From: Halobacteriovoraceae bacterium
Lineage (GTDB): Bacteria > Bdellovibrionota > Bacteriovoracia > Bacteriovoracales > Bacteriovoracaceae
Length of the DNA: 64,000 nt
Direction: 5' to 3'
Assembly: GCA_963719505.1 (NCBI GenBank)
Contig: CAVRCF010000004.1
Span: 96,001 to 160,000 of the forward strand
In this document: positions 1-64,000 of the stretch, piece by piece
Layout of the letters: the number at the start of each line of letters is the position of its first letter
Position numbering within the stretch: position 1 is the stretch's first letter
Notes under the pieces: generated by a model
What the model was told of the DNA's origin: nothing
Seen by the model: the letters and a program-made list of their open reading frames with translations, nothing else
The model's database searches: none
Translations under genes and position numbers: made by a program

Positions 1-16
1 TCACTAAGGATTTGTT

Positions 17-853
17 TTGTTATTAAAGTTGTTTTGCGTTGCACTGTTAGCCTTTCCTGTTTACTCACAAGTTTCGAGAAATTTTAATAAATCTTCACAG
101 CCTAGGTTTGAAGGTGGTGTGGGCGCCATTGGTTTAAATATTCCAAACTACCCGGGAGCTGGCTCAAACACTGTTCGTTATATTCCTTTTCCTTGGATTA
201 TTTATCGAAGCGATTTTCTTCATTCTGATGAAGAAGGGACGCGGGCAAAACTTATTCAATCTGAAAACTTTGAACTGGGACTCAGTGGTGGATTAAACTT
301 TCCAATTGATTCGAATGCCAATTCCTCAAGAGAGGGAATGCCAGATACTGATATCCTGATTGGAGTTGGGCCAGCCCTCATCTATAGGATTGTAGAAGGG
401 CACGATACGCATAAACTGACAGCTGGTTTAGGATTAAGGTTAAACCTCTCAATTGATGATCAGTGGGGATTAACACACCAAGGCTGGATTGTTGAACCAA
501 ACCTTAGGTATTGGGCCACACTTACTGATAGCATTACTCTCTTTACAGGTTTAAGTTTTGCTTATGCCGATAAGAAATACAATCGTTTCTTCTACGAAGT
601 TCCAGTGGAGTTTGCAACCTCTTCGAGAGAGGCCTATTCCGCTCAAGAAGGAACAGTAGATATCGCTGGATCCTTGGGTTTCTCTTACGACTACTCCAGT
701 AAACTTGCTTTTTTTGCAGGCCAGTTCTACAGCAACCTCTCTACAGCATCGAATAAAGATTCACCCCTAGTCGAGAATATTCATAACAGTGGATACATCG
801 TGGGTTTTAGATGGCAATTTTTTGAATCAGACGAAATGATAAAAAGAAAATAA
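17..853 (+). CDS. MipA/OmpV family outer-membrane beta-barrel protein
   Basis: Signal peptide; P-x-Y-P-G-A motif, REGMPD-x-D motif, alternating beta-strand pattern with aromatic residues near the C-terminus. Confidence 0.8.
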   Translation: MLLKLFCVALLAFPVYSQVSRNFNKSSQPRFEGGVGAIGLNIPNYPGAGSNTVRYIPFPWIIYRSDFLHSDEEGTRAKLIQSENFELGLSGGLNFPIDSNANSSREGMPDTDILIGVGPALIYRIVEGHDTHKLTAGLGLRLNLSIDDQWGLTHQGWIVEPNLRYWATLTDSITLFTGLSFAYADKKYNRFFYEVPVEFATSSREAYSAQEGTVDIAGSLGFSYDYSSKLAFFAGQFYSNLSTASNKDSPLVENIHNSGYIVGFRWQFFESDEMIKRK

Positions 854-946
854 AAATCTCTTTCCTGACTTTTTGACTCTGCTATTGCCCCCTTATTTTG
901 TCTTACATTGACTAGAAAGATCGATTTCTTTGATCTAGCATTAGCT

Positions 947-1615
947 ATGAAAATTTTTATCCTACTTCTGTTGTGTTCTTTTAGTTCAGCCCTTTACGCT
1001 AATACCTGTTGTATTTGTCAAACGGGCGCCAAACCTGAAAATCAAACCCATTGGTTTAAAAAAGGTTGTCATGCTTGGTTATCTAAACAAAAGTCTTGCA
1101 CCAGTAAGAAGATTGTCGGCATTGAAAAAGATTCGATTATTGAAAGTGCGGCCAGCTGTGAAGATGGAAAAGTTAAACTTGGTTATGTTGGCCACTGGGG
1201 AAACTCTAATGAGTTGATTAATTTTATCGAAAACTCCTTGGCCCCCACCATTAAGTATTACAATGTCGAAGTTGATTACGATCAAACGGCTTGTACCTCT
1301 ATGAATAAGCCTCGTGTTATTGAGAGATTCTTCAAGACACTCAACTTGAATCGAAAACTGACAATTAAAGGCAATCAAGTTACAAGCACAGGTATCTGGG
1401 ACGATTATCTTCCACATAAAACAAATTTTTGGGCAAAGATTGATAGCGAAGAAAAAAAGATTGAGTTTCCAAGTTGCTCAGAATTTGAAAATAAGACCTG
1501 TTTTGGAAAATATCAAAAAAATGAATTCGGTAAATGTGTTGAAAGTGGCTCAATCGTAAAGCTATTTTGCGAAAAGGTTAGCTTTACAACTTATAAGTGG
1601 AAAAGAGATGAATAA
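947..1615 (+). CDS. Secreted cysteine-rich hypothetical protein
   Basis: ATG at 947 gives a signal peptide (MKIFILLLLCSFSSALYA); CCIC motif and ~11 Cys in the mature part; overlaps the next gene. Confidence 0.6.
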   Translation: MKIFILLLLCSFSSALYANTCCICQTGAKPENQTHWFKKGCHAWLSKQKSCTSKKIVGIEKDSIIESAASCEDGKVKLGYVGHWGNSNELINFIENSLAPTIKYYNVEVDYDQTACTSMNKPRVIERFFKTLNLNRKLTIKGNQVTSTGIWDDYLPHKTNFWAKIDSEEKKIEFPSCSEFENKTCFGKYQKNEFGKCVESGSIVKLFCEKVSFTTYKWKRDE

Positions 1616-3011
1616 ATTAATTGTCGGGTTACTTTTATTAAATATGAGTTTTGCCTCAGACCGTCTTCAGCGCTCTGAAACTGCGAAAACAGAACTTGAA
1701 AATTTAAATTTCTTTACCAAGGGTAGAGGGATGGTGATATCTCCTGATTTAATCAACATGTATGAAATTCTAAAAAAGACTGGCATAGGCTTAAGCACTA
1801 ATGGAATTTTAAATAAGCGTTGGGGATTGAATTTATTAGATAAAGAAGTAAAAGGACTTTTTAATATACCTTATAAAAATATGAATATGGGCGTTCTGGG
1901 ATGTGTGGCCTGTCACTCTGGAAGAGCAGCTGGTCAATGGATTATAGGTTTAGGTAACAAAAATATTGATGTTGGGCAGGTTGGTAAAGATGCCTATTTG
2001 GCCGAACTTATTTGGGGAATGGCACCAAGGCCTTCTAAACCAGAGTTTAGAGAAATTCACAACAGAGCACTGGCCTTCACGAAAATTTTAAAAAATGATA
2101 ATATTAATAATCTCACTCAAGGGCTTGTTCCAACCTCTTTGGTGAAAACTTGGTTTTATGAAATAAATGATGTTGAGATACCAAAACGATTTGGTAGGGG
2201 ACAAGTAAAAGTTCCCCATCTTTGGGGCTATGGAGAAAAAAGAAAAAGTGGCTCCTTTTGGGATGGTTTTGCCGATGGAGTCTATCCGGGCTGGGCCGTT
2301 GCCGTTGAGCTTAGAGGTGGTCAGTCTGTTGAAAACGTTAGAGGCTACGTAGATAAAGTTCATCATGCTGAAGATCTATTAGGCGACCTTCTTCCTCCTC
2401 GCTATCCCTTTGAGATCGATCAAGCTAGTGCCGCGAGAGGTTCAAAGACTTTTAATAAGTTTTGCATAAAATGTCACGGTGAACACGTAAGGGATGAGAA
2501 CGATCTACCTATTTTCAAAGAGTCAAAAGTGATTCCATGGAAGTATGTAAAAACTGATTATGAGAGGCTTGAATTTGTGACTGATGAGTTCTTGAGTTTA
2601 ATTGATAGCTCGCCCCTAAATGATCTTATGAAGTATAAAGACCGTGAAGGGAAAGGCTATGTCGCTCCAAGGCTTTGGGGTGTGTGGTCAAGGTTTCCCT
2701 ATCTCCACAATGGTTCAGTGCCTACTGTAAGAGACCTTTTAAGTTTACCAAAAGATAGACCAATTGTTTTCAATTTGCATAGAGCTGGAGAGTTGGATCG
2801 TTACGACCGTGAAAAATTTGGATTAATAGTTAATAGAGATCCCAATTCAAAGTCCTATAAAAAAATGCTTCGCGCGGCGAAACGAGGAAAGAGAAGTCTT
2901 TATTTTACTGAGAGAATGGGCCATGGCAATCAAGGTCATGCTTTTGAATTTTATAAAGAGTTAACGGAAGGTGATAAAGATGATCTGATAGAGCATCTCA
3001 AAACCTTATGA
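1608..3011 (+). CDS. Secreted di-heme c-type cytochrome, RoxA/MauG/cytochrome c peroxidase superfamily
   Basis: Two CxxCH motifs (CVACH, CIKCH); GYVAPRLWGVW...PYLHNGSVPT and GNQGH motifs typical of RoxA-like proteins; signal peptide. Confidence 0.8.
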   Translation: MNKLIVGLLLLNMSFASDRLQRSETAKTELENLNFFTKGRGMVISPDLINMYEILKKTGIGLSTNGILNKRWGLNLLDKEVKGLFNIPYKNMNMGVLGCVACHSGRAAGQWIIGLGNKNIDVGQVGKDAYLAELIWGMAPRPSKPEFREIHNRALAFTKILKNDNINNLTQGLVPTSLVKTWFYEINDVEIPKRFGRGQVKVPHLWGYGEKRKSGSFWDGFADGVYPGWAVAVELRGGQSVENVRGYVDKVHHAEDLLGDLLPPRYPFEIDQASAARGSKTFNKFCIKCHGEHVRDENDLPIFKESKVIPWKYVKTDYERLEFVTDEFLSLIDSSPLNDLMKYKDREGKGYVAPRLWGVWSRFPYLHNGSVPTVRDLLSLPKDRPIVFNLHRAGELDRYDREKFGLIVNRDPNSKSYKKMLRAAKRGKRSLYFTERMGHGNQGHAFEFYKELTEGDKDDLIEHLKTL

Positions 3012-4096
3012 CCCAAAAACACTACCTTCATAAACTGGATTCTCTCAGAGGTATTGCGGCCTTTATGGTCGTTATTCTTCACTTCCAAGACTATCTCGCT
3101 CCGATTATAAATGAACTTCTGCTCAAAGTGACTCCCTTTATACATAGATCCTACATCTTAGTTGATATGTTTTTCATTCTCTCCGGGTTTGTCATGAGCT
3201 ATACGTATCATGAAAAATTCAAAGACGGTGTTAACCTTTCTAAATATAAAAAATTTATGCTTAAAAGGTTTTTCAAGTTATACCCTCTTCACATCGCAAC
3301 ATTTTTGTTTCTTGTTATTTTCCATCGTTTCTTTTTACCATTTTTTGATATCCCACCAAGTGATTTTGTTTTAAATCGAAACAATTTTCATATTTTGACA
3401 AATCTTACACTTTTGCAATCATCTGGTATTGGGTGGGGGGATTGTTTTAATTGTTCAAGCTGGAACTATCCTTCGTGGTCCATTTCTGTTGAGTGGATTA
3501 GCTATTTCTTCATTCCCTTATTGATGTGGATTTTTCGCCGAAATAAATTTTTAAGTTTTGGTCTGGTCTCCGTTTTGTATCTAGCTTTTTATTTTCTTGT
3601 CGAAGTTCCCATCGGAAATACAGATGTCCTAACACTAAGAGGTATTGTCAGATGTTTAATTGGTATGGCTTTTGGTATAAGTATTTTTTACCACGCTTAT
3701 AAAAAGTTCGAAGTAAAGAATGCTTTATTCTATCTCTCATTTTTTGTAGCCTTTCTCTCTTTGCACTTTGTTCCCATTGATACAATTTGTATTGTTTTGA
3801 TGGGTATAATGCTGATGCTAACTTCCAATCTTAAAGAAAGTAATTTTTTGGATTCTAAAGTCCTTCTATGGCTTGGTAAGAGATCTTTTTCCATCTATAT
3901 GGTTCATGTCTTAGTTCAAGACTCAGTCGACTTTGCCATTAGATTTGTCTTTGATAGAAGTCTTTATGACGCCAGCGCATGGCTGCAAATAATTGTTTTT
4001 TTAGGGGCCATTTGCCTCGTCTTTCTAGTCGCCGAGATAAGTTATAAACTGATAGAAAAACGACTTAATTCGTTCTTAAGAAGTAAGTTTTTGTAA
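3008..4096 (+). CDS. Acyltransferase 3 (OafA-like) membrane O-acyltransferase
   Basis: LDSLRGIAAFMVVILH, VDMFFILSGFV, KRFFKLYPLH, WSISVEW motifs; ~10 TM helices; ATGA overlap with upstream gene. Confidence 0.9.
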   Translation: MTQKHYLHKLDSLRGIAAFMVVILHFQDYLAPIINELLLKVTPFIHRSYILVDMFFILSGFVMSYTYHEKFKDGVNLSKYKKFMLKRFFKLYPLHIATFLFLVIFHRFFLPFFDIPPSDFVLNRNNFHILTNLTLLQSSGIGWGDCFNCSSWNYPSWSISVEWISYFFIPLLMWIFRRNKFLSFGLVSVLYLAFYFLVEVPIGNTDVLTLRGIVRCLIGMAFGISIFYHAYKKFEVKNALFYLSFFVAFLSLHFVPIDTICIVLMGIMLMLTSNLKESNFLDSKVLLWLGKRSFSIYMVHVLVQDSVDFAIRFVFDRSLYDASAWLQIIVFLGAICLVFLVAEISYKLIEKRLNSFLRSKFL

Positions 4097-4201
4097 AAAA
4101 ATTTAGACATCTTTGTTTCTTTACATTTTTTGAGTCTTTGGTCATTATTTATTTATGCTCGAAAAATGAGCAGACAAATTTTTATGAACAAGGAACAGAT
4201 T

Positions 4202-4396
4202 ATGAGTACAGGTACAGTAAAATTTTTTAATGAAACGAAAGGTTTTGGTTTCATCACACAAGACGACAATGGAGAGGACCTTTTTGTTCACATCTCAGCA
4301 ATTGAAAGCGGAGAACTTCGTGAGAATGATAAGGTTGAGTACGAAGTTGGAGAGGGAAGGAAAGGTCCTTGTGCTGTAAATGTAAAAAAGCTTTAA
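4202..4396 (+). CDS. csp: Cold-shock protein (CspA family)
   Basis: [15 protein letters not shown] (RNP1) and DLFVHISAI (RNP2); start at ATG 4202 gives 64 aa. Confidence 0.95.
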
Positions 4397-4414
4397 ATAT
4401 TTTTTATATTGGAG

Positions 4415-4440
4415 AAGGAAGCTAGTAGGCTTCCTTTTTT
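4415..4440 (+). terminator. Intrinsic terminator after csp, overlapping the rhomboid stop codon
   Basis: aaggaagc-tagtag-gcttcctt running into a T-tract. Confidence 0.7.
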
Positions 4441-5108
4441 ATTTCGATCTCTTCAAGCTCTTCACTAATTTTATATTCCCATTTTTTATATGCAGGTAAT
4501 CTTTTTCTAAAAAATGGATAAACCATAAGTCCCGTAAAAACACCTATAAAAAATCCGATATAGTGAGCTAAATAGCTTGTCGTGGGTGAGTAGCTAGTAG
4601 GAACAAGTAAAATAAAAAAAATGGCCAAAACTTTTACCAGTCTTCTTGCAAAGCTAATAGTCTCATCAATAAATAGGTAGAGAACAAACCAAAAACCCCA
4701 AAGATAGTAGATGACGCCAGATATGCCAACAAGTGTTGTGTTGTCTTTAAAAGTATAGAGGACGCAAAGGTTAATAAACGCACCCATGACAAGACTTAAA
4801 GGAATTGAGACAAAATATCCATAAAAAGATGAAACAAAATATGTGAGAAATAAAAGCATGAGACTATTACTCAGAAGGTGTTCAATATCACCATGAGCGA
4901 AGAGGGTTGTAAAAAGTCTCCAATACTCCTTCGCCTTAAAAATATTTTCTGGATTGGCGCCAATCAATTTTGATAATTGAAAATCATCATTCCAATAGAA
5001 GAGACTTGTAATAATACAGGCCGAAAGAAAGAAAGCTGAAACAACCAGACCGAAGTTATACTTTTTTTTACTGAGATATGTGTCAACAAGTTTTGATTCA
5101 ATTATCAT
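4422..5108 (-). CDS. Rhomboid family intramembrane serine protease
   Basis: YWRLFTTLFAH, HLLSN, catalytic GISG and AHYIG motifs; 6 TM. Confidence 0.9.
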   Translation of the reverse strand: MIIESKLVDTYLSKKKYNFGLVVSAFFLSACIITSLFYWNDDFQLSKLIGANPENIFKAKEYWRLFTTLFAHGDIEHLLSNSLMLLFLTYFVSSFYGYFVSIPLSLVMGAFINLCVLYTFKDNTTLVGISGVIYYLWGFWFVLYLFIDETISFARRLVKVLAIFFILLVPTSYSPTTSYLAHYIGFFIGVFTGLMVYPFFRKRLPAYKKWEYKISEELEEIEIKKEAY

Positions 5109-5366
5109 GTTAAGAATATGAGGTTGAAAAGATTTTTGTCAACCTTCAGCCCCTTTGCCAATATATCATTTTAGAGACATTGAATTCACAGATAAACGTT
5201 CGATAGGGACAAAGAAAACAAAACCCTTATGATCTTTTATCCTTATATTTCAAGTATTTGAGGGAGTCTCAAAGGACTTAAATTTCTCTGAGAGAGTCTA
5301 TGTAAATTATTTATAGAGGTTTGATTTTGGGTGGTCAGTTGATTTTGGTTGTGCTACGTTGCGCAA

Positions 5367-5858
5367 ATGAAAACTATAGATACAAAAACTCCAAAAAAGA
5401 AGAATCCTGCACCTATTGATCCAGGGGCCCATAACTTTGGCCGCCTAAGTCGTGAGGATAGGTTTACCACTGTTTATATTGGCAATATGTCTTATGAAAA
5501 AGATGAGTTTGAGATTAAAAAGCTTTTTTCAACCTACGGAAAAGTAACTTATGTAAGGCTTGTTAAAGATCAAAAAACCAGTAGAAGTAAAGGGTTTGCT
5601 TTTGTTCAAATGCCTACTGAAAAGGATGCTCTCTATGCTATCGAGAGGCTAAATGGATCGAAGATGGATGGCAGAACTTTAAAAGTTTCTGTAGCCGTTG
5701 AGAACGATACGATTATTAAAACAAGAAATGGTGAACCTACAAGTGGCCCTATCAAAAGAGTTAAAGGTGAAGATGCTCCTGAGGTTGAAGCACCAAGAAA
5801 CAGAAGAAGAGATAAGAAAAAAGGCCTTGACCTTTTATTCGAAAATACTAGATCTTAA
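5367..5858 (+). CDS. RRM (RNP-1) RNA-binding protein with basic C-terminal extension
   Basis: VYIGNM (RNP2), SKGFAFVQM (RNP1), LNGSKMDGRTLKVSVA. Confidence 0.9.
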   Translation: MKTIDTKTPKKKNPAPIDPGAHNFGRLSREDRFTTVYIGNMSYEKDEFEIKKLFSTYGKVTYVRLVKDQKTSRSKGFAFVQMPTEKDALYAIERLNGSKMDGRTLKVSVAVENDTIIKTRNGEPTSGPIKRVKGEDAPEVEAPRNRRRDKKKGLDLLFENTRS

Positions 5859-6849
5859 TTGCAAGTCCAAAAACTGGAATAGTAAATAGCCTCTCATTGA
5901 GGCTATTTTTTTTGATTTCTTTCTTTAAAAAGGTTTTTGGATCATTGTAACCCTCGTCGGTAAGTTTAAAAGTTCCAAAATGAATTCCTATCATCGTCTT
6001 TGTTTCCAGATCTTTGAAAGCTTCAATAGCATCAGCAGGATTCATATGGGCAGCTTTCATAAACCATCTTGGCTCGTAGGCGCCAATAGGTAAAAGAGAG
6101 ACATCTGGCGCCCCTAATTTTTCTTTGATCATTTTAAAAAATGATCCATAGCCCGTGTCTCCAGCGAAATAAATTGATCTTGATCCTTTTAGATAAAATC
6201 CTCCCCAAAGCATTTCTCTTCTATCGAAGAGTCCTCTGGCAGACCAGTGCTGAGCCGGAACAAAAGTAATTTTTAGATTTCCTTGTGAGACCTCTTGCCA
6301 CCAGTCTAAGTCTTGAGCTTTTTCGATTCCTTGTTCAGCTAAAAAATCTTTGGTTTCTAGCCCGGCTAAAATCTTTGGTTTATGCTTTTTTGCGATGATC
6401 CTTAAACTATCAAGGTCGAGATGATCATAGTGGTTGTGAGAAATAAGGACGATATCTATTAGTGGAAGGTCATCTATTGCAATTCCAGGTTTTACGACTC
6501 TCTTTGGTCCAATAAAGCTAAAAGGGGAGGCCCTTTGTGAAAAATGAGGATCAGTAAGAATATTGATATTATCGATCTGGATGAGAGCGGTTGCATGATT
6601 GATTACGGTGATCACAAGCTCATTAGATCTTTCAAAAAGTGGCTTATATTGTTTTGACTCTACTTGATCTGGCCACGGGACTGAGTTTTCTATCCCTCGA
6701 ATTTTCCACTCCAAAAGTTTAAAAAGACTTTTATCGGCAAAAGGCTCAATATTTTGGAATTGGTCTCCAATTCTTTTAGCCCCTTGATTTGCGCTCCAGG
6801 CAAGTGAGTTCACGTAAATAAGGGAAATTATTAGTAAAAGTATATTCAT
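5848..6849 (-). CDS. MBL-fold metallo-hydrolase (NAPE-PLD/RomA-like)
   Basis: SHNHYDHLD, PAQHWSAR, YFAGDTGY, LPIGAYEPRWFM, IHFGTF motifs. Confidence 0.9.
   Translation of the reverse strand: MNILLLIISLIYVNSLAWSANQGAKRIGDQFQNIEPFADKSLFKLLEWKIRGIENSVPWPDQVESKQYKPLFERSNELVITVINHATALIQIDNINILTDPHFSQRASPFSFIGPKRVVKPGIAIDDLPLIDIVLISHNHYDHLDLDSLRIIAKKHKPKILAGLETKDFLAEQGIEKAQDLDWWQEVSQGNLKITFVPAQHWSARGLFDRREMLWGGFYLKGSRSIYFAGDTGYGSFFKMIKEKLGAPDVSLLPIGAYEPRWFMKAAHMNPADAIEAFKDLETKTMIGIHFGTFKLTDEGYNDPKTFLKKEIKKNSLNERLFTIPVFGLAIKI
5884..5913 (+). terminator. Intrinsic terminator of the RRM gene, inside the convergent MBL CDS
   Basis: aaatagcctc-tcatt-gaggctattt followed by further T's. Confidence 0.7.
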
Positions 6850-6890
6850 CAGTAGTCCTTTTTAGAGTATAATATGCCCTTGGAGGCACT

Positions 6891-7442
6891 ATGAAAAAGG
6901 TATTTCTTTTCATCATTCTATTATCAAATGCTTATTCAGCCCAGATTGAATGGCCTAAAAACAATGCTGTCGCGTATATCGCGCAAAAGACCATGTTTTT
7001 TTTCAAAGATGTTACCGTCATAGGTATAAATTCAAATATAGCCTTTAGTAAAGCCACTTTAAATGAAGGAATCATTTTGACAATGAGTATTCCAATCGCT
7101 GACTTTAAAAGCGGCGATGAGGATAGAGATGAGGAAGTGAGAGAGATTTTAAAGGTCAAAAAGAGTAAGTTCTTAATTTTTCGCTCAGTCAAAATGAGTA
7201 AAAAAGATTATCAACAAATGCTTGAAGGCGATCCCTTTTATGTCGATGGACTATTGGCGATTGGAGACAAGAATTTTCAAGTTAAATTTAGAAGTCTAAG
7301 AGAAGATCAACATATGTTATTTGACTTTGAAACGACATTTAGTAACTTTGATATAGAACCTCCAAGTGTGGCTTTTGGAGCAGTTGCTAAAGCCAAAGAT
7401 TACCTTGTACTGAAAGCAAAAATTAATATCAATGACTTCTAA
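6891..7442 (+). CDS. YceI-like periplasmic lipid/polyisoprenoid-binding protein
   Basis: Signal peptide; F-K-S-G-D-E-D-R-D motif and FDIEPP motif typical of YceI. Confidence 0.7.
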   Translation: MKKVFLFIILLSNAYSAQIEWPKNNAVAYIAQKTMFFFKDVTVIGINSNIAFSKATLNEGIILTMSIPIADFKSGDEDRDEEVREILKVKKSKFLIFRSVKMSKKDYQQMLEGDPFYVDGLLAIGDKNFQVKFRSLREDQHMLFDFETTFSNFDIEPPSVAFGAVAKAKDYLVLKAKININDF

Positions 7443-7451
7443 AGGATGCAT

Positions 7452-7628
7452 ATGTTTGGCTTATTTAAAAAGAACCCGTTGAAAGACCTAGAAAAGCAAT
7501 ATGCGAAAAAGCTTGAGGAAGCTATGAACGCCCAAAGAAATGGTAAAATGGACGTCTATGCCAAGCTTTCCACAGAAGCGGAAGAAATTGGAAAGAAAAT
7601 GGATGAGCTAAAACTGTCTAAAAATTAG
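7452..7628 (+). CDS. Small helical protein (DUF6435/Lacal_2735-like)
   Basis: MFGLFKKNPLKDLEKQYAKKLEEAMNAQRNG pattern. Confidence 0.7.
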   Translation: MFGLFKKNPLKDLEKQYAKKLEEAMNAQRNGKMDVYAKLSTEAEEIGKKMDELKLSKN

Positions 7629-7645
7629 ACGTATCCCTGTAAAAT

Positions 7646-8970
7646 TGTTGTTTCTGGGCAATTATGTCCGGTTAATTTCTGAGCGATTATGTCCTATCAG
7701 ACTTTAAGCGCTTTTTCTGTGTTTCGACTTATCACCATAGTCACTTAATCTTTTCCTATTACTAACTTTACATTGAACTTTTCTGCCCATCACATCGAAG
7801 CTGTAGCTTCCATCAAGGTGAATATTTATATTGATTTCTCGTCCATAGAAACACCTTTTTTCATCCAACACCCAAGTCACATTCTCCCAACTAAATACAT
7901 TTCCAACCATAATTTTTCGCCTAATCTTTTTACAAAATATAATATCTAGGTCTCCAAAAACATTTTTTCTCCAGGCTTTTTCTTCTTCTTCTTCGGCTTT
8001 GACTGAGAATTGAAAATTGTATGCAGGAATAAAAATCTCTTTTAAGTAATAATTGGCTTCTTCAATATTTGTTATGTGATTAAATTCTAACTCCGCTACC
8101 AGTCTGTCTTGGAATGTTCTCCAGAGTCTCTCTATTCTTCCCTTTGCTTGAGAAGAACCTGCTAAGATTAATTGAATTCCTGTTTGATCAAATGCTCTCG
8201 AAATTTGTGATTCCCACTCGCGCTCTTTCTTACCATAAATACCTGCTTGGTCCATATAGAAACTTTCTGGCAATCCATAGTTATCAACGATCTCCCTAAT
8301 CACCTTCAGAGAGTTATTTGACGTCTCTCCATAGAAAAATTCAGCACCAACAACAATCCCGGTAGCATCATCAATTCCTCCAATCAAATCAGTTCTTTCA
8401 TCACCGAACCAAGTATGATCACTTCCATCAAACTGAATCATCATCCCTTCTTTTGGAAGTCTTGCTCTTGGTTTATGGCACCGTCTTCCTCTTCGTTTAG
8501 GATGTTTTACAAGACCATGTTTCCTAGCAATTGAGTGAAGTGCATCTTTTTTGATTTTAATTTCCTCATACTCTTCTATCTTTTCTCGAAAATGAGTTAG
8601 ATTAAAGTTTCGATATTGATTTTTTAGAAGAGAGACTATTTTTTCTTCAACTTCGAATGGAGTTTTATTGTGAGGAGTTCGATTAATGTTTCCATGTAAG
8701 ACACCAATCGAACCCTTGGCCTTAACTTTATTGATAATTCTCTGAGATTGTCGATACGATTTTCCAATCTGTTCAGAGAAGGAAATTATAGTTAACTTAC
8801 CTTCAATAACATCCATGGCCAGGCGATACTGCTTCAATTCTTTTTGTGACATAGTGACTTTTCCCATTCAATTCCCCTAATAACTGATTGGAATCAGGGT
8901 ACATAAATATTATTGAATAGGACATAATCGCTGAGAAATAAGGATAGGACATAATCGTCTAGTTTCTATA
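7646..8970 (-). mobile_element. IS1202-family insertion sequence (ISTde1-like, long TSD), 1325 bp
   Basis: Ends TGT.../...ATA; each end carries two copies of ATTATGTCC in inverted orientation; flanked by a 16-bp direct repeat CGTATCCCTGTAAAAT (7630-7645, 8971-8986). Confidence 0.88.
7704..8867 (-). CDS. DDE transposase, IS1202 (formerly ISNCY) family
   Basis: N-terminal HTH; GMMIQFDGSDHTW, IDDATG, FYMDQAG, SQAKGRIERLWRTFQDRL catalytic motifs. Confidence 0.92.
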   Translation of the reverse strand: MGKVTMSQKELKQYRLAMDVIEGKLTIISFSEQIGKSYRQSQRIINKVKAKGSIGVLHGNINRTPHNKTPFEVEEKIVSLLKNQYRNFNLTHFREKIEEYEEIKIKKDALHSIARKHGLVKHPKRRGRRCHKPRARLPKEGMMIQFDGSDHTWFGDERTDLIGGIDDATGIVVGAEFFYGETSNNSLKVIREIVDNYGLPESFYMDQAGIYGKKEREWESQISRAFDQTGIQLILAGSSQAKGRIERLWRTFQDRLVAELEFNHITNIEEANYYLKEIFIPAYNFQFSVKAEEEEEKAWRKNVFGDLDIIFCKKIRRKIMVGNVFSWENVTWVLDEKRCFYGREININIHLDGSYSFDVMGRKVQCKVSNRKRLSDYGDKSKHRKSA

Positions 8971-9057
8971 CGTATCCCTGTAAAATTAATTTCTAAGACC
9001 AAGTCATTTAAAAACTGAGTTACTCTCTAGGGAAATAATATTTCTTGGAGAATACCT

Positions 9058-10095
9058 ATGATGTTTAAAAACAAGACCGCTTCAGCCTTAATTCTAATGT
9101 CTCTTGCCCTAACACTTCCTTCGTGTGAGATGGCAGACAATGCCGCTAAAGCTTCTGAAAACTCCGGAAAGGCGGCTAAGGCCGCAAGTGACTCAAGAGA
9201 GGAAATTGCCAATTCAAGATTAATGGCCAGATCAGGTGCCGCTTCCGCTTCGAGAAGAGAAGCCCTTGAAGGTATTATGGCGATGGATTCAATAAGTATG
9301 AAAATTACTGAGGCTTCAAAATACGTTAAATCCTTTGAGTTTCAACTCTGGACGGGTCAAAGGTACGATACTCAGGCTTATAAAGAAAGTATGTATGAAG
9401 ACGCTATGAGTGAGCTTTTTAGGTCGGTAGAGGAGCTTTATGGCAAACCTATAGCAGGGCAGGAATTATCTCCCTTTAAAGCCTTTAGTGGAGCAAAGAA
9501 CAACAACATGAATGTCTATGCTCTTGCAGTCTCAATGCACGGAGTTCATCAAGTCCAAGGTGTCTCAACAACCAATAAAGCCTATAAAGGTGAAGATTCA
9601 ATCTACGATATTATCAAAAACTCATTGAGGTCTATCAAAAAGGTAGAAAATGGGACGGAGTCTTTCAGTTCGCTCAAAGAGCATGAAATAGTCGTTTATA
9701 ATTACAAAGAGGAAGCTCTCGCTTTAATTCAGGCCCGCTATAATATGCTTCTGACAATGAATCTTGCAAAAGTGTCAGATCTTAAAAAAAGTACCGTTTC
9801 GGGTTTGAGTCTTTTGTATTTTAAAAAGTCATTTGATTCAAAAATTACGAATATCAACCTTGGTGAGCAAAAAGAAGCTAATAAGTATTTAGATGCAGCG
9901 CTTAAGGTTCAAGACTTTATGCAGGAGATTGGTGAGAGGACTATCGTCAACGATAAGATAGCAAAGATCTATTCAAAAATGAGAATTTCCCAAACTGACT
10001 CGGTCATCATCTCGGATATAACAACGATGGAACAAAGACAAAGTAACAGTAATGTTGATGAACATAAATCTTTGTTAGACAAACTTGGTTTATAG
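9058..10095 (+). CDS. Hypothetical lipoprotein
   Basis: Lipobox LPSC; Ala-rich helical N-terminus; RBS ggaga. Confidence 0.7.
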   Translation: MMFKNKTASALILMSLALTLPSCEMADNAAKASENSGKAAKAASDSREEIANSRLMARSGAASASRREALEGIMAMDSISMKITEASKYVKSFEFQLWTGQRYDTQAYKESMYEDAMSELFRSVEELYGKPIAGQELSPFKAFSGAKNNNMNVYALAVSMHGVHQVQGVSTTNKAYKGEDSIYDIIKNSLRSIKKVENGTESFSSLKEHEIVVYNYKEEALALIQARYNMLLTMNLAKVSDLKKSTVSGLSLLYFKKSFDSKITNINLGEQKEANKYLDAALKVQDFMQEIGERTIVNDKIAKIYSKMRISQTDSVIISDITTMEQRQSNSNVDEHKSLLDKLGL

Positions 10096-10114
10096 GATAA
10101 ATATTTATAGTCTT

Positions 10115-10147
10115 AAAAAAGCTGTGACTAATCACAGCTTTTTTTTT
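10115..10147. terminator. Intrinsic terminator with A- and T-tails (potentially bidirectional)
   Basis: aaaaaa-gctgtga-ctaa-tcacagc-ttttttttt. Confidence 0.85.
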
Positions 10148-10155
10148 GGAATAAG

Positions 10156-10836
10156 ATGAGTTTATTTACCGCAAAAACATTTAAATACTTTGATGAGGCC
10201 AACAAAAACGCTAAATCTGAAACTTGGTTTGACGAAAACAAAGACCTGTACAATGAGCAAGTTAAAGATCCCTTTGGTGAGCTCTTAAATGTGCTTGATG
10301 CAAGGTTTGCTGATGACCTTGAAAGTATCTCAATATCACCTCGAAACCTCTCAAAGCCAAAGCGACCCAAGAACAAATGGGCTGACAAAGGAGTTAACAA
10401 AGACTTTGCCGGCTTTCTTTTAGCTCAAAAAAGATCCTCACTGTTTGAGTGGAATCCTGGTATTCATTTTCAACTTGGATCGCCGCGCGATGATAATCAT
10501 ATTGGAATGGGTCTGTACATGGTCTCTAGTCGACAAATGAAGCGGCTGCGTGAAGCTTTAGTGAATGATTTTGATTCGCTAGAGGAAATTATGGCTGATA
10601 AAAGATTTATCAGCCACTGGGGCGAAATTGTAGGGGAGAGATATAAACGTCTTCCTGCAGGACTCCCTGAGAAGCATAAGGCATTAGACTACTTTTTTTA
10701 TAAGCAATTTTATATTTCTAAAAGTTTTACGAGAACTGAGGTGAAGAAAGCCTCATTCCTGGGTGAGGTTATCGATTCAATTGATGCAGGCTTGCCTCTT
10801 CTTCGGTGGATCAGAAGATCAGTGGGAGTCCATTAA
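10156..10836 (+). CDS. DUF2461 family protein
   Basis: N-terminal TFKYF..N..WFDENKDLY..VKDPF and C-terminal G..YKRLPAG pattern. Confidence 0.75.
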   Translation: MSLFTAKTFKYFDEANKNAKSETWFDENKDLYNEQVKDPFGELLNVLDARFADDLESISISPRNLSKPKRPKNKWADKGVNKDFAGFLLAQKRSSLFEWNPGIHFQLGSPRDDNHIGMGLYMVSSRQMKRLREALVNDFDSLEEIMADKRFISHWGEIVGERYKRLPAGLPEKHKALDYFFYKQFYISKSFTRTEVKKASFLGEVIDSIDAGLPLLRWIRRSVGVH

Positions 10837-11015
10837 CTTCTGGTGATATTTAATTGAGGGCTTTCGGGGTCAGAAAAATCAACCTCGTACTCAATAGGCC
10901 TACAACAGACTTCACAGTCAATAATCATTTGCTGTTTTGTACCATCTGAAGGGTAGAACTCCATCCAAATATTTTCACCACAAAAGGGACAATTTAAGTT
11001 AAACTCGTTAATCAT
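10833..11015 (-). CDS. CPXCG-motif cysteine-rich (zinc-ribbon) protein
   Basis: CPFCGE...DCEVCCRPI. Confidence 0.9.
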   Translation of the reverse strand: MINEFNLNCPFCGENIWMEFYPSDGTKQQMIIDCEVCCRPIEYEVDFSDPESPQLNITRS

Positions 11016-11031
11016 TATGGGATTATAGCAA

Positions 11032-12345
11032 ATGAAAAAGACTTATTCTATCATTGATATTGAGACAACCGGTGGATATCGAAATGGCAATAAAATCACA
11101 GAGATTGCCATCATTAACTTCGACGGAAAACAAATCCTTGAAGAGTACTCAACCTTGATAAATCCACAGATTAATATACCCTTTACCATTACAAGGCTTA
11201 CTGGAATTACTAACGAGATGGTTGCCGATGCCCCTAAGTTTTATGAGGTTGCAAAGAAAATTGTCCAAATGACTGAGGGAAATATTTTTGTAGCCCATAA
11301 TGTCTTTTTTGATTACAACTTTATTAAACACGAGTTTAGTGAACTTGGGTTTAACTTTAAAAGAGATAAGCTTTGTACCGTGAGACTGGCAAGAAAGTTT
11401 CTTCCAGGTCATAGTAGCTACTCTCTAGGTAAAATCTGTCATGACTTGGGCATTGAAATAACGGCTAGGCACCGAGCCATGGGGGACGCCAAAGCCACGG
11501 TTGAATTATTGAAGATGATTCTTGCGAAAAAGGACTTTGGTAGTGAACAGTTTGTAGAGAGTAAGAAAATAAGTCTTCCCAAAAATGTCGATCGAAAATC
11601 TTTTGAAGCTTTGCCATCCAAACCTGGAGTTTACTACTTTTATGATTTAACAGGAAATTTGCTCTATGTTGGAAAAAGTAAAGAGATAAAGAAAAGAGTC
11701 TCGAGTCATTTTAGACCAGACATGAAGCGCAAAAAAGATATAGAACTTAAAAACGCTATAGCACATATAGACTTTACGGTGCTGGGCTCAGAGTTAGCGG
11801 CACTTCTTTTTGAAGGGAGTCAGATTAATGAATTAAAGCCAAGATTTAATACTGCTCTCAAAGGATCACACTTTCCCATAAGGGTAAGTTTATCAAAAGC
11901 CTCTGCTGTCCACGCTTTAAAAAAAAGTAGTCAAGTTAATGAGGGAAGTGAGCTTTACTCATTTAAAAACAAAAAGAATGCTCAAACGTTTATCAATAGT
12001 ATCTACCAGAGTTTTTTGAATGTTGACGAGGACTCTTTGGAGTTTGAAAATAGGAAGAATCAGTTTATAGAAAAGTTTGGAGTGGATTTGTTTAATAATT
12101 TTCTATCTTCAAATCTTAATCGTTTGATTCCTAAAAAAGATTCGTTCATGTTAAAACTCAATGGCCGCATAAGAGGTGAAGTTTGCTTTTTGATTGTTGA
12201 AAAATTTATCCCGAAAAAACTCGTTTTTTTGTCAGAAGACAAAGAAGTTGTTCCACTGAGGTCTACTCCACAGATGCAAAGATTGCTTTATAATTATATT
12301 AAAAAGTACAAGCTGAAGATTATGGATTTGGAAACTGACTTATAA
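11032..12345 (+). CDS. DEDDh (DnaQ-like) exonuclease fused to GIY-YIG (Cho/UvrC-like) domain
   Basis: DIETTG, VAHNVFFD, HRAMGDA; LPSKPGVYYF...LYVGKSKEIKKRVSSHF...P-R-FN. Confidence 0.9.
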   Translation: MKKTYSIIDIETTGGYRNGNKITEIAIINFDGKQILEEYSTLINPQINIPFTITRLTGITNEMVADAPKFYEVAKKIVQMTEGNIFVAHNVFFDYNFIKHEFSELGFNFKRDKLCTVRLARKFLPGHSSYSLGKICHDLGIEITARHRAMGDAKATVELLKMILAKKDFGSEQFVESKKISLPKNVDRKSFEALPSKPGVYYFYDLTGNLLYVGKSKEIKKRVSSHFRPDMKRKKDIELKNAIAHIDFTVLGSELAALLFEGSQINELKPRFNTALKGSHFPIRVSLSKASAVHALKKSSQVNEGSELYSFKNKKNAQTFINSIYQSFLNVDEDSLEFENRKNQFIEKFGVDLFNNFLSSNLNRLIPKKDSFMLKLNGRIRGEVCFLIVEKFIPKKLVFLSEDKEVVPLRSTPQMQRLLYNYIKKYKLKIMDLETDL

Positions 12346-13054
12346 ATGCTTCTCTAACATTATGGGTTCCACCTAGTTGTTCAAGATTTTGGTAGAGTGT
12401 TATAAGGTAGACTCCAAGAAAAATAAAATCTGTCCTGATCTCGACCTCATGCTCCACGAAAAACTTAAAAAGTTCAGCAAAAGAGTCGTTGAAGGCATCC
12501 AATTTGAACTCGACTTGTGTTTGGTCTCCACTTCCAAAATGATTTATAAAGAGTCCTTTTAACTCTAGGACTTCTTCGTCATTGAGGTCGGTGGATAGTC
12601 CTAGATCAGACAAAGCTTTTACAAAAGTGGTATGTTCTTCGAAATAAAAGCTTTTATATAGCTCAATTAAAGCTTTTCGAAAGTCGTCTTTCATTTTGTA
12701 CCATGTACTATTTGGCTTCCAATGAACGACAGAGCCAGACTGAGAAAAATGCTGAGATCTCATATCTAGGACCAAGCCTTTTTCATTCTTCAATTGCCCA
12801 AAGTACAACTTAAGAATCTCTTGGCCTAAACTTTGGTCAACCGTACTTTGTGTACTTTTGTTCACAATTTTTAAATTCTTGCCTTCAAGATATTGCAAGG
12901 TGCCAAAAAACTTCGGCTCCAGCTCAGACTTACCAAAACGCAGAAGGAAAGGAGCTGCCTCCTTGAGAACCTCTTTGATATTGACCGATTTGAGGATTAT
13001 CGTTGGAAGATTACTGAGGATTTCTTTGAGAATTTTTGGAGCGAATAATAACAT
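12320..13054 (-). CDS. Hypothetical protein, weak resemblance to the C-lobe of ABC1/UbiB atypical kinases
   Basis: 244-aa ORF with RBS agga; C-terminal DFIFLG..L..LY..L..LG...NVR pattern; no intact kinase catalytic motifs. Confidence 0.45.
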   Translation of the reverse strand: MLLFAPKILKEILSNLPTIILKSVNIKEVLKEAAPFLLRFGKSELEPKFFGTLQYLEGKNLKIVNKSTQSTVDQSLGQEILKLYFGQLKNEKGLVLDMRSQHFSQSGSVVHWKPNSTWYKMKDDFRKALIELYKSFYFEEHTTFVKALSDLGLSTDLNDEEVLELKGLFINHFGSGDQTQVEFKLDAFNDSFAELFKFFVEHEVEIRTDFIFLGVYLITLYQNLEQLGGTHNVREAFISQFPNP

Positions 13055-13118
13055 GGTCCTAATCTAAAGTAATTCGGAATCATTGTCCAATTGGATTTAG
13101 ATCTGATACTTTAACTCT

Positions 13119-14480
13119 ATGAAAACAATCGCAATTGCTGGAGCCTCAGGGTTCGTGGGCAGAAAAGTTATTCAAGAAATACTCAATCGAAGCGATGACA
13201 AGATCATCGCTCTTTCCAGGTCTCATAGAGAATCTACCCAAAGAGTTTCTTGGAAAAAATGTGATTTATTTTCACGTAAGGAAATAGAGGCTTCAATCAA
13301 AGGGGCTGATGTACTTATTTATCTTGTTCACAGTATGGAGCCTAGTGCCAGGCTAGATCAAGCGCGCTTTGATGACTACGATCTGTTTTTGGCCGACAAC
13401 TTTGGACGAATCGCTGAGAAGTTGGGAATTAAGAAATTCATTTACTTGGGAGGAATTATTCCCAGTGGTATTGAGTTATCAAAACATCTCGAGTCAAGAC
13501 TTGAAGTTGAATACGCTCTTAGAGAATACATTCCCAATTACGTCTGTTTAAGAGCAGGTTTGGTTTTAGGAAGTGGTGGAAGTTCTTATAATATACTCAT
13601 CAATCTTGTGAAAAGACTCCCTGTTCTTATTTGCCCTAAATGGTCTTTAAACGAAACCAGCCCAGTTCACGTCTCACAAGTTGTTGAATCTATTCTCTTT
13701 GCCTTTAACAGTGATAGCGTAAATAAATCAGTCATTAATCTCACATCAAAAGATAAGGTCTCATACTTTGATCTTTTGAAAAAAACGGCCGGTTTTTTAA
13801 ATAAGAAAAGAAAATTTATAAAGATTAATATTCCCATACTGACCATATCAAGGTTTTGGGTTTCTCTTTTTTCTGGAGCATCGAGAAGGCTAGTATATCC
13901 TTTGCTTGAATCTCTTAGGCATCCGATGCTTGTGAGCGAAAGAAATAAAGGTTTAGGTGTCAAGATTTACACTGTAGATGAGGCATTGAAAAAAACTGTT
14001 GAGGAGGGTGAAGACAAACCCTATAAGTTTAAAAGTGGAACGAATCACGAAAGCTTTGTGCGATCAGTACAGCGAGCGAGACTACCAGGTGCTTTAACTG
14101 CAAAAGATGCAGCCCATGAGTATATGGTTTGGTTGCCTCGGTTTTTATTTCCTTTTGTTATTGTTGTGGTGGATGGTCCGTGGATTACTTTTTCAGTTAT
14201 TGTCCCTCAACTAAAGATTTTAATTTTAAAAAGAAGGCAAGAATCTACCAGTGATCTCCAATCTTTTCGAATCAAAGGTGGTTTGTTGGCCCTTAAGCAC
14301 GACAAAGGACGTCTTGAATTCAGAGAGGTTTTGGATGGGAAGTATCTTTTGATGTCTATCCATGACTTTTATCCTTCGCTTCCTTGGTATATTTATCGTT
14401 ACTCTCAAGCTGTGATGCACTTGTTTGTGATGAATTCATTTAAAAATTATCTATCTCGATTAGGAGCTAAGCATGACTAA
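13119..14480 (+). CDS. YbjT-like atypical SDR/NAD(P)H-binding protein with C-terminal DUF2867-like domain
   Basis: GASGFVG, YLVHSM, LSKHLESRLEVE, LRAGLVLGSGGSSY. Confidence 0.8.
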   Translation: MKTIAIAGASGFVGRKVIQEILNRSDDKIIALSRSHRESTQRVSWKKCDLFSRKEIEASIKGADVLIYLVHSMEPSARLDQARFDDYDLFLADNFGRIAEKLGIKKFIYLGGIIPSGIELSKHLESRLEVEYALREYIPNYVCLRAGLVLGSGGSSYNILINLVKRLPVLICPKWSLNETSPVHVSQVVESILFAFNSDSVNKSVINLTSKDKVSYFDLLKKTAGFLNKKRKFIKINIPILTISRFWVSLFSGASRRLVYPLLESLRHPMLVSERNKGLGVKIYTVDEALKKTVEEGEDKPYKFKSGTNHESFVRSVQRARLPGALTAKDAAHEYMVWLPRFLFPFVIVVVDGPWITFSVIVPQLKILILKRRQESTSDLQSFRIKGGLLALKHDKGRLEFREVLDGKYLLMSIHDFYPSLPWYIYRYSQAVMHLFVMNSFKNYLSRLGAKHD

Positions 14481-15687
14481 AATTTTAATAATCGGTGCCT
14501 CTGGATTTGTTGGGTCAAATCTACTTAATCATTTTGAAGGTCTCTCTACTTCAGTTAGAGTTATGTCTAGAAACCCAAAAAAAATAAATTCTGACAGTTC
14601 CTTGACTGAAATAGTCGAGGGCGATTTAGATAATCCTGAAACTCTAGGAGCAGCTGTCGCGGGAATTGAAACCATATACTATCTGTCTCATGCCATGGGG
14701 TATGCCGGGTCTGATTTTGAACGGCAAGAGAAAGTTCAAGCTGAAAACCTTCTCTCTGTGATTGATCAGAATGTGAAGATTATCTATCTTTCGGGAATAA
14801 TTCCCTCCAGTGTTCTCAGCAAACATTTGCGATCACGAAAACAAGTTGGTGATATCTTACGTTCAGCCGGAAATATTGTAATTGAGTTTAGAGCTTCTAT
14901 TATCATCGGAGAGGGGTCGACTTCTTTTGAGATGATAAGGTCACTGGTTAATAGAGTTCCATTTATTCTCAGTGCTAAGTGGTCTCAAAGCTTCTGCCAA
15001 CCTATCTCTATTGTTAATGTTGTTCAGTTTTTGGCACTTGCTGAATCCAAAGAATTTGAAAACCCTGAGTATTTTGATATTGGGGACAAGGATATATTTA
15101 AGTACAAAGACCTCTTAGTTGAATACGCGAAATCTGAAAACCTAAGAAGACCAGAGATTAAAGTTGATGACTTCCCAAAGGAACTTGCCGCTAAACTTCT
15201 AGGTGTCGTTATTCCAGAGTACAGTCTCGTTGGCGAAAAGCTTATAGAAAGTATCGAGCACGAAACAATTTTGACTGATAGTAAAGCGGCAAAGACCTTC
15301 GGGATAGAGCCTTTACCTTTTGATCAGGTTTTAAATCTTGTGCCAAAGATAAAGCTTGAGGAGAGAAACTTTGATTCTTTCTTTCGGTTTTTGCAAAACA
15401 ACAAAGACTTGCCAGATTACTTAAAAGGGCAAGTCCTAATGTATACAATAGAGGTTAGTGATTCTTTTGATATCGCTAGTTGGATCGACAATCTCAATTC
15501 GATACCGCTTTTAAAAATATCTAAAGATCAGACCAAAGGTTTTATTTTAAAGATTCCTTTTGTTGGACAAATTGGAATCAAACTTTCTCCTGATAATAAA
15601 AAACTTCTCCTTGCTGTCGAGGCTAAGTATTTCTTTCAAAAAGCTGGCTTCGGTCTTGTGAATGCCGTTTTAAGTAAGATTAAATGA
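14473..15687 (+). CDS. Second YbjT-like atypical SDR
   Basis: GASGFVG, YYLSHAM, LSKHLRSRKQVG, FRASIIIGEGSTSFEM; overlaps upstream paralog. Confidence 0.8.
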   Translation: MTKILIIGASGFVGSNLLNHFEGLSTSVRVMSRNPKKINSDSSLTEIVEGDLDNPETLGAAVAGIETIYYLSHAMGYAGSDFERQEKVQAENLLSVIDQNVKIIYLSGIIPSSVLSKHLRSRKQVGDILRSAGNIVIEFRASIIIGEGSTSFEMIRSLVNRVPFILSAKWSQSFCQPISIVNVVQFLALAESKEFENPEYFDIGDKDIFKYKDLLVEYAKSENLRRPEIKVDDFPKELAAKLLGVVIPEYSLVGEKLIESIEHETILTDSKAAKTFGIEPLPFDQVLNLVPKIKLEERNFDSFFRFLQNNKDLPDYLKGQVLMYTIEVSDSFDIASWIDNLNSIPLLKISKDQTKGFILKIPFVGQIGIKLSPDNKKLLLAVEAKYFFQKAGFGLVNAVLSKIK

Positions 15688-16925
15688 AAGTTCTCTTCCT
15701 GCTGTTTCTTTCCATCAGTCTTTACGCTTTTGAAATCGAAATAGAGGGAAATACAAAAACTCAATCCAATATAATAAGAATTGAACTTGCAGATCTGACA
15801 TCAAGAAAAATAGATTCAAATCTTCTTGATGAGATCGAAAGAAGAATATGGAATTTGAGACTTTTTTCTAAGGTCGATATTAAACCAAAAGATGAAAGTG
15901 TTTTAATTACAGTCTCTGAGAGGTGGACGACAATACCAATAGCCAAGTTTTCCTCTGGGGGAGACTCAACTTATATTGCCCTTGGGGCTTACGACATCAA
16001 TACCCTAGGAAGAAACCTCGAGATTGGTGCCCAGTATGAAGAACTCAATGACAGACCAGCTGGAGTTTTATGGTTTCGAAAACCTCAATTCTTAGACAAT
16101 AGAAATTTAAATATTGGAATGGATTTTTGGACGATTAATAGGATTCGTGTTTTTTACGATAGTAATGGCGAAGAGAATGGGGCATTTACACTTATTCGCA
16201 AGAGGCTGAATACCTTTGTTGAGCAAAAATGGGATAGTGACTTTTTCTTATTAGGTCTTCAATTTGATTTCCATAACGATGAAATTTCGGAGTTTGGCAT
16301 CGGTGACGAATTAGAGGACGAGAATAGGGAAAATAATTTAGTTTTTGATCAGCGCTCGATTAGTAAGTTTCTTAGAATCTATTTTCGAGTAGGGCGAGTA
16401 AACTTTCAAAATTATTTAGTCGATGGATCTGATGTTCAGGTCGAATCGGCTGTTGTCTATTCCTCAGTAGAAGATAACGCTTTGTCTGATTCTAAACTAA
16501 TATTTAGGCATTTTACCCTTCTTCCTAATCACATCAATGTGGCCTGGCAGTTTTCTATGGAAACGACAAATTTAGAAAATATTCAATATCAAAAGTTCGT
16601 TGGAGGTTTCTCTGAAGTCAGGGGTTATAGAGATGGTCAGTTTTATGACAACGCCTTTTGGAATAACAATGTAGAAGTCAGATTTGATGCTTGGGAAAAT
16701 AGTTTAGGAGTTGTTCAAGGGGCCATTTTTTCTGATCAAGCTAAAGAGGGTGAAAGCATCAAGGAGAGTTTTAATTCTGAGGAAAGAGTTTTGGTATCTT
16801 CGGGTTTTGGCATTCGATTAATTTCTCCTAAAATTTTCAGATTTGTAGCCAGGCTCGATTATGCAATAACGCATACCCGTTTTATCGACCAAAATCTTTC
16901 TTTTGATATTCAACAGTTTTTTTAG
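15684..16925 (+). CDS. Single-POTRA Omp85/BamA-TamA superfamily outer-membrane protein
   Basis: Signal peptide; POTRA (IEGNTKT...LFSKV...VSERW); VRGY loop motif; C-terminal Phe. Confidence 0.8.
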   Translation: MKVLFLLFLSISLYAFEIEIEGNTKTQSNIIRIELADLTSRKIDSNLLDEIERRIWNLRLFSKVDIKPKDESVLITVSERWTTIPIAKFSSGGDSTYIALGAYDINTLGRNLEIGAQYEELNDRPAGVLWFRKPQFLDNRNLNIGMDFWTINRIRVFYDSNGEENGAFTLIRKRLNTFVEQKWDSDFFLLGLQFDFHNDEISEFGIGDELEDENRENNLVFDQRSISKFLRIYFRVGRVNFQNYLVDGSDVQVESAVVYSSVEDNALSDSKLIFRHFTLLPNHINVAWQFSMETTNLENIQYQKFVGGFSEVRGYRDGQFYDNAFWNNNVEVRFDAWENSLGVVQGAIFSDQAKEGESIKESFNSEERVLVSSGFGIRLISPKIFRFVARLDYAITHTRFIDQNLSFDIQQFF

Positions 16926-16927
16926 TT

Positions 16928-18013
16928 ATGGAACCTTTTAAAAATAAATTTAATCCAAATTCAATCAAGCTTCTGTCGGAGTCTTTCGCATATTTCGATG
17001 AATCTTTTAATCGAGATAGCTTTATAAATGAGGCTTGTCAGAATCTTGCCTCACTAGAGATGAAAGACAGGGCCGTCCAGATATCTGAAGCTTTCTCCAA
17101 TCAATTAAGTGGTACAAAAACAGCGAAAGCGCGGAAGATTAAAGCATTTTTAATGAAAACCCAGCTTTCAGGCTTTATTCTTTGGCCAATTTCTATTTAT
17201 ATCGAAAGGCACTTCATAGATGATTTTAAGCTAGGAATGGATCTGTTAACCGAACTCACAAAAGTTTTTACCAGTGAGTTCGGTGTAAGACCTTTCTTAG
17301 AGAATTATCCTTTAGAAACTTATGCTTATTTAAAAAGTAAGTGTGATCACAAAAATGAGCATGTGCGACGGTGGATAACAGAGGGAACGAGACCTAATTT
17401 GCCGTGGGGAATGAATATCTCTCATTTAAATAATAATCTTTCTCAAAATATAGAGTTATTAGAACATCTCAAAGAAGATTCTTCTCTCTATGTGCGAAAA
17501 TCAGTCGCAAACCATATGAGTGATATTTCAATGATAAATTCAGCTTTGGCCTTAAAGACTTTAAAGAGATGGAATGCAAAAGGTTCTGTTCATGTTAGGT
17601 GGATCGTAAAGCAAGCTTTGAGAAATTTAATTAAGGCTGGGAATAAAGAAGCATTGTCCATTCTTGGGTTTAAAGAAGACTTTGCCATTACCCAGATAAA
17701 AATCTCTTTTAATCCAAAAAATATTAGACCCCCTGAAGATGGAAGACTCAAATTTTCTTTCCAATCTGATAAAGACCAAAATCTCATGATTGACTACATT
17801 CTCCATTTTCTAAAGAAAAATGGTACCTATTCTCAAAAGGTATTCAAATTAAAATCAAATCAATATTTAGCTGGCAAAAGTGTTCTTATAGAAAAGAAGA
17901 TTAGCTTTAAGTCTATAAGTACTAGAACTTATTACCCAGGCCTTTATAAAATTGATATCCAAGTCAATGGTGATCTTGTTGCAGGGACAAGGTTTAACCT
18001 TCTAGAAGGTTGA
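16928..18013 (+). CDS. DNA alkylation repair enzyme (AlkC-like HEAT-repeat glycosylase with Ig-like C-terminal domain)
   Basis: FTSEFGVRPFL, HVRRWITEGTRPNLPWG, DSSLYVRKSVANH, STRTYYPG...VNG. Confidence 0.88.
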   Translation: MEPFKNKFNPNSIKLLSESFAYFDESFNRDSFINEACQNLASLEMKDRAVQISEAFSNQLSGTKTAKARKIKAFLMKTQLSGFILWPISIYIERHFIDDFKLGMDLLTELTKVFTSEFGVRPFLENYPLETYAYLKSKCDHKNEHVRRWITEGTRPNLPWGMNISHLNNNLSQNIELLEHLKEDSSLYVRKSVANHMSDISMINSALALKTLKRWNAKGSVHVRWIVKQALRNLIKAGNKEALSILGFKEDFAITQIKISFNPKNIRPPEDGRLKFSFQSDKDQNLMIDYILHFLKKNGTYSQKVFKLKSNQYLAGKSVLIEKKISFKSISTRTYYPGLYKIDIQVNGDLVAGTRFNLLEG

Positions 18014-18520
18014 ATCTATTTGGTTCTTGTATCTGAGAGCTGTCGTTCTTAGAGCATAATCCTGTTCTTGTTTAAGCTGCGCTAATAGTTCTTTTTCCAA
18101 AGGAAAATAGCGAGTTAACTTATCAATATTTATTGGTTGAGAATAAATTAAGTCTATGATTTTTTCTTTGGGTGCTTTGTTCTCTCTCATGAGATAATAG
18201 GCATATTGCGTTGGTGTGATGGCATAAATAGCACTGGGATCTTTTGCAAAAACTTCTTGTTTTGGGAAAAAAGATCTGATCTTGTATTTTGGAAAGACTA
18301 TATTTGGGTACTGAGTTTCGCTTTTAAGGATGCTTCCAGAGAACCAAATATAATTAAAATCGATTAATGACTTTTTTAAATAGTCTCTTTGAACCTTTGA
18401 GAGGATATCATAGTCGTTATAATCATACTCTTTAGTACAGAAGACAGTTATAAAATTGATTTCTTCTTCATGAAGAAGAAGGTAATCATCTTTTTTTATT
18501 CTCTCTCTAAACTTTTGCAT
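18002..18520 (-). CDS. Hypothetical protein
   Basis: 172-aa ORF following sulP on the same strand; no recognised motif. Confidence 0.55.
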   Translation of the reverse strand: MQKFRERIKKDDYLLLHEEEINFITVFCTKEYDYNDYDILSKVQRDYLKKSLIDFNYIWFSGSILKSETQYPNIVFPKYKIRSFFPKQEVFAKDPSAIYAITPTQYAYYLMRENKAPKEKIIDLIYSQPINIDKLTRYFPLEKELLAQLKQEQDYALRTTALRYKNQIDSTF

Positions 18521-18554
18521 CGTTGTGTTAAGCTCTTTTTATTAAAGAAGAGGT

Positions 18555-20036
18555 TTAGCTTTCTTCGGTTTCAGATTCAGGATTACTTTTAATTTCTACC
18601 GTGACACCTTGTTTTTCCATCTTTAAAGCCCACTGATCGAGATGATCTTTGATCGTCGGATCTAGATATTGAACTTCTCGAAGACAAACCTCTAGGTTGG
18701 AGGGATAGTTTTCACCCGCATCTTTAAGTTCTCGGTTGAGGACTGGAAGATCTAAGAATGATAACTTACCTGTAAAGGTTAAAACTTTATTTCCATACTC
18801 TTCTTTGACAACCAAATCGTACTTTAGGACTTCGAACAGGAGGATAAAAATGGCGACGAGAAATCCTGCTACAACACCGATGAGTAAGTCGACAGTTATC
18901 GTAAGGATAAAAGTTGTAGCAAATATCCATGAGGTCTTATTATATTTCTTTATATAGTCAAGAATATGAGACAGATCTAAAAGCTTAAAGCCTATGAAAA
19001 AGAGAATACCAACTAGGGAGGCGATTGGGATCAGTTCTAAAACAGCAGGGATAAAGAAAATGAGCATGATCCACACAGCATGGAGGATACCTGCAAGTTT
19101 TGTTTTAGCTCCTGCCTCAACGTTTGCGGCACTTCTAGATATAACTCCAACCACAGGTATAGTTCCTATAAACCCAGCAAATAGATTTCCAATCCCTTGG
19201 GCAAGAATTGTTTTATTGTACTTGGAATGGGTGTGAGTCATTTTATCGAGGGCACTTACACAAAGCATCGTTTCAACACTTGCAACAAAGGCGAAACCTA
19301 TTGAATACAATACAAGGTTAATATTCAACGACTCTATCGCATTAGAGTAATGTATATTAGCAAAAATTTCACTGAAACTACTCGAGAGATGAACTTTTGG
19401 AATGTCCCAGCCAAATATTGATGTAATAGCTGCGGTTATAATAACGGCAACAAGAGACCCAGGGATGAGGTGAAAGATGATAGATTTTTGTCTCGACCAA
19501 AAAATCATAATTCCTAAAACGAGAACAACGATAGTTCCACCAAAAATTAATGAGTCACTACCACTTGAAAAGCCGGAACTTACAACATTTGGTAGGTTAA
19601 AAATATTCATATAACTATCACTACTCATGGGTTGACCAAAGAAGATAAAGACTTGGGAAATAATGATGAGAAAGCCAATTCCAGAGAGCATTGCCTTCAC
19701 CAGAGCTGGTGGGGTCGCCTGAAAGAGATGCCCAACCTTAAAAAGAGCAATTGAAATTTGAAAGACTCCTGTAATGACACCAAGAGAAATGAGCGCCGAT
19801 GCACCAAAGTTTTGAACGACGTGAAGAACCATTACGGCCAATCCCGTGGATGGACCACTTATCTGTAAAGGGGAGCCAGTAAGTGTCGATGCTACGAGTC
19901 CACCAATTATTGCACAAGTAAGCCCAAGGTAGGGTTCAACTCCTGCCGCAACAGCAACTCCCAGAGAGATTGGCAGGGCCACCAAAAAGACAACAAGGGA
20001 CGAGAATATATCTTTTGTTATAATTTTCTTGTTCAT
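18555..20036 (-). CDS. SulP family anion (bicarbonate/sulfate) transporter with short STAS-like domain
   Basis: VVFLVALPISLG, QISGPSTG, QGIGN, ISRSAANVEAGAKT motifs; many TM helices. Confidence 0.92.
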   Translation of the reverse strand: MNKKIITKDIFSSLVVFLVALPISLGVAVAAGVEPYLGLTCAIIGGLVASTLTGSPLQISGPSTGLAVMVLHVVQNFGASALISLGVITGVFQISIALFKVGHLFQATPPALVKAMLSGIGFLIIISQVFIFFGQPMSSDSYMNIFNLPNVVSSGFSSGSDSLIFGGTIVVLVLGIMIFWSRQKSIIFHLIPGSLVAVIITAAITSIFGWDIPKVHLSSSFSEIFANIHYSNAIESLNINLVLYSIGFAFVASVETMLCVSALDKMTHTHSKYNKTILAQGIGNLFAGFIGTIPVVGVISRSAANVEAGAKTKLAGILHAVWIMLIFFIPAVLELIPIASLVGILFFIGFKLLDLSHILDYIKKYNKTSWIFATTFILTITVDLLIGVVAGFLVAIFILLFEVLKYDLVVKEEYGNKVLTFTGKLSFLDLPVLNRELKDAGENYPSNLEVCLREVQYLDPTIKDHLDQWALKMEKQGVTVEIKSNPESETEES

Positions 20037-20244
20037 AAAATTTTCCTCTTGAATGTGAAAGTACCTTTAATTTTGCCGTTTTAAACCCCTGTAGGCAATA
20101 AAAATGGCATAGACACGGTTTCGTGACTATTTTTTTTGCACAGCACAGTAAAAGTGCGTTGCACTGATGATTGCTGACAATGTCTTCGATGTAAGGCATA
20201 TTATTAACTTTGGTTCCCAAAAATTATAGTTCAGGGCAAGTATT

Positions 20245-20475
20245 ATGAAATTTCACTTCGACAAAAGTAAGCTCAGCGATCATTTGAGAGAAAAACAAAA
20301 AATTAAAGGCACGTTTGACTCACCATGCATGTCTATTTGTAACTACGACAGCGCGACAAGTGTGTGTCAAACCTGTGGGCTAATGAAAGAGGAGAAGAAG
20401 CTTTGGAAAGTCTCTGATGACTCCGTCAAAGAGAAGATCGCAACTTCCGTTATTGAAAGAACTGAGCATAAATAA
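20245..20475 (+). CDS. DUF1289 family small Cys-rich protein
   Basis: SPCMSICNYD...CQTCG...E...W. Confidence 0.8.
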   Translation: MKFHFDKSKLSDHLREKQKIKGTFDSPCMSICNYDSATSVCQTCGLMKEEKKLWKVSDDSVKEKIATSVIERTEHK

Positions 20476-20830
20476 GCACAAGACTTAGAATCATCAATGT
20501 AAGCAGTGTAAAAAGCATTCCTGAAACTCTAAACTTTATGATATCAGAGACAATTCCTTTAAAGTGGAGGAGTCTACCTATAAAAATCATCAGCCCCAGT
20601 ACAGTAATAAATGAGTTGGGTAGCGCTGCTGTGTTTTCAAGTAAGAATAAAAGAATAAGGAGAAAAGGAGTATAAGCTTGAAAGTTTGAGTGTGCACTCA
20701 TTGCTTTGAGCATCTGGGGATTATTGCCATCACCCAAAGAAATCTTTAAACGTCTTCTTGTTTTGATAACGAATACAGAGAGGTAGAAGTAAAAGACTCC
20801 GAGGATGGCCGCGATAATAGAGGTGATCAT
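20450..20830 (-). CDS. MAPEG family membrane protein
   Basis: R..LKISLGDGN...AHSNF..Y.P...GRLLH. Confidence 0.88.
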   Translation of the reverse strand: MITSIIAAILGVFYFYLSVFVIKTRRRLKISLGDGNNPQMLKAMSAHSNFQAYTPFLLILLFLLENTAALPNSFITVLGLMIFIGRLLHFKGIVSDIIKFRVSGMLFTLLTLMILSLVLIYAQFFQ

Positions 20831-20840
20831 ATATTCTCCT

Positions 20841-21725
20841 TTAAATAAAGTTTTCTATTCTTTTATTAATTTCTTGCTCTAATCTCATGCGACTTTCTTT
20901 GCTCTCTTTTGTCAAAAATGAAAGATGGGTTTTGGATATCTTGCGGTCAAACCAAAAATGACCGCTTTCAAAAGAGTGACATATTAAGAAACAAATTGTG
21001 TCAGCTCCCATTTGAGTTGTTCTAAGTCTATTTCCCATATTCGTATAGAATCCTGGAAGAGCATCTTTGACCGCTTTGGTTTCAACCCATCCCGGATGGA
21101 TGGTCGCAAAATTAAAGTCTGGATACTTCTTGGCCAAAATTTCACCCATGATAACCTGAGCTCTTTTAACATTGGCATAGGTTGCAACCTTGTCATAGCT
21201 ATCGTTGGAAAAAAGATTCTTTAGGTTTAATTTCTTTAGCAACATCCCACCAGAACTTGTGATGATGATTTTGGCATTCTTACTAAGTTTCTTGGCGTTG
21301 TTTAATCGATGAAATAAAATAATATGACCTAGGAGTTGGCTGGCGCATTGAAGCTCCACGCCCTGTGAGTTTTCTTTATATTCACTGGGCATGGCCCCGG
21401 CATTTAAGATGAGATTGTCAATAATTGGAAGTGTACTAATAAAAGAATCGATATCACTCCAACAAGAGACATCCCACTCAATAAATGTTCTCTTACTTTT
21501 TTGGACGTATTTATCTTTATTCCTTCCAACGACAAAAACTTCTTCGCCTTCAAAAAAGTCTGCGACAGCTTCCCCAATGCCGCTCGTTCCACCTGTGATA
21601 AATATAGTTCCGGGATGATCTTTTTTCAACTTATCAAAGTATTCTTTTTTATGTCTTTTGAAGCCGCTTCTGTCAAAGGAGAAAAAGATTGATTTATCTA
21701 GTAATGTGTTCCAAAGTTTCTTCAT
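20841..21725 (-). CDS. Short-chain dehydrogenase (DHRS12-like)
   Basis: TGGTSGIG, NAG, SSGGM, YANVK, HPGWVET, QMGADTI. Confidence 0.88.
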   Translation of the reverse strand: MKKLWNTLLDKSIFFSFDRSGFKRHKKEYFDKLKKDHPGTIFITGGTSGIGEAVADFFEGEEVFVVGRNKDKYVQKSKRTFIEWDVSCWSDIDSFISTLPIIDNLILNAGAMPSEYKENSQGVELQCASQLLGHIILFHRLNNAKKLSKNAKIIITSSGGMLLKKLNLKNLFSNDSYDKVATYANVKRAQVIMGEILAKKYPDFNFATIHPGWVETKAVKDALPGFYTNMGNRLRTTQMGADTICFLICHSFESGHFWFDRKISKTHLSFLTKESKESRMRLEQEINKRIENFI

Positions 21726-21767
21726 AGAGAAATCCTAACTTAAAGTTCATGAAAAGGAAAAAATGCT

Positions 21768-22121
21768 ATGGCAAAAAACGTATTAGGCACGCAGCTAGAG
21801 TCTTGTAGCCATGACCCATTAACGGGTTGGTTTAGAGATGGTTGTTGTAATACAGACCTTGGAGACGAGGGAATTCATACGGTCTGTGGAATAATGACTG
21901 AGGATTTCTTGGATTATATGGTCTCTGTTGGAAATGACTTAAAGTCATCAAACCCACACTTTCCTGGTCTGAAAGCTGGAGACTCTTGGTGTTTGTGTGC
22001 CTGGGCTTGGCTTAGGGCTTATAAAGAGGGAGTTGCGTGTAAGGTTAATCTTGCTGCAACCCATGAAGAAACGTTGGCCATGATCTCCTTAGATGCTTTG
22101 AAGACTTACTCACATGTCTAG
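21768..22121 (+). CDS. DUF2237 family protein
   Basis: NVLGTQLESCS.DPLTGWFRDGCC, HTVC, FPGLKAGDSWCLCA. Confidence 0.92.
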   Translation: MAKNVLGTQLESCSHDPLTGWFRDGCCNTDLGDEGIHTVCGIMTEDFLDYMVSVGNDLKSSNPHFPGLKAGDSWCLCAWAWLRAYKEGVACKVNLAATHEETLAMISLDALKTYSHV

Positions 22122-22184
22122 TCTTATTTAATTGATCATTGATATTTTGAAAAGAATTTAAAGTGGGGCGGTTTTGGTTATAAA

Positions 22185-22213
22185 GTAGAGGAAAGCTTGA
22201 TACTTTCCTCTAC
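22185..22213. terminator. Hairpin between convergent DUF2237 and small acidic peptide genes
   Basis: gtagaggaaag-cttgata-ctttcctctac, perfect 11-bp stem. Confidence 0.65.
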
Positions 22214-22231
22214 ATTGGCATTACTTATTTT

Positions 22232-22408
22232 TTACTCTTCGTCTTCCATTCCAGCAGAAGTATCTTCAGACTCATCGTCCTCAAAAACATCTTCAGATGT
22301 AGTTGTAGTCATAGACGAATCGTCATCTTCACCGGATGCATGAGCTACTTGAGCACCAACTGACATGATAAACACAAAAAGAGCTAGCATGCTTAGTAAT
22401 TTTGTCAT
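22232..22408 (-). CDS. Small secreted acidic peptide (58 aa; absent from the ORF track)
   Basis: RBS AGGAG 7 nt upstream of ATG; MTKLLSMLALFVFIMSVGAQVAHA signal peptide followed by SGEDDDSSMTTTTSEDVFEDDESEDTSAGMEDEE; hairpin downstream. Confidence 0.75.
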   Translation of the reverse strand: MTKLLSMLALFVFIMSVGAQVAHASGEDDDSSMTTTTSEDVFEDDESEDTSAGMEDEE

Positions 22409-22734
22409 TTCTTTTCTCCTAAATCCTATTTAAAGGTTTGGTCTAATTTTAGACCGGTGGTTTGGTTTTTAAGGCCAAACACGTTGTTACTTTTTCATAC
22501 TCATTCGGAACAGAACAAACTTCGCTTTAAATATATTTGCATAAGTTTTATCTTTTCTTCTCTTTCTCTTCTCCCTATAGCAGCTATGCTAGGAGAACAG
22601 ATATTGAGTATCTTTGGCTATTGTAATCCAAACCTGTCTGAGCGCCAAGAAAATTGTGAAGGGTAGCTTTTGGTAGGAAGAAAAATAGTGATCAAGCTGT
22701 CCCCCAGATCTGGGGGAGCCAAAGTGGAGGAAGG

Positions 22735-24033
22735 CTAGTTTAAGCCTTCTTTATAGAACGCCAATGCTCGATGATAGGATTCTCTATGGTCCACCATCTC
22801 CTTTGGGTAATCATCTGATCCATATTCGGGGACCCATTTCTTGATGTACTCAAATTGTGGATCGAACTTCTTTTGTTGCGTATAGGGGTTGAAAATTCGG
22901 AAATAAGGGGCGGCATCGCATCCAGTTCCGGCAACCCATTGCCAATTACCATTATTAGCAGACAGTTCAAAGTCGAGAAGCTTCTTTGCAAAGTAGCGTT
23001 CACCCCAGCGCCAATCAATGAGCAGATGTTTAACGAGGAAGCTTCCGGCCATCATTCTGACTCGGTTGTGCATAAAACCCGTCTCATTTAGCTCCCTCAT
23101 GCCAGCGTCGACAATAGGGTAACCTGTGCGTCCATCACACCATTTTTGAAACTCTTTTTTGTCATTTTTCCACTTGAGTGAGGAGTATTTTTCCTTAAAA
23201 GGAGCATCCACGACATGGGGAAAGTGATAAAGTATCTGCATGAAAAACTCTCGCCAAACCAACTCTGAGAGCCAAACTTGATTGAGAGCATGACCCACTT
23301 TTACACACTTTCTTACTGAGACAACCCCAAATCTTAGGTGAAGACCCAAATGTGTTGTGCCCACTATCGCCGGAAAATCTCTGTTTTTGTCATAGTTCTC
23401 TACGATCGGTTTCTTTATACTACTCACTTTGTTGTGAACTTGTGCTTTTTCAAAACCCATGGACTTTAAAGTTGGAATATTTGTCTTCTTTTGTTGAAAA
23501 ATATTCTTTAGTAATTTTTTAGAGCCAAAGGCCTCGCATAGACTGATATCAAATTGGGAGAGCCATTTGTTTTTAAAAGGGGTGAAAACGGTATAAGGTT
23601 TTCCATCATTTTTTAAGACATCATCTTTATGAAAAATGACTTGATCTTTAAATGAATGAAACTTTATTTGGTTTTTCTCTAATAACTTTGAGATCTTCTC
23701 ATCTCTTTTGATCGCGTAGGGCTCGTAGTCTTCATTGGTGAATACTTCATCGATATCATAATCCTCTATGATCTTTTTCCAAGCCTCCAAAGGAGAGGAA
23801 TAATAAAAGCTTATGCCGCCGCCATTTTTAGCAAGTTCTTCATTCATATCACTGAGATTGTCGTGAATAAATTGAAGCCTTGCATCCTCTTTATCTTCAA
23901 GTTTCTCGAGAATTTCTTTATCAAAAATAAAAACCGGTAGAACTTTATTTTTGCCCTTTAGAGCGTGGTAAAAGCCTGCGTTGTCATCGAGTCTCAAATC
24001 TCTTCGAAACCAAAAGATATTAATTTTGCCCAT
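22735..24033 (-). CDS. phrB: Deoxyribodipyrimidine (CPD) photolyase
   Basis: WFRRDLRLDDN, ELVWREFF, GRTGYPIVDAGMREL..TGFMHNRVRM, NNGNWQW, YFRIFNP. Confidence 0.96.
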   Translation of the reverse strand: MGKINIFWFRRDLRLDDNAGFYHALKGKNKVLPVFIFDKEILEKLEDKEDARLQFIHDNLSDMNEELAKNGGGISFYYSSPLEAWKKIIEDYDIDEVFTNEDYEPYAIKRDEKISKLLEKNQIKFHSFKDQVIFHKDDVLKNDGKPYTVFTPFKNKWLSQFDISLCEAFGSKKLLKNIFQQKKTNIPTLKSMGFEKAQVHNKVSSIKKPIVENYDKNRDFPAIVGTTHLGLHLRFGVVSVRKCVKVGHALNQVWLSELVWREFFMQILYHFPHVVDAPFKEKYSSLKWKNDKKEFQKWCDGRTGYPIVDAGMRELNETGFMHNRVRMMAGSFLVKHLLIDWRWGERYFAKKLLDFELSANNGNWQWVAGTGCDAAPYFRIFNPYTQQKKFDPQFEYIKKWVPEYGSDDYPKEMVDHRESYHRALAFYKEGLN

Positions 24034-24041
24034 ATTTGCCT

Positions 24042-25418
24042 CTACTTGGAAAAATGATTCCCAATTACCTTCTTGCGATAATTGAAAATACTTTCTACAT
24101 CTCGTTTAACATACCAACCGGCTACGGTTCTACCAAAACTCCCCAGAGGTAGTTTGTAGACGACATGATCCTTTATTAAGGTTCCGCCATTAACCTCGGT
24201 AAAGGTATGAGTGTGAACCCACTTGTTGTAAGGTCCCTTCTGTTGCTGATCTATAAACATTTCATTCTCTTCAAACTTACTAATAAGTGTTTTCCATTTA
24301 AAAGGAATTCCTCGAAGCTTTAGTTTGTAGTCAATTAAGGAGCCTTTTTGTATATTATCTGTGCTCATTCCTAGAACTTTAAATTGAAGATATTCCGGAG
24401 TTATTTTTTCAAGATTCTTTGCTTCTTTAAAAAAATCAAAAACAACATCCTTAGGCTCTTCTATCCATTGCTGTTCAAGTAAGAGTCCTTCTCCTTGCAC
24501 TTCGAATCGAAGAAGATTTCTCAGGGCATCTTCTAACTCTGAGAATTTAAACTTAAAGCCACTTTTTATAAAAGAGGTCGGCTCTATTCTTTGAGAAGAG
24601 AGAACAATTTTTGACATTTGTCCTAAAATTAACTTTAGAATCATTGCTGGTACAGGAAGAAAGGTTATTTTTCCTAAGACTTTATTTAATGTTTTTGTAA
24701 ATTGAGCGTTAGTCACTGGTTTTAATGAAACACCATTGAAGATTGTTTGAGTGGTTTCATTCTCAATAAGATAAATAAACATAGAGACAAGGTCATCGAT
24801 ATGAATCCAACTCATGAACTGATCACCACTGCCTAAACGTCCACCCAAATTAAATTTAAAGGCGGGAAGCATCTTTTGAAGGGCCCCACCTTGGGTAGAC
24901 AGAACAATACCAATTCTAATAATTGCTTTTGTTATTCCCTCTTGAGTATCTTGTAATAAAGTGTCTTCCCACTGCTTACACACATCGGCAAGAAAACCAT
25001 CTGCAGCTTTTTGCTCTTCATTAATAAGTTGTTCTGAACAGTCGCCATAAATTCCTATCGCTGAAGCTTGAATAAATTTAGTCTTCTGATTTGGATATTT
25101 TTTTAAAGCATCTATTAACAACTTAGTTGAATCGACACGAGAGTTGAGAATTCTGCGCTTGGTTTCTTCTGTCCAATATGATGCTACATTTTCTCCTGCC
25201 AGGTGAACAATATAGTCAACTCCCTCCACAGCTTTATCTTCTAGAGATTTTCTTTCAACATCCCACTCATAAAATGAAAGGGGAAGAAGGATCTCCTTTT
25301 TTGCTTTGGTGGCGTCTCTCGTTAAGATTCTTATCTCATAGCGATTAGACTCTATGAGAGCATCGAGCAGATGTGTTCCTACTAAACCCGTGGCACCAGT
25401 GATAAGTATTGTTTTCAT
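24042..25418 (-). CDS. TIGR01777 (YfcH/SDR39U1-like) epimerase fused to C-terminal SRPBCC domain
   Basis: GATGLVG, HLAGENV, RIGIVL, GSGDQFMSWIHIDD; C-terminal NLEKITP...F.D.Q..GPY..W.HTH.F. Confidence 0.9.
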   Translation of the reverse strand: MKTILITGATGLVGTHLLDALIESNRYEIRILTRDATKAKKEILLPLSFYEWDVERKSLEDKAVEGVDYIVHLAGENVASYWTEETKRRILNSRVDSTKLLIDALKKYPNQKTKFIQASAIGIYGDCSEQLINEEQKAADGFLADVCKQWEDTLLQDTQEGITKAIIRIGIVLSTQGGALQKMLPAFKFNLGGRLGSGDQFMSWIHIDDLVSMFIYLIENETTQTIFNGVSLKPVTNAQFTKTLNKVLGKITFLPVPAMILKLILGQMSKIVLSSQRIEPTSFIKSGFKFKFSELEDALRNLLRFEVQGEGLLLEQQWIEEPKDVVFDFFKEAKNLEKITPEYLQFKVLGMSTDNIQKGSLIDYKLKLRGIPFKWKTLISKFEENEMFIDQQQKGPYNKWVHTHTFTEVNGGTLIKDHVVYKLPLGSFGRTVAGWYVKRDVESIFNYRKKVIGNHFSK

Positions 25419-25871
25419 TTATTTTCCTATGAGGTCTTTTTTCATTTCTTCTTTGGCCGGATACTTTCCAATCCACGGGGCGAGCGCTAGTTTTGCTATC
25501 GTGGCTTCACTACTTTCATGAGTGACCTTGCCATTTTTAGAAATCGTGAGTTTTTGGTTTTCTGTTTTGAGTTCAAGTGTGTCACCTTCTTTCAAATCAG
25601 AGGTCGTTTCAATGAGCCATTTCTTGGCCTTAATCTCTTCAGGTTTTGTGTACTTCTCAAGGCCTGTCTCCCAACCTTCAACTGAATACTTTTTTTCTAC
25701 GTCACGCAGGTACTTTAACGAAATCTTTTGGTTCTCCCCATCTTTTAGGTATGAAGCTTTGTAGACGTCAATACCAAACATCGTAACTTCTAACAGGTGA
25801 GTTCCAATTAATTTGTATTGACCTGCAATTGCCGAGGAGACGATGAGAAATAAGAGGATAATTTTTTTCAT
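25419..25871 (-). CDS. Chalcone-isomerase-like secreted protein
   Basis: Signal peptide; G...FGIDVYKASY, DLKEGDTL, WIG..P...MK..LIG. Confidence 0.75.
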   Translation of the reverse strand: MKKIILLFLIVSSAIAGQYKLIGTHLLEVTMFGIDVYKASYLKDGENQKISLKYLRDVEKKYSVEGWETGLEKYTKPEEIKAKKWLIETTSDLKEGDTLELKTENQKLTISKNGKVTHESSEATIAKLALAPWIGKYPAKEEMKKDLIGK

Positions 25872-26605
25872 GTAAGTTTTCCTTTGATTTTTATAATTCC
25901 TAGAAAATGGAGGACTTTTGCTATTTGATAAGTGACATCCACTTCAAAAAAGCGATAGGCAAAATTCATTCTTTTACCGTTTTTATGGTGATTGTTTTGA
26001 TAAAGCTCGCCCATCAGTAAGAAGTCTACTGGTAGCGTATTTTTACTATTATCTCCTAAATCAAAGTTACTGTAACCAAATTTATGTCCGGCGTAATTGA
26101 CGATTGCTCCCTGTATAGGCCCCATAAAGAAATGAACCAATAAAAACGGGTAAAAGTACCACTGTACGTCAAAGAAAAAATACATAACGAAGTAGATGGC
26201 AATCCAAAGTATCGTATTCCAATGGCTTTGTGAGAAACGGTCTAAACCTTTCCAATCCTTAAAATGAAGAGAAGTCTGGTGGTCTAACTGATTTGAGTCA
26301 TCAATTAAGCCCATATATTTTTCATATGTTTTTAACATCAAACGAACGAGATTTGGCTCTTGAATCGGTGAATGGGGATCAAGCTCTGTATCAGAGTGTT
26401 TATGATGTTCCATATGCATTAAAGCGTAGCTACTTGGGTGAAGAAAGCTTGGACCCTGAGTGAGCCAAGTTAAAAAATAAAAAGTCCTTTCCCAAAATGA
26501 GGATAGTTTATACATCTCGTGAGAGCAGTATCGATGTAGGAAAAATGTTTGAAAAAACAGCGAACTAAACCAGTGGGCCGTAATTAAAATAAGTACTGTC
26601 AGCAT
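25868..26605 (-). CDS. Membrane fatty-acid (acyl-CoA delta-9-like) desaturase
   Basis: His boxes HRYCSH, HMEHH..SD...DPHSP, GELYQNNHH. Confidence 0.92.
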   Translation of the reverse strand: MLTVLILITAHWFSSLFFQTFFLHRYCSHEMYKLSSFWERTFYFLTWLTQGPSFLHPSSYALMHMEHHKHSDTELDPHSPIQEPNLVRLMLKTYEKYMGLIDDSNQLDHQTSLHFKDWKGLDRFSQSHWNTILWIAIYFVMYFFFDVQWYFYPFLLVHFFMGPIQGAIVNYAGHKFGYSNFDLGDNSKNTLPVDFLLMGELYQNNHHKNGKRMNFAYRFFEVDVTYQIAKVLHFLGIIKIKGKLT

Positions 26606-26823
26606 AAAATCCTCTTTATGTGGTTATTGTAGTGCCTAGAAAATGGAATTTCTACATTGTCGAACTCATGTATACATTTTATTGCAACCTTATTACTGGG
26701 AACTTTGGAAAAAGGTTACACACAATCGTATATGTGTAGAATATTACAAGGTTACTAATTTTGTTTTATTTCACTCTACATATGTCTATAATTTGACAAA
26801 ATAAATTTAAATAGGGGTTTCAA

Positions 26824-27600
26824 TTGACATTTATAATGCTCTTCGTCTTTTTTAATGTTTTCTATGTTATAGCGCGGTTTAAGAATGACTACGGTATCAT
26901 CGATGTCGCTTGGGGCTTGGCATTTTTCATTATCTTTTTAAGTTCCAATTATAGCGCCGTCCTCGCTGGTGATATAAGATACAATGTTTTGGGACTCGCG
27001 GTTTTTTTATGGGCCGTTAGACTCTCTGGATATATCCTCTATCGAAATTTGAAGTCTAATCACGAAGATAAACGCTATAAAGAGATGCGAGAAGATTATG
27101 GCGATAAAGTTGAAATAAAGATGTACATAAGAGTTTATATGCTCCAAGCAGTCTTGGCTTTAGTCCTTGGGATTGAACTGTACTTAATTTCATTTGACCA
27201 CTTTGAAAACTATAATACTTTTGGTTCAAAAACTGACCTCATTGGCCTTTTTATTTTTATCATTGGTTTTATTTGCGAAGCCCTAGCAGACTATCAAAAA
27301 GACCAGTTCAAATCTAAGCCTGGAAATACAAACAAAACCTGTAAAGTTGGTCTTTGGAGATATTCTCGACATCCCAATTACTTTGGCGAGTCTTTGTTGT
27401 GGTTTGGAATAGGTATTATTTGTCTAAACTATCTTCCTTTATATTTGGCATTTATTGGGCCATTATTGTTGACTATCTTTCTTTTAAAAGTCTCAGGAGT
27501 AACAATGCTTGAGAAAACTTACTCGGACAGAGAAGACTTTGAAGAATACAAGGAGAGGACAAGTGCGTTCATTCCTTGGTTTCCTAAGGAGAAAAAATGA
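26824..27600 (+). CDS. DUF1295 (steroid 5-alpha reductase-like) membrane protein
   Basis: IIDVAWG, WAVRL, EDKRY, ADYQK, GLWRYSRHPNYFGE, Y..RTSAFIPWFP; TTG start with RBS agggg. Confidence 0.92.
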   Translation: MTFIMLFVFFNVFYVIARFKNDYGIIDVAWGLAFFIIFLSSNYSAVLAGDIRYNVLGLAVFLWAVRLSGYILYRNLKSNHEDKRYKEMREDYGDKVEIKMYIRVYMLQAVLALVLGIELYLISFDHFENYNTFGSKTDLIGLFIFIIGFICEALADYQKDQFKSKPGNTNKTCKVGLWRYSRHPNYFGESLLWFGIGIICLNYLPLYLAFIGPLLLTIFLLKVSGVTMLEKTYSDREDFEEYKERTSAFIPWFPKEKK

Positions 27601-27926
27601 ACAAGAAAATTTTGATCATCCTCTTTTTGACGTTATTTGCATTAATGTTGGGCTCCACCATCTATGCGTCTGGCCATCAAAACTTATTCACCGAGTTCTC
27701 TTTTTCTGGAAGCCCAGAGTGGTTTAAGGCCACGTTAATTGATTTCTATATTAACCAGTTCATTATTTGGCTTGCAAGTTGTTACTTTGTTCGTGGAAGC
27801 TTTAAGCGCTTTATTTGGTTAATCGTTTTTATTACTCTCGGGAGTATGGGAACATGCGCCTTTTTACTAATAAGACTATTTCAAAATAAATCTCTTGTCC
27901 AAAGAGACCATAAGGAGCTTATGTGA
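27597..27926 (+). CDS. DUF1475-like small membrane protein
   Basis: PEWFKATLIDFY...W.....LGS motif; 3 TM. Confidence 0.7.
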   Translation: MNKKILIILFLTLFALMLGSTIYASGHQNLFTEFSFSGSPEWFKATLIDFYINQFIIWLASCYFVRGSFKRFIWLIVFITLGSMGTCAFLLIRLFQNKSLVQRDHKELM

Positions 27927-28948
27927 TTGATTCGATGATAGGTAATGGCATTGTGCCTGACTTTGCTTTAAGACTTGGTATTAACAACCTTCTTAAGAAA
28001 AGACTTGAAGATGAATACGGAGATGATTTTGATAAGGCCGATAAAAGTAGGTTAGAGCTTATTGAGGAATTAAAAAATTCACCAGTGGCCATTGAGACTG
28101 ATAAAGCTAACGATCAACACTATATGGTTCCCCCAGAATTTTTTGTTAAATGTCTTGGTAAAACTCTGAAATACAGCAGCTGCCACTGGGATAAAGCAAA
28201 AAATTTAGATGAGGCAGAAATTGAGATGCTGGAGCTTACGATAAAGAGAGCTGGCATAAAAGATGGAGATAAGATTCTTGAGCTTGGTCATGGCTGGGGA
28301 TCCATCACTCTTTTTATGGCCCAAAAATTCCCTAATTCTAAAATTACAGCCGTGTCAAACTCTAAGTTTCAAGGTGACTTTATCATGGACCGAGCTAAAG
28401 AGAGAGGCCTTGATAATATCACCATCAATACTGCTGATGTCACAACCTTGGAACTTGATGAGAAATTTGATCGTGTCATTTCTATCGAGATGTTTGAGCA
28501 CATGAGAAATTACAAAGAATTGTTAAAAAGAATTTCTAGCTGGTTAAATCCAGAGGGAACACTTTTTGTTCATATTTTTGTTCACAAAGAATTAAGCTAT
28601 AAGTTTGACGTGGTCGATGAAACGGACTGGATGAGTAAGTATTTTTTCTCTGGTGGAATTATGCCAAGTGAACATCTATTGTATTATTTCAAAGACGACA
28701 TGGTTGTGGATCAACATTGGAGAGTCAACGGAACTCACTATGCTAAGACGGCAAGAGCTTGGCTTGAGAATCAAGACAACAATAAAGAATTTATCATGAA
28801 TCTTTTTGAGAAACATTATCCTAAAGGCGAAGCGAAGAAGTGGTTTAACTACTGGAGAGTCTTTTATATGGCGTGTGAGGAACTTTGGAATTACAAAGAT
28901 GGAACTGAGTGGTTCGTAGGTCACTACCTTTTAAAGAAGAATTCCTAA
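27923..28948 (+). CDS. SAM-dependent methyltransferase (Cfa/coclaurine N-methyltransferase-like)
   Basis: ANDQHY.VPPEFF, KYSSC, ILELGHGWGS, SIEMFEHMRN, YFFSGGIMPS, WRVFYMAC.EL. Confidence 0.9.
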   Translation: MIDSMIGNGIVPDFALRLGINNLLKKRLEDEYGDDFDKADKSRLELIEELKNSPVAIETDKANDQHYMVPPEFFVKCLGKTLKYSSCHWDKAKNLDEAEIEMLELTIKRAGIKDGDKILELGHGWGSITLFMAQKFPNSKITAVSNSKFQGDFIMDRAKERGLDNITINTADVTTLELDEKFDRVISIEMFEHMRNYKELLKRISSWLNPEGTLFVHIFVHKELSYKFDVVDETDWMSKYFFSGGIMPSEHLLYYFKDDMVVDQHWRVNGTHYAKTARAWLENQDNNKEFIMNLFEKHYPKGEAKKWFNYWRVFYMACEELWNYKDGTEWFVGHYLLKKNS

Positions 28949-30192
28949 TGAAGAAACTAGCAATAATTGGCTCTGGCATCGCCGGTATGAGTGCTGCTTA
29001 TTTTCTAAAAGACGATTTTGAAATTACCCTATTCGAAAAAGGTAGCTATATTGGTGGGCATACAAATACAGTTGATGTTCATGATGGAGAAAAAGAGTGT
29101 CCTATGGATACAGGTTTTATGGTTTTTAATGAAAAGACCTATCCTTATCTGTTGAAACTTTTTAATAAGCTTGGTGTTCCCTACAAAAATACAGACATGA
29201 GTTTTAGCGTGAGAAATGAGCAGCTAGACTTAGAATTTAACGGGTCTTCATTGAGTGGTATCTTTTCACAAAGAAAAAATATTTTTAATTTTAAATTTTT
29301 GAAAATGATTAGAGAAATTTTAAAGTTTAATTCACATGCTCCAATAGTCATCGAGGATCCAAGGTATAAAGAAATGTCTATAGGCTCCTACCTTGCTGAA
29401 CGTGGCCATTCTGACTATTTTTTTGAAAATTTTCTCGCACCCATGAGTTCTGCTGTTTGGTCTACACCGACAAGTAAAATGAAGGATTTCCCCGCACGGT
29501 CTTTGGTACAGTTTTTTTATAACCACGGGTTTGTAGGAGTTAATACTCAGCTTCAATGGAAGACAGTTGATGGAGGAAGTCGAGTTTATAGGGATATCTT
29601 AATTGATTCTTTTAAGGATCAGATAAGGATCAATTCGGAAGTTGTTGGAGTGATTCAAAATGAGACAGGCTTTACCGTTCAAACCAATAAAGAAATAATT
29701 GAATTTGATAAGGTTATTATTTGTTCACATGCAGATGAAGCTTTAAAAATGCTAGAGAACCCAACCAAAGACCAAAAAGATGTCTTGAGCAAGTTTAAGT
29801 ATCAACTTAATATGGCCACCGTTCATACGGATAAAACTGTAATGCCAAACCTAAAAGCAAATTGGTCTTCTTGGAACTTTTTGATGAATAAGAGCAAGCA
29901 GTATACTGTCTATTACATGAACAGACTTCAAGGTGTGAGTGATAAAAAAGATTTCTTTGTCAATATCAACGGCGAGGAATTTGTTGATAAAAGTAAGATT
30001 ATTCAATCTATAGAATATCATCATCCTATCTTTGACGTCGAAAGTGCTATTGCTCAGACTAAAATTGATCAATTAAATGCCCAAGGAGAGATTCATTTTT
30101 CCGGTAGCTATTACCGTTATGGTTTCCACGAAGATGCGCTTTTATCTTCGGTTGAACTTTGTTCGACGATTTTAGGTAAGAGAGTTCTCTGA
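28948..30192 (+). CDS. FAD-dependent oxidoreductase (amine-oxidase-like; UfaD-like candidate)
   Basis: AIIGSGIAG, GGHTNT, DTGFMVFN..TYP, YYMNRLQ, YGFHEDAL; TAATG coupling at 28946-28950. Confidence 0.9.
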   Translation: MKKLAIIGSGIAGMSAAYFLKDDFEITLFEKGSYIGGHTNTVDVHDGEKECPMDTGFMVFNEKTYPYLLKLFNKLGVPYKNTDMSFSVRNEQLDLEFNGSSLSGIFSQRKNIFNFKFLKMIREILKFNSHAPIVIEDPRYKEMSIGSYLAERGHSDYFFENFLAPMSSAVWSTPTSKMKDFPARSLVQFFYNHGFVGVNTQLQWKTVDGGSRVYRDILIDSFKDQIRINSEVVGVIQNETGFTVQTNKEIIEFDKVIICSHADEALKMLENPTKDQKDVLSKFKYQLNMATVHTDKTVMPNLKANWSSWNFLMNKSKQYTVYYMNRLQGVSDKKDFFVNINGEEFVDKSKIIQSIEYHHPIFDVESAIAQTKIDQLNAQGEIHFSGSYYRYGFHEDALLSSVELCSTILGKRVL

Positions 30193-30962
30193 TGCATTCC
30201 CTTGTTAACTTTGAAGTTTTGCATGCTCGGCATACTCCAAAGAAGTACAAATTTACTCATAGCTTTTTCTGGTTTAAATTTGACCTCGATAAGCTAGAGG
30301 ATTTTCCCTCTCAACTTCTTAGTGTTAATAAAGCAGGTCTCTATTCTTTTTGGGATAAGGATCATATGGACTTTGGCGCTGAGACGGCAAAAGAGAACTT
30401 TTTAAAATTCGCAAAGGAAAGTGGTTTTACCGGGAATGCAAAAAAAGTTATTCTCTATACTCAAACACGTTTTTTAGGCTATATATTCAATCCGGTTAGC
30501 TTTATTTTAATAACGGATGAACAAAATAGAGATCATGCTATCATAGAGATAGGAAATACCTTCAATGAACTCAAACCTTTTTTTGTTCACAACGATCACT
30601 TTAAAGACGATGGCTTTGTCTTTGACACTATTAAACATTTTTATATTTCTCCATTTATTGCCCTCGATAATAGGATGACCTTTAGATTCAAGAAGAATAA
30701 TGATCATCTTAGTATCCATATAGATGATTATAGTAAGACTGAAAAAACTCTGACTGTGGTCTTTAAAGGAAGTGAGATTGAAGCTTCTACGAAGAATCTT
30801 TTAATTAACACATTAAAATTTCCTTTTATTACTCTTAAAATAATAGGTCTCATTCATTTTCATGCTTTTGTCCTATGGATCAAAGGCATTAAGTACTATA
30901 AAAAATCAGAAAATATAGATATTCAAAAAGGAAACTTACCGTGGAAAAAAAAGAAAAAGTAG
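30192..30962 (+). CDS. DUF1365 family protein (UfaO-like candidate)
   Basis: V.HAR..PKKYKF, R.LGYIFNPVSF, EIGNTFNE, K.FYISPF, IHFHAF.LW.KG. Confidence 0.92.
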   Translation: MHSLVNFEVLHARHTPKKYKFTHSFFWFKFDLDKLEDFPSQLLSVNKAGLYSFWDKDHMDFGAETAKENFLKFAKESGFTGNAKKVILYTQTRFLGYIFNPVSFILITDEQNRDHAIIEIGNTFNELKPFFVHNDHFKDDGFVFDTIKHFYISPFIALDNRMTFRFKKNNDHLSIHIDDYSKTEKTLTVVFKGSEIEASTKNLLINTLKFPFITLKIIGLIHFHAFVLWIKGIKYYKKSENIDIQKGNLPWKKKKK

Positions 30963-32200
30963 AATCTAAGGCATCTGTTTATCAAAAGATAGTCTTAAGT
31001 CTCCTTAAAAAATTTAAAAAAGGAAGCCTGGAACTTACTCTTCACACGGGAGAAGTTATTAATGTTGGAGATGGTAATGGCCATCATGCCCAGATTCATA
31101 TTCATGATATCTCTTTTTACAAAAGATGTGTTTTTTACGGTGACATTGGTTTCTCTGAAAGCTTTATGGATGGTCATTGGACAACGAATGACTTAACAAT
31201 GGTTGTTCGTTGGATTATAGACAATATTGAAACCTCTGGTGTCATGTCAGGATCTAAAGCAAAAACAATAGGTCTCAATTTTCTCGAAAAAATTAATAGG
31301 GCAAAACATTTATTTAATAAAAACTCTAAAGGTGGATCGGCAGCAAACATCTCCTACCACTACGATCTTAGTAATGAGCTCTATATGCTTATGCTTGATT
31401 CGACAATGAGTTACTCCTGTGGAATTTTTGACAAACCTGATACTGACTTACACCAAGCTCAACTTAATAAGTTAAAAACACTTTGTACCGATTTAGATAT
31501 TCAAGCCTCTGATCATATTTTAGAAATAGGATGTGGCTGGGGTGGTTTTGCTGTCTATGCGGCAAAAAACTATGGCTGTCGAATAACCGGAATTACGATC
31601 TCTAAAGAGCAGCTACAATACGCCAAAGCCTTAGTAAAAAAAGAAGGTCTTGAAGATAAGATCAATTTGATCTTTAAAGACTATAGAGAACTTGAAGGTA
31701 AGTTTGATAAGGTGGTTTCTATTGAAATGATCGAAGCCGTTGGAGATGAATTTTTACCGGAATATTTTGAGTGCATCGATCGACTTCTCAAAGATGATGG
31801 AGTAACCACTATTCAAGCAATCACAAGTCCAGATGCTCGTTATGAGTCTTTTAGAGATGGCGTCGATTTTATCCAAAAGCATATTTTTCCAGGCTCACTT
31901 TTGCCCTCAGTAAGAAAAATGAGTGATTCTTGTCGAAATACTCAGTTACAATTGGTCAATCTTAGAGATATTGGACCTCACTATGCCAAGACTTTGCGAA
32001 TTTGGCGTGAAAAGTTCTTTGCCTCAGTTGAAGATGTTAAAAAGTTGGGCTTTGATGATACTTTTGTCAGAAAGTGGGATTACTACCTTAGTTATTGTGA
32101 AGCCGCTTTTATTGAGAGAAATATCTCTGATGTTCAAGTCACTTATATAAAACCAAATAATACAAGTTACTTGGCAGGCCTTATAAAAGAGATGGAGTAG
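30941..32200 (+). CDS. cfa: Cyclopropane-fatty-acyl-phospholipid synthase family methyltransferase (UfaM-like candidate)
   Basis: NISYHYDLSN, MSYSCG, LEIGCGWGG, SIEMIEAVG, DFIQKHIFPGSLLPS, WDYYLSYCEAAF. Confidence 0.9.
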   Translation: MEKKEKVESKASVYQKIVLSLLKKFKKGSLELTLHTGEVINVGDGNGHHAQIHIHDISFYKRCVFYGDIGFSESFMDGHWTTNDLTMVVRWIIDNIETSGVMSGSKAKTIGLNFLEKINRAKHLFNKNSKGGSAANISYHYDLSNELYMLMLDSTMSYSCGIFDKPDTDLHQAQLNKLKTLCTDLDIQASDHILEIGCGWGGFAVYAAKNYGCRITGITISKEQLQYAKALVKKEGLEDKINLIFKDYRELEGKFDKVVSIEMIEAVGDEFLPEYFECIDRLLKDDGVTTIQAITSPDARYESFRDGVDFIQKHIFPGSLLPSVRKMSDSCRNTQLQLVNLRDIGPHYAKTLRIWREKFFASVEDVKKLGFDDTFVRKWDYYLSYCEAAFIERNISDVQVTYIKPNNTSYLAGLIKEME

Positions 32201-32935
32201 TTACCACTTTATATTGACACCATCCCATGAGATAAAAAGATGGTCTTCTAGGTTGGCCATGTCGATTCTTTTTAAAATATTTTTTGCGGTCTCATAAGGC
32301 TTGTGTAATTTATATTTTGTATTTTTTATAAAAGGTGCCGACAACTGCGTCTCAGTAGTTCCTGGGTGGATGGCCCTCACCACACATTCGATTTTGTCTC
32401 TTTTAAATTCGATATCAATCGTTTTAAGAAACATGTTAAGAGCTGCTTTAGAGGATCGATATCCATACCATCCGCCAATTTCATTATCGTCGATACTTCC
32501 AACTTTAGCAGATATTGCACAAAAGAGAGAATTTCTACTCTTTCTAAAGTGGTCTTTAAAGTGGCGGGCCAACATTGGTGTAACAAAGCTGTTGACCGCA
32601 AAGTATTCTGTAAGGGTTGAAAAATTGATATCTTTCAAACTTTTCTCTGGTGATAAATTTTTGTGATGGAGAGTTCCAATGCAGTTGATGATAAGATCGA
32701 CACTTTCGATCTGTTCAGAGAGCTTCTCATAGGACGCTTCTTTTGATGGATCAAAGTGAAGCGCCTCAATTGAATCGACAGCTAAGAGATCTTTTGCTGT
32801 TTTCTCATTTCTATAAGTGCCATAAACTTTATCAATCTTATAGTCATCCTTTAGCATTTTTACTAAAGCAAAACCTATTCCTTTGTTGGCCCCTACGACT
32901 AATGCCGATTTCACTTTCTTAAGCTCGAAGATCAT
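32201..32935 (-). CDS. SDR oxidoreductase, CsgA (C-factor)-like
   Basis: GANKGIG, PEKSL, ISAKVGSIDDN.IGGWYGYRSSKAALNM, HPGTTET.LS.PF. Confidence 0.9.
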   Translation of the reverse strand: MIFELKKVKSALVVGANKGIGFALVKMLKDDYKIDKVYGTYRNEKTAKDLLAVDSIEALHFDPSKEASYEKLSEQIESVDLIINCIGTLHHKNLSPEKSLKDINFSTLTEYFAVNSFVTPMLARHFKDHFRKSRNSLFCAISAKVGSIDDNEIGGWYGYRSSKAALNMFLKTIDIEFKRDKIECVVRAIHPGTTETQLSAPFIKNTKYKLHKPYETAKNILKRIDMANLEDHLFISWDGVNIKW

Positions 32936-33447
32936 TTTTGTATTCCTATGAGTTTATTATAAATATTTATAGAGATTGGAAAGAAGATGGCCCATAAAAT
33001 CCCAATAAGGGGGAGAGCTTGTACAGCTTGCAGCTTGATCGAGCCAATTTTTGAACCTGAGTAATAGGAGACGGGGGCAAAAATCAAAGCGAGGACTATA
33101 GACAGAAGAGTCTTTCCACTAAATCGGTAAAAGCCTATTTGGTAATAAGGGATAAAAATTATCCACATACCCCACATGAAAGGCGAAGAAATAGGTTCAC
33201 TCCAGTTTGCAAACGAGATATAGCCAAGGTTGAGGACAATAGAGTCTATGATCATTCCCGATATGACAATAAAGGCCGTAAAAGTGATGAATCTTCTGAT
33301 CGGTACTTCTTTATAATAGATAGTCTTGTCGATAAAAAGAAAGATTAGACTCAAAGGCACAGTGAAATATAAGTAGGGCGTTTTGCCCAAATACACATTT
33401 GCAAACCATAGGGATTGAAAAATAATGAGGCGAATAATATTATTCAT
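32932..33447 (-). CDS. DUF2878 family membrane protein
   Basis: FQSLWF, G..IDS, P.M..MW, AP.SYY.G pattern; typical neighbour of cfa/DUF1365. Confidence 0.75.
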   Translation of the reverse strand: MNNIIRLIIFQSLWFANVYLGKTPYLYFTVPLSLIFLFIDKTIYYKEVPIRRFITFTAFIVISGMIIDSIVLNLGYISFANWSEPISSPFMWGMWIIFIPYYQIGFYRFSGKTLLSIVLALIFAPVSYYSGSKIGSIKLQAVQALPLIGILWAIFFPISINIYNKLIGIQK

Positions 33448-33917
33448 AAGAGCTCTAAAATATCTTTTTCTATACTCATGGGTTTCGTTTGTGGAGAGTA
33501 TCTTTTAATAACCTTGCCGTGAGTGTCTACTAGAAACTTAGTAAAATTCCATTTGATTTTTTTAGATCCCAAAAGCCCCGGTTTTTCTTTCTTTAAATAT
33601 TTATAAAGATCACTGGCGTCTTTGCCGTTAACGTTAACCTTCTGAAAAATATCAAAAGAGACATTAAACTTTAAGTCACAAAACTCTTTTATCTCTTCAG
33701 AGGTTCCTGGCTCTTGGGATCCAAATTGATTACACGGAAAAGCTAGAATTGACAGCTTGTCCTTATGTTTTTGGTAGAGCTCTTCAAGACCAGCATACTG
33801 GGGTGTAAAACCACAAGCTGAAGCAGTATTAACAATCAAGACGACTCGGCCTGCATATCTTTTAAGCTCAACATCTTTATCGTTTATATCTTTTTCTTTG
33901 TAGACGTAAATAGTCAT
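33444..33917 (-). CDS. gpx: Glutathione peroxidase (Cys-type)
   Basis: VNTASACGFTPQY, FPCNQFG.QEPG, IKWNFTKFLVD. Confidence 0.95.
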   Translation of the reverse strand: MTIYVYKEKDINDKDVELKRYAGRVVLIVNTASACGFTPQYAGLEELYQKHKDKLSILAFPCNQFGSQEPGTSEEIKEFCDLKFNVSFDIFQKVNVNGKDASDLYKYLKKEKPGLLGSKKIKWNFTKFLVDTHGKVIKRYSPQTKPMSIEKDILELL

Positions 33918-33918
33918 T

Positions 33919-34545
33919 TTAATTTTTCCTTTTTATGGGTTTATCTGGTTTGGCATACTCAAGCCGGGCAAGAAGCCTTGGCTTATAATATCCCTCTAGT
34001 GAGACTCCACTGGTAACTTTTAGTTTCTCCAGATCTACATAGCCGCTATCGTCACATGCTTTTTCATCGAACTCAACACTTTCTATGCTACCAATGATCA
34101 TGATCGTCCCATTCTCATCAATCTCAATTTCTCGAACAAGCTTCATCCCTATTTTTAAAGGGGACTCTTTAACAAATGGCGCAGCGAAGTCATCTTTAAA
34201 TAGGGCTTCAAGTTTTGTTGCAGTGAATTCGGATCCATCAAAGCGGGCGCTTGTGTGGTGGGCTTGTTCAAAGAATTCTTCCCCAACGGCGTTGATTGTA
34301 TAAAAACCTGTCGTTCGAATATTTTCTAAAGTGTGTCGGGCCACAGAATCTGGTCTAGAGATCATTCCTAAAAGGGCTGGGTCTGCTCCTAGATGGAAAA
34401 CGGAGTTAAATATAGCAAGGTTTTGCACACCTTTATTGTCGATGCTGCCGATGAGATTAAGTGATTTAAAACCACTTAGAGAGTTAACAAAGGCCCCTCG
34501 AAAGCGCTTTTCAAATTGGTTTATATCTTCTTTTGTATATTTCAT
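33919..34545 (-). CDS. Flavin reductase-like (DIM6/NTAB) protein
   Basis: NSLSGFKS.NLIG, NLAIFNSVFHLGADP, RHTLENI, AH.TSARF..SEF. Confidence 0.88.
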   Translation of the reverse strand: MKYTKEDINQFEKRFRGAFVNSLSGFKSLNLIGSIDNKGVQNLAIFNSVFHLGADPALLGMISRPDSVARHTLENIRTTGFYTINAVGEEFFEQAHHTSARFDGSEFTATKLEALFKDDFAAPFVKESPLKIGMKLVREIEIDENGTIMIIGSIESVEFDEKACDDSGYVDLEKLKVTSGVSLEGYYKPRLLARLEYAKPDKPIKRKN

Positions 34546-34650
34546 CTTAAAACTCCTAGACTTGATATTAGCTTTTTAGAGACAGTTTCAAAATAAGTGT
34601 CGAGCATTTGTTTACTGTTCAAATAATATTGTTAAAATGATAATGCATTT

Positions 34651-35118
34651 ATGGAACTACTTGAAATAAAAAAACTACTACATCATCGTGAGCCTTACCT
34701 TATGGTGTCTAAAGTCTTGCATCTATCTGCTTCAGAGATCGAAACTCAGTGCGTTCACCGCGGAGATGAAGGTCATTTAAGGGGGCATTTTCCGGGGGCT
34801 CCGGTTGTCCCAGGCGCGATGATTCAAGAGTTCTGTACCCAAAGCGCTGGTATTCTTATCACGAAGCATTATAGCCCTGTCGAAAATTATGATTCAGAAA
34901 AAACCAAAGGATATGCTCTTGGGGTTTTAAATAAGATTGAGTTTGCAAAGTATTTAGAAATAGTTAAACCCTCACATTCACTTGAAGCTAAAGTCGAGCT
35001 TGTAGAGAACGTAGACAACTTGTTTAAGTTTAAAGCCCGTGTTTTTCAACAGGGTGTTTTAAAAGCGAAGCTAAAGTTTAACTTAGTTAATATCAGTGAT
35101 TCTTATTTGACTGAATAG
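34651..35118 (+). CDS. FabZ-like 3-hydroxyacyl-ACP dehydratase (hotdog fold)
   Basis: LHHREPYLMV, GHFPGAPVVPGAMIQEFCTQ. Confidence 0.8.
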   Translation: MELLEIKKLLHHREPYLMVSKVLHLSASEIETQCVHRGDEGHLRGHFPGAPVVPGAMIQEFCTQSAGILITKHYSPVENYDSEKTKGYALGVLNKIEFAKYLEIVKPSHSLEAKVELVENVDNLFKFKARVFQQGVLKAKLKFNLVNISDSYLTE

Positions 35119-36119
35119 TAACCAATAATTCCTGAGTCGGTTGCAAAATAGACTTTGTCTTCGATCGCCTCTAATGCTCTAAATCTGTCATTTAAATTTT
35201 CTGATAACTTTTCTTGGGAGCTAAATTTACCATCTTTAATTTTTAATCTCACCAGTTGTTGTGTTCCTAGGCACGCTAGGTAAAGGTGATCTTGATGGAT
35301 GAGTATTTCAGAAAATGAAAGGGAAGGAACCCAGTGTTTTACTGGAGAGACATACCCTTTCTTTGAGGTTGCACCTATTTCTCCACCACCGTATTCTTCT
35401 CCAAATGTAACCACTGGCCAGCCGTAGTTATTTTTGGCTTTTAAAATATTTATTTCATCACCACCTTGGGGACCAAATTCTCCTTCATAAATAATTCCGT
35501 CGTGCAAAGTGAGTCCCTGGGGATTTCGGTGTCCGTAAGAATAGATGGCCCTGGTCGATTCGTTTTTATTTTTAGCGTAAGGGTTATCTTGCGGTATACT
35601 TCCATCAAGGTTGAGCCTTAAGACTTTTCCATTGTGAACTGTAAGGTCTTGAGACTTGTCTCTTTGTCCTCTCTCCCCAACAGTCATGAAGATCTTGTCA
35701 TCTTTTATAAGAAGCCTAGATCCATAGTGATGGGTTGTTGATTCATACGCATCGGCTGTAAAGATATTCTCTAGCGCAGAGACTTTAGAATTTTGAAAAG
35801 TCGCCTTTGCAAGTCTTGTCGTATTGCCTTTGTCAGCTTTAAAAGAATAGGTAAAAAATAGAGTGTCTTGAAAATAGTAGACATCTAATAAACCACCTTG
35901 GCCTGAAACTTTAAGATTAGGAAAACTAATATCTAGTTTTGTGGCTTTGTTCGTTTTTAAATTCAAAGTAAAGACTGAACCCTCTATAGTGGTAAAAACC
36001 ATTTCATTATTAGAGACTTTAGTGAGGCCCCAAATTTGAGAATCGTGTTTGTAGACCTTTGTCACATTGGAAAAAGAGAGTACTGAAAAGAGAAGGAATG
36101 GGATGATTAAGTTTTTCAT
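35103..36119 (-). CDS. PQQ-dependent sugar dehydrogenase (YliI/Asd-like)
   Basis: GQGGLLD, HYGSRL, GKVLRLN.DGSIPQDNP, YSYGHRNPQG, GPQGGDEIN, NYGWP. Confidence 0.9.
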   Translation of the reverse strand: MKNLIIPFLLFSVLSFSNVTKVYKHDSQIWGLTKVSNNEMVFTTIEGSVFTLNLKTNKATKLDISFPNLKVSGQGGLLDVYYFQDTLFFTYSFKADKGNTTRLAKATFQNSKVSALENIFTADAYESTTHHYGSRLLIKDDKIFMTVGERGQRDKSQDLTVHNGKVLRLNLDGSIPQDNPYAKNKNESTRAIYSYGHRNPQGLTLHDGIIYEGEFGPQGGDEINILKAKNNYGWPVVTFGEEYGGGEIGATSKKGYVSPVKHWVPSLSFSEILIHQDHLYLACLGTQQLVRLKIKDGKFSSQEKLSENLNDRFRALEAIEDKVYFATDSGIIGYYSVK

Positions 36120-36128
36120 CCCATTATT

Positions 36129-36542
36129 CTAGAAGTGTTTTAATCTAATGTTAATAACTTTCTTTTGGTTTGGACCGATTGTGAACACGGCTTTACTAAA
36201 ACTTGGTGCGCCTGTGAGGATGGTTGGATTATTAGAAAAGCCAAACCCCTCTTTAGGAATACCTAGAAAGTTTGTATCGAGTTTACTGTTTCTATTTTTG
36301 TCGTGGTACATGGCAATGGCGTAGCTTCCAGGTTCTAAATTCGATATTAGAGCGCTAAAATTGGGTTTCGCCTTCTGTGTGGAAGTCTCGTACGTTGTGT
36401 TGTAGTCGTCAGGAAAACCAACACTTGAATTCCAAAGTGCTATTTGCACATCTCCGTTGTAATTTTTAAATCCTGTTATCTTCACCTTTAAAGAGGATGC
36501 AAACGCCGATAGTGAAAGTGTAAGCATAATGAGTAGTTTCAT
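36129..36542 (-). CDS. DUF2141 family protein
   Basis: Signal peptide from ATG 36542; PGSYAIAMYHDKN.N.KLDTNFLGIPKEGFGFSNN. Confidence 0.9.
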   Translation of the reverse strand: MKLLIMLTLSLSAFASSLKVKITGFKNYNGDVQIALWNSSVGFPDDYNTTYETSTQKAKPNFSALISNLEPGSYAIAMYHDKNRNSKLDTNFLGIPKEGFGFSNNPTILTGAPSFSKAVFTIGPNQKKVINIRLKHF

Positions 36543-36676
36543 GAGCGATCCTTTGTTGTTGTGCAATGAGTCTACCCTGCAAGGGCTCTGGAAAGTAGGG
36601 AATGTGTAATATTTTTACTTGTGTAAACCTCTGAAAATTCGTACCTTTAGGACATTAATTCTTCCAAAAGGTCATT

Positions 36677-37240
36677 ATGAGTCTTCAAACAGAACTAGAA
36701 AATAGATCAGGTCATAAATGTGAAATTTGTGAAAGCAGTGATTCGCTCACGAATATTGATCTTAAAGAGGGTGAAGCCTTGGCTTCAAGTGTTTGTCTTT
36801 GCCTTAAGTGCAAAGAGGCTGTAGAGGCGAAAGACTTTTCTGATCATAATCATTTTAGGTGTCTAAATAACTCCATGTGGAGTGAGCATTCAGCAGTAAA
36901 GGTCTTAAGCTATAGAATTTTATACTCTTTATCCTCAGAGGTTTGGGCCCAGGATCTATTGGAGCAAATCTATTTAGATGAGGATGAACTTGAATGGGCC
37001 AAAGAAGGAATAGAGGCCAAGGCAAGTGGCGCGGTTATTGTCGACTCAAACGGCGCTCTATTAAGTGGTGGGGATTCAGTGACTTTAATCAAAGACTTAG
37101 TCGTTAAAGGTGCAAACTTTACGGCCAAGCGGGGCACTATGGTGAGAAATATTAGTCTGACTGAGGACCCCAAATATATTGAAGGTAAAGTAAACGGAAG
37201 TCACATTGTTATTATTGCGGCGTTTGTCAAAAAGCAATAA
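36677..37240 (+). CDS. PhnA/YjdM domain protein (zinc-ribbon)
   Basis: RSGHKCEIC, CLKC, HFRCLNNSMWS, DSNGALL..GDSVTLIKDL.VKGA. Confidence 0.9.
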   Translation: MSLQTELENRSGHKCEICESSDSLTNIDLKEGEALASSVCLCLKCKEAVEAKDFSDHNHFRCLNNSMWSEHSAVKVLSYRILYSLSSEVWAQDLLEQIYLDEDELEWAKEGIEAKASGAVIVDSNGALLSGGDSVTLIKDLVVKGANFTAKRGTMVRNISLTEDPKYIEGKVNGSHIVIIAAFVKKQ

Positions 37241-37252
37241 GATGTATTTTTT

Positions 37253-39124
37253 ATGATTAAAGCTCAAAACACCATAAATACCAATATTGAGTTCAAAAAG
37301 CATCTCTATAAGATAGTGAGTATGTTGCTGCTGTCTACATTTCTTCTCGTTCTTTACTCTCACATACAAAACAGCTTTCTCAAAGGCACAGTTGACTCGT
37401 TAGAGAAGAGAAATATTATCTTCCTTAACTTTATTACGATGAGACAACTCCAAACAGACATGGAGACTGGACTTCGAGGCTTTGTTATCGAAAAAGAGGA
37501 GGCTTATCTTGCTCCTTACACACAAGCTGAGTTGAGGCTTGACGTTTTAGAAGAAAAAATTTTTAAAGATTTGACGGATGAATACCTCCTCGCAAAGTAT
37601 TACAGGGATGTCATTGAGAAGTTTAACTCTTGGAAAAAATATTCAAAAGATATTATTGCTGTTGTTAAAGAAAATCCTGATCAAGCAGACAGGTATACGA
37701 AGCAAGGAAAATTACTTTTTGATGATTTAAGAATGGAGGCAGATGCGTTCGAGCGTGAACTCAATAGAGAGATCTTAATGAGAAGAGGGAAGCTCGACAG
37801 ATTTGATAAATACTCTTTAGGATTAGAGCTGGTCTATTCAGGTTTAATCGTTATTTTTCTAATCTACTTTTTGATAAAACAAATAAGAAATCTTATTTCA
37901 AATTATTCGACTTTATTGAAAGAAAACGAGAGAAACCTCAGGAAAATTGAAGATGCTTCTAAGGCAAAAGATCTCTTTCTTGCAAATATGAGTCATGAAA
38001 TAAGAACGCCTTTGGGAGCTATTATAGGCTTTTCTGAAATTGTGGCAAAAGATCCAGCCTTATCCCAAGAATCCAAAAGCCATATCAGTTTCGTAAAGCG
38101 AAATAGTAAACATCTTCTCAGCTTGATAAATGATCTTTTTGACATCTCAAAAATAGTTGCAAAAAAACTTGAAGTGAAAAGTGAACAAGTAGAGATTTCT
38201 ACTTTTGTTGAGGACTTGGATAATATGTTTGCAAGCCAAGTGAACGACAAAAAAATCGATCTATCTTTAAAGACCTCTAAGAATATTCCACAGATGATTA
38301 AAACTGATAAAACAAGGTTGACTCAAGTTCTTTCAAACCTTATTGGAAACGCTGTTAAGTTTACTCCGGAAAAAGGGAAGATTGATGTTCTTATCACTTT
38401 TGAAGATGAAAGTTTGATCGTTGACGTAATCGATTCGGGAATTGGAATTGAAAAAAGTCATCAGCATTTAATTTTTGAGGCTTTTAATCAAGGTGATGAC
38501 ACACATTCTAGACAATACGGAGGAGCAGGCTTAGGTCTTGCTATCTCTCAAAAACTTGCATCTTTAATTGGGGGAGATATCATACTCGTGTCCTCAAAAA
38601 GAAATGTTGGCTCTCACTTTCGTTTCGTTTTAGAAGTATCAGAGCGCAGCAGTGAGCGGTTAAACAGCGATGAAGTCTACAAAGATGATCATAGTCTTTC
38701 CAATTATGATAACTCAAACGTTTCACTTGTAAGCTATGACTTTTCCGAAAAAAAGATATTACTTGCTGAAGACTCAAAAGAAAATCAGATACTGTTTAAA
38801 GTCTATATAGAATCGACAGGTGCACAGTTGGAAGTCGTAGAAAATGGATCCGAAGCTGTGCGAAAGATTTTAAGTGGAGAAAAATTTGATTTAGTTCTTT
38901 TAGATATTCAAATGCCAGGGATGGATGGCTATGAGGCCTTGAAAATTTTAAGAGAGGCCAACTATGCCGGAAATATTATCGCTCTCACGGCGCATGCTCT
39001 CAAAGGGGTGCGGGATAAGTGTCTTAGACTTGGTTTTAATGATTACGTATCTAAACCTGTCACTCAACCCGCATTACTCACCAAAATAAACCTCTATCTC
39101 AGTGAAGAGGACTATCTCAACTAA
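37253..39124 (+). CDS. Hybrid sensor histidine kinase/response regulator (CHASE3-HisKA-HATPase-REC)
   Basis: DMETGLRGFV (CHASE3); FLANMSHEIRTPL; NLIGNAVKFT; GGAGLGL; LLDIQMPGMDG. Confidence 0.93.
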   Translation: MIKAQNTINTNIEFKKHLYKIVSMLLLSTFLLVLYSHIQNSFLKGTVDSLEKRNIIFLNFITMRQLQTDMETGLRGFVIEKEEAYLAPYTQAELRLDVLEEKIFKDLTDEYLLAKYYRDVIEKFNSWKKYSKDIIAVVKENPDQADRYTKQGKLLFDDLRMEADAFERELNREILMRRGKLDRFDKYSLGLELVYSGLIVIFLIYFLIKQIRNLISNYSTLLKENERNLRKIEDASKAKDLFLANMSHEIRTPLGAIIGFSEIVAKDPALSQESKSHISFVKRNSKHLLSLINDLFDISKIVAKKLEVKSEQVEISTFVEDLDNMFASQVNDKKIDLSLKTSKNIPQMIKTDKTRLTQVLSNLIGNAVKFTPEKGKIDVLITFEDESLIVDVIDSGIGIEKSHQHLIFEAFNQGDDTHSRQYGGAGLGLAISQKLASLIGGDIILVSSKRNVGSHFRFVLEVSERSSERLNSDEVYKDDHSLSNYDNSNVSLVSYDFSEKKILLAEDSKENQILFKVYIESTGAQLEVVENGSEAVRKILSGEKFDLVLLDIQMPGMDGYEALKILREANYAGNIIALTAHALKGVRDKCLRLGFNDYVSKPVTQPALLTKINLYLSEEDYLN

Positions 39125-39978
39125 TAACACATCACTTTAGATAACCTTGAGTAGAAAACTTTCTTTTCGCTACAGCTAAAGAGTCCGTGTTTTACACAAA
39201 TTTCTCTTGATTCCCCAGCGGGAATTGTGACCTGTCTCTCTCCACCAAAGAAGTTCTTTTTTTCTGTGACAACGCTTTTAGAGAACTCAAAGCTTCCAAG
39301 GGTCCAAGATTCAGGACAGTAGTAGTCGTCAATATTTTGAGTACCAGAGTTAAAAACCTCTAGAGGATTTATTGAAATAGGAGTCGTCTCACTGTCATAG
39401 TAATTTTCCCCTCTAAAAGAGCAAAACTTTTGATTCCCAATGGCTTTTACAACTCCTGACTTTTGTCTGAATACTTCTTTTTCGCAATCATCTTGTGAAT
39501 GAATTCCATTATGAAGAAGAACAACATCTCCCGCCTCGATAGTGTCATTAATAATATAGTGTAAAGTCACTGATGACTTGATTCCGTAAACATCATAAGA
39601 GACATCAATGCTTTGATCACCGGCTTCAACTACTGTATAAACAGCTGCGAAGCTACATGTTGCTCCAACTTCTAGAGTGTCAAAGCAGTTAAGTCTAGTC
39701 ACGTTTACTAGACTGGGGGCTCCAAAAAATTCGAACCCTAAATGATTCAAAGCTTTTGTTCCGGTGTTTTCAATTTTAATGACGATAATTTCGCTGCTAT
39801 CAAAATGAGTTTTCGACACACTTGCGGTAAATTTATCGTTAACACCCACAGTTTCATCAATAGTGTCTTCTGTTATACCAGGTGTAAGAGTGACAATCTT
39901 ATTATCTTTTGAGTCATCTACTTTTTTGCCACAACTAAAAAAAGTGAGAAATGTAATCAAAATTCCAATGCTTTTCAT
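39121..39978 (-). CDS. Hypothetical lipoprotein with Ig-like domain and Cys-rich C-terminus
   Basis: Lipobox FFSC; I.NTG...NC..TL.VGATCSF pattern of Ig-like domains; RBS aaggga. Confidence 0.65.
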   Translation of the reverse strand: MKSIGILITFLTFFSCGKKVDDSKDNKIVTLTPGITEDTIDETVGVNDKFTASVSKTHFDSSEIIVIKIENTGTKALNHLGFEFFGAPSLVNVTRLNCFDTLEVGATCSFAAVYTVVEAGDQSIDVSYDVYGIKSSVTLHYIINDTIEAGDVVLLHNGIHSQDDCEKEVFRQKSGVVKAIGNQKFCSFRGENYYDSETTPISINPLEVFNSGTQNIDDYYCPESWTLGSFEFSKSVVTEKKNFFGGERQVTIPAGESREICVKHGLFSCSEKKVFYSRLSKVMCY

Positions 39979-40014
39979 AACGAACTCCCTTGTTCATATG
40001 CTAGCTTCTATAGA

Positions 40015-40045
40015 GCAACTTCCGTGCCAATCTAAGGTGCTGATT
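40015..40045 (-). promoter_or_regulatory. Sigma54 (-24/-12) promoter plus IHF-like site for the lipoprotein gene 39121-39978
   Basis: Minus strand TTGGCACGGAAGTTGC (40030-40015) matches TGGCACG-N4-TTGC; AATCAGCACCTTA (40045-40033) matches IHF WATCARNNNNTTR. Confidence 0.8.
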
Positions 40046-40176
40046 TTATAATACATGATTATGCTTAGTGCCAAAAGGCGAACAGAATGCCCTGCTTTTA
40101 ACCTTTAAAGTCGGTGCCATTTAGGTTATGCTTCAGCTGTTAACCACCTGATTTATTTATAAAAAAAGGATAATTT

Positions 40177-42396
40177 ATGTCTTCAAAAATCATCTACACT
40201 AAAACGGATGAGGCACCAGCTCTCGCAACTCAGTCATTCTTACCAATTGTTAAGAGTTTTACAGCTCAAGCAGGTATAGAAATTGAACTAAAAGACATAT
40301 CTCTTGCCGGCCGCTTGATTTCAAACTTTCCTGAAAACCTAAACGATAACCAAAAAATTAGTGATGCTTTAGCTGAGCTTGGAGAAATCGCAAAAACGGC
40401 TCAAGCAAATATTATTAAACTTCCGAATATCTCAGCTTCAGTCCCTCAGTTAAAAGAGTGCATCAAAGAGCTGCAAGATCATGGATATAAGATTCCAAAC
40501 TTCCCAGATGAAGCTAAAACCGATGAACAGCAACAGCTTAGAGCTAAATTCGCCAAGGTTTTAGGATCTGCTGTAAATCCAGTTTTAAGAGAAGGAAACT
40601 CAGACAGAAGAGTTGCAGCTCCCGTAAAAGAGTTTGCTCAAAATAATCCGCACTCGATGGGACAGTGGTCAAAGGATTCTAAGTCACATGTAAGCTCTAT
40701 GAGTGAGGGTGACTTCTATGGCTCTGAAAAATCATATATTTCTTCTAAGGACCAAAAAGTAAACATCTCCCTTCATACAGGCTCAGGTGTTGTGGTTTTA
40801 AAAGAGGGGTTAAATATTCTTAAAGACGAAATCATTGATGCCAGTGCTATGAGCGCTAAGGCCCTTGACTCATTTTTCAAAGAAGAGATTGAAGATGCAA
40901 AAAACAAAGACGTTCTTTTTTCTCTTCATATGAAAGCGACGATGATGAAAGTTTCAGATCCTGTAATATTTGGTCATGGTGTTCGAGCATTCTATTCAGA
41001 CCTTTTTAAAAAGCACTCTGCTACTTTTGAAAAAGTTGGTCTTAACGTAAACAATGGAATTGGAGATTTATATAATAAATTTTCAAAAATGGATGCTGCT
41101 GAGAAAACTCAAATTGAAAAAGATCTAAAAGATCTCTACGCTAAGCGTCCCGCTCTTGCCATGGTTGATTCAGATAAAGGAATCACAAACCTTCATGTTC
41201 CAAGTGATGTTATTATCGACGCTTCAATGCCAGCGATGATTCGTACAAGCGGAAAAATGTGGGGTCCAGATGGAAAGGCCTACGATACAAAAGCGGTTAT
41301 ACCTGACAGAAGCTACGCTGGTATTTATCAAGCAACGATTGATTTCTGTAGAGAAAATGGAGCTTTTGATCCAAAGACTATGGGAAGCGTTGCCAATGTT
41401 GGACTTATGGCCAAAAAAGCTGAAGAGTATGGCTCACACGATAAGACATTTATTATCACTGAAGCGGGAACAGTAAAAGTAACGGGCGAAGATGAAACTG
41501 TGATTTTTGAACATACGGTAGAGGCCGGAGATATTTGGAGAATGTGTCAAACTAAAGATGTTGCAGTTAAGGACTGGGTTAAGCTTGCTGTCAATAGAGC
41601 GAAGCAAACTGGTGCACCAACTATCTTTTGGCTTGATAGTAAAAGGGCGCATGACTCTAATCTTATCAATAAAGTGAACGAATATTTAAAAGATTACGAT
41701 ACAGCTGGTTTAGAGATAAAAATTATGAATCCAGTTGATGCCACAATCTACTCTTGTGAGAAAATAAAAGACGGAAAAGATACGATCTCTGTAACGGGAA
41801 ATGTGCTTAGAGATTATCTTACAGATCTATTTCCAATCCTTGAACTCGGAACAAGTGCAAAAATGCTATCAATTGTTCCACTTCTTGCTGGTGGTGGGTT
41901 ATTTGAGACCGGCGCTGGTGGATCCGCACCAAAACATGTTCAACAATTTGAACAAGAAAATCATCTTCGATGGGATAGTCTTGGAGAGTTTTTAGCTTTG
42001 GGTGTGTCACTTGAAGACATAGCGATTAAAAATAACAATACCAAAGCAAAAGTTCTTGCAACTTCTTTGGATCAAGCAAATTCAAAGTTTTTAAAAACAA
42101 ATAAGTCACCTTCTAGAAAAGTGGGAGAGCTAGATAATAGAGGTTCTCATTTCTATCTTTCTCTTTACTGGGCGGAGGCGTTGGCCAATCAAAATGAAGA
42201 TGCCCAATTAAAAGAAAAATTTACTAAAATATTTAAAGACCTAAGTTCTCATGAATCTGAGATTGTTAATGAGTTAAATGCCGCGCAAGGGAAATCAATA
42301 GATATGGGTGGTTATTATCACACTGACGATCAAAAAGTTTCAAAAGCTATGCGACCGTCTGAGACTTTTAACACAATCATAAATGGTCTTTTATAG
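40177..42396 (+). CDS. icd: Monomeric NADP-dependent isocitrate dehydrogenase
   Basis: [59 protein letters not shown]; 739 aa. Confidence 0.97.
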
Positions 42397-42908
42397 TGAA
42401 CGAAAAACTTCAAGAAGCCATTGAAATAGCTTTAGAGAACCAATATTGCGTTCAAGAAAAACACCTGCGCCATCTTTTAAACAACTGCTTTCTCATCGTG
42501 AGAGATTCAGCTGAAGAGAAGGGAGCGGATATGGCAGATGTACAATTCTTTGTCATGAAATTCTTTAAAGAACTTCCTAAAACTCTCAATGGTATTAAAA
42601 GAAGTGAACTCTATAAGAAAGGGGCAAAGCTTCTCTCTTTGATCTTTAATAAACTTGATGTGGAAGTTTCTGAAAAGGAATGTTTCGTTCTTTTTCACTT
42701 TAGAGACCTTGGTAAGTTTAGAACAAAAGAGGCCAAAGCTTTTAACGAGTTAAAAACTGAGTGGGGGCTCCATAAAGACTTTTCTTTAGACGAGCCCGAC
42801 TTTCTAGAAGCCGTTAGAGATTTAAAGAATCACGGCTTTATCAGTCATAGGCGAGGGGCTATCACTTTGAGTGAAGCCTGTGTCTTTAGATACAAGATGG
42901 TTGAGTAG
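42396..42908 (+). CDS. Hypothetical protein (possible C-terminal winged helix)
   Basis: GTG start overlapping the icd stop; 170-aa ORF. Confidence 0.6.
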   Translation: MNEKLQEAIEIALENQYCVQEKHLRHLLNNCFLIVRDSAEEKGADMADVQFFVMKFFKELPKTLNGIKRSELYKKGAKLLSLIFNKLDVEVSEKECFVLFHFRDLGKFRTKEAKAFNELKTEWGLHKDFSLDEPDFLEAVRDLKNHGFISHRRGAITLSEACVFRYKMVE

Positions 42909-42915
42909 GAGTCTT

Positions 42916-43482
42916 ATGAAAGCTTTATTGATATTTGTTTTTTCTTTTTCAGTCTTCGCCACCTCTGAACTTGTAGAGCTTGCAGATTATGTCAGTCAAA
43001 AAGTTTTTGAACAGGAAACGACTTTAAACCCCGAACAAAAAAGAGATATATACTCGAGGTTAGTTCAGGTTAAAAGTATTCTCAATAATCCCAATCAGAA
43101 AAGTTTATCATGTCTTAAGTACTCACATAACTATCAAGGTTACGCCCTAACGGATCTTGCTTTAAACCAAAAACTGTCCATACTTGTTGATAAAAATGAA
43201 TGTGACAGACTACTATCGACTCAACTAAATTCACTTGTTTGTTCAAAAGTTTCAAATACAACTCTTGGCTACAAAGTTTTCTCACTGAAATTAAACAGAA
43301 GCTTTGGAATTGGTTCATCTTTTGATAATTGTAAAAGAGCTATTTTAAGTCAAAGAAATGGGTATTTTTGCCAATATCAGTCCCACACTACCTTTGGCCA
43401 TATACTAACACTGATAAATAGCGGTGCTACTATAGGACAAAGACAAGAACTATCCGTCTGTCTTTCTCAAATACCTCGTTAA
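42916..43482 (+). CDS. Secreted hypothetical protein with Cys-containing repeats
   Basis: RBS aggag before ATG 42916; signal peptide; three repeats of C-x-x-x-S-x-x-x-x-G-[YH]...C. Confidence 0.65.
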   Translation: MKALLIFVFSFSVFATSELVELADYVSQKVFEQETTLNPEQKRDIYSRLVQVKSILNNPNQKSLSCLKYSHNYQGYALTDLALNQKLSILVDKNECDRLLSTQLNSLVCSKVSNTTLGYKVFSLKLNRSFGIGSSFDNCKRAILSQRNGYFCQYQSHTTFGHILTLINSGATIGQRQELSVCLSQIPR

Positions 43483-44532
43483 TCAAACCAAAGAGATATG
43501 CTTTTTAAAATGCGTTAAGGCCCTCGCTACTGGTCCTTCTTTCTCATTGAAATCGATAATGTAACTTTCTAATTGTGATGAGAAGTCATATGAGCTCTCT
43601 TTAGGTAGGATCGATGGCAAATTATCAATAGCTGTCAAAGAGGTCTGTTGTGTTATCTTAATAATTGGCTGTGATAACGTAGTTGCTTCTTCATATAATG
43701 GAACCATATTACAATCACTATCTGGGTCACAGCTAACATCACTGACCATTTTTAATTGATGACCAGAGCTTTGAATCATCTGCTTTGTTATGAAAGGTGG
43801 CATCGGCTTCATAGCTAAAACACAATTAACAAAAAGATCATGCTTGAGAATTTCTTCAAAGGGACCTCCTGCTTTAGTTTCTTCCATGTCCCATCCTGTA
43901 ATTTCCCAATCAAGAGAAGTTAAGAAGTCAAAGGCGCCAGTACCACTTCTACCTTTTCGACCTATTATGATTCCAGACCCTGGACCAGTAGTATTAGCTT
44001 TAACAAAACTTAAAAGATCTTTTTTATCTGGAAATTGTTTTTGGATATTTAATTTTTTTGTGACTTCAGTTGAGTCACTACATTTAGCGTAAAGAGCACC
44101 AAGAGCGGCACCGACAAAACCGGCCCAGTATCCAAAAGCGTTAGTTCTTCTTCCATTTTCATCGACCATGAATTCAAGATCTATAATCTTTCCGCCTCCA
44201 CTTTTGAACTTTGACAAAAGCTCACTCCAGCCCTCTTGTTCTTTATAGCAATGAGCGAAGTAGATATGGGTGTGTATATAGTTTAAGGGGGCTTCATCAA
44301 GAGCTTTTAGGCCAATGACGATAGTTTCTTTGGGAGAGTTTTGCCAAGAGTTTTCAGGTGCGATCTCGCATCCAACTTCTTTATAAAGAGAAGTCGGGAT
44401 GATTGAATCTTTCCAGTCTTCCACTGTAACTTTGTGACCAGCTTTAATGATTTTTTTACAGCTATCGGGAGTAAGGGCCCTTCTGAATTCGTTCTTCTTA
44501 GTTTCTGCTCGAAGCCAAAATGATTTACTCAT
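43483..44532 (-). CDS. Saccharopine dehydrogenase (NAD+, L-lysine-forming; LYS1-type)
   Basis: WLRAETKKNEFRRALTP, GLKAL, HIYFAHCYK.Q.GW, DLEFM.D..GRR..AFGYWAGFVG, DVSCD, IDNLPS.LP.ESS. Confidence 0.9.
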   Translation of the reverse strand: MSKSFWLRAETKKNEFRRALTPDSCKKIIKAGHKVTVEDWKDSIIPTSLYKEVGCEIAPENSWQNSPKETIVIGLKALDEAPLNYIHTHIYFAHCYKEQEGWSELLSKFKSGGGKIIDLEFMVDENGRRTNAFGYWAGFVGAALGALYAKCSDSTEVTKKLNIQKQFPDKKDLLSFVKANTTGPGSGIIIGRKGRSGTGAFDFLTSLDWEITGWDMEETKAGGPFEEILKHDLFVNCVLAMKPMPPFITKQMIQSSGHQLKMVSDVSCDPDSDCNMVPLYEEATTLSQPIIKITQQTSLTAIDNLPSILPKESSYDFSSQLESYIIDFNEKEGPVARALTHFKKHISLV

Positions 44533-45662
44533 AGATATTTCCTTTTTACTAATTCTTTTTCAAGATAGGGTTCAATGCTCCACTGTGCTTTAAAGTGCTG
44601 GTAAGCCTTCAGCGCTTTCTCTTTATCTTCAACTGACTTATTTGTCTTGATACATCTTAACAGAATATTCTTCGCTGTGTGTGCAAGGTCAATAAACTCC
44701 ATGGATTGAACTTTATAACCAAGACTTTCAAGAAGTTGTGTTCTCATTGTATCTGTAACTAGAGCACACATTCTGTCTCTAAAAATTCCATGTTTGAGTA
44801 AAACAGAAGACTTTTCATTTTCTAATTGCTTATTCAATTCGTGCTGGCAACAGGGCACAAACATCATTTTAGTTGCTTCGTTATCCAACGAGAACAAAAT
44901 GGCATCATCTGTTGCTGTATCACAGGCATGAAGTGTTATAACCAAATCAATTGATGACTTCACTTTAAAATCATGGATAAAGCCATGGACAAATTTTAAG
45001 TGTTCAAAATCTAGTTTTTTCGCAATAGCATTGCAATGATCGATAACTTCTTGCTTAAGATCAACTCCTACAATTGAAACATCTTTATTTTTTATATTTT
45101 TAAAATAATGATAAACAGCAAAAGTCAGATACGATTTACCACAGCCAAAATCCACAATATGAAAACTTTCTTGTTCTTCTTTTTTATAAAGATCATCCAG
45201 CATTTCTAGAAAACGGTTAATCTGTCTGAACTTCTTGTACTGATTCGATTTGACCTGCCCTTTGGTGTCCATGACTCCTATCTCAATAAGAAACGGGCAT
45301 ATCTCTTTATCAGGAATAAAGTAATTTTTCTCTCTATTATGAGAAGACGTTTTTAGAACGGTCTCTTTGGAGATAATCTTTGACTTATTTTTTTTGTTGA
45401 TAAGAACCTGATGTTCTAAACCAGAGGTCTTAATGAGAACTTGTTTAAAGTCATCAAGGTATTGAGAAAGGTTTAGATCTTTACGAGAAAGTGTCTTTAT
45501 ATCATTATGTTTTTGATGTCTAAACTCAACTTTGAATTCGTCTTTAGTTTTTAAAGGAGAAATAATAATGTTTTTTAATCCACCCTTTGTTTTTGGCGAA
45601 CTAAAACTCACTTGTACGAGGGAGTCTAGACTATCTTTTAATAGAGCTAAGGCTTTTTCCAT
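44529..45662 (-). CDS. SAM-dependent methyltransferase (Methyltransf_32-like)
   Basis: KFRQINRFLE, IVDFGCGKSYLTFA, LHACDTATD, PCCQHE, HTAKNIL. Confidence 0.88.
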   Translation of the reverse strand: MEKALALLKDSLDSLVQVSFSSPKTKGGLKNIIISPLKTKDEFKVEFRHQKHNDIKTLSRKDLNLSQYLDDFKQVLIKTSGLEHQVLINKKNKSKIISKETVLKTSSHNREKNYFIPDKEICPFLIEIGVMDTKGQVKSNQYKKFRQINRFLEMLDDLYKKEEQESFHIVDFGCGKSYLTFAVYHYFKNIKNKDVSIVGVDLKQEVIDHCNAIAKKLDFEHLKFVHGFIHDFKVKSSIDLVITLHACDTATDDAILFSLDNEATKMMFVPCCQHELNKQLENEKSSVLLKHGIFRDRMCALVTDTMRTQLLESLGYKVQSMEFIDLAHTAKNILLRCIKTNKSVEDKEKALKAYQHFKAQWSIEPYLEKELVKRKYL

Positions 45663-46393
45663 TACTCGCTGAATTCTTCAGAGTATTCCATATTATGATA
45701 GACTTTTGAAACATCATCATCATCCTCACAAAGCTCTACAATCGTTGCAACTGTATCATAGATCTCTTTAGAGCCTGCAGCTTTTGTCGTGAGAGGAAGC
45801 CTTTCTAGGGATGAATCTTCGATCTCTATTCCCAGCTCTTCGAGTTTTTTATAAATGTCTCCAAAGGCTTCGACTTCACTTTGGATAATAATTTCTCCAT
45901 CTTCTTTTTCAACTTCTTCTGCTCCAGAGTCAATGAGTTCCATCATTAACTCATCTGGATCTTGTCCTTCATCTTTAATAGTGAACATCGCTTTTCTTTC
46001 AAAGACAAATTGAAGACAGCCTTCCTTGCCAAGGGATCCACCTTTTTTATTAAAGTATGAGCGAACATTGGCGATCGTTCGGGTAACATTATCTGTTGCA
46101 GCTTCTACAAAAATCGCAATTCCATCAGGCCCATAGCCCTCATAATTTACATCTTTCCAGTCCGCTTGATCATTTCCGAGACCTTTTTTAATGGCACGAT
46201 CGATATTGTCTTTTGGAACGTTAGCTTTTTTACATCTATCAATGGCAACTTTTAAAGAAAAGTTAGATTCTACTTCGGGACCACCATTTTTGGCCGCGAT
46301 CGTAACCTCTTTAAGAGCTTTAGTATAAATTAAACTTCTCGCTCTATCGGCGGCACCCTTTTTACCAGCAATCTTCGCGGACTTTCGACCCAT
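45662..46393 (-). CDS. yebC: YebC/PmpR family protein
   Basis: NVPKDNIDRAIKKG, YEGYGPDGIA, TDNVTRT, DDDDVSKVYHN. Confidence 0.95.
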   Translation of the reverse strand: MGRKSAKIAGKKGAADRARSLIYTKALKEVTIAAKNGGPEVESNFSLKVAIDRCKKANVPKDNIDRAIKKGLGNDQADWKDVNYEGYGPDGIAIFVEAATDNVTRTIANVRSYFNKKGGSLGKEGCLQFVFERKAMFTIKDEGQDPDELMMELIDSGAEEVEKEDGEIIIQSEVEAFGDIYKKLEELGIEIEDSSLERLPLTTKAAGSKEIYDTVATIVELCEDDDDVSKVYHNMEYSEEFSE

Positions 46394-46800
46394 TTTATAT
46401 TCCTTATTTTCTTTGATTTTATTGAAGTTAATTATCTTGAATATAAGCGATTATGTAAAGATGTTTAGAGGACTTCACTTTCTTAAAAGACCTGAGATAG
46501 CTCATCCATTCACTTTAAACGATTGGGCCAAACTGAGAACAAAACAGCGCAGACTACAAAAATTTCTTGAGTTCTTAAAGGACAATTTTATGAACTTTTT
46601 TACACAAGATTAACTGATTTTGCTTCTGTGCTTAACTGGGTTGCTATTGCAGGTGATTTCTTTAGTTTCATAAGGAAAAACTTGTGTGGTGCGTTCGGCG
46701 CTTTGCATTGCGACTTTTTATACACTTGCAAGTTAGACATATACGATCGTAAAAAATTTTCATAGTTTCACTTCAATTAGATTATCGATGGGAGATAGAG

Positions 46801-47868
46801 ATGAGAGTTTTTCTTTTAGTTGCACTTATGTGCGCAAGTTTTACTGCTTTTGCTGACGAAGAAGCAGCTGGTGTTAGAACCAGTAAATGGGATGGATATA
46901 ATAATCCGTTTAGATTAGACGCAAATTTTGAAGATCGATTTAGTTCAATGCCACTTTCTGGAGACACATCCAAGTCTGGTTTTGGTTGGCCAGCTTATTT
47001 TTGGGCGAATGAAAAAGGTGGAATTGCTCAAAGATGGTCATCAAATGATCCCCAACATTTTAAATATGAATCACCAACTTTATACGCACTCCAGTCCATG
47101 AGCCCAGAGAAAATCAATGAACTCTCACCGGCTGAAAAATTCGATATCATGAATGGAAGATACGATTATCCAACAGTTGAAAAAGTTTGGGGACAGACAA
47201 GTAGAGGAGCGAAAGATTGGCATGGTATCTGTCATGGGGCAGCACCCGCGGGTCTTCACCACAAAGAGCCGTCAGCTAAAACGATTACTAATGCTGATGG
47301 AATTAAAATCACTTTTCACTCAAGTGATGTAAAAGCTCTTACTGCATATTACTACGCTAAGATTTCAGATCTTCCTTCAACTCAGATTGGGCGAAGATGT
47401 TTTATGGGAAGGTTTTCTCCTTTTAGAGGAAAGGGCTGCAAGGACGTCAATCCGGCTTCCCTCCATATCATACTCACAAATAGACTAGGACTTACTAGTA
47501 AAGGCTTTATCGCAGATATTGATAAATTGAAACAAGTTTGGAATCATGTTGCGGTAAAATACGAATCAAAAATTGTAGCGACATTTAAAGATCTTGATAG
47601 ATCTGTGGATGGAACTCATAGAAGAATTCAAGTTGTGACAAATGTTTCTTATACAGGTGGAGTTGATCCTTCTCAATTTGCAGTTCTAGGAACTGAGAAT
47701 GAGAAGTGGGATGTGAGAACCTATGAATACGTTCTTGATCTTGATGTTAATGATAAAATCATCGGTGGTGGTTGGATATCAAGCGAGAGACCTGACTTTA
47801 TATGGGTTAAGGGTAAAGAAACGTTCCTAGATACCTATTACGGTGCAGTTAAATCTCTATTGAAGTAA
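46801..47868 (+). CDS. Secreted transglutaminase-elicitor (GP42-like) family cysteine enzyme
   Basis: Signal peptide; W.AYFW, LSPAEKFD, WHGICHG, DVKAL, DVNPASLH, QVWNH, YEY.L.LD....IIGG.W....PDFIW. Confidence 0.75.
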   Translation: MRVFLLVALMCASFTAFADEEAAGVRTSKWDGYNNPFRLDANFEDRFSSMPLSGDTSKSGFGWPAYFWANEKGGIAQRWSSNDPQHFKYESPTLYALQSMSPEKINELSPAEKFDIMNGRYDYPTVEKVWGQTSRGAKDWHGICHGAAPAGLHHKEPSAKTITNADGIKITFHSSDVKALTAYYYAKISDLPSTQIGRRCFMGRFSPFRGKGCKDVNPASLHIILTNRLGLTSKGFIADIDKLKQVWNHVAVKYESKIVATFKDLDRSVDGTHRRIQVVTNVSYTGGVDPSQFAVLGTENEKWDVRTYEYVLDLDVNDKIIGGGWISSERPDFIWVKGKETFLDTYYGAVKSLLK

Positions 47869-47871
47869 TTT

Positions 47872-47981
47872 AAGCTGGATAAGAGAATAAGAAGTTTTAG
47901 ATAAGTTTTGTGAGATTAATAATATTCATTATTAATCGAAGAGCTTTTGAGGTGGGGTAGAAGAATTCTTCTATCCAGCTT
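47872..47981 (-). ncRNA. Candidate sigma54-dependent structured sRNA, copy 1 (~110 nt)
   Basis: Begins 13 nt downstream of the -12 GC; ~17-bp terminal stem, central bubble, perfect 10-bp hairpin with GAAU loop; paralog at 52138-52248. Confidence 0.65.
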
Positions 47982-47993
47982 ACTCTTTATAAA

Positions 47994-48035
47994 GCAAGGC
48001 TTGTGCCAAGAACTAACAGTTCTAAAGTATTGAAT
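47994..48035 (-). promoter_or_regulatory. Sigma54 promoter plus IHF-like site for sRNA copy 1
   Basis: Minus strand TTGGCACAAGCCTTGC (48009-47994); ATTCAATACTTTA (48035-48023). Confidence 0.72.
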
Positions 48036-48050
48036 TTAAATGTTTATTGA

Positions 48051-48089
48051 GTGGCCAAGTTGATCCAGGATCAATTTGGCCATTTTTTT
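48051..48089 (+). terminator. Long hairpin with T-tract (plus-strand terminator, or palindromic operator)
   Basis: gtggccaagttgatc-cag-gatcaatttggccat followed by tttttt. Confidence 0.55.
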
Positions 48090-48275
48090 GGGGTAAAAAG
48101 TCACTGTGTAATAATTAACGACAAGTGATCTAAAATACTTTGCTGACAACAATTACACTTATAAGCTCGTCCTTTCGACATTTAACAACTGTTGTATCTA
48201 TTAATGGAAGTATTTGTTAGAGCCAAAGAAATGAGTTTAATAAAATAAATATAAAGCACTGAAGGTCACATTACA

Positions 48276-49514
48276 TGCAGTAGTCACGACTTGCGTTTAC
48301 AAAACGCTCTCAGTCAAAATATAAAACTATTGTAAATCTATTTCGCTACTTTCTACCTCGGTGTCAAAAACCATTTCTTTATACAATTTTACTCCTTCTG
48401 AAAATGTTTCATAAGGAGTTCTTCCTTTGCACCTCTTTCCTTGATTTGTTCTGTCGAAGTTGTAATCCTTCATGTAAAAATCAAGATCATACTGCAGTCC
48501 TTCTAGGCTCGTATAAAGCTTCTTTCTAAATGCAACACTATAAAATTCATTTTGGATGATTTGATTTAATTTCTCTACTGATCCATTCGTTTGAGGATGT
48601 CTTACTTTTGTTCGACTATGTTCTATATCATTCAAGTGCATGAATAATTGATAGTGATGCGCATCTTTGTGACCACAATATTCTCGTCCATTGTCTGTCA
48701 AAATCCTAAGAACTGAGATCCTGTGTTCGTCGAAGAATGGAAGTACTTTGCTGTTTAAAAAATCTGCCGCAACAGTTTGAGTTTTATCCAGATAGAGTTT
48801 TGCAAACCCCACATTAGAATAGGTATCAATTCCTGTTTGCTGATAAATTTTTCCAACACCTTTAATGTAGCCAACGTAGTAAGTATCTTGGGCGAATAGA
48901 AATCCAGAGTGATGAGTCTCTACTTCGCCATGAGCTTCTTTCTCTTGCTTTCTCTCTTCGAGTGCTTGGACTTGAGACTCAGTTAAAATATTATTCTCCT
49001 GAGCCGACCATTTCTCTAGACGTTTTAACCTTAGATGTTTTACTTGTAAGTCATGCCTGAGCCAGATTGAGCGAATTCCGCCAGCGCTAATAGCAATATT
49101 GCTTTTTCTTTTAAGCTCATTCGAAACTCGAACTTGTCCATGGGTAGGATACTGTAAAGAATAGTCTAGAACAGCTTTCTCGACTTCTGGAGCGCACCTG
49201 TTTCCAACTCTTGGACCTCTTCTAGACTTTTCTATAAGGCCTTCAAGTCCGTCTTCTTGTATGGCAGTTTTAATATCGTAGTAATGCTGTCGGCTTACAC
49301 CAAGTCTTTTGCATGCTTTTGTAATATTTTTTAAAGTGTCTGCAAATTCAACTATGTTGAGCTTACGATTAATGAGATACTGTTGTTGAGTCATGTGTTT
49401 TCCTTTTGTTAAAAATTGTTTTGTGGTTACTACAATTTTAACTGAGAACGCATGACTCAAATATTACCGGCAATATTTAGTCAGGTGTTGTAAACGCAAT
49501 TCGTGTTACTTCCA
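48276..49514 (-). mobile_element. IS481-family insertion sequence (~1.24 kb)
   Basis: Imperfect TIRs TGCAGTAGTCACGACTTGCGTTTACAA / TGGAAGTAACACGAATTGCGTTTACAA; flanking direct repeat CATTACA (48269-48275, 49515-49521). Confidence 0.85.
48327..49394 (-). CDS. IS481-family DDE transposase
   Basis: NITKACKRLGVSRQHYY (HTH), QDTYYVG, IDTYS, LTDNGREYCG, PQTNGSVEKLN; start likely MTQQQ at 49394. Confidence 0.93.
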   Translation of the reverse strand: MTQQQYLINRKLNIVEFADTLKNITKACKRLGVSRQHYYDIKTAIQEDGLEGLIEKSRRGPRVGNRCAPEVEKAVLDYSLQYPTHGQVRVSNELKRKSNIAISAGGIRSIWLRHDLQVKHLRLKRLEKWSAQENNILTESQVQALEERKQEKEAHGEVETHHSGFLFAQDTYYVGYIKGVGKIYQQTGIDTYSNVGFAKLYLDKTQTVAADFLNSKVLPFFDEHRISVLRILTDNGREYCGHKDAHHYQLFMHLNDIEHSRTKVRHPQTNGSVEKLNQIIQNEFYSVAFRKKLYTSLEGLQYDLDFYMKDYNFDRTNQGKRCKGRTPYETFSEGVKLYKEMVFDTEVESSEIDLQ

Positions 49515-49532
49515 CATTACAGGCTAGGGTGT

Positions 49533-50423
49533 CTAATATAGCTTTGTATCTACTGACGAACCAAAAGTATTTTCATAAACTCTTCTGGATTTAACTAAGT
49601 GTCCAGCTCCGTAAATCACAAGAACTTTATTGTACTTTTTGAGACTTTTATCAATTAATTGAACCAAATATCTTTCTCTAATCATTCCTATATGTGCAGA
49701 AATTTTTTGAAAATAGGTACCCGCACTACCGTTGATCGGAGCTACATCCATTGATCCCAAGTCTAAGTAACTTCGCTTCAAACTGGAATGTAACTCATAC
49801 CATTCCTTGAACTGGTTAAAAGTAACAATATTAGGAGTATTCAAGTTATTTGAGAATCTAGTTAGATATTTTGAGATCTGTGAAATCTGATTAGTTATAT
49901 CTATTTTTTTTTGTTTCTTGAGCTGCGGGATCATCCTTAAAAGATAAAAGCCAACAACATCAATTTCTTGAAAGCCTATCTCGTTGAGACCTTTTAAAAT
50001 CATCGTGTCCTTAATTTCACCACCAGCAAAAGGAATATTCTTTTGATTTGCAATAAATGCTGCGTAAGAAGGCTCTCCACACTTTCTAAACCTTGATGTG
50101 CTACACTTGTTGGCATAATCAATATACCACTGAGGACTAACTTCTTCATTGTTTTGAAAACCTTCTAATATAAGAAAATCAGGTTTTTCCTTTAGTATTA
50201 CCTGTTCAATTGTTTTGAAAGTCTTACTATCCATTGAATTTTCATGATCGGCAGCAACGAAGATTAGTTGTTTATCATTCTTTGAGAAGACAGAAATATA
50301 AGGAGCTTCATATGATTCCTGTTTCTGATAATCTAAACTCCAGTGGCGAATTAGGGATTCATTCAAGCTTATATTTGAGCAACTAATCTTTAGGAATACA
50401 AAGCAAATAAGAATAAACTTCAT
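49533..50423 (-). CDS. Hypothetical lipoprotein, TraB/TIKI/ChaN-like fold
   Basis: Lipobox ISC; ADHE, PDFLILEG, RE..., VLVIYGAGHL metal-site pattern. Confidence 0.55.
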   Translation of the reverse strand: MKFILICFVFLKISCSNISLNESLIRHWSLDYQKQESYEAPYISVFSKNDKQLIFVAADHENSMDSKTFKTIEQVILKEKPDFLILEGFQNNEEVSPQWYIDYANKCSTSRFRKCGEPSYAAFIANQKNIPFAGGEIKDTMILKGLNEIGFQEIDVVGFYLLRMIPQLKKQKKIDITNQISQISKYLTRFSNNLNTPNIVTFNQFKEWYELHSSLKRSYLDLGSMDVAPINGSAGTYFQKISAHIGMIRERYLVQLIDKSLKKYNKVLVIYGAGHLVKSRRVYENTFGSSVDTKLY

Positions 50424-50480
50424 AATTTTGACAATATCATGGTTTGATTAAAATGTTTGTCAAAATCACAATTAGGTGTA

Positions 50481-50590
50481 AATTTAACATTAGCTAAGGA
50501 TAAATAACGTCTTAAGACCCAGCGGTAATTTAAAGGTGGAAAGGATAAATTCTATCTTTAGGTGAACAGTCTTAAGGCTTGAGTTAAATT
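50481..50590 (+). ncRNA. Candidate structured RNA with GGA motifs
   Basis: Three nested helices with G-U pairs favouring the + strand; AAGGAUAAAU occurs twice; terminator-like hairpin follows at 50603-50631. Confidence 0.3.
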
Positions 50591-50596
50591 GCTGAA

Positions 50597-50631
50597 AATA
50601 AAAAAGGCTAGGATTTTTACTCCTGGCCTTT
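50597..50631. terminator. Hairpin terminator downstream of the 50682-50996 gene (possibly bidirectional)
   Basis: aaaggctagga-tttttac-tcctggccttt with an A-run on the left. Confidence 0.6.
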
Positions 50632-50653
50632 GTGATTTCTTTTGATCTTTTAG

Positions 50654-50683
50654 TTTGAGTATCTTATTTTTGAGTATCTTATT
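50654..50683. repeat. Perfect 15-bp tandem duplication
   Basis: TTTGAGTATCTTATT at 50654-50668 and 50669-50683. Confidence 0.9.
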
Positions 50684-50996
50684 AATGACAACGATTACCT
50701 ACAAACTTAGCTTCAGCAACGACCTCGGCGGTTTGTCCTACCTGAACACAAGTCACTTCAAATGATGATTCTTGCTTTGCTCCTTCGTAGTAGAGAAATC
50801 GCCAATTTGCTTTTTGCCTAGCATCTGCTTTAGCTAAAGCTTTCATAGCTTTAAGAACTTCATTTTCGGGGTTACTACAGCTACCTGAAATATTCGAAAA
50901 TTCAACTTTTCCAACAAAGCTCTCTTCAAAGCAGCCAGCGAATGCACTTTGGCCGGCAAGACTTACTAAAATTAAAAGTATCCTCAATTTCTTCAT
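50682..50996 (-). CDS. Small secreted hypothetical protein (4 Cys)
   Basis: RBS aaggaga; signal peptide ending SAFA. Confidence 0.75.
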   Translation of the reverse strand: MKKLRILLILVSLAGQSAFAGCFEESFVGKVEFSNISGSCSNPENEVLKAMKALAKADARQKANWRFLYYEGAKQESSFEVTCVQVGQTAEVVAEAKFVGNRCH

Positions 50997-51172
50997 GCTA
51001 TCTCCTTGCCCTTTAGGCTTTTGTGAAAACGAATTGTTACCTCAACGATTCGTTTTTATCTATAATTATTGGTCTAAATCGTTGATGACCAATCTTCTGA
51101 ACAATATGTACCTATATCGATGTTATATGCATAGTTTACAAATACTTCTACTTGATATAGGTATTTGTTTAT

Positions 51173-51994
51173 ATGATAAGACTAAATGATTTGAATAATT
51201 TTATTGAAGCAAGTGGTTTTCCTAGTTTAAGTATGGCCTCTAAAAAGTTAGGTGTAACTCAACCTGCTCTTTCTGAGTCGATTAAAAGGCTCGAGAAAGA
51301 TTTAGAAACAGTACTCTTTTATCGAACAAAAAATGGAATCTCTCTGACACCTGAAGGGAAGAAAGCTCTTGAGAAAAGTAAAAGCATCAGAATAATGCTA
51401 AACGATCTTGGAGAGATGAGGAGTGATCAAAAACAACCACTACTCACTTTGGGGTGTCATCCTGCTATTGGTTCTTACTTCCTTCCATATTTTATAAAGC
51501 GAGTTAATCACACCATCCCTGAAGGGAGATTCAAAATTACTCACGATCTTTCTAGAAATATTCAACTACAAGTTCAGTCGGGGGAAATTGACTTTGGTAT
51601 TATAGTCAATCCTTCTCCAAATCCGGATCTCATTCTCAAGCATATAGGGGTAGATATGGTGCGAGTTTGGAAATCAAAAAAGAAAGGGGATGACAACAAA
51701 ATCATTGCTGACTTAGACCTTCTACAAACTCAAAATATTTTGAACAAATGGAAGCGTGCTCCTAAAGAGTTAATGTCTATGTCAAGCCTTGAGATTATCG
51801 CGAGAATGACCAATCAAGGTTGTGGGTATGGGATTATACCAGAGAGAACGGTCAAACTTTTAAACTTTGATTTAGAAATAGTTAAAGGGAGTCCTTGTTT
51901 TAAAGATGAGTTTTACCTCGTTTATAGACCTGAATTCGGAAAGACTAGATATGAGAAAGATGTGATCAAGCTGATTGTTGAATCTTTTTCTTGA
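51173..51994 (+). CDS. LysR family transcriptional regulator
   Basis: SLSMASKKLGVTQPALSESIKRLEKDL..LFYR...LTPEG. Confidence 0.93.
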   Translation: MIRLNDLNNFIEASGFPSLSMASKKLGVTQPALSESIKRLEKDLETVLFYRTKNGISLTPEGKKALEKSKSIRIMLNDLGEMRSDQKQPLLTLGCHPAIGSYFLPYFIKRVNHTIPEGRFKITHDLSRNIQLQVQSGEIDFGIIVNPSPNPDLILKHIGVDMVRVWKSKKKGDDNKIIADLDLLQTQNILNKWKRAPKELMSMSSLEIIARMTNQGCGYGIIPERTVKLLNFDLEIVKGSPCFKDEFYLVYRPEFGKTRYEKDVIKLIVESFS

Positions 51995-52137
51995 TATAAA
52001 GAGACGAGGTTTTTGAAAAGAACAAAGGTCCTGATCAAAAAAATTAATAAGCAAAATGTCCAATTTGATTATATCTCAGAATTTTTTTTGAATACTATAG
52101 ATGAACAGAGAATCTTTTTTTCTTAGAAAAAAAGTTC

Positions 52138-52248
52138 AAGCTGGATAAGAAGAATGAGAATTTATAGGTTAGTTTTGTGAGATTTGAAACATTCGTGACA
52201 AATCGAAGAGCTTTTGAGGTGGGGCAGAAGAATCCTTCCATCCAGCTT
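52138..52248 (-). ncRNA. Candidate sigma54-dependent structured sRNA, copy 2 (~111 nt)
   Basis: About 85% identical to copy 1 (hand alignment); same fold with compensatory changes; begins 13 nt downstream of the -12 GC. Confidence 0.65.
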
Positions 52249-52260
52249 ACTATATATGAA

Positions 52261-52302
52261 GCAAGCTTCGTGCCAAGGTGTTTGATGTCTAAGTGATTAA
52301 TT
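52261..52302 (-). promoter_or_regulatory. Sigma54 promoter plus IHF-like site for sRNA copy 2
   Basis: Minus strand TTGGCACGAAGCTTGC (52276-52261), a perfect consensus match; AATTAATCACTTA (52302-52290) at the same spacing as in copy 1. Confidence 0.78.
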
Positions 52303-52397
52303 TTATTATGTGAATTTGGTGTCACTAAAGCATCGTGCCCCTAAACTCCGACTTTTTGACTCCAATTTAAGTCTCAATTTGCCTGACTTCGACTTTT

Positions 52398-53093
52398 CTA
52401 AGGTAAATCTGTGTAGTCTTCCAAGACCGAAAACTTCGAACTAACGACTCTTAAAGCACCTTCAGTATTTTCAAAATGTGGTAATTCTAAAGCGTATTTT
52501 GCACAGTACTCACGGTAGTAGATACTTTTTTGGGGGTGACGAGGATTGCTTAAGTTTATTAAGCGTGGAGTTTCAAGTTGGTAAATCAGTTTAACAGCTT
52601 TGGCGACGTCAATTCGAGCAATAAGATTCAAAGGGTCATTACCATTTTTGAGACCCTTTTTACCAGCAAGATACATTCCGGGGTGTGAACCCTCTGAGTA
52701 AAGGCCACTAGGTCTAATAATAAATGAATGGTCAAAATCAGCTAATAGTTTTTCAATCTTAAAAAGCTTATGACCATTTTCAGTATTTGGTTGAGGTGTC
52801 TTATCTTCGGTGACGACACCTTCATTCTCTCCATAAATTCCCGTTGAGCTTATGAGAATAACTTTCTTATCCTTTACTTCATTTAACCTTTGAATCCAAA
52901 CGTCAGTTGAAAGAGCACTTGGTGGGATACAAAAAATATAGGTATCAAACTTTAAACCAACTAGTGAATCCACATTAAGGTCTAGCTTGATAGAGCCACT
53001 GTGTGGTGTTGTTTTTGAACCAGTAATATCACCTTCAGGAAATTGGTCAATAATAAGTTTTCCAAGCCTTCCGGCTCCAATGACAAGGATCAT
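52398..53093 (-). CDS. YeeZ-like atypical SDR / NAD-dependent epimerase
   Basis: IGAGRLG, ISSTGIYG, IRPSGLY, LNLIAR.D. Confidence 0.8.
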   Translation of the reverse strand: MILVIGAGRLGKLIIDQFPEGDITGSKTTPHSGSIKLDLNVDSLVGLKFDTYIFCIPPSALSTDVWIQRLNEVKDKKVILISSTGIYGENEGVVTEDKTPQPNTENGHKLFKIEKLLADFDHSFIIRPSGLYSEGSHPGMYLAGKKGLKNGNDPLNLIARIDVAKAVKLIYQLETPRLINLSNPRHPQKSIYYREYCAKYALELPHFENTEGALRVVSSKFSVLEDYTDLP

Positions 53094-53509
53094 TTGAGTG
53101 CGTCTTTTACCATTTGCGAAGCGAGCTTTCCATCAAAGCGACCTTTGATTTGTGGTTGGAGGTGCTTCATAATTTCTCCCATATTTGGAGAATCAAGATT
53201 CCCTTTAATCTGATCAATAAGATCTTTAACCTCTTGTTGATCTAGGGACTTCGGAAGAAATTCAGAGAGAACTTTGTGTTCTGCATATATCTCTTTTTTA
53301 GCTTCACTATCATCGGGGTATAGATCAGCAGAGTCTTTAACTTTTTTGGCGTAAGAGATAACGATATCAATTTCCGGTTTTGGATTCCCTGAGACATCAT
53401 TTTCAATAAATAACTTCTTTACGTATCTGAGAGCATTGAGACGAGTTTTATCTCTGGCCTTCATTGCCAGCTTGATCCCTTCGTTTATTTGTTCCTTAAG
53501 ATCACTCAT
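53090..53509 (-). CDS. GatB/YqeY domain protein
   Basis: LKEQI...K.AMKARDK.RL, E..VL.EFLPK.L, MG.IMK......GR.DGK. Confidence 0.9.
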   Translation of the reverse strand: MSDLKEQINEGIKLAMKARDKTRLNALRYVKKLFIENDVSGNPKPEIDIVISYAKKVKDSADLYPDDSEAKKEIYAEHKVLSEFLPKSLDQQEVKDLIDQIKGNLDSPNMGEIMKHLQPQIKGRFDGKLASQMVKDALK

Positions 53510-54126
53510 TATTTTTCCTTTGTTATTTTTGTAAAAACTAAAATTTTATTATTTGCTGGCATATCAATTTTTTGAGAAAAGATGAGAGATGATTTTTCAA
53601 GGTTTTTCTTTATATCCTCAAAGTTTCTGATACCGCTATTTGGATCTCTTGCTTTTAGGTTCTCATCGAATTCTTTGTTTGATTCGGAGGTAAATTCACC
53701 GTCAAAATTAAAAGGTCCATAGATAATAAATTGACCGCCCTCGATAAGAATCTGATCGATACTTTTTAAAATTGTTTTCACCTTTTTCCAAGACATAATG
53801 TGAAATGTATTGGCCGTGTAAACAAGATCATATTTCTTATTGGGAAGCTTCGTTACACCGGCTTCAAACTCTATAGGATGGATGAGGTTTTTTAAATTCG
53901 CTTGATCAATATAGGCGGATATTGTCTTATGGTTCTCTTTTAAGTCCGAAGTTTGCCAGTAGAGATGTGAAAAATAGTTCCCTAGGTAAGCAGCATGCTG
54001 CCCAGTACCGCTACCAATTTCGAATATATTGCGATCGTGTTTAGTAATGATCTCACTTAGAGCTTTAGCTATAGGTTCTTTGTTTCTATCTGCACTAGGT
54101 GAAAATGGAAGGTCTAAATTCGTCAT
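53509..54126 (-). CDS. DUF938 (METTL26-like) SAM-dependent methyltransferase
   Basis: SPSADRNKEPI, EIGSGTGQHA, WQTSD, HIMSW, YGPF...G.FTSESN..FD, DMPANN. Confidence 0.92.
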   Translation of the reverse strand: MTNLDLPFSPSADRNKEPIAKALSEIITKHDRNIFEIGSGTGQHAAYLGNYFSHLYWQTSDLKENHKTISAYIDQANLKNLIHPIEFEAGVTKLPNKKYDLVYTANTFHIMSWKKVKTILKSIDQILIEGGQFIIYGPFNFDGEFTSESNKEFDENLKARDPNSGIRNFEDIKKNLEKSSLIFSQKIDMPANNKILVFTKITKEK

Positions 54127-54181
54127 GGGTAACTATAAGGCGAAATTTGTCACTTGTCGAAATATTCCATAGAATTTCATT

Positions 54182-54901
54182 ATGGAATTGTTTAAACACT
54201 CAAATCATCGAAACTCAAAGTACCTTGCTTGGTTAAGGGAGCAAAACTGTATTGTTTCTGGAAAAAAAGCCCAGTGTGCTCATCATATAAGACTGGAAAC
54301 AAATGGTGGCCAGGGGATCAAACCTTCGGACTATTTTTGTATTCCTTTAACAAACGAGTTTCATACCACTGGCAGTGGAGCCGTTCATCTGGTGGGAGAG
54401 GAGACTTTTTTAGTAGAAAATAGTATTGATAAGGTTGAGTTTTTTATCTATTATTTACAGCGTTTTATCGAACAGATGCTTGGTTCAAAAGTAGACGTTA
54501 AGAAGCTTGCACGATTAGAGGCCTTGGAAACTCTCATTGAAAAAGTTGAAAGTTTTAATACAACGGGGAGTAAACCTCTCAAAAAGAAAAAAAAGAAAGT
54601 AAAGGCAAAGCCCAAAGTCTCTATAACGGAGAGTGAGTTCTATCAAAAAGCAAAAGAGTTTAAGAAGGAAAAAGATAAAGAACTCAGACAATCTCTAAAG
54701 AAAAAGACCAGTAAGACAAAAGTAAAAATAAAAGAAGATGAATACTATCAAAAAGCTAAAGAGTTAAAAAGACAGTCAGATAAAAAGACCAGAGATGAAA
54801 ATAAAGAGGCGCAGTCAGCCTACAGAAAAAAAATGTACAAAAAGTATAAAGAAGAAAAAAAAGAGTATGATAAAAAGATAAAAGAATCAAAAAGGAAATA
54901 A
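54182..54901 (+). CDS. DUF968-like (HNH-related) domain fused to a Lys-rich repetitive helical tail
   Basis: KYLAWLREQNCIVSG...AHHIR...G.KPSD...IPL....H; C-terminal half very Lys/Glu-rich. Confidence 0.65.
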   Translation: MELFKHSNHRNSKYLAWLREQNCIVSGKKAQCAHHIRLETNGGQGIKPSDYFCIPLTNEFHTTGSGAVHLVGEETFLVENSIDKVEFFIYYLQRFIEQMLGSKVDVKKLARLEALETLIEKVESFNTTGSKPLKKKKKKVKAKPKVSITESEFYQKAKEFKKEKDKELRQSLKKKTSKTKVKIKEDEYYQKAKELKRQSDKKTRDENKEAQSAYRKKMYKKYKEEKKEYDKKIKESKRK

Positions 54902-54902
54902 G

Positions 54903-55553
54903 ATGGATACCAAAAACCTCATCAAAAAGTTAGTCGAAGCAAATGTTTTTAAGGCCCATCCTTGGCATGGTATTGATTTGTGGGCTGATAAATCCAAAAA
55001 TATTGTAAACGTATATATTGAGATTGTCCCTGAGAATAGAATCAAATATGAGCTTGATAAAAAGTCAGGATACCTTAAGGTCGACAGACCTCAAAAATTT
55101 TCAAATATTATCCCTTCTCTCTACGGCTTTCTACCGCGTACTTATTCCGATAAACACTCAGCGAATTATACAATGAAAAAATTAGGTCGTGATCATTTAG
55201 TTGGAGACAACGATCCCGTTGATATATGTGTTTTAACCGAGAAAAACTTAAAGCATGGTGATATTTTGTTAGAGGCGATTCCAATTGGTGGCTTTAGAAT
55301 GATTGATGGCGGTGAGGTTGATGATAAAATTATCGCCGTTTTGAAAGATGATGCTGTTTATGGAGACTATACTTCTATTGAACAGGTTCCACCCAAAATT
55401 GTAGAATCACTTAAACACTATTTTTTAACTTATAAAGAGATTCCAAAGTCCTCTGATGCAACAGTTGAAATAACTGACACCTATGGAATGGATGAAGCTC
55501 TTCGAATTATCGATGTCTCTGAAAAAGACTACGCCGAGTGTTTTGATGTATGA
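54903..55553 (+). CDS. ppa: Inorganic pyrophosphatase (family I)
   Basis: HPWHG, IEI, KYELDK, DRP, YGFLPRT, GDNDPVDI, DGGEVDDKIIAV. Confidence 0.95.
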   Translation: MDTKNLIKKLVEANVFKAHPWHGIDLWADKSKNIVNVYIEIVPENRIKYELDKKSGYLKVDRPQKFSNIIPSLYGFLPRTYSDKHSANYTMKKLGRDHLVGDNDPVDICVLTEKNLKHGDILLEAIPIGGFRMIDGGEVDDKIIAVLKDDAVYGDYTSIEQVPPKIVESLKHYFLTYKEIPKSSDATVEITDTYGMDEALRIIDVSEKDYAECFDV

Positions 55554-56016
55554 TCCCTACGAGTTTTTTAAAAAACTAGAAAAGAATCTTATTCAAGCTG
55601 ATATTGAATTGAGTAAAGATTGGTTTATCGATCATATTTGCTACAGGACTGAGTCCCTTAAGGAGTATGAGAAAGTAAAAAGTGATTTCTCTATTGGACA
55701 TGAGCTTTTGGTCGAGTCCATGGTCGGAGGAAGAATGATTGCAACCTTTAAACTTTCACAACCTTTTAAGTATAAGGACTTCATCATCCCTTTAATTGAA
55801 ATCCCTGCCCCCAAAAAGGGGAGGGTCTCTCAATCAGGTTTTGAGCATGTAGAAATAGTCGTAAAAGAGAGCTTTAAGGAATTAAAAGAGAAATTTTCTC
55901 ATCTTGATGTTAAGACGCATTCTTTAACTAAAGCTATCAATCCAGAGCTTGAGGTCGAGTTTAAAGATATGTCGATAAAGTTTCATCACCAATCTCTCGA
56001 AGAAGTCATTGAATAA
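55546..56016 (+). CDS. YecM-like VOC-family metalloprotein
   Basis: IDHICYRT, ESMVGGR.I, IEIPAPK, GFEHVEIV, IKFHHQSLEEVI; start likely ATG 55546. Confidence 0.88.
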   Translation: MYDPYEFFKKLEKNLIQADIELSKDWFIDHICYRTESLKEYEKVKSDFSIGHELLVESMVGGRMIATFKLSQPFKYKDFIIPLIEIPAPKKGRVSQSGFEHVEIVVKESFKELKEKFSHLDVKTHSLTKAINPELEVEFKDMSIKFHHQSLEEVIE

Positions 56017-56042
56017 GAGAAATCTTTAGTTTAGGATCACTT

Positions 56043-56996
56043 ATGGGCGTTTATTCAAATATTAAATTATCAGAAATTAATGAAATACTAAGCTACTATG
56101 ACTTAGGAAGAGCGAAGTCTTTTGTACCGACAATGACTGGGATTTCAAACTCAAACTTCAAGGTTTCTATGGAGACTGGAAGTGACGTTTTGTTAAAAAT
56201 ATCAAATGATAAAACCATTGAACAACTCAATAATGAACAACACGTTTTAACAGCACTTGCAGACCATAAATTTGAATTTGCTTTAACTCCTTTTCAAACA
56301 ATTCAAGGTAAACCCATCTACCAACATAATAATTACTACGGGGTCGTTTTTCCTTTTATCGATGGGCTTCCTCCAGAAATAGACGCTGACGTTTGTTTTC
56401 AAGTTGGACAGGCCTTAGCAAAGCTCCACTCTTTAGATATCACCAAAGAGGATCTTGAGCATATTCGACCTCACGATGTGGTAGGGTTTGGTAGCCCAGA
56501 TATCAAAGAGTACTTGCAAAATGAAAACGCTGCTTCAGACTTCATAGAAGACTTTAAAACTGTCTTTCCTGATAACCTTGAAAACATCCCTTATGATGTC
56601 TTTCCCGTTGGGATCATTCACGGGGATTTGTACTTTGATAATTCACTTTTTAAAGACGGTAAACTTGTTACCTTGATAGATTTTGAGCAATCTGGTCGCG
56701 GACGATTTATTTTAGACATTGGTATTGCTATTTCTGGAACTTGCTTAAATAGAGACAAGTCAAATGTTGACAGGGCTTTGCTTGAGAGCTTTTTAAATGG
56801 ATATCAAAGTGTGCGAAATTTAAAAATTATCGAAAAAGAATATTTAGATAAAGCTATTTTAGTTGGATTTTTCTCCATTGCGCTTTGGAGAATTAAAAGG
56901 TTTTATGAAGGTAATCTTGATGAATCTAAGAAATATAATTATAGAGAGCTAACTCAACGGGCGAAAAATTATAAAAGAGAATTTATCAAATCTTAA
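56043..56996 (+). CDS. thrB: Homoserine kinase type II (APH-like)
   Basis: MGVY, GISNSNF, G.ALAKLH, GIIHGDLYFDNSLF, IDFE. Confidence 0.8.
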   Translation: MGVYSNIKLSEINEILSYYDLGRAKSFVPTMTGISNSNFKVSMETGSDVLLKISNDKTIEQLNNEQHVLTALADHKFEFALTPFQTIQGKPIYQHNNYYGVVFPFIDGLPPEIDADVCFQVGQALAKLHSLDITKEDLEHIRPHDVVGFGSPDIKEYLQNENAASDFIEDFKTVFPDNLENIPYDVFPVGIIHGDLYFDNSLFKDGKLVTLIDFEQSGRGRFILDIGIAISGTCLNRDKSNVDRALLESFLNGYQSVRNLKIIEKEYLDKAILVGFFSIALWRIKRFYEGNLDESKKYNYRELTQRAKNYKREFIKS

Positions 56997-57642
56997 ACTT
57001 TGGATCAATAATAATATCTTTTTTATCTAGCTGTATTCTCAAGTTTTTTATAAATTCATACGGCCATTTTTTTTGAACAATATTTATAACAAATGTTGGA
57101 ATCATTCCTCCAAAGTCATTTAAGAAAGCCATTTCAAGCTGAGTTTTTCCGGGAGTCTTCACGCTGACAATCGCGTAACCATCGTGAGAGAAACCTCTAA
57201 CATATTCGGGGTTTACTTTTAGATCTTTGTGCTTCTTTATCGACTTCATTTCAACTTTGAGAACTTTGGCTTTCTCGTCAAAGACACCACTACTTCTTAT
57301 AAGAAAGTCTCTGGGACTAAAAGGCCAAGGAGAGCCATAACGGTAGTAGACAATGGCCTCAGAAAAAGAGAGGTCTTCAATAGTTCTAGAGTCCTGAAGA
57401 TACGGGAGCCACTGAGTTTTTCTATCATTGTCAGCTAGGACTGTTACAACTCTAGAGATATCGTGATCGATAATTGTTTTAAACTTAATGGGGACAAGCC
57501 CAGAGGGATGTTCGTAATTTACTGGGGTATAAATCTCAATACCATCTTCGTTTGAGTAAAGTTCCCATTTGATTTTTTCTAGTAAGCTTTCAGAAAATGC
57601 GCTTGTCGATATAAAGAGTAATAGTAATATAATCGTTTTCAC
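56986..57642 (-). CDS. START-domain lipid-binding protein
   Basis: Signal peptide; W....EDGIEIY, W.P, PWPFSPRDF, DFGG.IP.FVIN; GTG start. Confidence 0.82.
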   Translation of the reverse strand: MKTIILLLLFISTSAFSESLLEKIKWELYSNEDGIEIYTPVNYEHPSGLVPIKFKTIIDHDISRVVTVLADNDRKTQWLPYLQDSRTIEDLSFSEAIVYYRYGSPWPFSPRDFLIRSSGVFDEKAKVLKVEMKSIKKHKDLKVNPEYVRGFSHDGYAIVSVKTPGKTQLEMAFLNDFGGMIPTFVINIVQKKWPYEFIKNLRIQLDKKDIIIDPKFKI

Positions 57643-58359
57643 TCATAGTCCCCAAAGGTGTGGTCTGCTTTTGGATTCAATTTGATCTTCAATAGAGTCA
57701 GGAAGGTCTTGAAAGAAGTCAATAGAAGTTAGTGCTTCAATTGTATCAAGAGGCACGAGAAAGGCTCTAAGGTCTTCTTTGGATTTCTTATGAGGGACAA
57801 GAAAAGAGAGGACTTTAATTTCGTTTTTGTCGTGGTAGAAGATAATTTTATAAAAAACTTTTGGAATATTTAGATTGCGAGACTGGTGGGTGGTTTTTTT
57901 GAAATCGAAGATCACCCCGGTTATCACTTCATAGTTTTTATGAGGTGCTGTAAGTCCTCGAACAAGATTTTCTAGCCTTTTCCATACACCGCGGTTAAAA
58001 CTTGGTGATTGTGCCGCAACATTTGTCATGAAAAACGTCTCTCTCATAGCGAGGTCACTTATTTTCATATCAGCAGCGGGAACCAAGTGCCCTCGGTCAA
58101 AGCCGGAACCATAGTAATGTTCTGGCCTTGGTGAGTACTTAGGGATGAGAGGATCGATAAAAAATTTATTTTCACGTCTTGCGTTACCTCTGAACATCTC
58201 TTCATTCAAAGTATATGAGACCCAACGAGCGAGTTTTTTATTTTTGCTAAAACATGTCTTGTAAAAGGAGTGAGATAAGACGGTATCGTTGCAGGTGTGC
58301 AAACTCGCAAAAGCGAGGTTGGTAAGTATTAATCCGAATACTGCAATCATTTTCATCAT
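57643..58359 (-). CDS. DNA/RNA non-specific endonuclease (NucA/EndoG-like), secreted
   Basis: WVSY.L, YYGSGFDRGHL.PAAD, TF.MTN...Q...FNRGVW..LE..VR. Confidence 0.93.
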   Translation of the reverse strand: MMKMIAVFGLILTNLAFASLHTCNDTVLSHSFYKTCFSKNKKLARWVSYTLNEEMFRGNARRENKFFIDPLIPKYSPRPEHYYGSGFDRGHLVPAADMKISDLAMRETFFMTNVAAQSPSFNRGVWKRLENLVRGLTAPHKNYEVITGVIFDFKKTTHQSRNLNIPKVFYKIIFYHDKNEIKVLSFLVPHKKSKEDLRAFLVPLDTIEALTSIDFFQDLPDSIEDQIESKSRPHLWGL

Positions 58360-58517
58360 TCATCCTTGAACTGTGTCTAAATGTTATCGTATTGTGAACA
58401 AAGAACCAAATAAAAAACAAATTATATATAATTTTCTAATTTTTTCTTACAAGAGCTCTCAATCCTAAAATCCGTGGTTTAATAGTTTAAATTTAATTAA
58501 TAGATCACGGAGGATTT

Positions 58518-59735
58518 ATGAAAATGATCATGACGATCGGACTGCTTGCAGTCACTGCTTCAACAGCATTTAGTGCAGAATATATTGTAAAACTAAAAGA
58601 CTCAGATACTGCAGTTTTAAAAAACTTTAAGGCTTCAAGACTTCTTAATTTAAGTTTTGGACATTTTGCCGTGGTTGAATCCGACCAAAAATTAGATTCC
58701 TTAAAAGCACTTTCAAATATTGAGTATATTGAACCAAACTATACTTACACAGCATTTACTTCTCCAAGCGATGCTAATTTCTCTAAGCAGTGGGGCCTTC
58801 ATAATGATGGGAGAAACTCTGGAAGCATTTGGTCTCCGGGGAAGAAAGGCGTTGATATTTCAGCTCTTGAAGCTTGGAAGATCACTAAAGGTGATCGAGC
58901 GGTAAAGATAGCTGTCATCGATACAGGTGTTGATTATAACCACCCTGATTTAGTTAAAAATATTATGGTTAATCAAGCTGAGCTTAACGGAACAGATGGA
59001 GTTGATGACGATAATAATGGTTTTATTGACGACGTTTATGGTTACGATTTTGGAAATAATGACAATGATCCGATGGATGGGCATGGACACGGAACTCACT
59101 GTGCTGGTGTTATTGGTGCAAGTCATAATGCTGAAGGTATTGCTGGTGTTATGGCAAACGTTCAAATTCTTCCCATCAAGTTTTTAAAAGACAATGGTTC
59201 AGGGACACTTGATGCTGCTATTGGTGCAATCGATTATGCCATTTCTCGTGGAGTGGATGTAATGAGTAACTCTTGGGGTGGATCTGGTAACTCACAGGCA
59301 CTTAAAGAGGCGATTATAAGAGCACGTGATGCAGGAATTACTTTTGTAGCTGCTGCTGGAAACTCTAATCAAGACAATGACTCTACGATGACTGTTCCAG
59401 CTGGTTATGATATCGAAAATATCATCTCTGTTGGTGCTCTAGATGGTAAAGGTCAAAAAGCAAACTTTTCAAACTATGGTAAAAACTCAGTTCACGTTTT
59501 TGCTCCAGGTGTAGATATTTACTCAACTGTTCAAAACGGTGGATATAAAAAGATGTCTGGAACAAGTATGGCATGCCCACATGTTGCAGGAGTGGTAGGA
59601 CTTGTCCTTTCTTCAGAGCCAAACATGAGCTATGCAGATATAAAAACGAGACTTATGTCGACGTCGATTAAGTCATCAGACCTGTCAAAATATACAGCTT
59701 CTGGCTATGTTGATGCAGCTTTATCTCTTAAATAA
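58518..59735 (+). CDS. Secreted S8 subtilisin-like serine protease
   Basis: VIDTGVD, HGTHCAG, GTSMACPHVAG catalytic triad; signal peptide and propeptide; RBS ggagga. Confidence 0.96.
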   Translation: MKMIMTIGLLAVTASTAFSAEYIVKLKDSDTAVLKNFKASRLLNLSFGHFAVVESDQKLDSLKALSNIEYIEPNYTYTAFTSPSDANFSKQWGLHNDGRNSGSIWSPGKKGVDISALEAWKITKGDRAVKIAVIDTGVDYNHPDLVKNIMVNQAELNGTDGVDDDNNGFIDDVYGYDFGNNDNDPMDGHGHGTHCAGVIGASHNAEGIAGVMANVQILPIKFLKDNGSGTLDAAIGAIDYAISRGVDVMSNSWGGSGNSQALKEAIIRARDAGITFVAAAGNSNQDNDSTMTVPAGYDIENIISVGALDGKGQKANFSNYGKNSVHVFAPGVDIYSTVQNGGYKKMSGTSMACPHVAGVVGLVLSSEPNMSYADIKTRLMSTSIKSSDLSKYTASGYVDAALSLK

Positions 59736-59749
59736 TTAAATATTGGAGG

Positions 59750-61499
59750 GTAACTGCTCAATAAAGTGTTCTTCAAATCTTTAAAAATATTTATTTTGAA
59801 CTAAACATCAGAAATTGTTTGGCCATCCATCTCTTTTTTGTAAATATATCTCCATGGCATTTGATGAATTAAAAAACATGGCAATGGGATGGGTAAATAC
59901 TTGGAATAAAGGCAAACTCAAAAGAAAGTTAAAAGAGACTGCTCAGCGTGCTGTAGACCTTACTATAGAAAATTCAGAGTTGGAAAAAAAGAATAGTGAA
60001 CTCATAGATGAAGTTCGTCGTCTCAAAGGTGAAAAAGAAAAACCTAAAATAAAGCCAACAAATACTAGTGACCTAAATCCACCTCCGAAGAAAGAACATA
60101 AGAAAAAGTCTAAAAAGAAAGATATCGAAGTTGATGAAGAGATTGAAATTTCTCCAGATAAAAATGAACTCCCTAAAGACGCTAAATTCATCGGTTCTAG
60201 AGATGTTGTGGTCCAAGAAATAGTATTTAATCGCAGAAATATAAAATTCTCTATTAAGAGATATTACTCTGAAAGTCTTAGTAGAGTTATCGAAGGTGAG
60301 ATACCTTCAGGTTTCAAGGGCCATCAGTTTGGTCCTAAACTTCGGGCCCACATTCTTTATTTGAATTACAAATTAAGAGTTCCCCACGAAAAGATTAGAG
60401 AAATGCTCTCTGAGCTAAAAATTGATATTAGTGCTGGAACTATAAATTCAATTCTAAATAACCTGACTGATGACTTTCAGGTTGATCTGGAATCCGCAAG
60501 ACATGCAGGACTAAAAAGAGATTCGAAAGTTCATATCGATGATACTGGGGCGAAAGTTAATGGAGTAAAAGCTTACACATTTGGAGTAAGCCATAAGTAC
60601 TTTACTAGCTTCACTACGAGTTTTGAAAAGAATCGTTGGGCATCGGTGGGAGCACTCTTTGGAGGTGAGCAAAGGTTTATTTTCGATAGAGCTGCAATTG
60701 ATTTTATTGGTAAGAAACTAAAACGTCCCAAGGTTACAGTATTTTTTAACCTTCTAGAAAAGAAGATAAGTTTTAGTCGAGAAGAATTAGAGGTCTTTTT
60801 TGAAGATTCGACTTTCTCAGATGTAACTAAAAAACAAAAAGATATCGTTAGAACTGCTGGTGCACTTAGTTATGCGAACTCTAGAGCGAATGGACCACCA
60901 ATAAGATTTTTAATCTCAGATGAAGGGACAAATTTTAATGGGCTTCATAGGAACCATCAGCTTTGTTGGGTGCATGAGATTCGTAAATATAAGCTATGTG
61001 AGGTTTTCAAAAGAATAGAGAGTGAAACCCTTGAGAAATTGGTTCGTCAGTGGAGAGCTTTTTATAAGCTCATGAAGAGGTACAGGAATAATCCTGACAC
61101 CGTTAAGAGAATACAGATTCGATCAGAATTTGAGAGGATCACGTCTTTAAAAACATTAGTTAAACCACTGGATGCACAGCTTGGAAGAACAAGAAAGAAT
61201 AGAGATAAACTTTTACTATTTTTGAAATACCCACAACTTCCTCTGGATAATAACCTTTGCGAAAGAGACCTTCGAGAACGAGTGATAAAAAGAAAAATCT
61301 CACTTCAAAACCGCTCATTGAAAGGAATGAAGTCTTGGGACTTGATGCTTTCACTGGCCTCAACTTGTAGAAAAATAAATTTGAGTTTTTGGCGATATTT
61401 AGAAGATCGAATCTCCCAACGAGAAGAAATTCCATACCTGGGCAAGCTAGTTCAAGCTATTTAAATCCTATAAATTTAAACACAATATTGAGCAGTTAC
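59750..61499 (+). mobile_element. IS66-family (single-ORF ISBst12-like) insertion sequence, 1750 bp
   Basis: TIRs GTAACTGCTCAATA(AA/TT)GTGTT; 8-bp TSD ATTGGAGG at 59742-59749 and 61500-61507. Confidence 0.92.
59854..61464 (+). CDS. IS66-family TnpC-type transposase
   Basis: Coiled coil EVRRLKGE, FGPKL, HIDDTG, LISD, QLCWVH, PLDNNLCERDLR. Confidence 0.9.
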   Translation: MAFDELKNMAMGWVNTWNKGKLKRKLKETAQRAVDLTIENSELEKKNSELIDEVRRLKGEKEKPKIKPTNTSDLNPPPKKEHKKKSKKKDIEVDEEIEISPDKNELPKDAKFIGSRDVVVQEIVFNRRNIKFSIKRYYSESLSRVIEGEIPSGFKGHQFGPKLRAHILYLNYKLRVPHEKIREMLSELKIDISAGTINSILNNLTDDFQVDLESARHAGLKRDSKVHIDDTGAKVNGVKAYTFGVSHKYFTSFTTSFEKNRWASVGALFGGEQRFIFDRAAIDFIGKKLKRPKVTVFFNLLEKKISFSREELEVFFEDSTFSDVTKKQKDIVRTAGALSYANSRANGPPIRFLISDEGTNFNGLHRNHQLCWVHEIRKYKLCEVFKRIESETLEKLVRQWRAFYKLMKRYRNNPDTVKRIQIRSEFERITSLKTLVKPLDAQLGRTRKNRDKLLLFLKYPQLPLDNNLCERDLRERVIKRKISLQNRSLKGMKSWDLMLSLASTCRKINLSFWRYLEDRISQREEIPYLGKLVQAI

Positions 61500-61502
61500 A
61501 TT

Positions 61503-61528
61503 GGAGGTGTTAGAATTCTAACACCTCC
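61503..61528. terminator. Perfect palindromic hairpin (probable original S8 protease terminator)
   Basis: ggaggtgttagaa/ttctaacacctcc; its first 5 nt lie in the IS66 TSD. Confidence 0.6.
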
Positions 61529-61604
61529 CTATCTTTCCTACATTCCAACAAGCTGTAATTCCAAAAAGATGAGATTATCTTAAAAATCAATTTTTGGAGA
61601 AATC

Positions 61605-62120
61605 ATGAAAAAAGTCATTTTAACCATATTTGTTTGCCTCTTTAGCTTTCAGTCTTTTGCTACCTGTATTGAGAAATATCAAAGCACAAAAGTTGGGCAC
61701 TATATGGACCCTATGGCCCAAGAAACCCAATCACTTATAAACATAGGTTCTTCGGCGACTGGACTAATTGTTGGAACTTCTGTCTTAGGCTTTACTTTTG
61801 TCGGTGGAATGGCGATGCTCGCAATTGCATCAGGTCCAATTATGGTTGGTGAGGCCATCCAAAGCATCAAAAATAAAAAAGAAAATAGAGCGATTAGGTT
61901 AATTAGACAGGCCCAGGCCCATGTTGATGGGAAGAAGGCCCTTGGTCTTTTTAAACGAGTTTCAAGAAAAATCATAAAGAATAATGCTGGTAGTAACTCT
62001 TTAGATATTGCTATAGCCATCGTAAAAGGCAATGAAGATATGACTCTATGTCAGGGCGATAATGGAGTTAGAGAAATCAAGCGAGCACAAATGGATGGAA
62101 CCTTGATTCTTCTGGACTAA
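61605..62120 (+). CDS. Hypothetical secreted/membrane protein
   Basis: RBS ggaga; signal peptide ending SFA; Gly-rich hydrophobic hairpin. Confidence 0.7.
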   Translation: MKKVILTIFVCLFSFQSFATCIEKYQSTKVGHYMDPMAQETQSLINIGSSATGLIVGTSVLGFTFVGGMAMLAIASGPIMVGEAIQSIKNKKENRAIRLIRQAQAHVDGKKALGLFKRVSRKIIKNNAGSNSLDIAIAIVKGNEDMTLCQGDNGVREIKRAQMDGTLILLD

Positions 62121-62202
62121 CAAAGAATTGGACAGGTCTGTGCTGCTTCGCGCAGACTCAAGTTATTATGACAATCAGGGCTAAATTTGCTACTGTTTGA
62201 TC

Positions 62203-64000
62203 ATGAAAAATATCGAGATTCGCGGTGCACGCGTTCACAATTTAAAAAATATAGACGTAGATATAAAAAGAAACTCTTTGACGGTTATTACCGGTCCGTC
62301 CGGATCTGGAAAATCATCTTTGGCCTTTGATACACTTTATGCTGAAGGACAAAGAAGGTATATCGAATCTCTTTCAAGTTATGCGAGACAATTTTTAGGA
62401 CAGATGGAGCCACCCGATGTTGAAAGTATTGTTGGATTGAGTCCAGCGATTGCTATCGATCAAAAAAGTACCTCAAAAAATCCAAGGTCTACGGTAGGAA
62501 CGATCACTGAAGTCTACGATTATCTAAGAGTTCTCTATGCTCGCGTCGGGACGCCTTTTTGTCCGGAGTCAGGAGACAAACTTGAAAGCCAGTCGGCCGA
62601 ACAGATTGTAAAAAAGCTTTTAGCAAAAAAAGATAAAACCAAACTTCATATCATGGCCTCAATTATCTCAAATCAAAAAGGCGAGCACAAAGAGATGCTC
62701 AATAAATATCAAAGCATGGGGTTTTCGAGAGTCAGAGTTAACGGTGATATTCTCACTTTAGATGATGACATTAAACTTTCTAAAACGAAAAAAAGTGACG
62801 TTGAAATAGTGGTCGATAGAGTTGTTGTAAAAGAGGGGATTAAACCCAGACTTACGGACTCTTTGGAGCAAGCCCTAAAAATTGGCAATGGAAATATTTT
62901 TGTACTTGCAGATGATAAACTTGAATTCTATTCAGAGCACCTCTATTCCCATACAAGTGGTAAAAGTTACCCTGAATTAGAGCCGAGACTTTTTTCTTTT
63001 AATTCCCCTTTGGGTGCCTGTGAAATGTGCAATGGGATTGGTGAGACCAAAGTTTTTACTCGAGACAAATATATTACTGATGATAGCTTGTCACTTGCCA
63101 ATGGGGCAATTGCACCTCTTGGTAAAAAGGGTGGCTTTTACTACTCAATGGTTAAATCAATTCTAGACTCTGAAAAAGTGAAACCATCAACCGCTCTAAA
63201 AGACTGGCCTAAAAAAGTATACGATATCGTTTTTAATGGAACAGAAAAAGAGTACGAGTTTAAATTTGAATCAGAGAGATCCACTTATAAGTTTAAAAAA
63301 TCATTTCCTGGTCTCGATACGTGGCTAGATAATAAATATAAAGAAAGTAATTCAGATCGTGTAAGAGAAGATCTCGAAAAGTATATGACCATTGAACTAT
63401 GTCCTAGTTGTCAGGGTAAAAGACTTAACTCCTATGCACGGGAAGTAAAAGTTAAAGAGATGGGCATTATAGATATCACTCAAATGAGTATTGAAGACGC
63501 TTATGCATTTATGCAAAAAGTTAAGTTTAAGGGAAACAAAGGCATCGTTGCCGACAAGCTTTTAAAAGAAATTAATTCAAGGCTAAAGTTTCTCGTCGAC
63601 GTGGGGCTTACATATCTGACCTTAAATCGAGGGGCGATGACCTTATCTGGTGGTGAGTCTCAAAGAATTAGACTTGCGACGCAGATTGGGTCAGCTTTGT
63701 CTGGGGTCCTCTATGTTTTGGATGAGCCAAGTATAGGTCTTCACCAAAGAGATAATGATAAGCTCATTAAAACGCTTAAGCATTTAAAAAGTCTTGGAAA
63801 TACAGTTGTTGTTGTTGAACACGATGAGGATACGATGCTTGCGGCAGATCATATTATCGATATAGGACCTGGAGCCGGTATTCACGGTGGTGAGATTGTC
63901 GACTTTGGTACTCCTGCAAAAATTAAAAAATCAAATTCTATAACGGGAAGGTTTTTATCAAATAGGGAAATAATTCCAGTTCCAGAAAAAAGACGAAAAC
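62203..64000 (+). CDS. uvrA: Excinuclease ABC subunit A (5' part; runs off the window)
   Basis: MKNIEIRGARVHNLKN, GPSGSGKSSLAFDTLYAEGQRRYIESLS, LSGGESQRIRLATQIGS, LDEPSIGLHQRDN; open to the window end. Confidence 0.97.
   Translation, partial: MKNIEIRGARVHNLKNIDVDIKRNSLTVITGPSGSGKSSLAFDTLYAEGQRRYIESLSSYARQFLGQMEPPDVESIVGLSPAIAIDQKSTSKNPRSTVGTITEVYDYLRVLYARVGTPFCPESGDKLESQSAEQIVKKLLAKKDKTKLHIMASIISNQKGEHKEMLNKYQSMGFSRVRVNGDILTLDDDIKLSKTKKSDVEIVVDRVVVKEGIKPRLTDSLEQALKIGNGNIFVLADDKLEFYSEHLYSHTSGKSYPELEPRLFSFNSPLGACEMCNGIGETKVFTRDKYITDDSLSLANGAIAPLGKKGGFYYSMVKSILDSEKVKPSTALKDWPKKVYDIVFNGTEKEYEFKFESERSTYKFKKSFPGLDTWLDNKYKESNSDRVREDLEKYMTIELCPSCQGKRLNSYAREVKVKEMGIIDITQMSIEDAYAFMQKVKFKGNKGIVADKLLKEINSRLKFLVDVGLTYLTLNRGAMTLSGGESQRIRLATQIGSALSGVLYVLDEPSIGLHQRDNDKLIKTLKHLKSLGNTVVVVEHDEDTMLAADHIIDIGPGAGIHGGEIVDFGTPAKIKKSNSITGRFLSNREIIPVPEKRRK

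Follow-up and report, generated by a model that had tools for sequence, protein, structure and literature searches.

Two similar intergenic elements of about 110 nt lie on the minus strand of the stretch of Halobacteriovoraceae DNA analyzed here (64,000 nt, hereafter the window), and the question that this locus raises is whether they are genes of an undescribed RNA and, if so, how such an RNA might act. The elements are genuine copies of a gene for a small structured RNA that had not been catalogued before, each preceded by a sigma-54 promoter, and we are highly confident that this conserved gene and its promoter are real. As to its function, we favor, at a probability of roughly 55%, an enhancer-dependent, Hfq-independent, stand-alone riboregulator that would pair with G-rich sites in mRNAs.

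Two diverged copies and their sigma-54 promoters

Copy A occupies positions 47872 to 47981 (110 nt) and copy B positions 52138 to 52248 (111 nt), both on the minus strand. With covariance model R1 they score 133 and 125 bits, respectively, and with model R2 114 and 103.6 bits. The coordinates and the ~17 differences of the original prediction were right, as a global alignment of the two minus-strand sequences has 17 differences in 111 columns. The duplication spans about 170 nt (47869 to 48038 and 52135 to 52305, at a spacing of 4267 nt). While BLAST revealed no copies in the same genome besides A and B, the covariance model detected a third, diverged one outside the window (G000:C1:990103-990209, minus strand). 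A and B are paralogues that have diverged and that each have a promoter of their own.

The 4.27-kb insert between the copies contains an insertion sequence (IS), two open reading frames of 296 and 104 amino acids, neither of which has a Pfam match, and a LysR gene. The IS (48285 to 49505, minus strand) lies outside the RNA gene, and its 21-nt inverted repeats (48285 to 48305 and 49485 to 49505) flank an rve/HTH transposase reading frame (48327 to 49460). A gene with a TGase_elicitor domain (46801 to 47868, plus strand) stops 4 nt short of the 3′ terminus of copy A, and the LysR-type regulator gene (51173 to 51994, plus strand) is found downstream of copy B. Because both of these genes are convergent, neither copy has a same-strand gene downstream.

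Each copy is preceded by a sigma-54 −24/−12 box on the minus strand, namely TGGCAC-AAGCC-TTGCT at 47993 to 48008 for copy A (TGGCAC at 48008 to 48003, TTGC at 47997 to 47994) and TGGCAC-GAAGC-TTGCT at 52260 to 52275 for copy B (TGGCAC at 52275 to 52270, TTGC at 52264 to 52261). In both cases the RNA element starts at base 13 past the GC of the −12 motif, exactly the distance that had been predicted. The pattern TGGC[AG][CT]-N6-TG[CT] is present in all 34 family members examined (see below), 26 to 28 nt upstream of the model start in 31 of them, and it also precedes all nine matches that were left out of the building of model R2. Only 44 such boxes occur in the 3.69 Mb of the window's own genome, where the other sigma-54 boxes have the identical extended consensus TTGCT-yATATA. 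This genome encodes sigma-54 (rpoN) and 10 to 11 enhancer-binding proteins. It also contains one or more further conserved small RNAs with sigma-54 promoters.

An AT-rich motif, which we take to be IHF-consensus-like, lies upstream of the box on the minus strand (48023 to 48035 in copy A and 52289 to 52303 in copy B); the claim that it stands at an equal distance in the two copies agrees with the matching offsets. In the anchored consensus of the family, the motif reads aTTTCAAnnnnTTA and is located ~17 to 30 nt upstream of TGGC. Copy A possesses two abutting palindromic sites, ATGGCCAAATTGATCCT and TGGATCAACTTGGCCAC (48051 to 48083, minus strand), as candidate enhancer-binding-protein sites; their position weight matrix (PWM) scores are 15.4 and 10.8, compared with 9.2 at the 99th percentile of random 100-nt windows. 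The candidate activator site of copy B, AGGGGCACGATGCTTTA (52326 to 52342, minus strand), is weaker, with a PWM score of 10.1. A Gibbs sampler that was forced to one site per sequence returned the motif aGGGnCAaatTGnCCCt, by which the members would share the palindrome GGnCA-W3-TGnCC. It lies mostly 60 to 77 nt upstream of TGGC (range to 100 nt), in about half of the members at −72 to −77. In the six genomes checked, no Sigma54_activat gene was found on the contig of the RNA within 100 kb of it, the nearest being 135 kb away, and the occurrence of the one candidate enhancer-binding protein that was profiled does not track the distribution of the RNA.

The 18-nt terminal inverted repeats of the element and the IS between A and B could be taken to mean that the copies are mobile repeats of the MITE or REP type, in which a terminal inverted repeat merely resembles an RNA stem. 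This is hardly credible. There are just one to three copies per genome, and the arms diverge yet stay complementary, including G-U pairs that are valid on one strand only. The promoter, the IHF-like motif, and the upstream site are conserved and all lie outside the arms. The sequences directly beside A and B are different and show no target-site duplication, and the inverted repeats of the IS are unrelated to those of the element. MITE/REP identity was rejected on the low copy number, the covarying stem, and the position of the promoter outside the repeat arms.

A covarying fold in a family of Bacteriovoracaceae RNAs

Read from 5′ to 3′, copy A comprises a terminal stem (P1), a small 5′ hairpin or P1 extension, a C-rich loop, a hairpin with a GAAU loop (P3), and a pyrimidine-rich 3′ arm. 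Pairing of the 5′ and 3′ ends over ~17 bp, as originally proposed, was borne out in both copies, in which 10 perfect pairs extend to ~17 with G-U pairs and a mismatch. The three double compensatory changes described for the apical hairpin are indeed present around the GAAU loop, but two non-pairing positions in the hairpin of copy B had been missed.

Two helices, the terminal stem P1 and the hairpin P3 with its GAAU-type loop, covary strongly in the family. When 25 sequences are aligned by fit to the model, 91.1% of cells are paired and all 24 pairs have changed on both sides; none of 500 shuffles reached this, and slid controls gave 33 to 49% pairing. RNAalifold, run on a MAFFT-only alignment of 34 sequences, recovered both P1 and P3; of the 19 pairs, 17 show compensatory changes. 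Folds of single sequences have a median P1 of 15 bp and a median P3 of 9 bp. The proposed minus-strand orientation is corroborated by G-U cells outnumbering A-C cells (44 versus 19) and by a better folding z-score of the forward (RNA) strand in 32 of 34 members. For copy A, the shuffle z-scores are −5.0 on the minus strand versus −3.5 on the plus strand, and for copy B −3.2 versus −1.45. Consistently with the predicted lack of a conserved reading frame, indel lengths are not multiples of three and ATGs occur only in the variable hairpin. Canonical terminators are found 15 to 45 nt past P1 in three members, A and B not among them; in the majority of copies, A and B included, P1 is not followed by a canonical intrinsic terminator, so that the proposed 3′ end of the RNA is tentative. 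The 5′ end, the 3′ end, and the transcript itself are predictions from sequence.

The 24-mer CCCCACCTCAAAAGCTCTTCGATT, which had been described as invariant, is identical in A and B, but its invariance is confined to these two, and homologue G002 of the same genus has not kept it. Family-wide, no more than three features survive: the GAAU-type loop, a UCYCA motif, and, in 30 of 34 members, a shorter C-rich CCYACC/CCYAYC-like motif. Member RNAs contain 8 to 19% G, their large inter-helix loops are G-poor, and the C-rich motifs are mostly unpaired in predicted folds. By its shape alone, a large internal loop enclosed by a long terminal helix, the RNA could be a 6S-like polymerase or promoter mimic that binds RNA polymerase holoenzyme. 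We regard this as extremely improbable, as no Rfam 6S model matches, the bubble is asymmetric and contains a hairpin, and the loops bear no resemblance to the promoter's own sequence. 6S RNAs are also much longer than 110 nt.

Model R1, built from three sequences, gave ~25 full-length matches in a family sample; six weak R1 matches (E above 0.001) without a sigma-54 box were judged to be false positives. The search of the own and related genomes that the original prediction had called for did uncover a family. With R2, 36 matches were obtained in 27 of 151 Bacteriovoracaceae genomes, representing 10 of 69 genera, and none in 127 genomes from 24 other families of the phylum. Among the genomes searched, the family is restricted to a subset of the predatory Bacteriovoracaceae. 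As anticipated, no Rfam family covers either element: at the gathering score, Rfam 15 has no match in the whole window, and at E up to 10 the region from 47500 to 52700 yields six weak matches, none of which overlaps copy A or B. In the literature on Bdellovibrio-like organisms combined with sRNA or RpoN, no description of such an RNA was found. The central claim, a structured, sigma-54-promoted non-coding RNA gene absent from Rfam, is upheld by scans, homologues, and covariation, and the alignments could serve to submit the family to Rfam.

Neighboring genes and possible modes of action

At 12 or more of 34 loci, among them that of the third copy in the own genome, a lipoprotein gene with a HEWTHKxGxxH motif is located on the same strand 95 to 220 nt downstream, and at these metzincin-like lipoprotein loci genes for an ECF sigma and an anti-sigma factor lie upstream of the RNA. 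Several GC-richer members have a different secreted-protein gene ~100 nt downstream. The ancestral site of the RNA may be between the ECF sigma/anti-sigma pair and the secreted metzincin-like lipoprotein gene. These arrangements, together with the missing clear terminator in most copies, would suit a cis-acting 5′ leader of a same-strand gene, ancestrally that of the metzincin-like lipoprotein, with the stand-alone copies as remnants. Such a leader is distinctly improbable. Downstream genes vary between loci, and the sequence and structure of the RNA are kept regardless of the neighbor; A, B, and several other copies face convergent genes or have canonical terminators; and the gap between RNA and lipoprotein gene contains two conserved blocks at a fixed 15-nt spacing (GCCCTTTAG ... 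CCGATA) that resemble a separate promoter of the lipoprotein gene. The convergent genes facing A and B and the terminators of three other members support instead a stand-alone RNA, which we consider probable, as we do its action in trans.

Under the favored riboregulator reading, each element would be the gene for a ~110-nt non-coding RNA transcribed from its sigma-54 promoter. Sigma-54 promoters require an AAA+ enhancer-binding protein, and we infer that this protein would bind one to three GGnCA-W3-TGnCC sites ~60 to 100 nt ahead of the −24 element, from which an IHF-like bend site would separate them. The RNA would be made only once a signal activates the enhancer-binding protein. It would adopt a “panhandle” fold, in which a terminal helix of ~10 to 17 bp closes a large loop with one conserved GAAU-type hairpin, and G-poor C/A/U-rich single strands, in which a UCYCA motif and one to three copies of CCYACC occur, would flank the hairpin. 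The exposed C-rich stretches would then pair in trans with G-rich mRNA stretches (AGGURGG- or GGGAGA-like, including ribosome-binding regions), and they could do so without Hfq, like C-rich-seed sRNAs of Hfq-independent systems. Hfq (PF17209) was not found in any of six carrier genomes, of which the own is 83.5% complete and the other five are 97 to 99% complete.

Base pairing through the C-rich loops is a tentative proposal. In a target scan of the own genome, loop duplexes with start-site windows were compared with those in intragenic windows. For the C-rich loop of copy A, 457 start-site versus 421 intragenic windows reached −14 kcal/mol or lower, no start-site enrichment of the kind that would back the anti-Shine-Dalgarno pairing with ribosome-binding sites that had been suggested. 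The 3′ pyrimidine-rich loop displayed a modest excess (183 versus 105 windows). No cognate-specific pairing with the start of the neighboring gene was seen, the mean energies being −15.7 kcal/mol for cognate, −17.3 for non-cognate, and −16.4 for shuffled combinations.

The GAAU hairpin loop is the most conserved loop feature, with A57 as the sole invariant column, A56 near-invariant, and a covarying stem, and this would suit a protein-binding role no less than base pairing. The RNA might accordingly be a sponge, decoy, or scaffold whose hairpin and C-rich motifs bind a protein that is titrated under sigma-54 control. The repetition of the C-rich motif (14 of 34 members have two or three copies), the lack of a clear mRNA signal in the target scan, and the presence of CsrA in the genome would be in keeping with this. 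We nevertheless consider it unlikely, since no candidate partner gene is linked to the RNA and one to three motifs are few for a sponge; a CsrA sponge in particular would hardly be a G-poor RNA with a single conserved GGA-containing stretch.

Extending the riboregulator reading, one may imagine the RNA as one arm of a larger sigma-54-driven network in Hfq-less predators, a signal-gated switch that sets how much of its secreted and surface hydrolases the predator makes, with anti-Shine-Dalgarno-like C-rich loops on a closed-end scaffold that is proof against nucleases and dispenses with both terminator and chaperone. This picture is quite unlikely; if true, it would represent a new bacterial riboregulator architecture and the first RNA regulator of predation. 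Bdellovibrio-like predators are under study as “living antibiotics,” and to our knowledge their regulation after transcription is almost uncharted. An RNA that is gated by a signal and combines a clean promoter and a clear covarying fold with one to three paralogues would provide a defined handle on this regulation, and a closed-end panhandle without an obvious terminator would be an unusual design.

Comparison with known small RNAs

According to one report (PMC5568312), Pxr of Myxococcus and Cystobacterineae is a lineage-restricted, multi-stem sRNA of ~100 nt with a sigma-54 promoter. The same report describes Pxr as mostly single-copy, some species having tandem paralogues with their own sigma-54 promoters and 14 to 23% divergence, and as always adjoining the enhancer-binding-protein gene nla19, directly downstream of it (PMC5568312). 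Copies A and B, 15% diverged and each with its own promoter, are like the Pxr paralogues as portrayed there. Unlike Pxr, the RNA has no enhancer-binding-protein gene nearby in the six genomes checked. Pxr is depicted as three stem-loops, whereas the two ends of the panhandle RNA are closed in one long helix. Pxr also belongs to a different phylum, and no Rfam model matched the panhandle RNA.

The quorum-regulatory Qrr sRNAs act by base pairing, need Hfq, and end in a terminator hairpin. They are Vibrio sRNAs of ~100 nt, each with a sigma-54 promoter that an enhancer-binding protein activates from inverted-repeat sites (PMC10162802), and they occur in multiple copies (PMC5568312). The panhandle RNA differs from them in that Hfq was not found in six of six carrier genomes, its 3′ end forms one side of a long-range helix, and the Rfam scan detected no sequence or model similarity.

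RsaE/RoxS-type sRNAs do not require Hfq and target G-rich stretches around ribosome-binding sites. As described in published work (PMC2790875, PMC6158497), these RNAs of Firmicutes are, like the panhandle RNA, G-poor with unpaired C-rich motifs, but sequence, fold (no Rfam match), promoter type, and taxon are all unrelated. GlmY/GlmZ and a Campylobacter flagellar sRNA are further sRNAs with sigma-54 promoters (PMC3045617, PMC11187230), and they resemble the panhandle RNA neither in sequence or fold nor in genomic context or taxon. By this comparison, the closest analogues of the panhandle RNA would be Pxr and Qrr, beside which it would stand as an independent case of sigma-54 promoters serving paralogous sRNAs, in a host seemingly without Hfq.

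The panhandle RNA and its distribution

The duplicated element had been described as two minus-strand copies, each with a sigma-54 box and self-complementary ends, and all of these features were borne out. Copy A (47872-47981, 110 nt) and copy B (52138-52248, 111 nt) differ at 17 of the 111 columns of a global alignment, and each follows a TGGCAC-N5-TTGC sigma-54 box, with the first base of the element being the 13th after the GC and an AT-rich motif upstream of the box at an equal offset. The duplicated unit delimited by a repeat finder is ~170 nt long (47869-48038 and 52135-52305, spacing 4267) and thus includes the core promoter besides the RNA. The termini of both copies form 10 perfect pairs, or ~17 once G-U pairs and one mismatch are counted, in a terminal helix (P1). 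In the central hairpin (P3), the GAAU loop is kept and three pairs are altered on both sides between the copies, as the original prediction held; it had missed two additional non-pairing positions in copy B. The 24-nt stretch that it regarded as invariant is already broken in a homologue from the same genus (genome G002). Shuffle z-scores were -5.0 (A) and -3.2 (B) on the minus strand versus -3.5 and -1.45 on the plus strand.

Rfam cmscan gave no match at the gathering score over the whole window, and searches at E values up to 10 around the elements returned only unrelated weak matches, so that neither copy is covered by an Rfam family, as had been anticipated. BLAST detected one true homologue only, that of G002; two further BLAST-only candidates (L022 and L023) are chance matches within coding sequence, with neither stem nor box. 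A covariance model of the kind suggested, built from the window copies and the G002 homologue (R1, 3 sequences), brought further members to light. In these genome searches, which took only the 25 top first-look candidates of each genome to scoring and may therefore miss weak members, R1 found ~25 full-length matches in a sample of 151 genomes of the same bacterial family. A second model (R2, 25 sequences) yielded 36 matches from 27 of the 151 genomes (1 to 3 copies in each), which belong to 10 of 69 genera. R1 also located a third, diverged copy in the genome of the window (G000:C1:990103-990209, minus strand). Carriage by R2 is complete in some genera (3/3, 7/7) and partial in others (2/6, 4/6). 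R2 found no match at E values up to 0.01 in 127 genomes from 24 other families of the phylum. Carriers found in a pattern scan of public genomes are, by record title, Bacteriovoracaceae or “uncultured Oligoflexia” metagenome-assembled genomes (MAGs); a pattern match in a “Methylococcaceae” MAG (L056) fails the covariance model and was treated as chance. Within the genomes searched, the RNA thus occurs only in a subset of a single family of predatory bacteria; literature searches on Bdellovibrio-like organisms brought up no description of it.

The fold is supported by two alignments of different provenance. In the model-fitted alignment of 25 sequences, which leans towards the model, 91.1% of cells pair and 24 of 24 pairs are changed on both sides, a pairing level reached by 0 of 500 shuffles (33 to 49% with slid partners). 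Because of this bias, the 34 members were also aligned with MAFFT alone; on that alignment, RNAalifold recovered both P1 and P3, and 17 of 19 pairs show compensatory changes. Single-sequence folds gave a median of 15 pairs for P1 (at least 13 in 25/34 members) and of 9 for P3. The purine-rich, GGAAGGA-like 5′ stretch can pair with the pyrimidine-rich 3′ arm as an extension of P1, form a small local hairpin, or pair with a UCC that closely precedes P3. The proposed minus-strand orientation is backed by 44 G-U versus 19 A-C cells and by a better forward-strand z-score in 32 of 34 members. As had also been predicted, no reading frame is conserved: the only ATGs lie in a variable hairpin and are themselves not conserved, and a small open reading frame (ORF) was accordingly rejected. 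Kissing of the GAAU loop with an AUUC of the 5′ hairpin would fit copies A and B; it does not fit the other members inspected by eye, and the idea was dropped.

Sigma-54 promoters and upstream sites

The case for a panhandle sRNA family is strongest at the promoter. TGGC[AG][CT]-N6-TG[CT] is present in all 34 members extracted, which were then anchored on this sigma-54 box, and the T of TGGC lies 26 to 28 nt ahead of the model start in 31 of them; two of the exceptions have 30 to 40 extra nt that lengthen the outer helix, and one has the box at 31 nt. All nine matches that R2 added outside its training set have the box, and six weak R1 matches devoid of it are apparent coding sequence and were treated as false. 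Only 44 such boxes occur in the 3.69 Mb of the window's own genome, which encodes sigma-54 and 10 to 11 AAA+ enhancer-binding proteins (bEBPs). Its other boxes, of which 22 are no more than 150 nt from a called gene start, share the TTGCT-yATATA extension of the RNA-gene boxes, so the RNA promoters look like ordinary sigma-54 promoters of the organism. Over the 44 boxes, the extended consensus past -12 reads TTGCT, then yATATA, then a GGGTA-like motif, and many boxes are only 20 to 60 nt ahead of a start codon.

Two kinds of candidate sites were found upstream of the box. In the box-anchored members, a consensus, aTTTCAAnnnnTTA, spans roughly positions -30 to -17 relative to TGGC; it resembles the IHF consensus and is taken as a putative IHF-like motif. 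A Gibbs sampler, set to place one site in every sequence, found a palindrome, aGGGnCAaatTGnCCCt, mostly 60 to 77 nt upstream of TGGC and at -72 to -77 in about half of the members. Copy A has two abutting strong palindromic sites (48083-48051) and copy B a weaker one (52342-52326). None of the 6 genomes examined has a bEBP gene close to the RNA gene. No bEBP matched a family model at an equivalog cut-off, and the domain architectures are generic. Comparison of the bEBP sets of carriers and non-carriers within one genus singled out G000:C5:1044415-1045767; it was rejected as the activator since its distribution does not follow that of the RNA: orthologues (>50% identity) occur in 7 genomes, two of them non-carriers, and the best own-genus match has 34 to 36% identity.

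Several other sigma-54 loci of this genome are worth recording. A second candidate for a small RNA with a sigma-54 promoter (~95 nt; L086/L088, G000:C1:1271739-1271870, plus strand) has a 5′ end with a GU repeat and GGGG, a GGA-loop hairpin, a pyrimidine-rich tract, and a canonical terminator, with no ORF and no Rfam match. BLAST searches of 41 genomes recovered it, promoter box included, from 12; 11 of these are among the 24 genomes of the family that were searched, and they include genera that have no panhandle RNA. Pairing of the panhandle RNA with the GU-rich 5′ end of this candidate was rejected as a general rule, as it exceeded the shuffled controls in just 2 of 9 pairs from the same genome (those of genomes G001, 1/200, and G003, 4/200). 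At L085 (G000:C1:774633 down to about 774470, minus strand), a sigma-54 box is followed by ~135 ORF-less nt and a canonical terminator; this element, found by BLAST in its own genome only (1/41), contains a panhandle RNA module, namely a CCACACCUU motif immediately 5′ of a hairpin with a GAAU-containing loop. The box at L073 (G000:C1:1223416, plus strand) has upstream of it three sites that resemble the ones at the RNA genes and precedes a ~190-nt leader rich in AAGGA/GGA and a DksA/TraR-type zinc-finger gene (169 amino acids), which, from these sites, may be coregulated with the panhandle RNA family. High upstream-site scores were also obtained for boxes at C3:137661, preceding a lipoprotein gene with DGxDG repeats, and at C5:870964, preceding an outer-membrane-like gene and then a metalloprotease gene.

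Genomic context and the 3′ end

Copy A faces a convergent TGase_elicitor-domain gene and copy B a convergent LysR gene; thus, neither can be a leader. The single copy of G002 lies between YqeY and a TGase_elicitor-domain gene, flanks that are shared with the window, so that in the window genome a second copy and 4.27 kb lie within an otherwise syntenic locus. This insert comprises the LysR gene, two ORFs that have no Pfam match (296 and 104 amino acids), and one insertion sequence of ~1.2 kb (48285-49505), which has 21-nt inverted repeats (90% complementary) and a 377-amino-acid HTH + rve transposase and lies ~200 nt upstream of the candidate activator sites of copy A (48083-48051). A 15-nt unit, TTTGAGTATCTTATT, is perfectly duplicated in tandem in the intergenic stretch that precedes the 104-amino-acid ORF (50654-50683), and a plus-strand terminator-like hairpin is found at 50603-50631.

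At 12 or more of the 34 loci, including that of the third own-genome copy, the RNA gene is flanked on one side by an ECF sigma/anti-sigma pair and on the other by a same-strand lipoprotein gene with a metzincin-type HEWTHKxGxxH motif. The interval between the RNA and this metzincin-like gene (for example at L027, L050, L041, L029, and L048) has a conserved C-run, UUCUUCCCCCCCAYC, followed by two blocks that are likewise conserved, GCCCTTTAG and CCGATA, with the spacing fixed at 15 nt. The blocks look like the metzincin-like gene's own promoter and may serve the adjacent ECF sigma factor. Canonical terminators are found 15 to 45 nt past P1 in three members and are absent there in most, copies A and B among them.

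Mode of action and relation to known sRNAs

Sequence comparison establishes that the fold and the enhancer-dependent architecture of the promoter are conserved and that the sigma-54 machinery is present; that the RNA is made and stands alone, and how it acts, is inferred. The RNAs are G-poor (8 to 19% G). At least one CCYAYC motif is present in 30 of 34 members, and two or three are present in 14; UCYCA directly follows P3 in most members, CA-rich runs occur in many, and the GC-richer genus has its C-rich motif on the 3′ and not the 5′ side of P3. Hfq was found in none of six carrier genomes, including that of the window, five of which are 97 to 99% complete; the window genome does encode CsrA (G000:C1:257718-257873). 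Nearly G-free loops, repeated C-rich motifs, and apparent absence of Hfq form a combination known from C-rich-seed sRNAs.

A scan of 3547 crudely called own-genome ORFs gave 457 strong duplexes at start sites versus 421 at intragenic sites for the C-rich loop of copy A, and a modest start-site excess (183 versus 105) for the 3′ pyrimidine-rich loop. Strong duplexes of the C-rich loop are thus about equally common at both kinds of site. Pairing with the start region of the neighboring lipoprotein mRNA was no better than with noncognate or shuffled sequences, and neither test confirmed a base-pairing role. The main rival is a protein-binding RNA centered on the highly conserved GAAU loop. We favor a trans-acting base-pairing regulator that would act through its exposed C-rich stretches, because the loops are nearly G-free, the motifs are repeated, and the carriers seemingly do not have Hfq. 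A closed-end, terminator-less design or a control of the predatory secretome, if shown, would raise the interest of the family, which is moderate now.

By comparative analysis, which gives unusually clean support for promoter and fold, the panhandle RNA genes make up a real sRNA family that had not been catalogued before, and its promoter places it among the predicted sigma-54-dependent sRNAs. Pxr, Qrr, and RsaE/RoxS are not homologous to it by the tests run. Qrr, which depends on Hfq, has the multicopy sigma-54 logic in common with it. RsaE/RoxS share the C-rich, Hfq-independent logic (PMC2790875, PMC6158497). The myxobacterial Pxr is described as a lineage-restricted, sigma-54-promoted sRNA of three stem-loops, unlike the panhandle RNA, and always adjoins its activator gene, whereas the panhandle RNA had no bEBP gene nearby in 6 genomes; some species have tandem Pxr paralogues 14 to 23% apart, each with its own promoter (PMC5568312). 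On that account, Pxr is the closest in kind to the panhandle RNA, with lineage restriction, a sigma-54 promoter, and paralogues with their own promoters in common.
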